A stretch of DNA of 64,000 nucleotides from Dendrobates tinctorius (GCF_039654945.1 NW_027361707.1:40548001-40612000); one strand, 5' to 3'. Positions 1 to 64,000 are shown, counted from the first letter of the stretch. The notes: generated by a model from the sequence alone, not told the origin. Made by a program: numbers and translations.

Positions 1-459
1 GGGTTTCAAATCCGCAACATGTGAATTTCTCTTGTGGATGTGCTCAGTTTTCTGCACGGAATTTCCCCATAGAATTACATTAGATGTGGAAAATCCGCAG
101 GTAAAAAATGCACATGAGTTTTATGTGCATTTCCGCTGCATCAGAATCGCATGTAATCCTTACCTATGCATAGCAATACAGTTTTGCCAAAGCAAAAGAG
201 CGGGAAGTATCAAGATCAAAGTAGTTTCATTTAAAGCATGACTTAGCAAAAAGAGACAAAAAACACAGTGTCAGAAATGCAATATAAACAAAAAACGCAC
301 ACAAAAATGCAATAAAAAATGCAAGTAACCTACTTTACATGATAGGTGCAGAAATTCTGCAAAATCAAAAAAGATGACAACAAATCACAGCAGTGGTTGG
401 AGAGCGTGCTACATGCTATATTATTGTACAAAGCTTAATTAGCTATATTATGACTACCC

Positions 460-1115
460 TTAAATTACCACTTTGGTGTTTTTATTCACCACCAGCAATT
501 TTTGTTCCCTGAGAGCAGTAAAATACTTAATGGCTACAGTCTTCTGCTGTTCCCAGTGACGCTCTGGTCTTCTTCTAATCAATGTGACGATTGTTACCTG
601 CCGGATATCTCTAGTGTTGCTGGTCGATCCTGAAAACACTTCATATTGTAAGTCTGTGAGACACAGAATGAGGCCAGAACACGGCTCCCATAGACTTACA
701 GTCAGGCCGGGGTCACACTAGCGAGTTTAATGCGAGAAACTCGCACAAGTCTCTCACCTCAATACCCGGCACTGGCGCCGGCGGTTCGGACCAGAGTGTT
801 CAGCTTCATAGAAAGACATGGAGCCGCACACTCCGGTCCCGAGTGCCCGTGGCAGTGCCAGGTATTGAGGCGAGAGACTCGCGAAAGTTTCTCGCATTAC
901 ACTCGCTAGTGTGACCCCGGCCTAAGAGATATAGTGACCATTAGCAGCGACTTCTGGCCAGTCAGAGCTGCAGTCAGAAGATGGCAGAGACGGACCGGCA
1001 CAGCGCTGGAAACAATAGAAGACGGTCATTGGTAAGTATTTTATTACACACAGGGTACATAAATTACTGACACCTATCCAGTGGTGAGATAAATAAAAAT
1101 GAGTGGTACTTTAAA
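460..1115. mobile_element. Degenerate TTAA-type (T2/Kolobok-like) palindromic MITE hosting the 705-922 insertion
   Basis: Decayed inverted ends ttaaattaccact...ttattcaccaccag / ccagtggtgagataaataaaa...agtggtactttaaa. Confidence 0.45.
705..922. mobile_element. PIF/Harbinger (Tourist-like) MITE
   Basis: Palindromic, TIR GGCCGGGGTCACACTAGCGAG, flanked by TCA/TAA. Confidence 0.85.
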
Positions 1116-2857
1116 CCCCAACTAACCCTGAAATGCATTCTTAAAGGGATGATCCACTTCTTTAAAAACTGATCACCCATCCTTAGACTGGGTCTGCTGT
1201 CGCCCCCAATGATTAATTGTTTGAAGGGGCAGACCCTTTTTGCCCCTCTATACAGCAAAGGGTGGCACAGCACCGTACTTTACCCACTGTGCTTAGTATG
1301 GCAACTTCTGTCCCATTCACTTGATCATTACAAGATGCCGCTGAGGATCTCAACTTTACCGGGAAATTTTTGAGAAAAGGCTTGTGTTCCGTTTATAAAA
1401 AAAATAATAGTACGTTTTTATTACTGTCTATGAGTGCACTCTAACTTTGTGTTTCCAGCCACCAAAACAGGTATGCCAATGAAGCCAAAATCACTCGGTT
1501 GGCAGCTGTGGGGTAAAGGAAGCCCTATGGGTGCTCGGCCCGAATATCAGGAGCTTCCCTGGTCATACACCCAACCTAGGCTCTGAGTATGATGGGGGGT
1601 TGCTTGCCTGTGTGCTGTGTGACCAGTGACAGCCATCCATACCATCCATAATGGCTGCCCACAGGTCCAAGAAAGAAGAGATGCTCCAGTGCACAAACTG
1701 CTGATCTATTAAAAAAAAACAAACAATTTACATGCTGAGAAAAGAACATGAACATGTAGATTTTATGGTTTTAGTACCAATGTGATTTATGATGTTTCTG
1801 ATGGTTTGACCATTATTACTTCTGATTTAGGACCCTAAAACTTCCGGAGAATTTGGTGGTTCCAGATTAAAAATAAGTGTTACATTACTTTTCAAGTAGC
1901 GTTAGAAAATCATTTTCAAACATTCAGTTATATGAAAACGGCGCTTTAAACACTTCTGAAGAGCATATATGAGATCCTGTGCACAATGAGTATATACTAC
2001 GACCATCTATGACTCACGCTGGGCAATGTCCATCAAGTGTGTGCGCAATATTCCTAGAAAATGAACACAATCTATGTCCTCTCCTGTATATGTCGATATG
2101 ATGGAGAGACGCTCAACTCGGAATAAAATGCAAAGCGTTATGAAATCCATAAATCTTCCGCGGATATTGAATCAGTTGACGTATGACCGAAGACTGAGGT
2201 TCAGCCCTCGGATTTATTGTACCAGTCCAACACACAGCGGAATATAAAATAGATATAAAATGCATAAAAAAAATTATAGTACTTGGATAAATATTTTTCT
2301 GCTAATATTGAATCATTTTCTTGAATCTTATGTGACATTTTTATATCAGCCCACGTCAGTTTATGTCGCTTTTCGATCACGTAAATGAAATATAATGACT
2401 TTGGCAGGCTATTATTTTATCACCTACGGTATATTCTACTGCACTGCCACTGCACCATTTTAAATATGGATAATACATTAGCACGGGGCATTTTTACCCC
2501 CAAAATTCACATGAAACACATGTACACCCTTGACAATCCAATAAAGGACAAATTGCAAGAGGAAAGCAAGTTTCATTGGCAATGTAACCTCTTGGGTAAA
2601 TACCTGTAGGATATAAATTACTACTCTGGAAAACGGAGAAATGCGGATGGAAGTCTGAGACCTCTTCAAGGACGTTAAATGAAGTAGTCAAGTGTATCCG
2701 AAAAAGGCATACTAAGTAACGACAATCGCAAAATACAAGTGGATGGAGAGGGGTATGACATAGGAGCGTGCCGGCATATCGTACCCCTGTCTGATGCCGA
2801 TTTCATGGATTTTGGTCACGTTTGGTGGCATGACAGATGGGATGCTCGGTATCTTAC

Positions 2858-2980
2858 CTTAGTTAGTTGAGCAATTTTCTTGCACATCTTGACATGCAGG
2901 TCATGAGTGTATTCCTGCGATAGAAGAGGGCTCGCTTTGGATCCATTATACATGGCATGTTGATTTTTTCCCGAGGCCAT
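2858..2980 (-). CDS. FAM184B: First coding exon of a FAM184 family coiled-coil protein, most like FAM184B
   Basis: 41 codons MASGKNQHAMYNGSKASPLLSQEYTHDLHVKMCKKIAQLTK end in a phase-0 donor AAG|GTAAGA at 2857. HVKMCKKIAQLTK matches the FAM184B N-terminal motif as I recall it (FAM184A has MSKKIAQLTK). No later exon recognised in the window. Confidence 0.85.
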
Positions 2981-3029
2981 TCTTCTGTTCTTGCCTCTTT
3001 TTTTTTTTTTATTTAACACAGATCAGCAA

Positions 3030-3340
3030 GTGGATTTCGGACTACGCACACATTGACGAGGCTTTTGTATACGCTAACGGCGGCTGCGGAGAAGAGGCGG
3101 CCAAGGCCCCCCGCACACGCTTCTCCTGTAACTGCAGATGTCCTGATCCTTCAGAAAGCAGCCAAGCTGGAGAAGCTGCAGCATGTGCTGTATATCTGTG
3201 GCTTCCTTATTGGACTAAAAGCTGACTGGGAGATGCCGGGAATTCTTTTTAGCATGCATTTCAGGAGACTAGCAGACAGAAGCAAGAACAGAGCTGGAGA
3301 CAGGAATATCCTCACCCAGAACACATAGAATATTAACGTC
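3030..3340 (-). promoter_or_regulatory. Probable 5' UTR / proximal promoter of FAM184B
   Basis: Non-repeat, locally CpG-rich stretch (gcggctgcggagaagaggcggccaaggccccccgcacacgc) directly upstream of the ATG. The transcription start is not determinable. Confidence 0.4.
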
Positions 3341-4102
3341 ACATTCAGCGTCTGACACTTTTTCCCTTGATGACCTCATAGCAAGGCTATTTTAAAGCAT
3401 GATTTGCTCAATTTTTCCTCAATGTTTGTAGCCAAGATTTGATTTGATTTGATTCCACGGTGATTTGATATACAGAACAGCTACAAACCATTTTCCTGTT
3501 TATTGCGTAGTAATTTCATTCTTTAGAATGTATTGAACCCGCAGCTCTTCTCAGGAAGTAATAGCAAACATTCTTTTTTTTCAATTCCGCAACTGTGGAG
3601 TTCAATGTAATTTTTTCTACCATAGGCAACAAATACCTTGCTTGATTAATTATTCATCAATGTAGGATTATTATCATAATCACTAGAGAAGGGGAAATTT
3701 ACTCAAGTGGAAATGACTTCTCTAATTTTGCCAAAATTTGTACAGTTCTGGCAAAAATTAAGAGACCACCATATCAAAACCCTGTGAAGGGCAGCCCATG
3801 AAAACCTCTGGAATGTAATCAAGAGGATGATGGATAGTCACAATCCATCAAACTAAGAAGAACTGCATAAATTATTGCACTAGAAACCGTGTGAAAGACT
3901 GGTAGAAAGCATGCCAAGACGCATGAAAGCTGTTTTCAAAAATCATGGTTATTCCACAAAATATTGATTTCTGAACTCTTCCTGAGTTAAACATTAGTAT
4001 TGTTGTTTCTAAATGATTATGAACTTGTTTTCTTTGCACTATTTGAGGTCTAAAAGCACTGGGTTGGGTTGTCACAATTTTGTAGACTAAAAGAACAATT
4101 TA

Positions 4103-5297
4103 CCGTATATACTCATGTATAAGACGAGATTTTCAGCCCATTTTTTTGGGCTGAAAGTCCCCCTCTTGACTTATACACGAGTCATATACCTGGGGGTCGG
4201 CAGGGGAGGGGGAGCGGGGGTGTCAGATCATACATACACCCCCTGGCACGGTCTCTGCAGGCCCCCCCGCTTCTCCACATTCTCCCTTCCTGTCTTCAGC
4301 GGTCGCGTGGTACCGCTCATTAAACTCATGAATATGCGCATATTCATGAGTGTAATAAACGGTATAACATGACCACTGAAGGCAGGAAGGGAGACAGTGG
4401 AGAAGCGGGGCTGCAGAGACCGTGCCAGGAGAGGGTAAGTATAGCGATATTCACCTGTCCAGGGTCCATCGCTGCTCACCGCTGTCTGCTGCTTCCTGTG
4501 TCCGTGACGTTTAGCCAGCAGGGGGCGTGGTGATGAGGTTAGTGCATGCTGCACCCTCTGTTGGCTGAACAGTCACTGACAGAGGACGCGCAGACAGCGG
4601 TGAGCAGTGATGGACCCCGGACAGGTGAATATCTCAGGTGCCGGGTCCTGAGCAGGAGAGGTGAGTATGGCATTTTTTTGCAGTAGCAGCATATGGGGGG
4701 CATAGTCTATGGAGCAGCATATGGGGGCATATTCTATGGGGCAGCATATGGGGGCATATTCTATGGGGCAGCATATGGGGGCATATTTTATGGGGCAGCA
4801 TATGGGGGCATAGTCTATGGAGAGCAGCATATGGGGGGCATAGTCTATGGAGCAGCATATGGGGGCATATTCTATGGGGCAGCATATGGGGGCATAATCT
4901 ATGGAGCATTATATGGGGCATAATCTATGGAGCATCTTATGGGGCCATAACCTTTATGGAGAATTATATGGGGCATATTATTCTATGGCGCATCTTATGG
5001 GGCATTATTAACCTTTGTGCAGCATTATATGGGGTGTATTTTGTATGGAGCATCTTATAGGGCCCATCATGAACTGTATAGAGCATTATATGGGGCTCCT
5101 GATTCAATATGGATATTCAAAAACATTTAACCTACTGATGTCTCAATTAATTTTACTTTTGTTGGTATCTATTTTTATTTTTTAAATTTACCAGTAGCTG
5201 CTGCATTTTCCACCCTAGGCTTATACGCGAGTCAATAAGTTTTCTCAGTTTTTTCTGGCAAAATTAGGGGGGTTGGCTTATAAACGAGTATATACGG
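4103..5297. mobile_element. Non-autonomous TcMar (Tc2/pogo-like) element nested in the Tc1 relic
   Basis: TA-flanked TIRs CCGTATATACTC / GAGTATATACGG. Contains two internal hairpins and a minisatellite. Confidence 0.75.
4686..5097. repeat. ~27-bp minisatellite (gcagcatatgggggcatattctatggg)n
   Basis: Tandem array seen directly; units decay toward the right. Confidence 0.95.
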
Positions 5298-6551
5298 TAC
5301 ATTTTACTCAAAAATATACTTATAAAGAGATAAATCAGAAAAACTGAAGTGGTCTCTTAATTTTTGCCAGAGCTGTATTTTTCAGAATTACGGTACTTCT
5401 TGTAATTTGTGCAATATGAAGTCAGCAGTGGTCACAATTTTGCTAAATCGTAGAGGGCTGGCAGAATGTATGAAAAAAATAAAAAATAGAAGACCAACAG
5501 ATGCTGAAACCGCGGCCGTGACCAGGCTTGGGACCTCCCGCCGTAAGGTCACCACGTGCGCTACTAGTTTGGCACCAGGCCTGGGACGTCCTTGTGCATG
5601 TGCACCCTAATATAACTTTGTCCTGACCTAGTCTGAAAAAGCCAAGGATTTCAGCCCCCAATAGCATTAGAAAGAGGCACATCAAGCAGCAGAGCATCGG
5701 GTGATGAAGTTTTAGTTGTTTTCTGTTTTTTGCCATTTTACGTTTATTATGCTCTGGGCTCTAGATCGACCCCAGAGCATAATAAGGGACATTGTATTTG
5801 AGGAGTAAAAAAGAAAAAATCCATTGAAAATCAAATTTCCCCTATACCAGCTGCTCGATTTGGCAAATCCAGATCTCAGCAAATTCGATCATCTCTAATA
5901 ATCACTATTATCCTGTGATTTAATGAGGCCTAAAATATAGTTAAAGAGGCCCAGTGAAGAATTGAGCAGGATCATTATATCAGGGCATATACACCTGGTG
6001 AAATAAGTATTAAACACGTCACCAATTTTCTAAGTAAATATATTTCTAAAGGTGCTATTGACATGAAATTCTCACCAGATGTCGGTAACAATCCATCCAA
6101 TCCACACAGGCAAAGATATCAAACCATAGATATCCATAAATTAAGTTAAGTGTAATAATGAGAACTGACACAAGGAAAAAGTATTGAGTACATGAAGAAA
6201 GCGAGGCGCAAAAACCATTAAAAGTCATGACACCAGCTAAAGTCTATCAGTTTTTAGAAAGCAATAATGAAAAAAGTCTTAGTTACTCACCGGTTAACGG
6301 TATTTTTCGGAGTCCATGAAAGCACCACCTGAGAGAGGGGATCCGCCCTTTAGGAACAGGAAACCTACAGATACAAAAAGGGTGGCACCTCTCCCACGCA
6401 TCAGTTGGATTACAGAGCACAAGAGGACTTCCAAGGTTAATGCATGATTTATGTACAGTATTCTTTACAATTATAACTTTTATCACCAGTGAGCATATAC
6501 AAGAAAAAAGACGTGCACACCCCAATTAAACTATAAGGGAGGGAATATACG

Positions 6552-6638
6552 GGTGCTGTCATGGACTCCGAAAAATACCGTTAACCGGTGAGTAACTAAG
6601 ACTTTATTCGGTCGTCCATGACAGCACCACCTGAGAGA
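6552..6638 (-). repeat. DIRS internal complementary region (ICR)
   Basis: Left half is the reverse complement of ~6273-6326 and right half of ~11825-11856. The halves join at ctaagactttattcggtcg, the predicted circle junction. Confidence 0.93.
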
Positions 6639-6660
6639 TTTACAGAGAGTAATATCAGCT

Positions 6661-8091
6661 TTAGGGAGGGACTACAGCCTGCAGCACCCTTATACCAAAA
6701 GAGAGGTCTGTGGAAGCACCCAGGTCTAGCCTATAATGACTATAAAAGGTGCTTGGAGAGGACCAAGTAGCCGCCTTACATATCTGGTCGATGGAGACTT
6801 CTGATCTTTCGGCCCATGAGGTTGCCATTGCCCTGGTGGAATGCGCCCTCAGCTTTCCGGGTGGCGACCTGCCCTTTGATGTGTATGCTATTGCAATCGC
6901 CTCTCTAATCCATCTGGCTAGTGTATTTTTTGATGCTCTACAACCTTTTCTGGGGCCTTGATGAGAGATAAATAGGGCATTATCTTTCTTCCATGGATCG
7001 GTGACTGACAGATATTCTATGAGGCCTCTCCTGACATCCAGGGTGTGTAGTTTCCTTTCCTTCTCGTTAGTTGGATTAGGGAGGAAGGATGGCAGAACTA
7101 TATCCTGTGTCCTATGGAAACTAGAAACTACCTTTGGCAAGTACGCTGGATCAGGTCTAAGTATTACCCTATCCTCTTTAAACTGTAAATAAGGAGGACA
7201 CCTAGATAAAGCCTGAATATCGCTTATTCTGCGAGCTGATGTTAGAGCTACCAGGAAGGCTACCTTGAGGGACAGGTTTTTTAGGGAAGCCGACGAGATA
7301 GGTTCGAATGGAGTCTCTGTCATAGCAGTGAGGACTAGGTTCAAGTCCCACGGCATAAACCTATCCTTCATTATTGGCCTGGATCTCCCTGCTGCCTTAA
7401 TGAATCTGCTTATCCAATAATTACCAGCAATGTTACAGCTAAACAGAGCCCCCAAGGCTGACACTTGTACTTTAAGGGTACTGGTAGAGAGCCCCATGTC
7501 CAGACCTTTTTGTAGGAACTCTAATATCTGCATTATAGGTGCTGAATCTCCAGCGATTACTTTTGAGTTTTGAAGGAATTTTTTCCAAATCCTAACGTAA
7601 ATTTTTGTGGTAATGATTTTTCTACTTTTAAGTAGGGTGTTAATTAGGTCTGCGGAGAAACCCTTCTCTTCTAATAATGACCGTTCAAACTCCACGCCGT
7701 CAGATGAAGGCCAGCCACCTGAGGATGGAAGACTGGGCCCTGGGACAGGAGATCCGGGATGTCCGGCAGAACCCAAGGATCGGCCACCGACATGGTCCTG
7801 AGGCATGAGAACCATGCTCTCCTGGGCCAAAACGGAGCGATAACTATCACCCTTGCTCTGTCTTTCCTGATTTTCCTCATCACTAGGGGTAGAAGAGATA
7901 GGGGAGGGAAGGCGTAGGCTAGTTTGAAGTCCCAGTTTATCAGGAAGGCATCTACCGCCAGAGGATTTTCTCTGGGATTCAGGGAGCAGAATTGTTTCAA
8001 TTGCGTGTTGTCTCTGGTGGCGAATAGGTCTACCTCTGGATATCCCCACTTTTGAACAATCAGATTGAATATGGAGGTGTTTAAAGACCAT
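6661..8091 (-). CDS. DIRS tyrosine recombinase
   Basis: Catalytic R-H-x-x-R-Y signature: SARRISDI, HSTR, TFYSHY. The first ~135 aa overlap pol and may not be translated. Confidence 0.93.
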   Translation of the reverse strand: MVFKHLHIQSDCSKVGISRGRPIRHQRQHAIETILLPESQRKSSGGRCLPDKLGLQTSLRLPSPISSTPSDEENQERQSKGDSYRSVLAQESMVLMPQDHVGGRSLGSAGHPGSPVPGPSLPSSGGWPSSDGVEFERSLLEEKGFSADLINTLLKSRKIITTKIYVRIWKKFLQNSKVIAGDSAPIMQILEFLQKGLDMGLSTSTLKVQVSALGALFSCNIAGNYWISRFIKAAGRSRPIMKDRFMPWDLNLVLTAMTETPFEPISSASLKNLSLKVAFLVALTSARRISDIQALSRCPPYLQFKEDRVILRPDPAYLPKVVSSFHRTQDIVLPSFLPNPTNEKERKLHTLDVRRGLIEYLSVTDPWKKDNALFISHQGPRKGCRASKNTLARWIREAIAIAYTSKGRSPPGKLRAHSTRAMATSWAERSEVSIDQICKAATWSSPSTFYSHYRLDLGASTDLSFGIRVLQAVVPP

Positions 8092-9566
8092 TCCCCTTGC
8101 TTTAGCCGATTGCGGCTTAAAAAGTCTGCCGTGATGTTGTCTTTTCCTTTTATATGCAATGCTGTTAAAGATAGGAAGTATTGTTCTGCTAGATGGAACA
8201 ACCGCTCTGCTACAAACATCAGGGGTCTGGAACGAGTCCCGCCTTGGTGATTGATGTATGCCACGGTGACCTGATTGTCGGAGAACACTCGCACGTGATG
8301 GCCCTGTAGGTACACAAGGAGCTTTTTAGCCGCCTGTTCTACTGCTGTCAATTCTTTTAGGTTAGATGACATTCCTAACTGATGATGTTGCCATTGGTCC
8401 TGGACTAAAATTTCACCCATATGAGCTCCCCAACCGTAAGGACTAGCATCCGTGGTGACTATGCGGGTTTCGTTATACTCCCAGGGCACCCCTTTTGTTA
8501 AGTTATCCTTGTCTAACCACCACTCTAGGGACTCCCTTGTGTTACGGGATAAGGTTAGCTGACCCTCCAAGTAACCTCCAAGGACTTTTTGATGTAATAA
8601 GACCTCGCTCTGTAGTTTCCTTGCATGAAACTGGGCCCACTGGACTGCCGGGATACAGGCCGAAAGAGAGCCTAGAAGGGACATGGCTTTTCTGAGGGAC
8701 ATGGTGGGGTTATTGGAGGCGTTCAGGATCTGATAATGGAGGCGAACAAGCTTGTCCGGAGGCAGACGGCATTCCTGTTTTTCAGAATCCAGGGTTAGGC
8801 CCAAAAATTGTTGGACTTTCATTGGTTGCAACCGGGACTTTTTGACGTTCAGCAACCATCCTAACCGTTCTAGGGCAGACATTGCCTTTTGTAGCTGTTG
8901 TAAACAATGGTTCGCCGTTTTACCTACAATAAGAAAATCATCCAGGTAGGGGATCACCAGAATGTTCGATTCACGTAGATGGGCCATGACCTCCGCTATC
9001 ACCTTAGTAAATACTCGGGGAGCAACTGCCACTCCAAAAGGGAGGGCCGCATATTGGAAATGTCGAACTGACCCATCCAACTGAACCGCCACTCTGAGGA
9101 ACCGCTGATGGCCTGCATGGATGGGTATATGGTAGTATGCGTCTTTTAAATCTAACACCACCATGAAGCAGTTTTGGAACAGCAATTTTATTGCAGATTT
9201 AATCGTTTCCATCTTAAAGGGACGTATGACCAAAAATTTGTTGAGGGCCTTAAGGTTAATTATTGTCCTAAAGGAGCTGTCCGGTTTGCGGACCAGGAAC
9301 AGAGGGGAGTAGAATCCCTTCCCCCATTCTTCCTCTGGAACCTCTATCAGGACTTTCTTAGCGCACAGGTTATGAACCTCGGCTTCCAGGGCAGCTTGTT
9401 CTGCCGCAGATGACCTGAGTGGGGTGATTTTAAATTGATCAAGGGGAACCCTAGAAAACTCTAGTCGTAGTCCCATGGCTATTATCCCCAATATCCAGCT
9501 GCTATTGGAGATCAGAGACCAGGATGGGTAGAAGGCAGCTAGTCTCCCTCCTACTGGGGCAACTAG
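7671..9566 (-). CDS. DIRS pol: reverse transcriptase, RNase H and adenine methyltransferase-like domain
   Basis: LDLKDAY, LPFG, YLDD (RT); TTDAS, SDN, ADFLSR (RNase H); VDLFAT..YAFPP..APFWP (MT-like). The frame stays open back to the gag stop (LVAPVGGRLAAF...). Confidence 0.95.
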   Translation of the reverse strand, partial: LVAPVGGRLAAFYPSWSLISNSSWILGIIAMGLRLEFSRVPLDQFKITPLRSSAAEQAALEAEVHNLCAKKVLIEVPEEEWGKGFYSPLFLVRKPDSSFRTIINLKALNKFLVIRPFKMETIKSAIKLLFQNCFMVVLDLKDAYYHIPIHAGHQRFLRVAVQLDGSVRHFQYAALPFGVAVAPRVFTKVIAEVMAHLRESNILVIPYLDDFLIVGKTANHCLQQLQKAMSALERLGWLLNVKKSRLQPMKVQQFLGLTLDSEKQECRLPPDKLVRLHYQILNASNNPTMSLRKAMSLLGSLSACIPAVQWAQFHARKLQSEVLLHQKVLGGYLEGQLTLSRNTRESLEWWLDKDNLTKGVPWEYNETRIVTTDASPYGWGAHMGEILVQDQWQHHQLGMSSNLKELTAVEQAAKKLLVYLQGHHVRVFSDNQVTVAYINHQGGTRSRPLMFVAERLFHLAEQYFLSLTALHIKGKDNITADFLSRNRLKQGEWSLNTSIFNLIVQKWGYPEVDLFATRDNTQLKQFCSLNPRENPLAVDAFLINWDFKLAYAFPPLSLLPLVMRKIRKDRARVIVIAPFWPRRAWFSCLRTMSVADPWVLPDIPDLLSQGPVFHPQVAGLHLTAWSLNGHY

Positions 9567-11118
9567 TCATTGGGGCGGCTTTTTCGTATCCCGAGCTGGA
9601 CCTTCCTGGCGCCCTCCCCCAAACATGAATCCTGTACCTTTCCTTTTTTTATCATCCCATCTGCCCTGATCTCTGGACGGCCTTCTCCGGAAAAACCCTT
9701 TCCTGGCGAAGGGACGTCTGTAAGAGGGGTTCGGGAGACTGGGAAATTTCTTTTTGTCATCTCCAGCTTTCTCCAACAATTCGTCCAAGACGGGGCCGAA
9801 TAGGTACTCCCCCTCACAGGGAATGGAACAGAGACGGGACCGGGCTTGAATATCTCCTGGCCAGCATTTTAACCAGAGCGCTCTTCGCGCTGCATTAGAC
9901 AGACCTGCGGCTTTAGCCGCCATTCTTGCAGAGTCTGCAGAAGCATCGGCTAAAAACGCCGCGGCATTCTGAATGATGGGCAAATTTTTCCGAATAGATG
10001 ATCTTGAAGCTCCATCTCTTAGTTCGGAATCTAGCTGATCCAGCCAGACCATCATAGATCTGGCTGTACAGGTGGCAGCTACCGCTGGTCTTAACGCGCC
10101 TGCTGACATCTCCCATGTCCCTTTAAGGAAAGAATCCGCTTTTTTATCTAACGGATCTTTCAGGGAGGCCATATCGTCAAATGGTATGGCGGATTTTTTA
10201 GATGCTTTGGCTACTGCTGCATCTAGTTTCGGGGCTTTATCCCATCTGCTTACTACCGGGTTATCGAAGGGGTATCTCCGCTTAAAGGCTGGTGGCATGG
10301 AGCCCCTTTTCTCCGGTCTCTTCCATTCTCTATCAATTAGGCTCTGAACCTTTTCGTTCAATGGAAAAGCTTTACGTTTTTTGGGGTCCAACCCCCCGAA
10401 CATTATGTCCTGTGCTGAGAGTTCCCGTTTTTTCTCCGCTACCCCCATGGTGGACCGTATGGCTTTCACTAATTTGTCCATCTGGTCTAAGGGGAAGCAG
10501 AACCGGCTAGAGTCTTCATCCGAGGAAGACGACGAGGAGGCCGAGGAGTCCGAGGAATTGTCACCCTTCCCAGGGGCGACTGAGGCCTCCGAGCCTGAAC
10601 CACTAGCCTCTCTTCTCCTAGAAGGTTCTCTTTGAGGTAAAGCTTTCATTTCTGCCCTGATCATGTCTCTCAGGTTTGAAGTGAAGTCAGGTGTCTCTTC
10701 CGCTACCTGCATAAACGGGGGAGAGTATAAGGGCCTGACAATCTACCCCTGGACTCCCTGTCCTTAATAACTCCTACCGTCTGCCGTATGCATGGCTGGC
10801 ATAACTTTTTAGGGTGGCCATCTGGTAGGGGGGAACTACAGAGGGGACATTCCCTGTGTTTCTGTTTTCCCGTAACCTTCTTCCCCTGAAAAAAAACATA
10901 AGGGAACACTGCATCAGGGTACATTCACGGAGATCTCTTACCCATGCAGATGAGGCAGGTACCGGATCACGGAGGGAGGCAGGGGGGTCCTTTCTGGAGG
11001 AACTTTCGCGGCTCTGGTCGCTAGTTCGTCTCTGTTTCTTCTGTTGGCCACTCGCCTGTTTCTGCGGGTGCTCCTGCGTCTCGTCCTGCTGGACTAAGGG
11101 GGCTTCCGACGTATCCAT
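9567..11118 (-). CDS. DIRS gag-like ORF1; predicted exons 11118-10942, 10885-10778, 10706-9567
   Basis: The 381-aa ORF sits at the gag position and has vertebrate-DIRS-like motifs (KLDAAV, LKDPLDKK, RRALWL, LFG). Two GT-AG introns join phase 0 to phase 0 and add a CxxC-x12-CxxC exon. Confidence 0.75.
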
Positions 11119-12772
11119 TGCTGGGGCCTTCAGAAGCACCCCAGCGGCGTCCCTATCTGCCTTATATGGCCTCCTGTCCGGGTCAGCAGGCATCCTGCCG
11201 TAGCACCACCCACCCGGCTTTTGCGTTCCCTCCCCCATGCTCCGGCCCCCCTTGCCTTCGCCGGGTCGCCGCGCGACCCCCGGACCGGCATGCACCCGCG
11301 GCGCGCGCCGGAAGCCGCTGGCACCCGACTTCCGGTATCGGCACTATCGCTCCGCCCCTTCCGCCGCGTCACTTCCGCCGCTCACAGAGCCCTGCGGGAG
11401 CGCGCGCGAAGGAGCCGCGCAGCCCCGCCCGGAGTGCCAGCACCCCCCGCGCCCGCCGCCATGAGCCCGGCCAGGGGACAGCACCGACCCAGAGGACCGG
11501 GCCTGGGGAAGCGCACCGGGGTATACATACCAGGTGCTGGCTTTGGAGACGGCATCCACCGGACCACTGCTCCACCTGCTTCGTCCACTGCCGTGGTGAC
11601 CTACCCGGCCCCACCGTGGCGCTTCCAGGGACCCCGCACTGACCGAGGGAGGAGACCCCCTCGCTACCTGGGTCGGTCAGCCGGCCTGGGTATTCAATGA
11701 TGATTCCATGACGGACGATCTGTAGAGAGTCCTGTCCTCTAGGAACAGGAAACCAACTGATGCGTGGGAGAGGTGCCACCCTTTTTGTATCTGTAGGTTT
11801 CCTGTTCCTAAAGGGCGGATCCCCTCTCTCAGGTGGTGCTGTCATGGACGACCGAAAAAAAGGTGTCTTGTTACCAAGGTGCCACAAAAGATGGGTAAAA
11901 CTAAGACTTTCAGAGCCGTATTGTTGAAAAACATGCTGATGGTGTTGCTTACAGAAGAATATGTAAACTACTGAAGGTCCCAGTGAGCATTGTTAGGGTA
12001 TGTGCACACGTTGCGAATTTGGCTGTGGATTTTTCAGCGTGGATTTAGGTGAATCCGCAGGTAAAACGACCTGCATTTTACCTGCGGATTTCAAAATGTT
12101 TAAAATTTTTGCCCAATTTCTGATATTTTCTCAAATAAACTCAAGTCTTATCAAATAAATGTTACCACTATCATGAACTACAATATGTTACTAAAAAACA
12201 ATCTCAGAATCAGTTGGATCTGTTGAAGCGTTCCAGAGTTATTACCTCATAAAGTTAAATACCTGGTCAGAATTGTAAAATCTGGCCTGGCCATGGAGGT
12301 GAAAACAGGCTTTGGGGTAAAGGGGTTAAATAAATTTCAGTACACATGTTCAATACTTTTTCCCTGTGTTATTTCTCATTATTACACATAACCTTATTTA
12401 TTTCTTTACAGGTGTGGATTGGATAGGTTGTTACTGACATCTGCTGAGAAATTCATGTCAATTGCATCATTAGAAATGTCTGAAGACCTCTCTAGGAAGC
12501 ACATCTCTGGTACTTATTCTAGGGAAATCTGAAGCTGAGGTCATGCATATGGCATTTGTGGCTTTTACACTCTATTAAGAAATTATGTTACAAAAAAAGG
12601 CAATGAAAATAAATTTAATAACACACCACATAAAAAGCTAGTTTTTGTTTGCATGTTACATGATATTCACAGTAGAATTGCTTTATGGCTTCTTTACCTA
12701 GAGTCAACCAATATGTTTTAAATTCCCTGCAATAGGCAAACATAATAGGACAAAGGAACTTAAGCAGCATTA

Positions 12773-12962
12773 GGCCGGGATCACACATGCGAGAAACTCG
12801 TACGAGTCTCGCATGTTAATACCCGGCACTGCCTCCGGCACCCGGGAGCGGGTGCAATACATAGCAATACATGCGGCCACACACTCCGCTCCTGAGTGCG
12901 GGTGGCAGTGCCGGGTATTAACATGCGACTCAACCGAGTTTCTCGCATGTGTGATCCCGGCC
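12773..12962. mobile_element. PIF/Harbinger MITE related to 705-922
   Basis: Palindromic, TIR GGCCGGGATCACACATGCGAG, perfect TTA target-site duplication. Confidence 0.9.
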
Positions 12963-14483
12963 TTACAGAGAATGTATCAGTAGGATCAACCCTTCTTAGC
13001 CGTCTATATGGGCATGCAGGTCATAAGAAGCTGAATAAAATGATACCTTGATATCTGTGATCCGATGTCTTACTCCAGAGAAATCCATGCGCTTCTTATA
13101 AGTAAATGAGCTGTTTAAATTTATGGGCTGAACACTGATCTGCATGAGAATCTGCTTCCAGAGATTATTTTAAATTTAGAGGAGGAGTAACCAGTGTGAG
13201 ACATGTATGTGGCACCCCCGAGGGTTCAGTCGACACAGAGGTACTGCACCTCCTCCTGAGGTGTGGTACCCCACCATTCAGGTAAGGTGGAGACACCTGA
13301 CCACACTCCAACACCTGCATCCCACACAACATAGTAGTGTAGCAAAGCACCCTTTGGTGGCTCCCTGCTTGGAACACGAAGCGTGCTGGGAGGCGGGTGG
13401 TGTTTAGTCTGCACTAAAAGAGCGGGAAGAGTGTAGGAATTAGTCAGTTTGTCACAGGAGTGTGACGAAGTCAGTCTGTGAAAGGAGATCCCCGGAGTGG
13501 GATGGATGAAGTAAGTGCTGCAGCCGACCTCAGGGACCTGGGTCCGCTGGCACAGGAAAGGAGCATTAATGGAAAGCCTGACTCTCCATAAGAAGGGAAA
13601 GATTAGTACGGAACGTGAGGAGAAGAAGAGAACCAAGGATTAGGGTTAGAGGAGAACCCTTCCCAAGTTCTAAGCACAAGGCCGGGGACCGGTCCCCGAG
13701 GTTGTATGGATACTAATGGTCCTGCGACAGACACCGGAGGAATAGAAGTTGTCACCACTTTATTCCCACACAAGACTTGGGGGCACAACAGCATCTATAG
13801 TGAGCCAGGACTAGGTAGAAGGAGTCCCCGAAGCAGGCTACAGCTGTCTGCCGTACAAGTAGAGTTCATAGAAACATCTGACAGGAGGAACTCCAGTGTA
13901 ACTCAGTACTGTGAGTACTTCATCAAAGGCGCTAAGAGGGAAACGTTCACAAAAGGCACATATGTTGGCGGAGTGTTGGAAAGGAGTACTTCATCTTGCC
14001 TGGAAGTTGGCTGAGCTCCTGACCCAGAGGACACAGCTCGGATGCGGGCTCTGGTGCCACAACAGACTGTGAGTAAAGCTTTGGAACTACATGCCCCGGT
14101 GTCCTCCACTTATTCCTGCGTCAACCTGCCCAGCACTGCTACATCCCGTGCGCCCGACACTACACCATCTAAGTGTCACTTCACCTACTCTGCCCTGGGA
14201 CTACAGCCCTGCCTGTGGAGGGCTATAACATCATTGCTGCACCACACCATCTGTCCCAGAGGATCTGTCTGCAGCGTCGGCTCAACATCTTCATTGCAGA
14301 ACACCACAGGTGGTGTCACGACTCATTCATTCATAAACTCTAATCATCATAAGCACACTGAACATTTCTCCCCTTTTACATTTGGGCACCAGGGGCCGGG
14401 TTCCAGCTGCCGTGACATCTCCCATTGAAGTTCATCAGGCCCGGTACCGAGTACCCCACAGCCCTGGGAGGGCGACCCAACTT

Positions 14484-14501
14484 TGGCGTCACGAACAGGA
14501 T
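14484..14501 (+). promoter_or_regulatory. Primer-binding site, tRNA-Ser(CGA) type
   Basis: TGGCGTCACGAACAGGAT is complementary to ATCCTGTTCGTGACG-CCA, the 3' end of vertebrate tRNA-Ser(CGA) as recalled. Confidence 0.8.
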
Positions 14502-15514
14502 GACGAAGCCCGGTGCCACCGGGTTCCGTGTGCCTACGATTTATTGGACTTAAAAATTTGTGGAAATGTGCAAAAGACACAATTTGATAGACTGTAAAAT
14601 GAACGCTAAAAATGGCCGCTGGCACGGAGAAGAAGGGCGTGACAATATGGGTGGTCCTAAGAAAAGACGGCGAACTGTCCTGGGCCTCCCCTGCCTGAAC
14701 TTCTATGCAACTGCTACTGCAACATGGCCCACCCCCCGAGGGGTTCGTATACTGGCCTGGTATGGAGGAGTAGGAAGAAGACGCCGCCCCCAGAAGGAGG
14801 AGCGAGAGTCGGTGGCGTTAAAAGAGTCCAGACAGGAAGAAGGAGAGAACGCCATGATGGAAGGAGAGAGGAGGCCTGATGTCATGTCGGACGCTGTTCA
14901 CACCACAGCATCCGGCAGGCAGAGGTAGTTCCACCTCCAGCCACTATAGCCTCAGTGGCGCCGGCCTGATCTTCAGGCTCTCGGGGGTTAATCCTGCTGG
15001 AGACCAGGTTGGATGGTTAGTCACGCCCACGGTCTTTAAATAGTCATGCTGGCCTATGGGCGTCGCCGATTATAGCTTGTGTTTCATACCAAGTGGTTCC
15101 GGTCTGGAGTGGAGGTGTTCAAGAGAGAGAGATTCATATCTGGTGTCGTATGATCCGTCGTTATCCTTTCTCCTTCCCATATTTGTGTTTAGTTGTGCCC
15201 TGTTCACATTACTGTTTATTCCTGTGTGTGTGCGGCGCAGTGCAGTTTAAGTTCTCCCTGTCTGTCATTATTTGTGTGGGAGCTTTGGTGGTGACTTCTC
15301 ACTGGGTGGAGGGTGGAGGGTTAAGTGCAGGGCTGAGCAGGAGATAAGGAAAGGTCGGAGGCTCAGGCATTTGCACCTTCAGCAAAAACCCTGGGTTGAG
15401 GGTCAGACAGGGTTTCCCCTAGTAAAGGGACACCACAGGGGCACCGGGTATTTCAGCCTTAGTTGAACTAAGCCCCCGTGACATTATAATCGGCCCACAT
15501 TTTTTCAGGAGTCC

Positions 15515-16366
15515 ATGGATCCATTAGATTCCATAACCCGCCAGTTGGCGGCGCTGTCCATACAGGTCTCCGAGTTGAATGGGGCAGTTCAGCAGCAGGG
15601 CCTGGTAGTAGCAAAGGTGCAAACGGCATCTGCAGGTATCGGTGCAGAGCTGAAGTTTCCGCTGCCAGAACGATTTTCAGGCGATCGCAGCAAATTTGTC
15701 GTATTTCGGGAGGCCTGCAAATTATACTTCCGCATGCGGCCAATATCCTCAGGTAATGAGGCCCAGCGAGTAGGGCTGGTGTTGTCATTACTGAGTGGTG
15801 ACCCCCAAGCATGGGCATTTTCCTTACCACCTGACTCTGCTACATTTCATTCGGTCGATAATGTTTTTTCTGCCCTCGGGCTCATTTACGATGACCCTGA
15901 CCGACTGGCTCTAGCGGAATCTAAAATCCGCGCCCTCCGCCAGGGGGAGCGCTTGGCAGAAGACTATTGTTCGGAATTTCGCTGCTGGGCTGTAGACACA
16001 CAGTGGAATGACCCAGCACTGCGGAGCCAGTTTATTCATGGGGTATCAGGGAGGGTGAAACAAGCCCTCCTGATGTATGAGACTCCGGCATCATTGGAGT
16101 CTGCCATGAGTTTGGTGATACGTATTGATCGCCGTTTTCGTCAGGGGGCACAGGAGACGCTACCTCTGGGGGAAAACAGAGGTGCAGGTGTGGTTGAAGT
16201 AGATGAGTCCCCTGAACCTATGCAGATTGCTGGCGTGGCACAGGTTCAGCCTCGCGCTCCGGGAGTCCGGAAGTCCGGAGCATGTTTCTACTGTGGTAAA
16301 GGAGGTCATTATGTTAACGTTTGCCCGGTACTACCTAAGAGGGTCACACCGGCGGAAAACTGTTAA
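15515..16366 (+). CDS. Gag (capsid plus CCHC zinc knuckle)
   Basis: PERFSGD, LRQG, CFYCGKGGHYVNVC. Confidence 0.95.
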   Translation: MDPLDSITRQLAALSIQVSELNGAVQQQGLVVAKVQTASAGIGAELKFPLPERFSGDRSKFVVFREACKLYFRMRPISSGNEAQRVGLVLSLLSGDPQAWAFSLPPDSATFHSVDNVFSALGLIYDDPDRLALAESKIRALRQGERLAEDYCSEFRCWAVDTQWNDPALRSQFIHGVSGRVKQALLMYETPASLESAMSLVIRIDRRFRQGAQETLPLGENRGAGVVEVDESPEPMQIAGVAQVQPRAPGVRKSGACFYCGKGGHYVNVCPVLPKRVTPAENC

Positions 16367-16377
16367 GCTCAGAGGGT

Positions 16378-19300
16378 ATGGAGGAGACCCAACTGAGCGT
16401 ATGCATATCCTCCATGATGGTATCTCAATGTATGCTCCCTGCCAAGGTTATTGTCGCCGGCAGAGAGCTACCTATATCAGTGTTTGTGGATAGCGGTTCC
16501 GCCACCAATCTCATAGATGAGGAGTTTGCACACACCGCCGGGTTTAAGATTGAAAAACTTCCTCACCCCATACAGGTGGTGACCATTAATGCTGTTCCCC
16601 TCCCTCAAGGGGAGATTACTGAGTTTGTGGCAGAGGTGAAACTCCACATTGGGGTCCTACATTCTGAGTCGGTTACATGTAGGGTCCTCCGTAATCTCCC
16701 AGCTCAAATGGTCCTGGGTTTTCCATGGCTGTCCAGGCACAACCCGGTAATTGATTGGAAAACTCAGGACATAGTACAATGGAGTGGTTTCTGCCAAGAC
16801 AATTGCTTGGCCACATGTGTGTCCGCCGTGACGCCCAGCCTGCCAGAGGCTTTGCAGGATTTCGCGGATGTTTTCTCTGAGAAGGGTTGCTCAGAACTGC
16901 CTCCACATAGAGCCTATGACTGTGCTATTAGGTTAAAACCCGGGGCCAAATTACCTAAGGCCAGGATGTTTAATATTTCTGGTCCTGAGAGACAAGCTCT
17001 GAAAGACTACATCGCGGAGAGTCTGAGCAAAGGTCACATCCGGCCTTCGTCCTCGCCTGTAGCCGCGGGGTTTTTCTTCATTAAGAAGAAAGATGGGGGG
17101 TTACGCCCGTGTCTGGATTTCCGAGAGTTAAACCAGATTACTATCCGTGATCCCTACCCAATGCCGTTGATCCCGGATTTGTTCAACCAGGTAGCGGGGG
17201 CAAAATGGTTTTCCAAGCTGGACCTCAGGAGGGCGTATAACCTCATAAGGGTCCGTCAGGGGGATGAGTGGAAGACGGCGTTTAACACTCCTGAGGGTCA
17301 TTTTGAGAGTCTGGTTATGCCGTTTGGGTTGACCACCGCGCCTGCCGTTTTCCAACATTTTATTAATGATGTCTTTGCTCATGTCCTGGGGAGATTTGTG
17401 ATTGTATACCTGGATGATATCCTCATTTATTCTAGCGATCGGGACACTCATTTGCAGCATGTTAGGCAGGTGTTACAGTTGCTCCGGGAGAACCAGCTCT
17501 ATGCTAAGCTGGAAAAATGTTTATTTTTTGTCCAGGAGTTGCCCTTTTTGGGATATATTGTGTCCGCAGCTGGTTTTAAAATGGACACCGCTAAGGTGCA
17601 AGCGGTGTTGCAATGGGAGAGGCCGGAGAGTCTGAAAGCACTCCAGCGGTTCCTTGGGTTTGCGAATTATTATAGGAAATTTATAAAACACTTTTCGACT
17701 GTCGCCAAACCGCTCACGGACATGACAAAAAAGGGTGCCGATCTGGCGAACTGGCCTGAGGTGGCTATACGTGCATTTGAGCGTCTGAAGAATAGTTTTG
17801 CTTCAGCCCCCATTCTGGTGCAACCAGACGTGTCTAAACCTTTTGTGGTAGAGGTTGATGCGTCGGAGGTGGGAGTGGGGGCAGTACTGTCTCAAGGCTC
17901 GTCCTTGAGCGAGATGCATCCATGCGCCTACTTCTCCAAGAAGTTGTCGCCGGCCGAACGGAATTATGATATCGGCAACAGGGAGTTGTTGGCCATCAAA
18001 CTGGCTTTTGAGGAATGGCGACACTTCTTGGAGGGGGCGGCTCACCAGGTCACAGTTATCACCGACCATAAGAATCTGCTCTACCTGGAGTCGGCCAAGC
18101 GTCTGTCTCCTAGGCAGGCTCGCTGGGCATTGTTTTTTACTCGTTTCAATTTTCTTGTGACGTACCGTCCCGGGGCTAAAAACACCAAGGCGGATGCTTT
18201 GTCTAGGTGTTTTCCGGGGGGAGAACCTCGGGAAGAGCCGGTACCCATCCTCCAGAAAGGGGTAGTGGTCTCGGCTCTCACGACTGAGGTAGAGGCGGAG
18301 ATTGCCGAGGCCCAAGAGGAGGTACCACCAGGACTTCCCGCCAACATATCATTTGTACCCCTGCATCTTCGGCCTAAGGTGTTGAAGGAACACCACGATT
18401 CGGTACTGGCTGGTCACCCAGGGGTGAAGGGCACCTTAGAGCTGGTATCGCGTCGTTTCTGGTGGCCCAAAATCCGGCAGGACGTGGTCTCGTACGTGGC
18501 AGCTTGCATCACGTGCGCTAGGGCTAAGTCACCCCGAACCCGTCCTGCTGGCACGCTACAGCCTCTGGGGGTACCCAATAGGCCATGGACAGAAATCTCC
18601 ATGGATTTTATCACTGACTTGCCAGCCTCGGCAGGGAACACGGTCATCCTGGTGGTGGTTGACCGTTTTTCAAAGATGGCGCATTTTGTGGCGTTGTCCT
18701 CTTTGCCCAATGCTAAGACGTTGGCTCAGGTATTTGTGAAGGAGGTGGTCAGACTCCACGGAGTACCGTCTGACATAGTATCTGATAGGGGTACGCAATT
18801 TGTGGCGAGGTTTTGGAAAGCTTTTTGCTCAAGGTTGGGGATCAAGTTGTCACATTCATCGGCGTTTCATCCACAGTCTAATGGACAAACTGAGCGCACG
18901 AACCAAAATCTAGAACAGTATTTACGATGCTTTGTGTCCGACAACCAGGAGGAGTGGTCTACTTTCCTTCCTCTGGCCGAATTCGCATTAAATAATCACC
19001 GCCAAGAGTCATCAGGAGAGTCTCCATTCTTTTGTGTGTACGGTCAACATCCTCAGTCTTGTACCTTACGTCAGGGTGACTCCGGGGGTGTCCCGGAGGA
19101 GGATCAGCTAGGAGCCCAATTGTCATCAGTCTGGAGGCGGGTGAAACAGCGTTTGTTGAGCATGAGTGCCAGGTACAAACGGGTGGCTGACAGTAGACGC
19201 GTGCCAGGTCCGGACCTGTGTGTGGGTGAATGGGTGTGGTTAGCTACGAAGAACATAAAACTCAAAATCCCTTCTTTAAAACTGGGTCCAAGGTTTATTG

Positions 19301-19731
19301 GGCCTTTTAGGATTTCTGCCATCATTAACCCAGTAGCTTATCGGTTGGAACTTCCCGCGGTGTACAAGATACACAACGTGTTTCACAGGGCTTTATTGAA
19401 AAAGGTGGTAGGCTTGGTGGACACGACGCCGATGCCACCTCCAGTCATGGTGGATGGCGAGTTAGAGTTCGAGGTCGCCAAGGTAGTGGACTCTCGAGTA
19501 GTACGCCGTACTCTTCAGTATTTGGTGCACTGGCGGGGGTATGGTCCAGAGGAGAGGTCTTGGGTTCCAGCCTCAGACATACATGCGGATCGGCTGGTCA
19601 GTTCTTTTCACCGTCGTCATCCGGACAAGCCGGGTCCTATGAGTCTTGAGGGCCCTGGGGTCCCTCGTAGAAGACGGGGTACTGTCATGTCGGATGCTGT
19701 TCACACCACAGCATCCGTCAGGCAGAGGTAG
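16378..19731 (+). CDS. Pol: protease-RT-RNase H-integrase-chromodomain, in the -1 frame to gag
   Basis: VDSG, YLDD, EVDAS, HHCC, SMDF/SDRG/GQTER, GPF, and chromodomain FEVAKVVDSR..QYLVHWRGYGPEERSW. Confidence 0.97.
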   Translation: MEETQLSVCISSMMVSQCMLPAKVIVAGRELPISVFVDSGSATNLIDEEFAHTAGFKIEKLPHPIQVVTINAVPLPQGEITEFVAEVKLHIGVLHSESVTCRVLRNLPAQMVLGFPWLSRHNPVIDWKTQDIVQWSGFCQDNCLATCVSAVTPSLPEALQDFADVFSEKGCSELPPHRAYDCAIRLKPGAKLPKARMFNISGPERQALKDYIAESLSKGHIRPSSSPVAAGFFFIKKKDGGLRPCLDFRELNQITIRDPYPMPLIPDLFNQVAGAKWFSKLDLRRAYNLIRVRQGDEWKTAFNTPEGHFESLVMPFGLTTAPAVFQHFINDVFAHVLGRFVIVYLDDILIYSSDRDTHLQHVRQVLQLLRENQLYAKLEKCLFFVQELPFLGYIVSAAGFKMDTAKVQAVLQWERPESLKALQRFLGFANYYRKFIKHFSTVAKPLTDMTKKGADLANWPEVAIRAFERLKNSFASAPILVQPDVSKPFVVEVDASEVGVGAVLSQGSSLSEMHPCAYFSKKLSPAERNYDIGNRELLAIKLAFEEWRHFLEGAAHQVTVITDHKNLLYLESAKRLSPRQARWALFFTRFNFLVTYRPGAKNTKADALSRCFPGGEPREEPVPILQKGVVVSALTTEVEAEIAEAQEEVPPGLPANISFVPLHLRPKVLKEHHDSVLAGHPGVKGTLELVSRRFWWPKIRQDVVSYVAACITCARAKSPRTRPAGTLQPLGVPNRPWTEISMDFITDLPASAGNTVILVVVDRFSKMAHFVALSSLPNAKTLAQVFVKEVVRLHGVPSDIVSDRGTQFVARFWKAFCSRLGIKLSHSSAFHPQSNGQTERTNQNLEQYLRCFVSDNQEEWSTFLPLAEFALNNHRQESSGESPFFCVYGQHPQSCTLRQGDSGGVPEEDQLGAQLSSVWRRVKQRLLSMSARYKRVADSRRVPGPDLCVGEWVWLATKNIKLKIPSLKLGPRFIGPFRISAIINPVAYRLELPAVYKIHNVFHRALLKKVVGLVDTTPMPPPVMVDGELEFEVAKVVDSRVVRRTLQYLVHWRGYGPEERSWVPASDIHADRLVSSFHRRHPDKPGPMSLEGPGVPRRRRGTVMSDAVHTTASVRQR

Positions 19732-22700
19732 TTCCACCTCCAGCCACTATAGCCTCAGTGGCGCCGGCCTGATCTTCAGGCTCTCGGGGGTTAATCCTGC
19801 TGGAGACCAGGTTGGATGGTTAGTCACGCCCACGGTCTTTAAATAGTCATGCTGGCCTATGGGCGTCGCCGATTATAGCTTGTGTTTCATACCAAGTGGT
19901 TCCGGTCTGGAGTGGAGGTGTTCAAGAGAGAGAGATTCATATCTGGTGTCGTATGATCCGTCGTTATCCTTTCTCCTTCCCATATTTGTGTTTAGTTGTG
20001 CCCTGTTCACATTACTGTTTATTCCTGTGTGTGTGCGGCGCAGTGCAGTTTAAGTTCTCCCTGTCTGTCATTATTTGTGTGGGAGCTTTGGTGGTGACTT
20101 CTCACTGGGTGGAGGGTGGAGGGTTAAGTGCAGGGCTGAGCAGGAGATAAGGAAAGGTCGGAGGCTCAGGCATTTGCACCTTCAGCAAAAACCCTGGGTT
20201 GAGGGTCAGACAGGGTTTCCCCTAGTAAAGGGACACCACAGGGGCCCCGGGTATTTCAGCCTTAGTTGAACTAAGCCCCCGTGACACCTGAAGAGCGAAG
20301 GGAGGTTGAGCTGAATCTCCCAGGCGTAATGGCTGAAGGCTCCGATCTGGCTTCCGTCATGAACCGTCAGCAGCTGGAGGATGAGATAGCCCAGCTGACC
20401 ACCCGTCTGCGACTGAGGCAGGAGGCGTTATGGATGATGAACTGGCAGCACGCCCAGGAGGGGCCTCCATCAGCAGTACCCCAGTCACCGGTACCCGCCA
20501 CTGCTGCACCGGACCTCCCCCAGGCAGATCCTGTGGAGCCTGCGGCCGCTGCAATACCACCGGCAGCGTCTATCACCATCTCCCCGCTGTCATCACCGCT
20601 GGGTGAGGCCTGCCAGGAGGAGTTGTCTGAGGGCCTGGGAGCTGAAATGGAGGAAGAAGTTGAGCCCTCGCCTGGACCTGACGCAGCTACGCAGGTCCCA
20701 CCAGAGATCCCTGCGGACTCGGAGCCGCCAGCCGCCCCACCATCATCTCCGACCTTGAGTCCAGCAGCACCAGTGAACATTGTACGCCGCCGGGAGGCTC
20801 CAGGTATGATCGCTACCCCTCCCAACGGGTTACCCCTCGAGTTTTCATATAGTGAGGCCGGCATGCTTGAACTCCAAATGGGACAATTAGATGAGCTATG
20901 CTCTCAATTCAGAAGCACTAATCTTACTGCGATGGAGAAGTGGAAGAAGTCCCTGCTGAAAAGGGTCAGGCTGGAGCAAGCGCGTCCCATTCGACATCTT
21001 CTGATCTCAGCAGAAGAGGCTGAGCAGCTGATGGGTGTCACCGTACATCATGGGTTTCCTTTGCCACAGATTCAGAACCCCCGCATCTCCCCCTACAAGC
21101 ACCCACAGACACCGGTACCACCAGATGTCAGGCCAAAAACCAAGATAGTAGTGCCGCTAACTGCAGTGCCACCTGAAATTGAGGAACCACATCCATTGGT
21201 ACCAATTGCAACTTCTGCAGAATTACAGGCAGCAGAGATATCACCAGCAGCAGTTGATGTGCTACCTATACAAGTAGATGCCAACCTCACTCCAGGAGAA
21301 AAGGAGTACCTGCAATTTGTAAACAGTCAACAGGAAAAGGATGTCCAGAAGTTCTCCCCTGGAAGCAGCAGCACAAGTCATCGGCTTCCAGTACCCCAGG
21401 AGGGGAACACCAACACTAAAGGAGAAAATAACTAACTCTGTTACCCAAGAGGGTATTAGCACCATTGTGCTTTTTTTTCTATTTTTCTATTTTTGGTTAT
21501 CATGATGTTTTCCCTGTTGATTCCAGTTTTGTTGCCCCATTTTATTGGCAGCGTTTTTCTTATTGAACTGCAGTGATCGTGAACTTGGAGTGAATCACAA
21601 ACTTTATTGAATATAGTTGCACCTCTTTAGGTGCCCTTTCTTGGTTTTACATAAGTCTTTTAAGAATAAGGGCTACCTCACTAAGAATAAGGACATTTCA
21701 AGACATCTTGGCTGGATCAATGTCTATATTGCACTTATTGATAATGTGTAGTATTTTTGATAGAAAAGAAAAAGTAAGCAGTGAATGCTTTATAGAGTTT
21801 AGACTAATGCTAATATTTGAATAAAGACTTAAAATTTACAGGTGACGAACCCGGCATCAGAGGTTGTCACTTAAGGTTAATAATAGGAAGTAGAAAATGT
21901 GAAAGAAGAGATGAAGAAGAAATGTGTTGATGAAGAATACTTGAAGTGGTAGTGAGTTACTGCCAATAGCACTTTTGAATTAGGTACTGTATTAGAACAT
22001 AGATAGTTAAAATTGTTTTGCAACGTTCAAGAAACAGTGCCTCTCATATTGAGAAGATTTGATAAGAATTGTTTACTAAGCATTACAAAAATTTTGTATG
22101 TTCCTGTATTTGTCAACCTTTGTTTTTCTTGCAGCCTACGGACGTGCTGTGTTTAACGGGGGGGTATGTGGCGCCCCTGAGGGTTCAGTCGCCACAGAGG
22201 TACTGCACCTCCTCCTAAGGTTGGTACCCCACCATTCAGGTAAGGTGGAGACACCTGACCACATTCCAACACCTGCATCCCACACAACATAGTAGTGTAG
22301 CAAAGCACCCTTTGGTGGCTCCCTGCTTGGAACACGAAGCGTGCTGGAAGGCAGGTGGAGTTTAGTCTGCACTAAAAGAGCGGGAAGAGTGTAGGAATTA
22401 GTCAGTTTGTCACAGGAGTCTGATGAAGTCAGTCTGTGAAAGGAGATCCCCAGAGTGGGATGGATGAAGGAAGAGATGCAGTCGACCTCAGGGACCTGGG
22501 TCCACTGGCACAGGAAAGGAGCATTAAAAGAAAGCCTGACTCGCCATAAGAAGGGAAAGATTAGTACGGAACGTGAGGAGAAGAGAACCAAGGATTAGGG
22601 TTAGAGGAGAACCCTTCCCAAGTTCTAAGCGCAAGGCCGGGGTCCGGTCCCCGAGGTTGCATGGATACTAATGGTCCTGCAGCAGACACCGGAGGAATAG

Positions 22701-23464
22701 AAGTTGTCACCACTTTATTCCCACACCAGACTTGGGGGCACAACAGCAACGTGTGTGAGCCGGGACTAGGTAGTAAGGAGTTCCCAAAGCAGGCTACAGC
22801 TGTCTGCCGTACAAGTAGAGTTCATAGAAACATCTGACAGGAGGAACTCCAGTGTAACTCAGTACTGTGAGTACTTTATCAAAGGCGCTAAGAGGGAGAA
22901 GTTCAGAAAAGGCACATATGTTGGCGGAGTGTTGGAAAGGAGTACTTCATCTTGCCTGGAAGTTGGCTGAGCTCCTGACCCGGAGGACACGGCTCGGATG
23001 CGGGCTCTGGTGCCACAACAGACTGAGTAAAGCTTTGGAACTACATGCCCCGGTATCCTCCACTTATTCCTGCGTCAACCTGCCCAGCACTGCTACATCC
23101 CCTGCGCCCGACACTACACCATCTAAGTGTCACTTCACCTACTCTGCCCTGGGACTACAGCCCTGCCTGTGGAGGGCTATAACATCATTGCTGCACCACA
23201 CCATCTGTCCCAGAGGATCTGTCTGCAGCGTCGGCTCAACATCTTCATTGCCGAACACCACAGGTGGTGTCACGACTCATTCATTCATAAACTCTAATCA
23301 TCATAAGCACACTGAACATTTCCCCCTTTTACATTTGGGCGCCCAGGGCCACGGGCCGGGTCCCAGCTGCTGTGACATCTCCCATTGAAGCTCATCGGCC
23401 CGGTACCGAGTACCCCACAGCTCTGGGAGGGTGACCTATGTAGAATTGACCTTTGTCTCACCAT

Positions 23465-23761
23465 CAAGGGAGAAAAGAAAAAGAACCACTGTAGGATATG
23501 CACACCACCCACGCAATAATAAAAGAGGAAAACTTTATTAGTAACCATGAAAAAGTTAAAACACAATTAAAACCGTGTGGGTCCCCACCCCCATGCAATG
23601 TACATTACCACAAGGTAGAGACCATTCTAGGCAATGAGAGTACAAAGCCATGTACAAAAATTCATGGTTGCTAATAACGTTTTCCTCTTTTATTATTACA
23701 TGGGTGGTGTGTATATCCTACAGTGGTTCTTTTTTTTTTGGTTCTTTTTTTTCTCCCTTGG
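23465..23761. repeat. Inverted repeat with ~90-bp arms, possibly Penelope-like termini
   Basis: aagaaccactgtaggatat...taaccatgaa is mirrored by ttcatggttg...tatcctacagtggttctt. Confidence 0.6.
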
Positions 23762-24705
23762 CATGTTTATAGTTCACCACTGATTTTGGACTCCTGTTGC
23801 TATGTATATATATATATATATATATTAGCAGCATTTGTAGTGCACCTTGTGCATAGTTCTAGGACTTTGTCTCACCACTAGCACATTTGCTGCACCTCTC
23901 ACAGCTCTGCTGTATTGCACCACTGTCTGCCTTTGAGATAGAAGCTGAAGTCCTGAGAGGAACCTGCAGATATGTCAGTTATAATCACACACAGCTCTGC
24001 AGTAAGATCAGGAGAGCAGAGAGCTGCCACATTTGTCACATTGGTAACTCTTATTTAAAATACTCTCTGGAGACCGATTCTCAAGGAGGTCTTTGTCCAG
24101 GCAATAGATGTTAACAGCTCATTTACGTATAAAAAAATATGGATTTCTCTTGAGTAAGATATCAGGCCTCAGATATCAAGGTATCATTTTATTCAGCTTC
24201 CTAAAACCTGCATGCCCATATATACGGCATAAGAGGGTTGATCCTACTGACAGGTTTCCTTTAAGAGCACGGAACAATTTATTATAAATCTTTCAGTGTG
24301 CATAGTTTATCGTTGTCTGCCTGTTTAAACCTATGAACCACCGCAGGTCAGTAAAAATGTACCGATTAGCAGTCACTGAGTGCCGGCCCTTGGATCGTTG
24401 AAATGGACCCTTTGTGGAGCCCATTGTGAGCTGTTGTCATTACAGCCTCGTTTGCACTATTATTGGGGCTACTTGTGTTTGAAAATCTAAGATATCTGTC
24501 AGATAAATGCTTGTTCAACTCATGGCTAAGTATCAAGACTCAGTTGAGTGTTCATATGCAGAGATGAGAAAACTCGAACGGTAAAGTTCGGGGTTTGTAC
24601 CGAATAACTAGTGTTGGGTACCTGATTCCCAAACATGGACTGTTCAGGTTCAGATGCTAAATAAGATTTCTTGAAAGACTGTAGCGCAGCCAATTAGGCT
24701 GTGGG

Positions 24706-25892
24706 AGTGACACTCCAGAGTCCGGTTGTCACAGTGACATTACCTCCCTCTAATGGGTAAAGTCATGCTTGGAGGCAAAAAGGGACCCCCATGCCAGGCA
24801 GCATAGATTATACCATAATTTCCTGCTGCAGGTCAGAAAAGGGAGATGCCTTATAAATTCTGGCCAGCAGAGGGGGTTGGTGAGTCAGCTAGAAATCAGC
24901 TGAGGGGGTTGTCATGGAAACGAAGCAGCTGTGAGCTGTGAGGAAAAAGGACAGTTACAACGTGAGGACGTGAGGCAAAAAGATCTTTCTGGAAGATCCT
25001 GTCAGTTCAAGACAGGCAGCTGATCTGTGAAGAGGGAAAGGACAAGAGCAGAGACTGAGAGACTCTGGGGAAGCTAAAATACTGCATATACTGTAGCAGA
25101 CCCCTGAGTGAAGCGCTAATAAAGAGAAAAGGGACATCAGAGTCCTAGGCTGACAGGAACTGTACGCCCTGATAGCCGAATCTGAAAGTACAGGGGATTG
25201 TAAATTCCTGTGCACATTGAACACCTGAGGGCACGGCAGCGGATGAGGAGCCCGGGGCCGATGGTGAAGAGAACGGTACCCGTGGAATAGGCTCACGCTA
25301 ACAGCCGTACAGGTTAGTGAAACCATCACGAACAGAGGGTCGCAGCATAGTTATATACAGCGGAGACCCACACACATAGCGCAGAAAGGAAGGTCCTAAA
25401 TCCCCACCTGGCAAGGTGGATCCCCTGAATGCCTCCAGGCGAGCCGGACTCATTCCATCACCTGTATGTGGTACTCCGGACTGCAACCTATTACCAGTAA
25501 AAGGTAAAGAAACTGCACCTCTGTGTCTTTCTCTCATTTATCTGCACCCCAACGTTTACAGTCACTTTTACTATTTATTTAACATCTTTGCCCTGGGACT
25601 ACAGTCCTACCTGTGGAGGGCTACAACATCATAGCTGCGCCCAACATCCATCCCAGAGAAGCAACACCGCAGAGCTGGTCACCTCTGACTAGAATACCAC
25701 AGGTGGTGTCACGTATTTCACCATCTAATAACTTTGTTTTCATTTTTACCACATAAATACCACACAACTTTGCCCTATTTTATTACTGGATGTCTCTGGG
25801 ACACGGACCGGGTCACCGCCGCCGTGACACCGTTCCCCATGGAAGTCGACGGGCCCGGTACCGAGTACCCCCAGGTCCCGCGGGGCGCTCCA
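24706..25892 (+). mobile_element. Solo LTR related to the 13208 family
   Basis: 4-bp duplication TGGG. Shares ccctgggactacag, accacaggtggtgtcacg and terminal ggcccggtaccgagtacccc...gggcg..ca with the 13208 LTR. The 5' TG is mutated to AG. Confidence 0.8.
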
Positions 25893-26804
25893 TGGGCATC
25901 ACAGCTATGTCAAGTATTGACATTGACCCTGAGTGGTAAAATGTGGGATCACAGGTACTGCCGCCTTTCTGCTCTGTTTAGCGTAGGGACAGGGTGCAGC
26001 TGTAATGAGGGAAAGTATTAGGTTTTGTGTGTGTACAGTTTTCAAAAAAGCCTCTCTGTATGTACTCTGCACCCTTTTCTGTGGGAGTAGTGTGCCTAAC
26101 CAATTCTTTCTACTCTGCATCTGTGTCTTTGGGAGTAGTGTGCATAAAAAAAAATATATAATCTGTACCCATGTCTGTGGGAGCAATGTGCTTGACAGCA
26201 CGTTTTTCTACTATGCACCCATATCTGTGATAGTACAGTGCATGAAAAAATGTTTATAATCTGGAACCACTTCTGTGATAGTACTGAGTAAAAACAAGTT
26301 TTTTCCACTGTGCACCTGTGTCTGTGATAGTACTGTGTGTAAAGAAAAAAATTTTATACTCTGCAACTGTGTCTGTGGGAGTATTTTGCGTAAAAACAAA
26401 TTTTCAAATTTTTCTAAATTGCACCCGTGTCTGTGGGAGTAATGTGCCTAAAACCACTTCAAAAAATGGGGAGAGCATCAAATGGGGGATGTAGACTTGG
26501 TGCTGCTAGTGTAGCGTGCCCGTAATACAGCTTGGTGCAGTTTGACTGTAATACAGGCTGGAAACACCAAAAAGAAAAACTTCATAAACAGGAAAACAGA
26601 AAATATAAAATCAAAATGCATTGAAATGTACAGTTAAACCAAGCCATAAAAGGCAAAGAGTAGGCAAAAAGGTGAAAAAACCACAGATGAGGTAGATAGG
26701 TGGCAAAGCCCAGAGACTTAGAGTAAGGTAATAATACAATAAATACTCAATCATAAATAGACAGGCAGTTAGAATATCAGTCATTAAGTTAAATCCCATG
26801 TGTA

Positions 26805-27310
26805 ATACATCTTTTCCACAGTCCATAACTTGATAGCTTTTTCCATACACTCATTGACAGATTCATGTTCTTTATCAGAATCTATAGTCAGAAATGTATT
26901 AAAGTAGGCAAAATTAACTCATTGAATGACCATTGGCAGTTTCACTGTACCATTGGTGTGTTTGTGGTAGTCGTGGTGCAGGGCCTCATCTTTCTTAAAT
27001 CCAATCTACTTCACAATCTTTTTAAATTTGTCTCCAAATTTTTCAGAAGCCATGTCAAGTTCTTGCGTTTTGCCATCTTGATGTGTTTCTTTTTGTGTCA
27101 TATCAGTATCAACTGCTAAAAATGGGTGTTCATTCTGAAAATACATGTCTTCCACAGTCCACAACTTGATAGCTTTTTTCCATACACTTATTGACAGATT
27201 CATGTTTTTATGGTAATCTGTAGTCAGAAATTCATCAAAGCAGGGAAAATTAATTAATTGAATAACCATCTGCACATTCACTGTACCATCCCTGTGTACG
27301 TGGTAGTCGT
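26805..27310. repeat. Diverged direct duplication, period ~336 bp
   Basis: atacat..ttccacagtcca.aacttgatagc...gtggtagtcgt occurs at ~26805-26973 and ~27141-27310. Confidence 0.7.
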
Positions 27311-27315
27311 CTCAG

Positions 27316-27588
27316 ACTTTAATGTACACTACTAGAGCTAGAATAATCGAGGCTGCTGATACCAGATTTGCCCTCCAATATATCCTTGTTAAAGGATTTA
27401 ATGTACTCATTCCAATTACAGAGAGTACAAAGAGTCATAGATGGTTATTTCCTCTTGCTACATCACCTGCTCTGGAGTGTTTAATTTTGGGTGACTGCTG
27501 CCTTCCTTGGATGTGGTAGCTGTTTCTCATGCTTCCTCTCTGGAATCGAATCCTGATTCTCCGTTACCCGTGGTCACCATGGAAGGCA
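27316..27588 (-). pseudogene. Degenerate 18S rRNA fragment
   Basis: Reverse complement of conserved 18S motifs: gctgctg..accagatttgccctccaat, ctcattccaattaca, ctgctgccttccttggatgtggtagc, ggaatcgaa.cctgattc.ccgttacccgtggtcaccatgg. Many substitutions. Confidence 0.9.
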
Positions 27589-27599
27589 GTCGGTATAGC

Positions 27600-28885
27600 A
27601 TGGGGGGTTGGTCAAAAAAGAGCGTAGCTCGCTGTGTGGCAGGTCCCAAAGCAGCAGGCGTATGAAAAACACCCCTTGCATGGGAAGGGTTTAAGTAACT
27701 GGCCTCAACTGCCCTGCCTCATCATCCACTGCACCCAAAGCAACGCACAGGGTCGCTTGTGAGAGGGGCGGGGGTGTGGGGGCCTATACAGTGCCTCTGT
27801 CAGACTTAGATCTGCCTCCTCGTGGGGTGTCTTCAACCCACCAGCGGACAGGCTCGGGATTGGGAAAGGGGGGCTGGCCATCAAGGTCCACTGCGCCTCC
27901 GGCAGAAACTGGGTATGTCCTACCACTAGTGACGTGTGTGCCGTATTGCGCAGCTTTGAGTACTCCACGAACATGGCAAGCGCTGATGAGGCCCATCATC
28001 ACTGTTACTATCTTAATTCTATGCTACCTTGAAAAATCCTTCAGGTGATGATGGATGAGGTGGTGGCACAGAAGGAAGAGAAGAAGGAACAGGGATCATT
28101 CACACCATTATCAGGCCAGTCGTCCACACATGGGTGGGTTCCTGTACCAACAGCCAGGGAACAGTTTTGGAGGATGAGGATGAACATTTACAGCAGGGTG
28201 GAACTCAAAGCAGCTCACAGGCATCATGAGCATGGCAGGGAGGATACAGAGGACCCAGATGATACATCTAGGAGAGCTTGTCATTGCTTCTGGGCAGCCT
28301 GGCACACATGAGCCAATACATGCTCCTGTGCCTGAGCAACGACCGCTGAGTAGCCAGAATAGTTACCAATGATGATTACTGGGTGGCCACCCTGCTGGAT
28401 CACTGCTACAAGGACAAAGTACCATCCTTACTTCCATCACTGGAGGATTGGAAAATGCGGGAATACAAGCGCACACTGGTGGATGCACTACAGACGGGGT
28501 TTCCACCTGACAGCATGGGCTCAGTGAAAGTACAAGGCAGACGTAGAGGACGAAGTCACAAATGCAGAAGGGCCACTAGCACCACCTCGGAAGGGAGGGT
28601 TAATTTGGTCAAAATGTGGAAAACCTTCCTTAGCATGCCATAACAACCGACACCACCAGATAATATGGTCCATGTTAACAGGAAGCAGCGTTTTAACAAC
28701 ATGGTGGAAAAGTACGTGTTCACATGTCTCCACATACTAAATGATGTGACTCCCTATTTATCTTCTGGGTCTCCAAATTGGACACAAGGCCTGAGCTTGC
28801 CCTTTATGCCTCGGAGGTGCTGGCCTGCAATGCCGCAAGTGTACTGTCAGAACGTGTGTTTAGCATGGCAGTGGGTGTGATCAGC
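27600..28885 (+). pseudogene. hAT (ZBED-like) transposase remnant
   Basis: YWVATLLD and the dimerisation motif FWVSKLDTRPELALYASEVLACNAASVLSERVFS, with stops and frameshifts. Confidence 0.85.
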
Positions 28886-31742
28886 AGCAGTTTCCTTATT
28901 GAGACACCCATCACTTGGGTGTCCCAATATGGCGGTTGGTGAATTTCTTCCACTTGGAATTCTGGGATACGGTGACATCTGGACAGAACCGGAAATTAAA
29001 ACATTACAAGGCATTTATATAAATAGATTCTATCCTCTGAGTTTGTTCCCTTCCTCACTAACCTTTTCATTGCAGCTTTCCTTCAGGGGGCTTGTATCAA
29101 TCGATATACTGACTCACGCACCATAATTATCCCTAAACCTAACAGAGACTCGTTACTGCCACATTCATGCCGCCCAATCTCACTCCTCAACCATGATTAC
29201 AAACTCCTAATGAAGATCTTAGTAAACCATCTACAAATGTTGTTGCCTGGTCCTCTGTGTGGGGCCCGGACACATTTTACCCAGGGATGGAGCAGTATGG
29301 CAAATATACACCTGGCAGTCGCAGCCACGGTCTTTGCCCAAGATGCATCACGACCACCTGCAATGCTGATAAGTCTGGATGATGAAAAGTCCTGTGAAGA
29401 AAAGACCCGGACGACAACATTTCGCCAATGCTTTTTCCAAGGGGCATGAACAAGGGGCAGGAGGAGGTTCCTTAAATATATTGCAATAACCAATGCGTGA
29501 ATATTCAGTGTAAAAGCGGCCAATCATTGTCCAGAGAGTAGGCGGCGCATAACCCACTCACTGGTTACTCATAGATGAAATACAGACTTCCAATCCCTGC
29601 GCTTGGAACGCATGCGTGGAGTGCGCATGAACGGAAGTCATTAAGTGCTGAAAGTGCGCATGTGCATGATCTCCGTCAAGCGATGCAATGTATAAGGAAG
29701 GAGGAGCCTGTAACTCATGAGACTTAATAGTTCTGTATATGCAATATGTAGCCCAAAAAGCATTGGATATATCTGTGGAGTTGATCCAATGGAATATTTT
29801 AAAGTCACAATTGGTTCCACCATGCGTTCCGAGCACAGAGACCAGAAGTTCACGCCCCTTGGAAAAAGTATCGGCAAAACGGCGTCGTCAGGGTCTTTTC
29901 TTCACATGTGGACATGATTCATTCCTTCTAAGTAAGTTTTACGTACTTCTTGTTCTACTTGTTTTCAACAAAGTATTTACCATCTCTCTTGATCTCCCTT
30001 GATGAATGCCTTATGAATTGCACTAACCACTTTATATTTAGGTTGTTTCATCTCATAGCTTATGTTATGCAGTTTAAACTACATATTTACTGCTGACTGT
30101 AGACTCCAATTTGAATGTCTTTAGCAAATGAAAAGGTGTCTATAATTGCATTATGGCCTTTAGATTTTATTTATTTTGCACCGATTTGTTAATGTTTAGA
30201 CATTTTGTGTATTTGAGTCCTTTATGATAATGGTAAAGTTTACATTTAAATAGATTTATATTGGAATGGTGTCTTTATGAGGTCCCTCTTGCTGTGATAT
30301 AGCTATAAATCCACATGTTAATTGTTCATGCAGGTTTCCTCTGCTTTTAATTTCGTAGCAGTTTTTATCATTTTTTTATTAAATAAACATTTTTAAGATA
30401 CTTTAAGCATATATCTCTTCTTTAATCCGAGAATACTAGGATCTCAAATTGTGAGGTTATACTTCATCCCTTTGGGAGCACACACACAATCAGTAGCAGC
30501 ATGAAATAATACTGAGCAGTGTAGATGTGAATGCACCACTGGGATAAGCTAGATTCTGCACTGTTTTTCCTTCCACTCTTCTCTCAGTACAGTTTCCATT
30601 TAAAGAGGTTTTCTGACCCCAAAACTTTTTTTTTACAATAATATTGCAGTGTTCCTATCTTTACTTCATGCCCATTGTCAATTCAGCACCGCTAGCCCAG
30701 ACTGACATGGTCTACTTCTTGATTCACATTTTTCCTATTTCCTCTTATTTATTTATTTATTTAATATCAGCCCTAGAATCGCCCTAACTGTGCTCCTTTG
30801 CTCCAGAATTTCCCACCCTCTGGAATCACCAGCAAGAAGAGTGGTGATGATGACGCCACTGGTCATGTCGAAACAATTCAGAGCACAAGAGCCCTCTGTC
30901 TTATCAGTATGCTATCAAGTCCTCGAGAATCTGGAATGATGATGGTCATGTGACGACGTACTAAAAGTATTGCAGACTGGATACAATGGTGCACACATCC
31001 CCTTTAACTTGTCTCTAACCCCAATTTATCCCAAGATGTCACTCAAAGAAGAAAAAAAAAGTATAAGTTTTATGTATGCCTTAAGCATCTATCATTCTTA
31101 GGCAACTATGTTAAAAAAGATTTATGTTTGTTACTGGATAACGATGATGGATGACTCTAATGGATGACATAAATCCAGCTGTCATCTATAGGCTCCCATA
31201 TTAAGAAAAAGAAAAGTTTAACATGTCCAACTAGACAGCGCATAATTACCGTAATCGGTATCATGAAAAATTGTATAGTGTTCAAGCCATTTACACCTTT
31301 GCACTGATTTTTTTTTGTGTAGAGTACATTATCTAGCTAGCGGGCCTGCAATAATTGACAAAAATCTCCCTCTGCTGTTCTTTTTTCTTCTGCATTGAAG
31401 GCCTGTCAGTGGTCACTGGGCAGCCCTAAAACTGGCTATCACAGATAGGCTTAGTGCAAGCTACTCCATTTACCAGATCTCAGGAGGAAAAAGCTATAGC
31501 TCATCACCCAATGAATTTCAGAACAGTTCTGATACAGGAAAGATATATATCTTTGTTTTGTTCATGCTCTGTGTAGGGAGCCTTCCAACCTACAGGTGAT
31601 CATGAAAGAAGGAGGAGGAAGTTCCACTGGCGGTAATCTACTGATGACCAAAATCGAGCAGTTTTAGCAGTAAAATTTCTTCTTTAAAAGAAAAAGTAAA
31701 GCATGTACAAAAAATGGACTACAATGACATACTCGGCGATGT

Positions 31743-33186
31743 TTAACTCCTTAGTGACGGAGCCAAATTTTTGAAATCTGACCAGTGTCACTTTATGTGG
31801 TAATAACTCCGGAATTCTTCAACATATCACATTGATTTTAAGTTTTTTTTTTTTCCTGACGTATTATACTTTATGATAGTGGTAAGTTTATGGTGCTATT
31901 TTCTGCCTTTATTTATGCAACTATCAGAAATTTTACAAAAATTTCAAAAAATTACCCATTTTCAAACTTTGAATGATTAACATTAATACAGTAAATAACA
32001 TTTCCCTCATCCCTGCTTTACGTCACAGTGCACCAATTGTAAAATGTTGTTTTATGTTGTTAGAATTTTAGAAGGTTTAAAAATGTAGCAGTAAGATTTC
32101 ATTTTTTTTCAAGGAAATTTTTACAAAACTTATTTTTTTAGAGACCTATTCAGTTTTGAAATGACTTTGGGGGTCCTATATATTGGAAACCCCCAAAAGT
32201 GATATCATTTTAAAAACCGCCCCCCCCCCCTCGTTATATTCAAAATTGCTTTCAGGTAGTTTATTGACTGTGCTGTTCCATCTAAGGTTATGATTGTATG
32301 CTTATATAATTGTGTTATGTTACCTTTCTTTGTATTAAGTTTTGCATCAGGTCTGCTGCCACCTGCTGTCCTTTTCTGTATAGCAGACGGCAGCTAATTA
32401 ATTCTAGTACATGCCTCTCACTTCCAGGTCAGATGGCTCCTTCTCTTCCTGCCGGTGGCCATTACTAGATTCATCTTCACCCGGGAGAGACACACTTACC
32501 AGGCTGTGGAAGGCATCAGTTTTTTGACCACTTCGTTGCTCACACAACTTGCTGCACACATCTTGCTGTACCACCTGGGTTGTTATTGTTACACCTGCAT
32601 TTCTGGAGAAGTACTGCATTACCAATCATACGCTGTATGTCCAGATCTCCAATAAACAAGTCTGGACTTCACAATATCCGGTGTGTATCATCTCTCCGGA
32701 CGCATAAACAGCAAACCAGCAACAATGGTCCTGTCTGCTCTGCACTGAGGAAACGGAAGGTAGGAATCTCTCCCAGCCCCACTCATCTACACCTCTATTC
32801 GCCTCATGTGGGGACAGAACATTAACCCTTCAGATGCTTTTCAGGAATTAATGCATGACAGGAATGAAGAAGTTTATTTTTAGCACCTAAAACTTTCTAA
32901 CTTCTAAACAGTCCACTGTAGCCGACAGACTCTAAGCAAGTCATTTGTCCACGTATTGCCATCACAAATATCAGGACCACACAATCAAGATCTCAGGGTG
33001 CCGATGGGGGTTAAAGAGGGAGCCCCCACATTCTGTTAACCATCTAGATGCTGTCGTCATTATTGACAGCAGCATTTAAGGGGTGAAACAACTATAGTCA
33101 GTACTAACACTGCTCGTGGCTGATACAGTAAGTTGTTAGCTGTAGTGGTCAGTAAAAAGACGCATTGGTGGTCACAATGGGATTAA
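31743..33186. mobile_element. Decayed piggyBac-like non-autonomous element
   Basis: Starts TTAACTCCTTAGTGAC and ends GGTCACAATGGGATTAA. Related pieces at ~12100-12330 and ~50906-51365. Confidence 0.5.
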
Positions 33187-33618
33187 AGGGAATCTGTCAC
33201 CCCTTTTTTCAAATATGAGCTGCCGGCACCGACATCAGGGGCTTATTTACAGCATTCTGTAATGCTGTCGATAAGCCCGCGATGTAACCTGAAAGATAAG
33301 AAAAAAGAGTTAGATTATACACACCCCGGCGTCCGGTCCGGTCCGATGGGTGTCGCGGTCCGGTCCGGCACCTCCCATCTTCATACGATGCTGTCCTCTT
33401 CTTTCCTTCCTGTCGTGGCTCCTAGGCAGGAACCGGACCGGACCTGGACCGCCCCTGAACCGGACCTGGACCGCCCCTGGGTGAGTATAATCTAACTCCT
33501 TTTTCTTCTCTTTCAGGGTACATTGAGAGCTCATCTACTGCATTACAGAATGCTGTAGATAAGCCCCTGATGGCGGTGCCGGCAGCTCATATTCGAAAAA
33601 AGGGGTGACAGATTCTCT
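33187..33618. mobile_element. T2/Kolobok-like MITE
   Basis: TTAA duplication and long TIRs starting AGGGAATCTGTCACCCC. Confidence 0.9.
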
Positions 33619-35001
33619 TTAAGCTTCTTTCATTCGATAATTTCACTATGTGCAGCTGTACATATTTCCTCTAGCTAACTGAAGGTTTTGTTACTTGCTC
33701 CGAGATCTTTCATTTTCTCAGTCATCTTTGAAATGAGATGATTGGATACCAGTACATTTTTGATGGCGCTGGCTCTGTTGAAGTGATGATAGTTTTGAAG
33801 GGATGATCTATTTTCTAAATTAGGTTATTAAAAATGAAGGGAGAGTGCTTCTATGAAATTTTTCTGGTGGTCGAAAGAAGACAGAAAATCACAGCAAAAA
33901 TCTTATTTTTTCTCTATGTTTTACTGGATTGTACTAATTTAGCTTGATTCAATTACTCCTAAAACAGGAGTGGATAATCTTATTTCTTCCAAAGGTCATT
34001 TGCATATTTATAACATCTTTTGGGGGCCACGCAAACTTATCAGTTAGAAAATTATCCTGGTATATTTGATCAAATATTTAATTAATTCACCCCTAATATG
34101 ACGACTGGAGCTGTTTCTCTTTGGTGTAGCTGTGATGTTAGGTGGTATTGATTATGTTGCTATTCGCAGCTGCTTTTCCAGATTTGCATATATAAATCAT
34201 ATAGGAGACACTGAAACTTCAGTATACACATCACACATGAGACACAGAAACTGCGGTATATACATCACTTAAGAGACACCAAGACTGTTGTTTACATAAC
34301 GTAACATAAAAGACCCAGAGACCGCTATATACATCACATAGGAGACACCATGGCTGGAGTATATAATGTATATCACATAGGATACACTGGGGCGGAAGTG
34401 TATACAATTGGATGATGCAGTAAATACATCACAGGAGACAAGTGTCACGTGGGGCTTAGTCCCACTAAGGCTGTAATACCCGGGGGCCCTGTGATGTCCC
34501 TATAACTAGGGGAAACCCTGTCTGACCCTCAACCCAGGGTTTTTGCTGATGGTGCAAATGCCTGAGCCTCCAACCTTTCCTTGTCTCCTGCTCAGCCCTG
34601 CACTTAACCCTCCACCCTCCACCCAGTGAGGAGACACACCACCAAAGCCCCCACACAAATAAAGACAGACAGGGAGAACTTAAACTGCACTGCGCCGCAC
34701 ACACACAGGAATATACAGTAATGTGAACAGGGCACAACTAAACACAAATATGGGAAGGAGAAAGGATAACAACGGATCATATGACACCAGATACGAATCT
34801 CTCTCTCTGCAACACCTCCACTCCAGACCGGAACCACTTGGTATGAAACACAAGCTATAATCGGCGACGCCCATAGGCCAGCATGACTATTTAAAGACCG
34901 TGGGCGTGACTAACCATCCAACCTGGTCTCCAGCAGGATTAACCCCCGAGAGCCTGAAGATCAGGCCGGCGCCACTGAGACTATAGGGGCTGGAGGTGGA
35001 A

Positions 35002-38000
35002 CTACCTCTGCCTGCCGGACGCTGTGGTGTGAACAGCGTCCGTCATGACATTACCCCGTCTTCTACGAGGGACCTCCGGACCCTCAAGACTCATAGGACC
35101 CGGCTTGTCCGGATGACGACGGTGAAAAGAACTGACCAGCCGATCCGCATGTATGTCTGAGGCTGGAACCCAAGACCTCTCCTCCGGACCATACCCCCGC
35201 CAGTGCACCAAATACTGAAGAGTACGGCGTACTACTCGAGAGTCCACTACCTTGGCGACCTCAAATTCTAAATCGCCATCCACCATGACTGGAGGTGGCA
35301 TCGGCGTCACGTCCACAGAGCCTACCACCTTTTTCAATAAAGCTCTGTGAAACACGTTGTGTATCTTGTACACCGCAGGAAGTTCCAACCGATACGCCAC
35401 TGGGTTAATGATGGCAGAAATGCTAAAAGGCCCAATAAACCTTGGACCCAGTTTTAAAGATGGAATTTTGAGTCTTATGTTCTTCGTAGCTAACCACACC
35501 CATTCACCCACACACAGGTCCGGACCTGGCACACGTCTACTGTCAGCCACCCGTTTGTACTTGGCACTCATGCTCAACAAACGCTGTTTCACCCGCATCC
35601 AGACTGATGACAATTGGGCTCCTAGCTGATCCTCCCCCGAGTCACCCTGACATAAGGTACAAAACTGAGGATGTTGACCGTACACACAAAAGAATGGAGA
35701 CTCTCCCGATGACTCTTGGCGGTGATTATTTAACGCGAATTCGGCCAGAGGAAGGAAAGTAGACCACTCCTCCTGGTTGTCGGACACAAAGCATCGTAAA
35801 TATTGTTCTAAATTTTGGTTCATGCGCTCAGTTTGTCCATTAGACTGTGGATGAAACGCCGATGAATGTGACAACTTGATTCCCAAACGTGAGCAAAAAG
35901 CTTTCCAAAACCTCGCCACAAATTGCGTACCCCTATCAGATACTATGTCAGACGGTACTCCGTGGAGTCTGACCACCTCCTTCACAAATACCTGAGCCAA
36001 CGTCTTAGCATTGGGCAAAGAAGACAACGCCACAAAATGCGCCATCTTTGAAAAACGGTCAACCACCACCAGGATGACCGTGTTCCCCGCCGAGGCTGGC
36101 AAGTCAGTGATGAAATCCATGGAGATTTCTGTCCATGGCCTATTGGGTACCCCCAGAGGCTGTAGCGTGCCAGCAGGATGGGTACGGGGTGACTTAGCCC
36201 TAGCGCACGTGATGCAAGCTGCCACGTATGAGACCACGTCCTGCCGGATTTTGGGCCACCAGAAACGACGCGATACCAGCTCTAAGGTGCCCCTCACTCC
36301 TGGATGACCAGCCAGTACCGAGTCGTGGTGTTCCTTCAACACCTTAAGCCGAAGATGCAGGGGTACAAATGATTTGTTGGCGGGAAGTCCTGGTGGTACC
36401 TCCTCTTGGGCCTCGGCAATCTCCGCTTCTACCTCCGTCGTGAGAGCCGAGACCACTACCCCTTTCTGGAGGATGGGTACCGGCTCTTCCCGAGGTTCTC
36501 CCCCCGGAAAACACCTAGACAAAGCATCCGCCTTGGTGTTTTTAGCCCCGGGACGGTAAGTCACCAGAAAATTGAAACGAGTAAAAAACAATGCCCAGCG
36601 AGCCTGCCTAGGAGACAGATGCTTGGCCGACTCCAGATAGAGCAGATTCTTATGGTCGGTGATGACTGTGACCTGGTGAGCCGCCCCCTCCAAGAAGTGT
36701 CGCCATTCCTCAAAAGCCAGTTTGATGGCCAACAACTCCCTGTTGCCGATATCATAATTCCGTTCGGCCGGCGACAGCTTCTTGGAGAAGTAGGCGCATG
36801 GATGCATCTCGCTCAAAGACGAGCCTTGAGACAGTACTGCCCCCACTCCCACCTCCGACGCATCAACCTCCACCACAAAAGGTTTAGACACGTCTGGTTG
36901 CACCAGAATGGGGGCTGAAGCAAAACTATTCTTCAGACGCTCAAAGGCACGTATAGCCACCTCAGGCCAGTTCGCCAGATCGGCACCCTTTTTTGTCATG
37001 TCCGTGAGCGGTTTGGTGATAGTCGAAAAGTGTTTTATAAACTTCCTATAATAATTCGCAAACCCAAGGAACCGCTGGAGTGCTTTCAGACTCTCCGGCC
37101 TCTCCCACTGCAGCACCGCTTGCACCTTAGCGGTGTCCATTTTAAACCCGGCTGCGGACACAATAAATCCCAAAAAGGGCAACTCCTGGACAAAAAATAA
37201 ACATTTTCCAGCTTAGCATAGAGCTGGTTCTCCCGGAGCAACTGTAACACCTGCCTGACATGCTCCAAATGAGTGTCCTGATCGCTAGAATAAATGAGGA
37301 TATCATCCAGGTATACAATCACAAATCTCCCCAGGACATGAGCAAATACATCATTAATAAAATGTTGGAAAACGGCAGGCGCGGTGGTCCACCCAAACGG
37401 CATAACCAGACTCTCAAAATGACCCTCAGGAGTGTTAAACGCCGTCTTCCACTCATCCCCCTGACGGACCCTTATGAGGTTATACGCCCCCCTGAGGTCC
37501 AGCTTGGAAAACCATTTCGCCCCCGCTACCTGGTTGAACAAATCCGGGATTAACGGCATAGGGTAAGGATCACGGATAGTAATCTGGTTTAACTCTCGGA
37601 AATCCAGACACGGGCATAACCCCATATCTTTCTTCTTAATGAAGAAAAACCCCGCGGCTACAGGCGAGGACGAAGGCCGGATGTGTCCTTTGCTCAGACT
37701 CTCCGCGATGTAGTCTTTCAGAGCTTGTCTCTCAGGACCAGAAATATTAAACATCCTGGCCTTAGGTAATTTGGCCCCGGGTTTTAACCTGATCGCACAG
37801 TCATAGGCTCTATGTGGAGGCAGTTCTGAGCAACCCTTCTCAGAGAAAACATCTGCGAAATCCTGCAAAGCCTCCGGCAGGCTGGGCGTCACGGCGGACA
37901 CACATGTGGCCAAGCAATTCTCTTGGCAAAAACCACTCCATTGTACTATGTCGTGAGTTTTCCAATCAATTACCGGGTTGTGTCTGGACAACCATGGAAA

Positions 38001-38342
38001 ACCCAGGACCATTTGTGCTGGGAGATTACGGAGGACCCTACATGTAACCGACTCAGAATGTAGGACCCCAATGTGGAGTTTCACCTCTGCCACAACCTCC
38101 GTAATCTCCCCTTGAGGGAGGGGAACAGCATTAATGGTCACCACCTGTATGGGGTGAGGAAGTTTTTCAATCTTAAACCCGGCGGTGTGTGCAAACTCCT
38201 CATCTATGAGATTGGTGGCGAAACCTCTATCCACAAACACTGATATTGGTAGCTCTCTGCCCGCGATAATAACCTTGGCAGGGAGCATACATTGAGATAC
38301 CATCATGGAGGATATGCATACGCTCAGTTGGGTCTCCTCCAT
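35002..38342 (-). pseudogene. Pol of copy 2, frameshifted
   Basis: 1-nt loss near 37205 (KLEKCLFF becomes KLENVYFL), protease DSG changed to DRG, and a 4-codon deletion (GVPE) after the integrase core. Confidence 0.92.
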
Positions 38343-38353
38343 ACCCTCTGAGC

Positions 38354-39202
38354 TTAACAGTTTTCCGCCGAAGTGACCCTCTTAGGTAGTACCGGGCAAA
38401 CGTTAATATAATGACCTCTTTTACCACAGTAGAAACATGCTCCGGGCTTCCGGAATCCCGGAACGCGACGCTTAGCCTGTGCCACGCCAGCAATCTGCAT
38501 AAGTTCAGGGGACTCATCTACTTCAACCACACTTGCACCTCTGCTTTCCCCCAGAGGTAGCGTCTCCTGTGCCCCCTGACGAAAACGGCGATCAATACGT
38601 ATCACCAAACTCATGGCAGACTCCAACGATGCCGGAGACTCATACATCAGGAGGGCTTGTTTAACCCTCCCTGACACCCCATGCATAAACTGGCTCCGCA
38701 GCGCTGGGTCATTCCACTGTGTGTCTACGGCCCAGCGGCGAAATTCCGAACAATAGTCCTCTGCCAAGCACTCCCCCTGGCGGAGGGCGCGGATTTTAGA
38801 TTCCGCTAGAGCCAGTCGGTCAGGATCATCGTAAATGAGTCCGAGGGCAGAAAAAACATCAACAGAAAGAAATGTAGCAGAGTCAGCTGGTAAGGAAAAT
38901 GCCCATGCTTGGGGGTCACCACTCAGTAATGACAACACCAGCCCTACCCACTGGGCCTCATTACCTGAGGAGATTGGCCGCATGCGGAAGTATAACTTGC
39001 AGGCCTCCCGAAATACGACAAATTTGCTGCGATCCCCTGAAAAACGTTCTGGCAGCGGAAACTTCGGCTCTGCACCGATACCTGCAGATGCCGTTTGCAC
39101 CTTCGCTACTACCAGGCCCTGCTGCTGAACTGCCCCTTTCTCCTCGGAGACCTGTAAGGACAGCGCCGCCAACTGGCGGGTTATGGAATCTAATGGATCC
39201 AT
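38354..39202 (-). CDS. Gag of copy 2
   Basis: Near-identical to 15515-16366, CCHC intact. Confidence 0.9.
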   Translation of the reverse strand: MDPLDSITRQLAALSLQVSEEKGAVQQQGLVVAKVQTASAGIGAEPKFPLPERFSGDRSKFVVFREACKLYFRMRPISSGNEAQWVGLVLSLLSGDPQAWAFSLPADSATFLSVDVFSALGLIYDDPDRLALAESKIRALRQGECLAEDYCSEFRRWAVDTQWNDPALRSQFMHGVSGRVKQALLMYESPASLESAMSLVIRIDRRFRQGAQETLPLGESRGASVVEVDESPELMQIAGVAQAKRRVPGFRKPGACFYCGKRGHYINVCPVLPKRVTSAENC

Positions 39203-40092
39203 GGACTCGTGAAAACATGTGGGCCGATTATAATGTCACGTGGGGCTTAGTCCCACTAAGGCTGTAATACCCGGGGGCCCTGTGATGTCCCTATAACTAG
39301 GGGAAACCCTGTCTGACCCTCAACCCAGGGTTTTTGCTGATGGTGCAAATGCCTGAGCCTCCAACCTTTCCTTGTCTCCTGCTCAGCCCTGCACTTAACC
39401 CTCCACCCAGTGAGGAGACACACCACCAAAGCCCCCACACAAATAAAGACAGACAGGGAGAACTTAAACTGCACTGCGCCGCACACACACAGGAATATAC
39501 AGTAATGTGAACAGGGCACAACTAAACACAAATATGGGAAGGAGAAAGGATAACAACGGATCATACGACACCAGATACGAATCTCTCTCTCTGCAACACC
39601 TCCACTCCAGACCGGAACCACTTGGTATGAAACACAAGCTATAATCGGCGACGCCCATAGGCCAGCATGACTATTTAAAGACCGTGGGCGTGACTAACCA
39701 TCCAACCTGGTCTCCAGCAGGATTAACCCCCGAGAGCCTGAAGATCAGGCCGGCGCCACTGAGGCTATAGTGGCTGGAGGTGGAACTACCTCTGCCTGCC
39801 GGACGCTGTGGTGTGAACAGCGTCCGACATGACAACAAGGGAATGCATATAGTCATTAAGGGAGACATGGGGGATGCCATATGGACATCAATGGAGATGT
39901 GGGGTGGCAGTATAGTTATCCAGGAGACATGAGGCTGTGGTGTAGACATCACAGGAGACACTGGAGCTGCGGAATTGACATCAAGGAGACAGTCTGCGGT
40001 ATAGACATCACAGGAGACACTGAGGCCGCGGTATAGACATCACCAGAGACACGGAGGCTGCGGTATAGACATCACAGGAGACAATGGGCTTG

Positions 40093-41073
40093 TGTGGTGC
40101 CCTGTGTCTTTGCCGCCACAAAATGGTTAAATATGTACTGTTTTGTAAGTAATGGGAGTTATGCTTTCTCTGCTAGAGACCACTGCACACACAATTTTAC
40201 CTCACTCCTTTACTTCCCCGAAGCTTAGAACTTACCCTAACTGGGAAGGGGAGGAGTCGAGTTGTTGTTCTGTGAGGAAGACAGTGGAGAGAAAATGGAG
40301 AATGCTCCTGGAGCCATAACATGTGCTCCCTCCAGGAGCAATGCTGAGAAGAATCAGGGAATCAGCCCCTAGGTCATCCATGCTTTTAGAGCCGGGTGGT
40401 AAGCTGAGAGACTGTGTGGTTTTATACAACCAAAAGCAGAGTGTTTTCTCCCAGGAAGACTACAGCAACCGAGGATCAGTGAAGGATTGTGCAAGAAGAA
40501 ACTTGTGCTTCACACAGGATCCAAGCTGCAAGGTGCCATGGGGATAAAATACAGTGAGTAAGTGGCTGTACTGGAAGTTTCAAACTCCTGGAAGCCTTGG
40601 TCCCTGAAGGGATTAGAACAGCAGGAAGTTTACACCAAGTCTCAGCAGAGAGAAGGATAACTCCCACCGTGTAGAGCAGACTGTAAACCTGGTGAGAGTT
40701 GTAATTTCTCCTCTGAACTGCCTCTGAACTACAGTAAATGATAAAGTGACTTTCCTTGTCTCCTGCCTTACTACTCCGTGCCATCTACTTCTATCACAAT
40801 CTCTGGGGGTCAGCCCTAGTTGGAGAGGGTTAAACATCTGAACTGCCATCACCATCTACCCCCCCAGGGATCATCTGTAGTGCCGGCTATCCTACAGTCG
40901 AACACTCCCACTATCGTCACGTACTCTTTTTCAAATATTTTTTATTTTTACTTTATTTTTCAACCCCCATTTCACTGTCCCCGGAGCACAGGCACCGGAC
41001 ACAGCTGCCACCCCCGTGACCTCCTGAATCTAACGCTGCCCGGCAACCTGAGTACCCCGCTGTGGGCGAGACA
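40093..41073 (+). mobile_element. Solo LTR, third related family
   Basis: TGTGGTGCCC...GGGCGAGACA, 4-bp duplication CTTG, and terminal ctgagtacccc motif shared with the other two large LTRs. Confidence 0.8.
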
Positions 41074-41959
41074 CTTGTCGCTGCTGTTTTCATATGTGGG
41101 ACTTAAGGACATTGCGAGCTAAATCCTACCACACAAAGTACCTCCTGGCACTATCTAGTGTCAGGACATAATCTTTTATTGCACGTCCCACAGCTTTCAG
41201 TAATGAGCTATGCTTGCGCATGTTTGCAGAGCAAGAAGAAATTAAAGGGCTGGCAGCATAGCAGCTGCTGGCCTGAGCACTGTGTCCCCGAGAATCTGCC
41301 CTGGAGCCGGAAAAAAGGGCTGTAACCGGCCTGAGCCTGAGGTTCCTCACCCCCGTTCAAAAAGCTTGGTGGACAGCTGCTTCCAAAAATGTTTCTACAA
41401 TGTTTTTGGAGGTTTTGAACTGACATGCATTTGTTTCAAATTCTTTGGAATTGGCTTACTGGTGTTCACCATCCCTTTTTTGCCACACTAGTTAGAATAA
41501 GTCTTTAAATAAACCTTTTTAACCTCTTCACAACTACCAATGGTAAATACAGTATATATCTGTGCTTGTTGGGCTTTGGGCAGTGCCACTCTAAATTTAG
41601 CGTTGGCGTTCATGCCTTGGGGTAAACAAGCCCCCAAGGTATGAACGCCAACAAGCCCCCATTAAGCTCTGTCTCTCTACAATTACATATTTACAAATTT
41701 CTCTCTACGGCATCCATTACTGTTTTTTTTCTGGAAGACTCGCATGGAGTCTAAATCATCGATACATCCAAAGCTAAATTCCCAGATGGGTGTAATTTCC
41801 AAAATAGGGTCACTTGAGGGTTTTTCTTTTGATTTGGCAGTTAGGAACTCTACAAATGGACTCTGCAAATTATTCCAAGAAAATCTCTGAGGTTTTTTTT
41901 TATTTCTTTGGCACTGGTGTATTTCTGTAATTGATCTCATGAGGATGCTTTTTAAGTAG

Positions 41960-43560
41960 TGCACCTGCAGCAGAAAAGTCATAGGAAACCTTGCAGTAAA
42001 CTGATATTCAGCTGACCCATGGACCGAGGATCTCCTCTGCACGGATGATCTTGTATCTCGCCAAGAAGCATATTCATACTTTGCGGTACCCATGATTTTA
42101 ACACATATATCCACCATGACTCCCTATTGATAAGTTTCCTTTTATGATCACCACCCTGAGCAGGTCTATGGGCTTTTTCAATAACTACAATTTTAAATGT
42201 AATAGTATCACTATTAAGGTAGTCAATGAAGTGTTTGGAGGCTGCAGAACTTTTAATTCTTAATTTATTGTCAGCATCAGAAGTATGCCTTCTTCTAATC
42301 AAATAAACTACAAACGCAGTAATTTGCAGTTTATATACGATTTAATATTGTATTCCTTATTAGTGATATGAATTTGTCAGTTCTGACTACAAAAGTACAA
42401 CACGTGCACCTTTTATGGCCACATTTATGGAGTTCCACGTTTCTTAGCCAAGTAGGTGTAGGAGATTTATTAACAGAACAATGTGGGAGAAAGCATATCT
42501 CCCAAAGAAGGGTCCTTTTTAGCTATATAGTTAATAGGTGTCTTAATATCTCATTTAACTTTTTATCTTGCAACAACATTGGGATATTCCTTTGTATGAT
42601 GTTTTTAATTTCTGTGAATTCAATACTATAGTTAGTAGAAAATCAAACTCTGACTATGTCTTGTATAGTAAATTCCTTATTTTTACCCTTATTGTCTGCT
42701 AGCATGTCTTCCCTATCCATATTGTCCGCTATTGCACTCGCCCGATCTAACGTCCATTTTGGGTAATTCCTACGACGCAATTTATTGCACATATTTGCAG
42801 GGCCGGCCCGAGAGATTACGGCGCCCTAGGCGAAACTATTTTGTTGCGCCTCTACTATTCTTGGCAGTAGATGAAAACTTGGGATATAAATTTAGGAGCA
42901 AAATAAACCACAACAACAATGATTAATTAACTTTCTCCTAACTCTTTAATCTTCTGAGAAGTTGTATAGGACAAATATATACAAAGTAATCAATAACACA
43001 AAACAAAAACGACCATAGGTAATTAAAATTTTTGTTTCCTTGCCTTTTTTTTTTAAAGGATGACACTAAGTCACCGAGATTAATTTGTTTAGCAACTTCA
43101 GATTCTATCGAAATTGTTACCAACCCAACCAACCTCTCTTGCGTCATATTTGCCCTTAAATATGTACACTTTTCTTTCCATCCCTAAAACTTTTTGCCTT
43201 TTGAAAAGATTTTTTATAATTTTTTCTATTTTTTCTCTGGCGCCCCCTTTGGGTCGGCGCCCTAGGCGGCCGCCTAGTTCGCCTATACGTTCGGGCCGGC
43301 CCTGCATATTTGTAGATTCCTGCTTCCGTAATGTAGAGTCTGAAGTGTTCCTTTCTTATCATTTCTCCCACTGGTACATTTTTAACTACGTGAGTGGGAT
43401 GGTTTGAAGTTGCCAACGAGGTGGAATTAGCATCAGTATTTTTATTAGAAGGGGAGATCTGCATTCCCTGTATGAGATGTCCTTCCAAAGTGATGTCTAA
43501 AAAACATTTCTTATGGATACCTGCAGAAAATGCCACATCCTGCGAGGTGAATCACATACT
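41960..43560 (-). pseudogene. Penelope-like element remnant (RT and GIY-YIG C-terminus)
   Basis: FLDIT motif and IEKAHRPAQGGDHKRKLINRESWWIYVLKSWVPQSMN; interrupted by a hAT MITE. Confidence 0.75.
42798..43304 (-). mobile_element. hAT deletion-derivative MITE, copy A
   Basis: TIR CAGGGCCGGCCCGA, 8-bp duplication CATATTTG, transposase tail MTQERLVGLVTISIESEVAKQI. Confidence 0.93.
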
Positions 43561-44823
43561 TTGACAACTGGGTGAAAACGACGGCTATAGAAAGTCCTCT
43601 ATCATCACTTCTTGGTGAGAAAAGGAAGGATAAGGGGACATCTACTGATGATGTAGATGGATAGCTGTAACTGATGGGCAGTTGGGGGCTTATGACTACT
43701 TGGGAAAAGGAAGTGTGCTGTGTCTGCTGGGAAGTGGGATGTGATGACTACCTGGTTGTATGGGGTGTCTGCTGACAAATGAGGAGATGACTGTGCTGAG
43801 GTCTATTAGAGTAGTGGAGTCAGAATGCGAAACGCAGTATTTACTTGCACCAATCTTAATTTTTCATCCATCTAATGTGCTTTTTAAAAAGTTCATGGAA
43901 TTAAAGATAAAAACATGATTATATTTTTTCCATAAAATCTAACGTCAGTTTCACCGAGACTGCTGCAAACCTATGTCTGAAAGAATTATAAAGAAGCACT
44001 GGCCTAATTAACATAATAAAAATGAGCCATTTTCAGAACAGATTCAGAACAGAGGCACTGTAAGAAATGACGGTGAAAGTGCAATGACAAATATCGTGCT
44101 AATTGCATCATTATGTAATAACTCCAGACACCGAGTATGTAACATTTCCCATAAATAATTCAATACAGTCAGACAGCCCGTACTATGGTTCAAGTCATCA
44201 GCAGTTAATTGGCATGAACAGGCTATCCCCACTTTTGTCAAAATTTGAAATCCATGATTTAGCTACATATATACTTAAAATCCATAGCCTCATTGAGGAA
44301 ATTAACATAATGTAATTTACTGGATCAAAATGATTTTATGGCTAACCTGTGTGATATGGCACCAACATATATCCTGCATCTCCGTATAAGTGACGCTTTC
44401 CAATACTGACACCAAACAGCAAGAACTTTCTCCTAACTTATTTTTTTTATCAATAGTTGGGTTCCATCAATGCCTGTCAATTCAATCCAACACCGCAAAC
44501 TAAGAGCAAGATGAGTATAGTAAAATGTCATATCCTACAGAAATTTTTGTTGCTTCAAAACAATTGCCTACTCTGGAATAGGTATATAGCGACGATATTT
44601 TTTACATATGGGACAGCACGTTGCACTCTCTTTTTGTTGCATCACATTCTCAATTTTGCTTGGCCAGGGCTGATTTCCTTGACATGTCTGTCATTAGGAC
44701 ACGAAATGGTTTCTTACCAATGATCTTTATACCAAATAAACCAATAGTAATAATTTACATTTTGACAGTTTTTATCCTGCTCCATGAAAAAGTCTATTTT
44801 GATCTCTCAATTCCAACAGGTTA

Positions 44824-45303
44824 GGCTAGTTTCACACTAGCGTTTACTCGACGCAGCGCACGGCGCCGCTAAGCCCCGCCCCCTGCCTGCTCCCTGCCCG
44901 CCCCATCCGGTCATCGCCGCCTACTATCGCACATGGACGCTTGCGATCTGCGCACCCTATCTTTAGCATAGGGTGCACAGATCGTGCGCGGGCCGTGCGC
45001 TAGTAGGATTTTGGCGTGCGCTGTGCACTTTTGAAGGTGCGCAGAGCGCACCAAAATGCAACATGCTGCATTCGGCGCACACGGGCGCACCTTCAAAAGT
45101 GCGCAGCGCACGCCAAAATCCTACTAGCGCACGGCCAGCGCACGATCTGCGCACCCTATGCTAAAGATAGGGTGCGTAGATCGCAAGCGTCCATATGCGA
45201 TAGTAGGCGGCGATGACCGGATGGGGCAGGCAGGGAGCCAGCAGGGGGCGGGGCTTAGCGGCGCCGTGCGCTGCGTCGAATAAACGCTAGTGTGAAACTA
45301 GCC
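44824..45303. mobile_element. PIF/Harbinger MITE, near-perfect 480-bp palindrome
   Basis: TIR GGCTAGTTTCACACTAGCGTTTA, flanked by TTA/TAA. Confidence 0.9.
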
Positions 45304-45309
45304 TAAGAT

Positions 45310-45900
45310 GAATAGTTAAAGATGAATGACATGCTTTAAAAATCTGGATGAGAAGCACAACAAAATCTTGGATAGAGTTTACCCTTCTAAGATTTTAGAT
45401 AATTGTCATACTATCAAACCCAAAGATCAAACCTCCAGGCCTGATCGTATACCTTTCGATCTAGATTCCACCCTTACACAAACAGGCTACACAGGGCTAT
45501 ACAGAAACTTTAGAACATCTTAAAACAGGGTATCCTATGGAAAAGGAGTCCAAGGAACCATCTTTTTTATGTTTTAGATGCCCCCGCATTCTAAAGCATA
45601 AATTAGTCAGAGCAGACATTGGTATTTTGGAGAAAATACCTAGACAGCAATTTTTGCGCACACCTAAGTGTGGCACATTTCCCTGCTCACATTCTCACCA
45701 ATGTAACCATATCCTTAAAGGTGACAGGATACACCACCCTCACACTGGTAAGAGTCACCCCATTAAAAACAATGTACGTGTGATTCCAGCTTTGTAGTCT
45801 ATCTTGTCAAAAGTCCTTGCGGTCTCGTGTATGTTGGTGAGACCACCCAACACATATGAGACCGCATTTCTAAACATAAGTCCTCCATTTTTTGGAAGTG
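45310..45900 (+). pseudogene. Penelope-like GIY-YIG endonuclease remnant
   Basis: GTFPC..C, then VVYLVKSPCGLVYVGETTQ..RISKHKS in a shifted frame. Confidence 0.75.
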
Positions 45901-46171
45901 CATTGAGCAGCAAGGTGGTGTGCTGGTAAAAGGGGGAAAAAAAAAAAAAACTCTTTTAAATCTTCTTCCTGAGCGAGTGTGAACGAGCTGAGTGTGACCT
46001 GAGCGTAAGTGCGAACTGTGGTAAGTGTGTGACTTGAAATTCAGTGACTTTAGATTCAGGGAGTTTCCAAGGGAGGTATTACTGAATTGCTGTTATATTA
46101 ATACTTTTTTTTTTTTTTTTTTTTTTAATTTATTTTTGCTTATCTTATTGTCTGGTGCAATCCCCATTAGG

Positions 46172-47156
46172 ATGTGCTCCACTATTGCCAATGCCATCCA
46201 GTGCACGTCTTGCCGCATGTATGAAATCCTTGAACAGCCGGTCGAGGGTGCATACTGCTGTGCGAGATGTGAGCACGTTGTGCATTTGGAAGCCCAGATA
46301 CTGGATCTAAATGTGCAGCTGGCAACACTGAGATCCATAGACAATATGGAAAGGAGTCTTCTGCTCACTGAGCAGACGCTCAGTGGGATAGATGAGGGGG
46401 GGGGATGCTAGGTTGGAGCTGCAGGACAATGAAGCAGCTAGCTGGGTGACAGTTAGAAGGCGGGGTAGAGGGAAGAGCACCAGGGAGGCTAGTCCTGATC
46501 TGGCACACCCCAATAAGTTTGCTAAGTTGGCAGATGAGGGGAGTGTTAGTGCAGGAGTAGCACTGCTGCAGCAAGGCATGTCCTCTGAAAGCCGGAGGAG
46601 TGTCTGCTCCAGTAAGGGGGGAAATAGGAGAGCAGGGCAGGCCAGACAGGTTCTGGTAGTGGGAGACTCAATTATTAGGGGAACAGATAGGGCAATCTGT
46701 CACAAAGACAGGGATCGTCGAACGGTGTGCTGCCTACCTGGCGCTCGAGTCCGACACATCGCTGATCGGGTTGACAGATTACTGGGAGGGGCTGGAGAGG
46801 ATCCAGCGGTCATGGTGCACATTGGCACAAATGACAAAGTTAGAGGTAGGTGGAAGGTCCTTAAAGATGATTTCAGGGAATTAGGCTGTAAGCTTAAAGC
46901 AAGGACCTCCAAGGTGGTATTTTCGGAAATACTTCCTGTACCACGTGCCACGCCAGAGAGGCAACGGGAGATTAGGGAGGTTAATAAGTGGCTCAGGAAT
47001 TGGTGTAGGAAGGAGGGGTTTGGGTTCCTGCAGAACTCGGCCGACTTCTCAGTTGGCTATAGGTTCTTCGCTAGGGACGGGCTGCACCTCAATGGGGAGG
47101 GTGCCGCTGTGCTGGGGGAGAAAATGGCTAGAAGGTTGGAGGAGTGTTTAAACTAG
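46172..47156 (+). pseudogene. CR1 ORF1 (zinc finger, coiled coil, SGNH esterase), frameshifted in a G9 run
   Basis: CTSC..CARC, GDS, GTND and DGLH motifs; the frame breaks at 46396-46404. Confidence 0.88.
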
Positions 47157-47246
47157 GGACGGGGGGGAGGTATTCCTTTTATAGGAGGGGAAGACAGTGC
47201 AGATAGAGACCTGGGCACAAATAATGACATTGGGGGTGGAGGTGGC

Positions 47247-50100
47247 ATGGGGGGTGGGGTTAGAACAGTTAATAATTTAAGAAAGAATAGAGGTACAGAG
47301 AGATACATAAAGTGCATGTATACTAATGCCAGAAGTCTCGCCAACAAAATGGAGGAATTGGAGTTAATGTTGTTGGAGCATAATTATGACATGGTGGGGA
47401 TATCTGAGACATGGCTGGATGAGAGCCATGACTGGGCTGTTAATGTACAGGGCTATAGTCTGTTCAGAAATGACCGAACAAATAAGCGAGGGGGAGGCGT
47501 GTGTTTATATGTAAAATCATCCTTAAAACCCATCCTTCGTGATAATATATATGAATCTAATGAAAATGTAGAGTCCCTGTGGGTGGAGATAAGGGGAGGG
47601 GGGAAAAATAATAAATTACTGATAGGGATTTGTTATAAATCTCCAAAAATAATGGAAGCTACAGAGAATATCCTCATAAAGCAAATAGATGAAGCAGCGA
47701 CTCAAGGAGAAGTCATTATTATGGGGGACTTCAACTACCCTGAAATACATTGGGGAACCGAAACCTGCAGTTCCAGCAAAGGTAATAGGTTTCTGACAAC
47801 GATGAGAGACAATTACCTTTCACAACTGGTTCAGGACCCAACAAGAGGGGGGCACTGCTAGACCTAATATTAACCAACAGGCCAGACCGCATATCAAATG
47901 TAAGGGTTGAGGGTCACTTGGGTAATAGTGATCACAAAATAATAAGTTTTCATGTATCCTTTAATAAGATGTGTAGTAGAGGGGTTACAAGGACACTAAA
48001 CTTCAGGAAGGCAAATTTCCAACGGATGAGAGATGATCTTGGTGCAATTAACTGGGACGATATCGTGAGACATAAAAATACACAAAGAAAATGGGAGACG
48101 TTTATTAGCATTCTGAATAGGACCTGTGCACAATATATACCATATGGGAATAAACATGCGAGAAATAGGAGGAAACCACTATGGCTAAATAGAGCTGTAA
48201 GGGGCGCAATAAGAGATAAAAATAAAGCATTTAGAGAATTAAAGCAAGTAGGTAGTGACGAGGCATTAAATAAATACAGAAGATTAAATAAATTCTGTAA
48301 AAAGCAAATCAAGACAGCAAAGATTGAGACAGAGAGACTCATTGCCAGAGAAAGTAAAAATAATCCCAAAATCTTCTTTAACTACATAAATAGTAAGAAG
48401 CTAAAAAATGATAGTGTTGGTCCCCTTAAAAATAGTCTGGGTGAAATGGTGGATGAGGATGAGGAAAAAGCCAATATGCTAAATGACTTTTTTTCGACAG
48501 TGTTTACACAAGAAAATCCCATGACGGATAACATGATCAGGGATAAAAATTCTCCATTAAATGTCACCTGCTTAACCCAGCAGGAAGTATGGCGGCGTCT
48601 ACAAATCACTAAAATTGACAAATCCCCGGGCCCGGATGGGATACACCCACGAGTACTGCAGGAATTAAGCACAGTCATAGATAGACCACTATTTTTAATC
48701 TTTAAAGATTCCATAATAACAGGGTCTGTACCACAGGACTGGCGTATAGCAAATGTGGTGCCAATATTCAAAAAGGGGACAAAAACTGAACTTGGAAATT
48801 ATAAGCCAGTAAGTTTAACCTCAACTGTGGGTAAAATCCTGGAGGATTTTCTAAGAGATACTATACTGGAGTATCTGGAGAAGAATAACCTTATGACCCA
48901 ATATCAACATGGGTTTACAAGAGACCGTTCCTGTCAGACTAATCTGATAAGCTTTTATGAAGAGGTAAGTTCCGGACTGGACCAAGGGAATGCAGTGGAC
49001 GTGGTGTACATGGACTTTTCAAAAGCTTTTGATACGGTGCCACACAAAAGGTTGATACATAAAATGAGAACAATGGGGATAGGGGAAAATATGTGTAGGT
49101 GGGTTAAGAGCTGGCTCAGGGATAGGAAACAAAGGGTGGTTATTAATGGAGCACACTCGGACTGGGTCACGGTTAGCAGTGGGGTACCACAGGGGTCAGT
49201 TTTGGGCCCGCTTCTTTTTAACATATTTATTAATGACCTTGTAGGGGGCATAGAGAGTAGAATTTCAATATTTGCAGATGACACTAAACTCTGCAGGGTA
49301 ATTAATACAGAGGAGGACAATTTTATATTACAGGAGGATTTATGTAAACTAGAAGCTTGGGCTGATAAATGGCAAATGAGCTTTAATGGGGATAAATGTA
49401 AGGTCATGCACTTGGGTAGAACGAACAAGATGTATAATTATGTGCTTAATTGGAAAACACTGGGCAAAACAGTCACTGAAAAAGACCTGGGTGTATGGGT
49501 GGACGACAAACTCACATTTAGTGGCCAGAGTCAAGCAGCTGCTGCAAAGGCAAATAAAATAATGGGATGCATTAAAAGAGGCATAGATGCTCATGAGGAG
49601 AACATAATTTTACCTCTATATAAGTCACTAGTGCGACCACACTTAGAATACTGTGTACAGTTCTGGTCTCCGGTGTATAAGAAAGACATAGCTGAACTGA
49701 AGCGGGTGCAGAGAAGAGCGACCAAGGTTATTAGGGAACTAGGGGGTCTGCAATACCAAGACAGGTTATTACACTTGGGGTTATTTAGTTTGGAGAATCG
49801 AAGGCTTAGGGGTGATCTTATTACAATGTATAAATATATGTGGGGACAATACAAAGACCTTTCTAATGATCTTTTTACTCTTAGACCTGTGACGGGGACA
49901 AGGGGGCATCCTCTACATCTGGAGAAAAGAAGGTTTAAGCATACTCACAGACGCGGATTCTTTACTGTAAGAGCAGTGAGACTATGAAACTCTCTGCCAT
50001 ATGATGTTGTAATGAGTGATTCACTACTAAAATTTAAGAAGGGACTGGATGTCTATCTTGAAAAGTATAATATTACAGGGTATATACACTAGTCTCCTTA
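47247..50100 (+). pseudogene. CR1 ORF2 (APE endonuclease plus RT), disrupted
   Basis: YTNARS, ISETW, GDFN, SDH; DFSKAFD, VPQGS, FADD. Frameshift in a G run near 47850 and an early TGA at 49985. Confidence 0.93.
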
Positions 50101-50386
50101 ATATTGCGTTGATCCAGGGAGCTAGTCTGATTGCCGTATGTGGAGTCGGGAAGGAATTTTTTTCCCCAATGTGAAGCTTACTGTTGCCACATGGGTTTTT
50201 TTTGCCTTCCTCTGGATCAACATGTTAGGGCAAGTTAGGATAGGATATGGGTTGAACTAGATGGACTTAAAGTCTCCCTTCAACCTTAATAACTATGTTA
50301 CTATGTTGCTATGTTATTAGGTGTAAGCATCAGTTTATCGCCCATTCCCAACATTTTCACTTCATGGGTCACTGTGTTTCACAGTT

Positions 50387-50787
50387 CAAGGAGTCATCCA
50401 CTACTTTTATATTGGTGGCATGTGCTTAAGATGGGTCATCAATATCTGATAGGCCGAGAGTCCGGCACCCCTGCCAATCAGCTGTTTTCAGTGGTGGCGG
50501 CCACCGGCCAGAAGTACTTACTTGCAGAACTGGCTGTCTACTTGTATTGGCCACCGCAGGGTCCTGCACATCCGCCTCCTAAACAAATCAATAGGAGGAG
50601 GATGTGCAGTAACAAACCCCAGCCACTACAAGTAGACGGTAAGCTCCGCAAGCAAGTAATTCCGGCCAGCTGCTGCTGCCACCGATAACATCTGATCGGC
50701 GGGGGTGCCAGATCCTGTCTGATCAGACATTGATGACCTATTCTAAGCATAGGTCATCAAAGTATAAGTAGTGCACAACCTCTTTAA
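50387..50787. mobile_element. Decayed T2-like palindromic MITE
   Basis: Inverted arms (ggtcatcaatatctgat / atcagacattgatgacc); TTAA at the right end. Confidence 0.6.
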
Positions 50788-53700
50788 GGTTCCAAGTTGT
50801 GAAACATGTACCAGAATCACGACATCCCAGAGATCGCCATCAAGTCCTAAAGCAACGGAAGGTCTTTGCGGTACATGATTTACCTTCGTTATGTCCAAAT
50901 TGTTTTAACCCTTTAGTGATGGAGCTAATTTTGACCTTAATGACCAGGCCAAATTTTTAAAATCTGATCATTGTCACTTAATATGGGAATAACTTTGGAA
51001 CGCTTCAACGAATCCCAGTGATTCTGAGTTTTTTTTTCGCAATTTTCAAACTTTAAATTTTTTATGCCCTTACAGCAGAAGGTTATACCACACAAAATAG
51101 TTAATAAATAACATTTCCCATATGTCTGCTTTACATCTGCATTAATTTTGAAACATAATTTTTTTGATAGGAAGTTAGAAGGGTTCAAAGTTGATCAGCA
51201 ATTTCTAATTTTTGAAAAAACATTTTACAAAAGTATCACATTTGAAGTGACTTTGGGGGGTCTATATGACAGAAAATACCCAAAAGTGACACCATTCTAA
51301 AAAATGCACCCCTCAAGGTGCTTAAAGCCACATTCAAGAATTTTATTAACCCTTCAGGTGCTTCACAGCAATGAATGAAATGTGGAAGGAGAAAATTAAC
51401 AGACCCAGTTTCTCATTTGTTTCATTGTGCATTCTGTGCATATAAGGGTGTGACCGCCCTGTTTCTGAGTTGGAAAATCCATCCTGTCTGGTCTATACTA
51501 TTACTGGTGGTTCAGTCCCTCTGTCCTTGTTCACATTTATGTCACTTGACAAGTGGAAAGGTTTTAAATACAAGAGTTAGGACTGTCCCACGGGGGTTGC
51601 CTTGACGTGGCAGGATGGCTTCTACATTATTTTGATCAAAATTATGTTAACTAAATACCCTTATTATTACTATTATTACTACCTTAATGCAATTTTTGCA
51701 ATATATTTTTTACTTTTTTATTCCAGGATATTTGTTTTGTTTTTGGTTTTCGCTGCTATCTCCGTGTATGACTCCTTGCCTACGTTCTGACTGTTCTCTG
51801 CTCGCTCCTCCTGTACCGCACCGCCCCCTCCACGTATAACCCCCGTTTGTCCGACATGAGTTCCCCTCTCCTCTACTCCAGGGTCCCTGCAGCATCCTGC
51901 ACTCATCTCCAGCAGCCGGATGCTAACCCCCACCCCCTGTGGTCACATGATCGCAGGTCCTTCTGCTTCCTGCTACCCTCAGCGTCCCCTCTCACCAAGC
52001 TGCTCAGGTCCCATCTGCCTGAGCTTCCCCCACAGCATCTGACACCCGCAGTGTGGGTGAGTCACCCTGCTCAGCCGTGGCAGTTCGCAGGTGCTGACAG
52101 GATCCTGATAAAGCCCCACCCTAACCCTGAGCCCAGCCGTAACCCCAATCCTAACAATAAGCCCAACCCTAAACCTTCCTCAACCCCAATGGCAAATAAT
52201 GAAACAAATAAAAATTATAAAATAAAAAAAATAGTCTGACTAAGGGGATGACACAGGGGGATGACATACTAATTACTGGCTTTTGCTCATTGTGATAAAG
52301 TCCTTCACAGTGATAAAGTCCTTCACAGTGATCAAAAGGAATCAATAAGAAAATTCCCTGCTGTAACCAGGTGCTTTTTCATAAAGAGACGAAGGGTCGG
52401 GGGTCAGAGCAGGAGGGACTGGGGGATGGAGGAGATACTGGGGGGATTGTAGACATAATTTCTCTCTCCATTCACATGTATATCATGTCAGAAGAGACAG
52501 AAATGATTTTAATAGCGGGCACACTTTTTTCAGTGAATAAAGGCGATCACGTGATCGGGGACCAGAAAATCCAGCCCTGATTGTGTTCTCCAGCGGGTAC
52601 CTGAGACCCTGGATTTTTTGACATACAATCATTTTCCCTGTAAATATGGTTTAACATCCTTTTAAATAATCCAATGATTAGACTTATTTGTACATTCTCC
52701 GCTTCACTTGCGACTTCCCTTGGCATTGATGTCACTTCCTCCCTTGGCGTGTTTCCACATGACTCTTTTACCATGATGCCATGATGTTTTTTTTTTCCAA
52801 ATCACAATCAAATTAAAAAATAGTAGAATACAATAAAAATTAGAAGTCGTGCAGTTTTTACACTGGCAAATGGGGCTATTTAAACTTAAAATTAGTGTTG
52901 TTTCAGTAAATCCATAGGAGCATTAAAAGCAACACACTTACTCAGGCCTTATCTTTTGTATTGAAGAATCTAATAATCGTGTGCAAAAGTTATTTTGAAT
53001 TCGAGAGGGGAGCACGGTCAGCTGTGACATCACCTACAGTGAATTAGAATCCAGATTCTTATGATAAGGAGTTTACTGAAAACTACATTATATGGTGTAG
53101 TCACGATCTGGACATGTCAGTTCTCTGTGTCACAATCCATTTGGTTTTGGCTAGACTGGGGTGTGGAGTCAATGTAATTTCCTGGTCTTTAACCATAACC
53201 CAAGCAGGGAGATATAGAAGATTGCTAAATTGAAGAATCAAAAATAATTGTTGGAAGTAGTGTTCATGGAGAAAAAGTGTAGCTAGTAACAAAGTCAAGA
53301 GTCATCATCAGTACAGCGGCTAGGATGGTGCAGGTCACCATATGGAATGGCTCAGAGCCAAGAGTAGAATAATTAGTACCAAACACTGAATATCACTGTG
53401 CAAGGCACTGTGTATTTGCAATGAAGGTGCCTGGATGCAACGTACAGAGATCACTAGGCAGAAACAGCCAAGGGTTGATATACTGGTATTTTTATACAAC
53501 AATAACTTCTAAACAATTAGGGTTAGTAAATATACAAATTAACAATATAGAGAATTATAGCAGGCTATGAACAAGCTAGAAAGTCTCTCAGTACTTAACG
53601 TTAGTGGTGCGTCCAGTCTTGGGAGACACCACGTGAGTTCTCACTTAAAGCTCTGGCTTTAGCGGAGGTCACCGAATTTTTTACGCTAGGCCGCAAGTCT

Positions 53701-55407
53701 CTTCCTGACATAGTCTATTAAACCCTGTTGAGCCTCCCACGCACCAACCGGCCACCCCCCAACCTGTAATCTTAGTACCAGCCGGCCCCGATACCCTAGG
53801 TGATGGCCCAGCTCACTTGCACTGTTCCTCCACTCTTGCAGGCGTGCCTCTCCTGTCGCAGTCACCGCATGGCTCTTCTCGGCCTGACCATTGGTGAAAG
53901 TCTCTCATGCTCAGGGCAGATAGACCAGGCCTCAACTCTTGACAGGCGTAGCCTGACTTTGGAGGCTTGATCAGCATAGGGTGCAGATTACGGCTCTGAC
54001 CAGCGTAAGCCATACTCGGGATATCTTCCGGGGGGATCCGGACCTTGCCAGGTGGTGACCGACACCCAGGTAGCACAGACTCCCTGCTGAGGCCTGTCAC
54101 ATAGGTCTCAGTGGAGTCTCTGCAGCATGTCTGCCCCGCTCTCTTTCCTAGCACCAAATCCCCCTGTAGTTTGGCTTGCTGGGCTTTTATATCAGGGCAG
54201 TTCTTACAGATGGTCACCTGATCTGGTCCAGCACACAAGGTTCCCCCCTCTGCAAATCTTCCAGCACACTTTGGTTCCGCTTGATTTTGGCTGGCCAGCA
54301 GATGGCAGTCTCTCATTAATGGCACATCTTGCACCAATTTTCCAGAGGGCTCATGTTTTCTGGTTACATATTGACCATTTTCTCATGAAATTTGAAGAGT
54401 TTTGGGAGGACACTGATGGAGAAAAATGCTCCTCTATCAGCACTCATGTTCTGCATGGAAGAAGGAGGGTGCTTTTGAAATGAGAAGATTAATGCTGCTT
54501 AATTGTAAAAATGATTAGAAAGTGTCTTCCCCCATTGGTCACCGTTCTTTTAGGCAACTTGACCTTATTTGATAGATGCTAAATAGAAACTATACAATTC
54601 ACAATATTAAAAAGTAGCCTTTCAGTGATTTTCTTTTTAATTCAGTCTGTAACTAGTCCCCCTAATAACTATAAATCAACTATTATTGCCTTATTAAGCT
54701 CTTCCTTTTTTATCTAAAAATTCATGGATTCCTTCTCTTTTGCTGACTCAAGTTCTCATTGAAATTACATGGTTTTATGTTCTCTGATGGGGGGGTCACA
54801 ATCTCAGTCACAAGAATGTTTATGGTAAAACTAGATGGATTGTACCATAGAAGTTCTCCACAGGGGAACGAGAAAGTGTTATCACCTTACTGATGATGAC
54901 TACGCAGCTCCTGTCACAAAGTTAGAATGTAGAAGTTGATGACAGTTCTTCTTCCTTACTGTATTCTTAAAATATTTTTGCTTTTTTAGGAAAAAATGGA
55001 GGCAGGGATGAACACGCTTTTACCACAGCTGAGATAGAACTGTTTCAAACTGCCCATATGATGCAGTTCTGATGTATATAATCAATAATATGACCCTTAC
55101 TTTCAAAACCCATTAAAACACAAATGATTTGAGAACAGGAAGGGTTTCTCATTCCTTGTTTATAGCCAGTAGACATTCATAAGCTGCAATAAATAGCAAC
55201 ACGTTTATTCATTCAAAAATTGATTACATTCAGTATTAACACTAGGAATATCAAATAGCAGGTATCATGTGTATAAAATAGAGTCTCATCCATATTGGCC
55301 ACTTTGAGAGGAACATTTGTTTGTATATTCACTTGCCAGCACATGGTTGGGCAATTCGAGAAGACACAGGAACAAGGTTGTAGTGTACATCTAGCATGCA
55401 CTCACTG

Positions 55408-57070
55408 CATAATAATAATAATAATAATAATCTTTATTTATATAGCGCCAACATATTCCGCAGCGCTTTACAGTTGAACAGTTTCAAACACAACAGTCAT
55501 AAGTAACAACGTTAACAATACAATAATTAAAGCGAAATAAGACGACCCTGCTCGTGGAGCTTACAATCTACAATGAGGTGGGGGGGATACAAAGCACAGG
55601 TTTGTATTTACAATGATGTATTTACAATGATGGTCCAGCCATCTTCAGGGGGTGGGGGTTAGATGGAGATAGTGAATGGGCTACACACACACAAACATGA
55701 CTTTGATTACTGAATGTGATAGGCCGCTCTGAACAAATGTGTTTTGAGCGAGCGCCTAAAACTATGCAAATTGTGGATGGTCCTAATATTTTGGGGTAGA
55801 GCATTCCAGAGGATTGGCGCAGCACGGGAGAAGTCTTGGAGTCGGGAGTGGGAGGTACGGATTAGGGCAGAGGTTAGTCGAAAGTCATTTGCAGAGCGCA
55901 GTGGTCGGTTAGGCCGATAGACAGAAATGAGGGAGGAGATGTAAGGGGGTGCCGCACTGTGGAGAGCTTTGTGGGTGAGAACAAGTACTTTGAATTGTAC
56001 CCTGTAATGAATTGGCAGCCAGTGTAACGACTGGCGAAGAGCGGACGCGTCTGAGAAACGATTAGCCAGATGGACAACCCTGGCTGCTGCATTAAGGATA
56101 GACTGGAGAGGGGAGAGTCGAGTGAGAGGGAGGCCAATTAATAGAGCATTACAGTAGTCTAGGCGGGAGTGGATCAGGGCGACAGTGAGAGTTTTTGTTG
56201 TTTCCATGGTGAGAAAAGGGCGGATTCTAGAGATGTTCTTTAGGTGTAAGCGGCATGAGCGGGCAAGAGATTGTATATGGGAGGTGAAGGAGAGATCGGA
56301 GTCGAACATAACACCCAGACAGCGCACCTGCTGTCGGGGTGTTATTATGGTGCCACCCACAGAGAGGGAAATGTCAGATTTAGGGAGGTTAGTAGATGGT
56401 GGGAGCAGAAGAAGTTCAGTTTTGGAGAGGTTGAGTTTCAGATAGAGAGCAGACATGATGTTGGAGACTGCAGACAGACAGTCAGTGGCGTTCTGTAGTA
56501 CAGCGGAGGTAAGGTCAGGGGATGATGTGTACAGTTGTGTGTCATCAGCATAAAGATGGTACTGAAAGCCAAATCTGCTGATGGTCTGTCCAATTGGGGC
56601 TGTATAGAGAGAGAAGAGAAGGGGGCCAAGGACTGAGCCCTGAGGTACCCCAACAGTGAGAGGAAGAGGAGATGAAGTGGAGCCAGAAAACAGAACACTG
56701 AAGGAGCGGTCGGAAAGATAGGAGGAGAACCAGGAAAGAGCAGTGTCCTTAATGCCTAGTGACTGGAGCCTAGAGAGTAGGAGAGGATGGTCAACAGTGT
56801 CGAAAGCTGCAGAAAGGTCGAGAAGAATGAGCAGAGAATGGTCACCATTACGTTTTGCTGTCAGAAGGTCATTGGTCACTTTGATGAGTGCAGTTTCTGT
56901 CGAATGTAGGGGGCGGAAACCGGACTGTGAAGGGTCTAGGAGGGAGTGAGTGGAGAGGTAACGGGTAAGGCGTGAGTATATCAGGCGCTCCAAGAGTTTA
57001 GAGATGAAGGGGAGATTGGAGACTGGTCTGTAGTTGTTTGTGCAGGATGGGTCAAGGGTGGGTTTCTTTA
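55408..57070 (-). mobile_element. L2-clade LINE, 5'-truncated
   Basis: RT ORF followed by a 3' UTR and a (TAT)n tail. Confidence 0.92.
55707..57070 (-). pseudogene. L2 ORF2 RT and C-terminal part, open but lacking the endonuclease
   Basis: [43 protein letters not shown]. Confidence 0.9.
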
Positions 57071-57119
57071 GTACTCTTTGAATGCTCCTCATGTGTCAAT
57101 CATGCAAAAATCTCAAATG

Positions 57120-57815
57120 TATTTATTTTACTCACTTACATGGCACACTCATATTATATAGCGCTTTACAGACAATCATCACTGTCCTCATTGGGGCTCA
57201 CAATCAGGGCCTGCCCGAACGTATAGGCGAACTAGGTGGCCGCCTAGGGCGCCGACCCAAAGGGGGCGCCAGAGAAAAATTAGAAAAAATTAGAAAAAAA
57301 TCTTTTCAAATGGCAAAAAGTTTTAGGGATGGAAAGAAAAGTGTACATATTTAAGGGCAAATATGACGCAAGAGAGGTTGGTTGGGTTGGCAACAATTTC
57401 GATAGAATCTGAAGTTGCTAAACAAATTAATCTCGGTGACTTAGTGTCATCCTTTTAAAAAAAAAAAAGGCAAGGAAACAAAAATTTTAATTACCTATGG
57501 TCGTTTTTGTTTTGTGTTATTGATTACTTTGTATATATTTGTCCTATACAACTTCTCAGAAGATTAAAGAGTTAGGAGAGAGTTAATTAATCATTGTTGT
57601 TGTGGTTTATTTTGCTCCTAAATTTATATCCCAAGTTTTCATCTACTGCCAAGAATAGTAGGGGCGCAACAAAATAGTTTCGCCTAGGGCGCCGTAATCT
57701 CTCGGGCCGGCCCTGCTCACAATCTAAATTCCCTATCATTCTTTGGAGTGTGGGAGGAAACAGGAGAACCCGGAGGTAACCCAAGCAAACACGGGGAGAA
57801 CATACAAACTCCTTG
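57120..57815 (-). mobile_element. SINE fragment (V-SINE-like core) split by hAT MITE copy B
   Basis: tgtgggaggaaac..ggag..cccggagg.aaccca.gcaaacacggggagaacatacaaactcc core motif. Confidence 0.6.
57205..57715 (+). mobile_element. hAT MITE, copy B, inverted relative to copy A
   Basis: Near-identical to 42798-43304; 8-bp duplication CTCACAAT. Confidence 0.93.
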
Positions 57816-58746
57816 TAAATTTTATTACTCTAATTTATCATTTTAAATACAAGCAGAAATCCACAATACACAATTCCTCATAAACAACAATATTCTTTTT
57901 AATAAATGATAAAGTAAAACATTTCAAAATAGCAGAAACAAATTAAGAAAACCTTACACACTATTTCCACACCACGTAAACCGACTTCAACATGTATGAG
58001 GATTGGGTGTTTATAAGAAAATGTGCACATATCAGTAGATAGTCTGCCTCTTACAAATCCTAATATTTCTAGAGAAAGATGTTAAAATTACAACACTCAT
58101 TTAGCCTCTTTGGGGTCAGTATCTCGAGAGTGTAGATAATATAGAAGCTATCTAATGATCACCGACTGTTCATCTGACCCATCGAACTCCTCTAAAACAA
58201 GCCATTTCAGATTAAATACTCTATGACCCATCTCATAAAAGTGAAAATGGGAAAAATAGTTTATACAATAACAAGCACAGAAAGATATACCAACACTGAA
58301 ATGGTGAAGATGGAGTCTACAATAACAGGTGCAAACTCAGAATAATAATATAAACCTATAAAGTATTGAGTTTAAAAGCTCTAAAATGGGAAAATACAGG
58401 ATATTTTTTAAATTTTATATTCTGCATTTTCAATTTTAAACATGTTGTTGATACAGTAAAAAAAAAGTTATTTTCTTATTTAAGTGCTTTTGAATTCAAT
58501 TCTCAATTTTACATATCATAAAAATTTATTGGAAGAATTTCTTCCCTAAACTTACTTTTTTTTTTTATCTTATTAGTCCCTTGCCCGTTGATCTTTTTTC
58601 AAAAGGCTACCTGTGAGTTTAACGGCTTGTGTCGTCTAAGCAGAAAACCCCTTTTATGTGTAGTTTATTCTGAAAATTGATTGTGTTTGAGTCAGCAGTG
58701 ACAGAACAAGTCAAATTATTGATTATACGGTACAGGACACTCTTAA

Positions 58747-59184
58747 GGGTACTTCACACATAGCGAGATCGTTAGCGAGATCGCTGAAATATCACAGGTT
58801 TTGTGATGCAACAGCGACCTCGCCAGCGATCTCGTTACGTGTGACACATAGCGGCAACCGCCCCCCCGCTGCGATATCGCTGATCATGCTCGAATGTCCT
58901 AGGCCATTTTTTGATCATTGGTGTCCCGCTGGCCGGCATGCATCGCTGTGTTTGACACCATAACAACGACAAGCGACCTCGTTGAAGCACACCTATCGAG
59001 GTCTGAGTCGTCGGAATAGCTGCTGTGTGACAAGGTCCCAACGACCGCCGTATCGTTGCTGCGTCGCTGAGTAGATCTGCCTGTTTGACAGCTTACTAGC
59101 GACCATGTAGCGACGTACCAGCGATCCTTACCAGGTCATATTGTTGTCGGGATCGCTGGAGCGTCGCTATGTGTAACGGGACCT
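58747..59184. mobile_element. Harbinger-type MITE with AGCGAT subterminal repeats
   Basis: TAA-GGGTACTTCACAC...GTGTAACGGGACCT-TTA. Confidence 0.7.
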
Positions 59185-59188
59185 TTAA

Positions 59189-59593
59189 GGCCCTTTTACA
59201 TTTAGCGATGCACCAGCGATCCCGACCGCGATACGACCCGGTCAGGATCGCTGGTGCATCGCTAAATGATCGCTAGTGAGCTGCCACACAGGCAGACCTC
59301 ACAGCAATGCAGCAGCGATACAGCAGACGATACTTACCTTTCAGAGGCGGCGATCCTAACGTCCTCCCGCCCACCTCCACACGTCGCTCGTCGGCGACAC
59401 AGGAAGCCCAGCAGGAAGCGCCCAACGAGAAATGGAGCCGGCTGATGTCGCGCGATCAGCGACAGACAGCGGGGGAGCCGGTCGGAGGTAAGTATCACAC
59501 ATAGCGATATCGCTAGCAATATCGCTGCAACGTCACAAAATCGGTGATGCTTTAGCGATATTGCTAGCGATATCGCTATATGTAAAGGCCCCT
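59189..59593. mobile_element. Second related Harbinger-type MITE abutting the previous one
   Basis: TAA-GGCCCTTTTACAT...ATGTAAAGGCCCCT-TTA, with the same AGCGAT repeats. Confidence 0.7.
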
Positions 59594-59807
59594 TTAAAGT
59601 GGTTACAGGAGACAGGGAGTGGTTAGCACATCCACTGAGGATTTTGGGAAATGTAGTGTCCAGGATCTGCTGGAAGAAGTAGTGTGTCAGAGATAGACTC
59701 CAGTGAGACTGAACTAAGATAAGCTATAGAGACTAGCTTGTTCAGAGAAGTTACTGTTAATGGTCTACCCTATGTAGTTAAAGGCTTATCCCTTACTGTG
59801 TAAAGTA

Positions 59808-60203
59808 GTACGGTAGTTTCACGTGACCGTTTTCCCACATCGAAGATAAACAGTTTGATTTTGCTGGTCAGACTTTGATCAGAGTGGCATCAGATTTTCT
59901 CAGAAGTGGAGAGTAATAAAAAAAAAAGTTTCTCCACTCTGCCTGTCTCTGAAAATCGGACCACACTCAGATGTCATCTGAGTGCGGTCAAATTTTTTTC
60001 ACGGACCCATACGCTTGCATTGCCGATTTTGATCCGACACTCGGCTCAAAATCAGACATGTCTCAGATTTTTTTCTGTGGACCACTCAGTCTGAGAAAAA
60101 AAATCAGACGAGCACAGCCCCATAGAATATCATAAGCACGAGTGCTATCTGTGAAAACCACGGATAGCACTCGTATGAGAAAATCAGTCATGTGTACGAG
60201 CCC
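59808..60203. mobile_element. Decayed Harbinger-type MITE
   Basis: Right end CAGTCATGTGTACGAGCCC-TTA; left end is degenerate. Confidence 0.45.
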
Positions 60204-61583
60204 TTAGGGTGTGGTAATTCTCACAAGAACTCTGGAACAAAGAACTAATGAGGGTTATGACTAAGCTGAGTGGACAATACACATGGAGTCTATGGATTTT
60301 GGTATTTGTGATAATGTATGAACAGCCTAAATGTATTTATAGAACACCTATATTCATGGATGGTATAAATATATGGACAGTCAGATCTCAATTGATCGCA
60401 TGGTGATGGCATATCCTAGTGATGTAATAGATAAAAAGCATTTTACTCTACAATGCAAGATAACATAAAAATTCTTACTGCGCTCTACATTTTGGTTATT
60501 ATCCAGTTTAATTAAAATGCTGCAGTGAACCCTGGGACCAGCTGCCTAATTGGGCTATGCCCAGCATGCGCAAAGTGAGCAGTTCATGTGCGGATGGTAC
60601 CCACGATCTGGAGGAGAGGAGACTGTCCTCCAGGCCCTGGGTACCATATCCCTGTAAAAACAGATAAAAAAATTAAAAATTGGGTTATACTCACCTTCTG
60701 GCATCCCACGCAGCCTTACCGATGCTCCCACCAACTCCCGTTCCCAGTATTGCCTTGCGGCAAGGACCTGTGATGACGTAGTGGTCTCGCGAGACCGCTA
60801 CGTCATCAAAGGTCATTGTTGCAAGGCATCGCTGGGAAAGGGAGCATCGCTGATGCCTGGGGTCGCTGCGCGGGACGCCGGAAGGTGAGAATATCACGAT
60901 TTTTTATTTTTTTATCATTTTTAACATTGTATCTTTTACTATTGATGCTGCATATCCGGCCTCAATAGTAAAAAGTTGGTCACACTAGTCAAACACTATG
61001 TTTGACGAGTGTGACCAACCTGTCAGTCACATTCCAAGCAATGCTTCAAATCGCCTGGAATGCGCCTGAATTCCGCACGTGAAAATAGCGTGAAAAACTC
61101 TTGTTTTCGAGGGGAAAAACGCATGCGAATTCCATGCGGTTTTCCTGCGGCGGGAGTTGCGGAAATGCTGCAGAAATTTCCGCAGCATCTCTACAACGTG
61201 GGTACATAGCCTAAGGCCTCTTTCACACATCAGGTTTTCGCCGTCAGGCGCGATCCGGCGCTTTTGACAGAAACCGGATCCGGCGAAATGCAATGCCGGA
61301 TCCGGTTTCCCCCCCATTGACTTGCATTTGCGCCGGATGGCCATGCGTTTCATCCGGTTTTCGCCGGATCCGGCAATGTGTCGCAATGTGTCGCGATCCG
61401 GCGTCTGTAAAAAACGTCTACTGTAACGTTTTTTGTCTCCGGCGAAAAAGCCGGACACGCCGGCTTTTTCACACAATGAAAGCCTATGAGCGCCGCAATG
61501 CGCCGGATCCGGCGAAAGCTGGATCCGGCGGCCGGATCCGGTTTTTTGGTCTGAGCATGCTCAGTAGCTCTGCCCACAAGACA

Positions 61584-61592
61584 TATATAAAA
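61584..61592 (+). promoter_or_regulatory. TATA box of the Harbinger MADF gene
   Basis: TATATAAAA about 40 bp before ATG 61625. Confidence 0.55.
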
Positions 61593-61838
61593 GCAAGACA
61601 GTGGGACCCACAGCCACACCCAACATGCCACCTAAGACAGCAACCAGGCGCAGGAGAAGGCAGGAGACATCTGCAGCAGCACCATCAGCACCACCCCAAT
61701 TGGAGCAGCATGCTGAACAACGGGAGGGGAGTCCAGCAGCAGATGAGAGACGGTAATTATCAAATCACCCATTCCTCCAAACTAGGGCTATTGAATATCA
61801 AGATATTCATTGGCCCTTTGTTTCTCTTTATTCAACAG

Positions 61839-64000
61839 CCGCCCAATAGATGCAGCAGCAGCAGCAGCAGCAGCAATGGCAGCAGCTGGAACACCACCCA
61901 CAGGCATGGAGTGTGGCCACCAGAGGAAGACAGCACATCATCTTCTGGGAGCCCTCCCTCGCATCGTCAGCGTTTGACGGTAAGTTTTTATTTCCAAAAT
62001 CCATCTTCTCTGTAATATATGTCTATTCATGGCCTTTTATTTCAAAACAGGAATCACAAGATGAAGAGGAGCTCCCAGAAGAAGAAGGAAGGGGTGGACA
62101 GACACCTGGAGTGGGCTCACAATTGGTAAGTTTTTTGCATCAAACGCAGAAACACAACATCACACTACACACAACACATAGAAAACAATGTTCTGCAGAC
62201 CACACACAGCAAACAAATGCCTACATCCAAAGACATAACTTTTTTTGTTTTCTTCTCTAGTCTTCCCAATCTGGTGCTTGGCCAAGAGGTCCTCGCAGTG
62301 CCTCCCAGGGTCGTCGGCGACAGCAACGCGGCGGTCACCAGCGTGTAAGTATAAATATTTTTGCTTTGTTTTTTTGCACTTTTTATTTCATTTCTTTTGT
62401 GGAGGCTAATTATGTTATTTTTGTCTTTTTCTTTAACAGCCTTCACAGCGTGCTCCCGACTCTGACGTTGAGGATGGAGGGATTGATGTGGACCGCCTCA
62501 TCGATCTCGTCAGAGAAAGGGAGCCGCTCTGGAATATGGCTGACCGCCGCCACGCTGACCTGATCGTTACCCGACGACTCTGGGAGGAAATCTGTTCGCT
62601 CCTTGTGGGCCGCTGGGAGGACCTCGATGCTCGGGCCCAGATTACAGAGCGTAAGTATATACAGTACCGGTTGCTTGATTTAAACCAGTGTTTCCCGAAC
62701 TCCAGTCCTCGTGGTCCCCACGGATCATGTGTTCAGGATTTCTATTTACTATGAAAATCCTGAAAACATGACCCCTGGGGACCATGAGGACTGGAGTTTG
62801 GGAAACACTGATGTTGTATACTAACCACTCCTTTCTCGTTTCAGGGAACAGAATTGTGAATCAGTGGCGGTCTGTGAGAGATCGTTTCAAGAAGGAGTTC
62901 AATAAAGAGATGCGGGCCCCGAGTGGATCTGGAGGACGCAGGAGCAAGTACAAGTACGCAGAAGCCCTGTCGTTCCTCCGGGAAACAATGGTCACCAGAA
63001 GGTAAATATTACACACCACATGTGAAAAAAAATGTTAGATGTAAATTTTTTTTTCAGCCAGGGCCATACCATGTCAGTATTTTAATTGTTTTTTTTCTCT
63101 TTATTCCACAGCACGGTGAGCAGCACTCGGGAGCCGGCACGATTGGACCCTTCTGAGGCGATCCCTGAGGAGACCGGCACCGAGGGACACTTCGACCGCC
63201 CCGGTACATCTGCACCTTCCCAGCCTTCCAACACATTCGACCCATCTGTCCCATCCACCAGCACAGGAGCATCGTGGCCGCCTACATTACATGAAGCTGC
63301 TGGTGAGGAGATCGCTTTCCCTTTACCCCACCCTTCTGCCCCTGCCACCTCTAGTACACCTGCGGGTACTGGGCGGCAGCGGCAGAGGGGTCAGGAAAAG
63401 ACTTATGCGCCAGAGTTCTTGCATCTGAATGCATCTTTCCAGAACTGTCTAAAAGTCTTGTCAGAGCAAATCTCCGCAGGCTATCAGCAGATCAACTCCA
63501 GCATTCTGGAGGTGAAGACACTTCTGCAAACCATGCATTCAGAAGCAAGATCTTCGCCAAACCACACCTTTTTCAGGTCTGTTGTGGAGCGCATGGAAAC
63601 GCTCTCTCCTGCCCAGCAGATGCATGTAATGCATTCATGCCACGCTGCTCTCCAGCAAGTTACCTCCCAACCTCCTCCTCCTCCCACCACAGTAGTTCCT
63701 CCACCTGTACCCCCTCCAGCCACTTTCCATCCTCCCCCTCCTATTACATCTACACCCCCTCCAGCCACTTTCCATCCTCCCCCTCCTATTACATCTACAC
63801 CCCCTCCAGCCACTTTCCATCCTCCCCCTCCTATTACATACCATCCACCTCCAGCCACTTTCCATCCTCCTATTACATACCATCCACCTCCCCAGCACCA
63901 TCCACCTCCCCAGCACCATCCACCTCCCCAGCACCATCCACCTCCCCAGCACCATCCACCTCCCCGGCACCAGCAACCTCCCCAGCACCAGCAACCTCAC
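61839..64000 (+). CDS. Harbinger MADF (myb/SANT-like) DNA-binding protein, spliced; start unresolved
   Basis: Phase-compatible GT-AG exons 61839-61979, 62051-62125, 62261-62344, 62440-62650, 62845-63001 and 63112-end. MADF motif LIDLVREREPLWN..LWEEI..QWRSVRDRF..YAEALSFL; BESS-like FFRSVVERMETL; Pro-rich tail. Confidence 0.85.
62686..62810. mobile_element. 125-bp hAT-like mini-MITE in a MADF intron
   Basis: TIR CAGTGTTTCCC.AACTCCAGTCCTC; no clear target-site duplication. Confidence 0.7.
63709..64000 (+). repeat. Coding tandem repeats (45-bp PPATFHPPPPITSTP and 18-bp HPPPQH units)
   Basis: Seen directly; unit lengths are multiples of 3 and keep the MADF frame open. Confidence 0.85.

What the first reader, a model, noticed from the sequence alone, without database searches (positions are those of the whole stretch)
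9491..9580. DIRS gag-pol junction is an in-frame CAA-UGA-CUAG readthrough site
Seen: gag ends CCG CCC CAA TGA and continues in the same frame with CTA GTT GCC CCA GTA GGA GGG AGA CTA (LVAPVGGRL...) with no further stop into RT. The conserved-looking VGGRL..F...W segment lies upstream of the first ATG of pol. Established: UGA-CUAG is a leaky stop context in alphaviruses and several vertebrate genes. Inference: Pol is made as a Gag-Pol readthrough fusion. Together with the introns, this would make RT expression depend on both splicing and recoding.
Basis: partly seen in the sequence, partly recalled or inferred. Interest (0 to 1): 0.78.

Follow-up and report, generated by a model that had tools for sequence, protein, structure and literature searches.

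The report
Leaky stop joins frog retrotransposon Gag-Pol
A full-length DIRS-type retrotransposon of a poison-frog-like genome separates its gag and pol genes by one in-frame UGA followed by CUAG, and this arrangement is kept in four other diverged lineages from three frog species, so Pol is most likely made by programmed stop-codon readthrough.

Summary
On the minus strand, gag ends CCG CCC CAA TGA (TGA at 9569-9567). CTA GTT GCC CCA GTA GGA GGG AGA CTA follows in the same frame, which stays open for 631 codons through RT, RNase H and methyltransferase. The first ATG (9476-9474) lies after the conserved VGGRL..F...W segment.

The stop is not a private nonsense mutation. Four related lineages from Ranitomeya variabilis, R. 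imitator and Dendrobates tinctorius (two loci) keep TGA-CTAG in the same frame. Three have CAA before it and one has CAG. Synonymous sites around it are saturated.

The 30 codons after the stop have dN/dS of about 0.2, like the rest of pol. The three lineages readable there (the fourth is too degenerate) have no ATG for at least 95 codons.

These five loci form one clade. It is nested among frog DIRS lineages whose pol is in the +1 frame and whose gag stop is TGA in six of seven loci read. The in-frame readthrough layout is therefore derived.

No SECIS or significant downstream RNA structure was found. The evidence is comparative only, and no reads, ribosome or reporter data bear on it.

Other first readers of this scan proposed gag-stop recoding (readthrough to recombinase, +1 shift to pol) in other DIRS copies of this genome, but not this in-frame Gag-Pol layout.

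Verdict: a likely programmed UGA-CUAG readthrough, a new carrier of a known mechanism.

The parts
9567..9569 (-). UGA stop codon that ends gag, in frame with pol
   Evidence: TGA is kept at the homologous place in L001, L002, L008 and L013.
9563..9566 (-). CUAG directly 3' of the stop, the known readthrough-promoting context
   Evidence: It is invariant in all five lineages of the clade. At conserved Leu positions the same codon occurs in all four lineages at only 2 of 39 places, one of them this CTA. The motif's role is described in PMC4132726.
9570..9572 (-). CAA, last sense codon of gag (Gln)
   Evidence: It is CAA in four of five clade members and CAG in the degenerate L008. It is also CAA in four +1 families. 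Of 57 Gag-like hits, 18 end in Gln, one of them (P0143) by coincidence.
9570..10712 (-). Gag ORF, 381 aa, with a LAP2alpha-like domain. It is probably the 3' exon of a longer Gag.
9477..9566 (-). 30 codons between the stop and the first ATG of the pol frame. They include the conserved VGGRL..F...W segment.
   Evidence: dN/dS is 0.17-0.24 against sister lineages.
7674..9566 (-). pol: 631 codons without a stop, holding RT, RNase H and a Dam-like methyltransferase
   Evidence: Homologues are listed.
6664..8091 (-). Tyrosine recombinase ORF, 476 aa. It is in the -1 frame relative to pol and overlaps pol by 418 nt.
11750..11859 (.). Left inverted terminal repeat (the 5' end of the element on the minus strand)
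   Evidence: 96% inverted match to 6303-6411.
6303..6411 (.). Right inverted terminal repeat
6552..6638 (.). Internal complementary region. Its two halves are complementary to the two termini.
   Evidence: 6552-6609 matches 6269-6326 and 6603-6638 matches 11825-11860, both inverted at 96-97%.

Best explanation
The element at about 6269-11860 (minus strand) is an intact DIRS1-like tyrosine-recombinase retrotransposon. Most ribosomes stop at the gag UGA and release Gag. A small fraction decode the UGA with a near-cognate tRNA, helped by the CUAG that follows and probably by the CAA before it. These ribosomes continue in the same frame and make a Gag-RT-RNaseH-methyltransferase fusion. This sets a low Pol to Gag ratio, as in gammaretroviruses. 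The layout is a derived state. A net loss of one nucleotide between the conserved gag UGA and the VGGRL motif moved pol from the ancestral +1 frame into the gag frame. The CUAG context accompanies it in every member of the clade. Shown here: the anatomy, the conservation of stop, context and frame in five lineages, purifying selection right after the stop, and the nested position of the clade. Inferred: that ribosomes read through, and how often.
For: 1. Sequence and frames were read directly. 2. TGA-CTAG is kept in frame in L013 (R. variabilis), L008 and L002 (D. tinctorius) and L001 (R. imitator), while the neighbouring codons differ at synonymous sites. 3. dS between these lineages is 0.6 to above 2. 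dN/dS of the first 30 codons after the stop is 0.17-0.24, the same as the next 60 codons. 4. L001, L002 and L013 have no Met in the first 95 codons after the stop. 5. At conserved positions the same codon occurs in all four lineages at only 2 of 39 Leu and 2 of 10 Gln places, yet CAA, TGA and CTA are all identical. CAATGACTAG ties for the longest invariant run in a 2.9-kb alignment. 6. The decaying copies L002, L013 and L008 carry different breaks in pol or gag but all keep the stop and its context. 7. The five frame-0 loci form one clade (support 87/90) inside +1-frame lineages. 8. UGA-CUAG supports 1.5% to about 31% readthrough in vertebrate cells, and the motif is conserved across vertebrates (PMC4132726). 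The codon just before the stop has the largest upstream effect (preprint 10.64898/2026.07.14.738498). 9. The family is highly repeated in its host, with many contigs at least 99% alike. No majority alternative letter was listed at 9563-9569, whereas nearby private differences were. This last point is weak evidence.
Against: There is no direct evidence of readthrough. All runs laid were assembled contigs, so expression, strand and ribosome behaviour are unknown. No significant RNA structure follows the stop (z = -0.78; consensus -9 kcal/mol with almost no covariation). Efficiency would therefore rest on the short context alone. The invariant 10-nt run is not exceptional by length alone: about 1.4 such runs are expected in the alignment and 2 were seen. 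Only five lineages were sampled, and three of them are decaying copies. In the Candida element Tca2, an in-frame gag-UGA-pol junction did not direct readthrough in a reporter (PMC2194720), so the layout alone is no proof. The conservation of the stop among this family's own copies in the host genome could not be counted, because 981 rows were not shown.
Confidence: 0.74

Rival explanations
1. Pol is translated on its own, from a subgenomic or internally promoted RNA or by non-AUG or internal initiation just after the stop. The UGA is then an ordinary terminator.
For: In Tca2 the gag-pol junction held a minor promoter and did not support readthrough in a reporter (PMC2194720). The recombinase ORF of this element has its own ATG.
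Against: The sister lineages have no ATG for at least 95 codons after the stop, yet those codons are under purifying selection from the first codon on. This model does not explain the invariant CTAG and CAA at otherwise saturated synonymous sites.
Confidence: 0.09
2. A short intron spanning the stop is spliced out, so Gag-Pol comes from a spliced mRNA and not from recoding.
For: Gene models of related +1-frame families join gag to pol by a short intron. One example is a 94-nt GT-AG intron in L010. Gag itself seems to have short introns further upstream.
Against: The donor used in L010 is not conserved: L001, L002 and L013 have no GT at that site. Different gene models join at different places. 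No joint across 9567 was listed in any of four runs, and the listed nearby joints lack GT-AG ends, though 96 joints were hidden. Codons on both sides of the stop are conserved as protein. No fused models were found for this clade.
Confidence: 0.07
3. The stop is a disabling mutation fixed in a dead lineage, and the context is a coincidence.
For: Three of the four sister loci are decaying copies.
Against: The same stop and context occur in five lineages from four genomes whose synonymous sites are saturated. Pol remains under purifying selection after them. The window copy has intact gag, pol and recombinase ORFs and 96% identical terminal repeats. The family has many contigs at least 99% alike in its host.
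Confidence: 0.03
4. The UGA is recoded in another way, for example as selenocysteine or by paired frameshifts around the stop.
For: UGA is the selenocysteine codon.
Against: No SECIS or other Rfam family matched in 6000-12200 at E up to 1, apart from one sub-threshold bacterial sRNA hit outside the element. No slippery site is conserved near the stop. The A-run upstream varies between lineages.
Confidence: 0.02

Closest known systems
UGA-CUAG programmed readthrough of vertebrate genes (OPRL1, OPRK1, AQP4, MAPK10) and alphaviruses (PMC4132726)
   Same: The seven-nucleotide core UGA-CUAG is identical. The extension is in frame and under protein-coding selection. The stop and motif are conserved across diverged lineages. 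No long downstream structure is required.
   Different: Here the extension is a 631-codon polymerase, not a short C-terminal tail. The carrier is a genomic retrotransposon. Efficiency is unmeasured.
Gammaretrovirus gag-UAG-pol readthrough, as in murine leukaemia virus (from general knowledge)
   Same: The logic is the same: one in-frame stop between gag and pol sets a low Gag-Pol to Gag ratio.
   Different: Those viruses use UAG and need a pseudoknot a few nucleotides downstream. Here the stop is UGA and no significant structure was found.
Candida albicans Tca2 gag-UGA-pol (PMC2194720)
   Same: It is a retrotransposon with gag and pol separated by a single in-frame UGA.
   Different: In Tca2 the flanking sequence failed to direct readthrough in a reporter. 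Tca2 is a Copia-type LTR element without the CUAG context.
Other frog DIRS1-like elements with overlapping ORFs (PMC9210276, PMC3266345; loci L003-L007, L010-L012)
   Same: They have the same gene set, the same terminal and internal repeats, and a homologous Gag tail. In six of seven loci the gag stop is also TGA at the same place, five to eight codons before the GGRL motif.
   Different: In those families pol is in the +1 frame with a 204-318 nt overlap. In five loci the gag frame stays open after the stop into the recombinase. In the window's clade pol is in frame and the long recombinase-frame overlap is closed by many stops.

Membership tests
DIRS1-like tyrosine-recombinase retrotransposon | Reverse transcriptase and RNase H of the Ty3/Gypsy-like type | tested here: met
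   RVT_1 scores 9e-20 and RT_RNaseH 1.6e-06, both above their cut-offs.
DIRS1-like tyrosine-recombinase retrotransposon | Tyrosine recombinase instead of an integrase | tested here: met
   The Phage_integrase match (5.2e-05, 23.5 bits) lies just under Pfam's cut-off of 27.1. The ORF also aligns at 42-73% identity to the recombinase region of DIRS loci of other frogs.
DIRS1-like tyrosine-recombinase retrotransposon | Inverted terminal repeats plus an internal complementary region matching both termini | tested here: met
   the repeats 11750-11859 and 6303-6411 are 96% alike, and 6552-6638 is complementary to both ends.
DIRS1-like tyrosine-recombinase retrotransposon | Methyltransferase domain after RNase H | tested here: inconclusive
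   The Dam match is only 0.0059 and 16.7 bits, below the cut-off of 28.1.
Programmed stop-codon readthrough, UGA-CUAG class | UGA followed directly by CUAG | tested here: met
   It is invariant in five lineages.
Programmed stop-codon readthrough, UGA-CUAG class | In-frame downstream ORF with a protein-coding signature starting at the stop | tested here: met
   There are 631 open codons. dN/dS is 0.17-0.24 in the first 30 codons.
Programmed stop-codon readthrough, UGA-CUAG class | Stop identity and 3' context conserved at the nucleotide level across diverged relatives | tested here: met
Programmed stop-codon readthrough, UGA-CUAG class | Measured readthrough product or ribosome density beyond the stop | not testable with these tools
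   Only assembled contigs were available, with no raw RNA or ribosome data.
Gammaretrovirus-type readthrough | UAG stop with a stimulatory pseudoknot or stem-loop about 8 nt downstream | tested here: not met
   The stop is UGA. The fold of the 150 nt after it is not better than shuffles (z = -0.78). No covarying consensus structure was found.
Selenocysteine recoding | SECIS element in the transcript | tested here: not met
   No Rfam match lies within the element at E up to 1.

The most novel reading that the evidence does not exclude
The gag UGA of frog DIRS1-like elements may be an old recoding hub. In the ancestral layout one leaky UGA-C would have three outcomes: Gag by termination, a Gag-recombinase fusion by readthrough into a frame kept open for about 800 codons, and Gag-Pol by a +1 shift. 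One dendrobatid clade then rewired the hub by a net one-nucleotide loss, so that readthrough of the same stop, now with the stronger CUAG context, yields Gag-Pol. The long recombinase-frame overlap, no longer reachable from gag, filled with stops. L010 has TAA instead of TGA and has also lost the open overlap, which fits the idea that the overlap is kept open only where a leaky UGA leads into it.
Probability: 0.35. Interest if true: 0.8.

Novelty: new member of a known kind. Interest (0 to 1): 0.56.

Why it matters
How DIRS elements translate their overlapping or adjoining genes has not been worked out. Nine text searches of the open literature found no paper on recoding in DIRS elements. If the reading holds, this clade is a retrotransposon that uses the same UGA-CUAG signal as vertebrate readthrough genes and alphaviruses. 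It would be a naturally replicated test case in an animal genome, with hundreds of copies. It also comes with a built-in comparison, because sister lineages keep the same stop but reach pol from the +1 frame. The switch between two recoding modes can therefore be studied on nearly the same sequence. For annotation it means that Gag-only and Met-started pol fragments in frog gene sets are halves of one translational unit.

Tried and rejected
1. Counting the stop among this family's own copies. Read laying returned only the 40 best-supported differences of more than 1000. None was at 9563-9569, but no frequency can be given.

2. A third protein search with the last 120 residues of Gag, meant to collect partial ORFs ending at the stop, found a single hit.

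3. I first read pol hits that begin 'M-GGRL' (P0013, P0015) as ORFs starting just after an in-frame stop. Their DNA shows +1-frame elements where the gene caller simply chose a GTG start. That inference was dropped.

4. Downstream RNA structure: none was significant.

5. SECIS or any other Rfam element: none was found.

6. A canonical -1 slippery heptamer, UUUAAAC, lies at 8085-8079 at the start of the pol/recombinase overlap. It is not conserved in any relative, so it is taken as chance.

7. A conserved splice donor that could bypass the stop: the strong donor of L010 is absent from most families.

8. The length of the invariant run as a statistic: a 10-nt run is about what the alignment predicts, so it is reported only descriptively.

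9. L002 and L013 both change frame in the RNase H region. The breaks are at different places, so they are independent decay and not a shared architecture.

10. Literature: the founding DIRS papers from subscription journals are not in the searchable library. An earlier remark there about an in-frame stop cannot be excluded.

Full report
**Observation.** The finding lies on the minus strand. The 381-codon ORF 10712..9570 ends in TGA at 9569-9567. The same frame then runs for 631 sense codons to 7674. The first ATG of that frame is at 9476-9474, 31 codons after the stop and after the VGGRL..F...W segment.

**What the element is.** Pfam assigns LAP2alpha to the first ORF. It assigns RVT_1 and RT_RNaseH, with a weak Dam match, to the second ORF. 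A 476-codon ORF that overlaps the end of pol in the -1 frame has a weak Phage_integrase match. The window holds one copy. It has 110-bp inverted terminal repeats (11750-11859 and 6303-6411, 96% alike). An internal region (6552-6638) is complementary to both termini. This is the anatomy of a full-length DIRS1-like retrotransposon spanning about 6269-11860. The best protein matches come from poison frogs (Dendrobates, Ranitomeya), so the host is a dendrobatid or a close relative. Contigs of public runs of the host species show the family to be highly repeated, with many pieces at least 99% alike.

No other copy is in the window, so I fetched related loci through annotated proteins of other frogs. 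Four loci belong to the same lineage group:
- L013, R. variabilis, about 75% nucleotide identity to the window
- L008, D. tinctorius, about 80%
- L001, R. imitator, about 67%
- L002, D. tinctorius, about 67%

All four have TGA CTA G at the homologous place, in the gag frame, five codons before GGRL. The codon before the stop is CAA in three and CAG in the degenerate L008. The neighbouring codons differ freely at synonymous sites: CCG/CCA/GAC/AAT before CAA, and GTT GCC CCA / GTC GCC CCG / GCG ATC CCT / GCA ATT CCC after CTA. No locus has a sense codon there.

**Is the stretch after the stop translated?** Between the window, L013, L001 and L002, dS is 0.6 to above 2. dN/dS of the first 30 codons after the stop is 0.17-0.24, the same as for codons 31-90. 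L001, L002 and L013 have no Met in the first 95 codons. A start at a downstream AUG would skip a stretch that selection keeps as protein.

**Is there constraint at the nucleotide level?** At positions where all four lineages keep Leu, the codon is identical in all four at only 2 of 39 places, and one of these is the CTA after the stop. For Gln the figure is 2 of 10. CAA, TGA and CTA are nevertheless all identical. CAATGACTAG ties for the longest invariant run in a 2.9-kb alignment, although it sits in the poorly conserved Gag tail. About 1.4 runs of that length are expected by chance, so I give this descriptively only.

The decaying copies L002, L013 and L008 carry different breaks elsewhere: frame changes in the RNase H region at different places, and a stop in the gag of L013. 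All three keep the junction.

**Mechanism.** UGA followed by CUAG is the motif shared by the efficiently read-through vertebrate genes OPRL1, OPRK1, AQP4 and MAPK10 and by several alphaviruses. UGA-CUA alone gives 1.5% readthrough, and full contexts give 3.5% to about 31%. The motif is conserved throughout vertebrates, and 12-15 nt after the stop suffice (PMC4132726). A recent preprint reports that the codion just before the stop has the largest upstream effect (10.64898/2026.07.14.738498).

I found no significant RNA structure after the stop (z = -0.78; consensus fold -9 kcal/mol with almost no covariation). I also found no SECIS or other Rfam family within the element.

The most likely mechanism is therefore context-driven near-cognate decoding of UGA. 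It would give a Gag-Pol fusion at a few percent of Gag. That ribosomes actually do this is an inference. The runs available were assembled contigs, which cannot show expression. Tca2 is a warning: an in-frame gag-UGA-pol junction can fail in a reporter (PMC2194720).

**Wider context.** Of 57 Gag-like proteins from many frog DIRS families, 18 end in Gln at the homologous position. They come from Ranitomeya, Dendrobates, Engystomops, Dendropsophus, Bufo and Xenopus, and one of the 18 (P0143) ends in Gln by coincidence. I read the DNA behind eight such loci (L003 and L004 are two copies of one family).
- L003 and L004 (R. imitator), L005 (Engystomops), L006 (Bufo) and L007 (Xenopus) end gag in CAA TGA.
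- L011 and L012 end in CTG TGA.
- L010 ends in TAA.
- In all eight, pol lies in the +1 frame, and the pol frame is open for 204-318 nt before the gag stop where measured.
- In L003, L006, L007, L011 and L012 the gag frame stays completely open for 772-833 codons after the stop, and it holds the recombinase.

A maximum-likelihood tree of pol places the five in-frame loci in one clade (support 87/90). That clade is nested inside +1 dendrobatid lineages, with Bufo, Engystomops and Xenopus outside. The in-frame layout is thus derived. Compared with its nearest +1 relative, there is one nucleotide fewer between TGA and the GGRL codons. In the window and L001 the recombinase frame upstream of its ATG is full of stops.

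Other first readers of this scan, looking at other DIRS copies of the same genome, proposed that the gag stop serves readthrough to the recombinase and a +1 shift to pol. My loci from other species agree on the frames and the open overlap. They do not test the recoding itself.

**Gene models.** NCBI models of the +1 families join gag to pol through short introns, for example a 94-nt GT-AG intron in L010. The joining points differ between families, and the L010 donor is not conserved. I cannot tell whether these are real splices or a device of the gene predictor. No such fused model was found for the in-frame clade. There the models are Gag ending at the TGA (P0121, P0122) and pol fragments starting at internal Met codons (P0006, P0009, P0010).

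**Novelty.** Text searches for DIRS together with readthrough, read-through, frameshifting or stop codon found no paper on recoding in these elements. A large review of frameshifting does not mention them. The founding DIRS papers are not in the searchable library, so an earlier remark cannot be excluded. The mechanism and the motif are known. The carrier and the switch from a +1 layout are new as far as I can see. I file it as a new member of a known kind.

The case rests on five lineages and on sequence comparison. Broken copies were read through with X only for the tree.

Noticed in passing
L003:4007-6509, L006:3611-6113, L007:3927-6429, L011:1472-3942, L012:523-2843: In five frog DIRS loci whose pol is in the +1 frame, the gag frame has no stop for 772-833 codons after the gag TGA, and it contains the recombinase. 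One leaky stop would therefore link Gag to the recombinase. L010 (TAA stop) and the window's clade have this frame closed by about 27-33 stops.
   Followed up: partly
window 10775-10885 (-) and 10707-10774 (-): A conserved Cys-rich segment (C..C then C..C, like a zinc knuckle) aligns to the N-terminal 100 residues of longer Gag proteins of sister families. It is separated from the 381-codon ORF by about 68 nt and a frame change. Listed contig joints nearby (10738 to 10809 or 10812) do not have GT-AG ends.
   Followed up: partly
L010:2372-2465: The NCBI model P0001 (27 near-identical members) joins gag to the +1 pol frame through a 94-nt intron with near-consensus donor and acceptor. The donor is not conserved in other families. 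It may be real or a gene-prediction device.
   Followed up: partly
window 8079-8085 (-): The canonical -1 slippery heptamer UUUAAAC lies in the pol frame just after the recombinase ATG. It is not conserved in nine relatives, so it is probably chance.
   Followed up: yes
L002 and L013, pol codons about 392-407: Two decaying copies from different species change frame in the RNase H region, at slightly different places. This is independent decay, yet both keep the gag stop and CTAG.
   Followed up: yes
window 12052-12159 (-): There is a sub-threshold Rfam match to a Rhizobiales sRNA (23 bits against a gathering score of 40) just outside the element. It is almost certainly chance.
   Followed up: no
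window 12099-12305 versus 31762-31948 and 50929-51037: The flank next to the element's 5' end shares 74-77% similarity with two other places in the window. This looks like an unrelated dispersed repeat.
   Followed up: no
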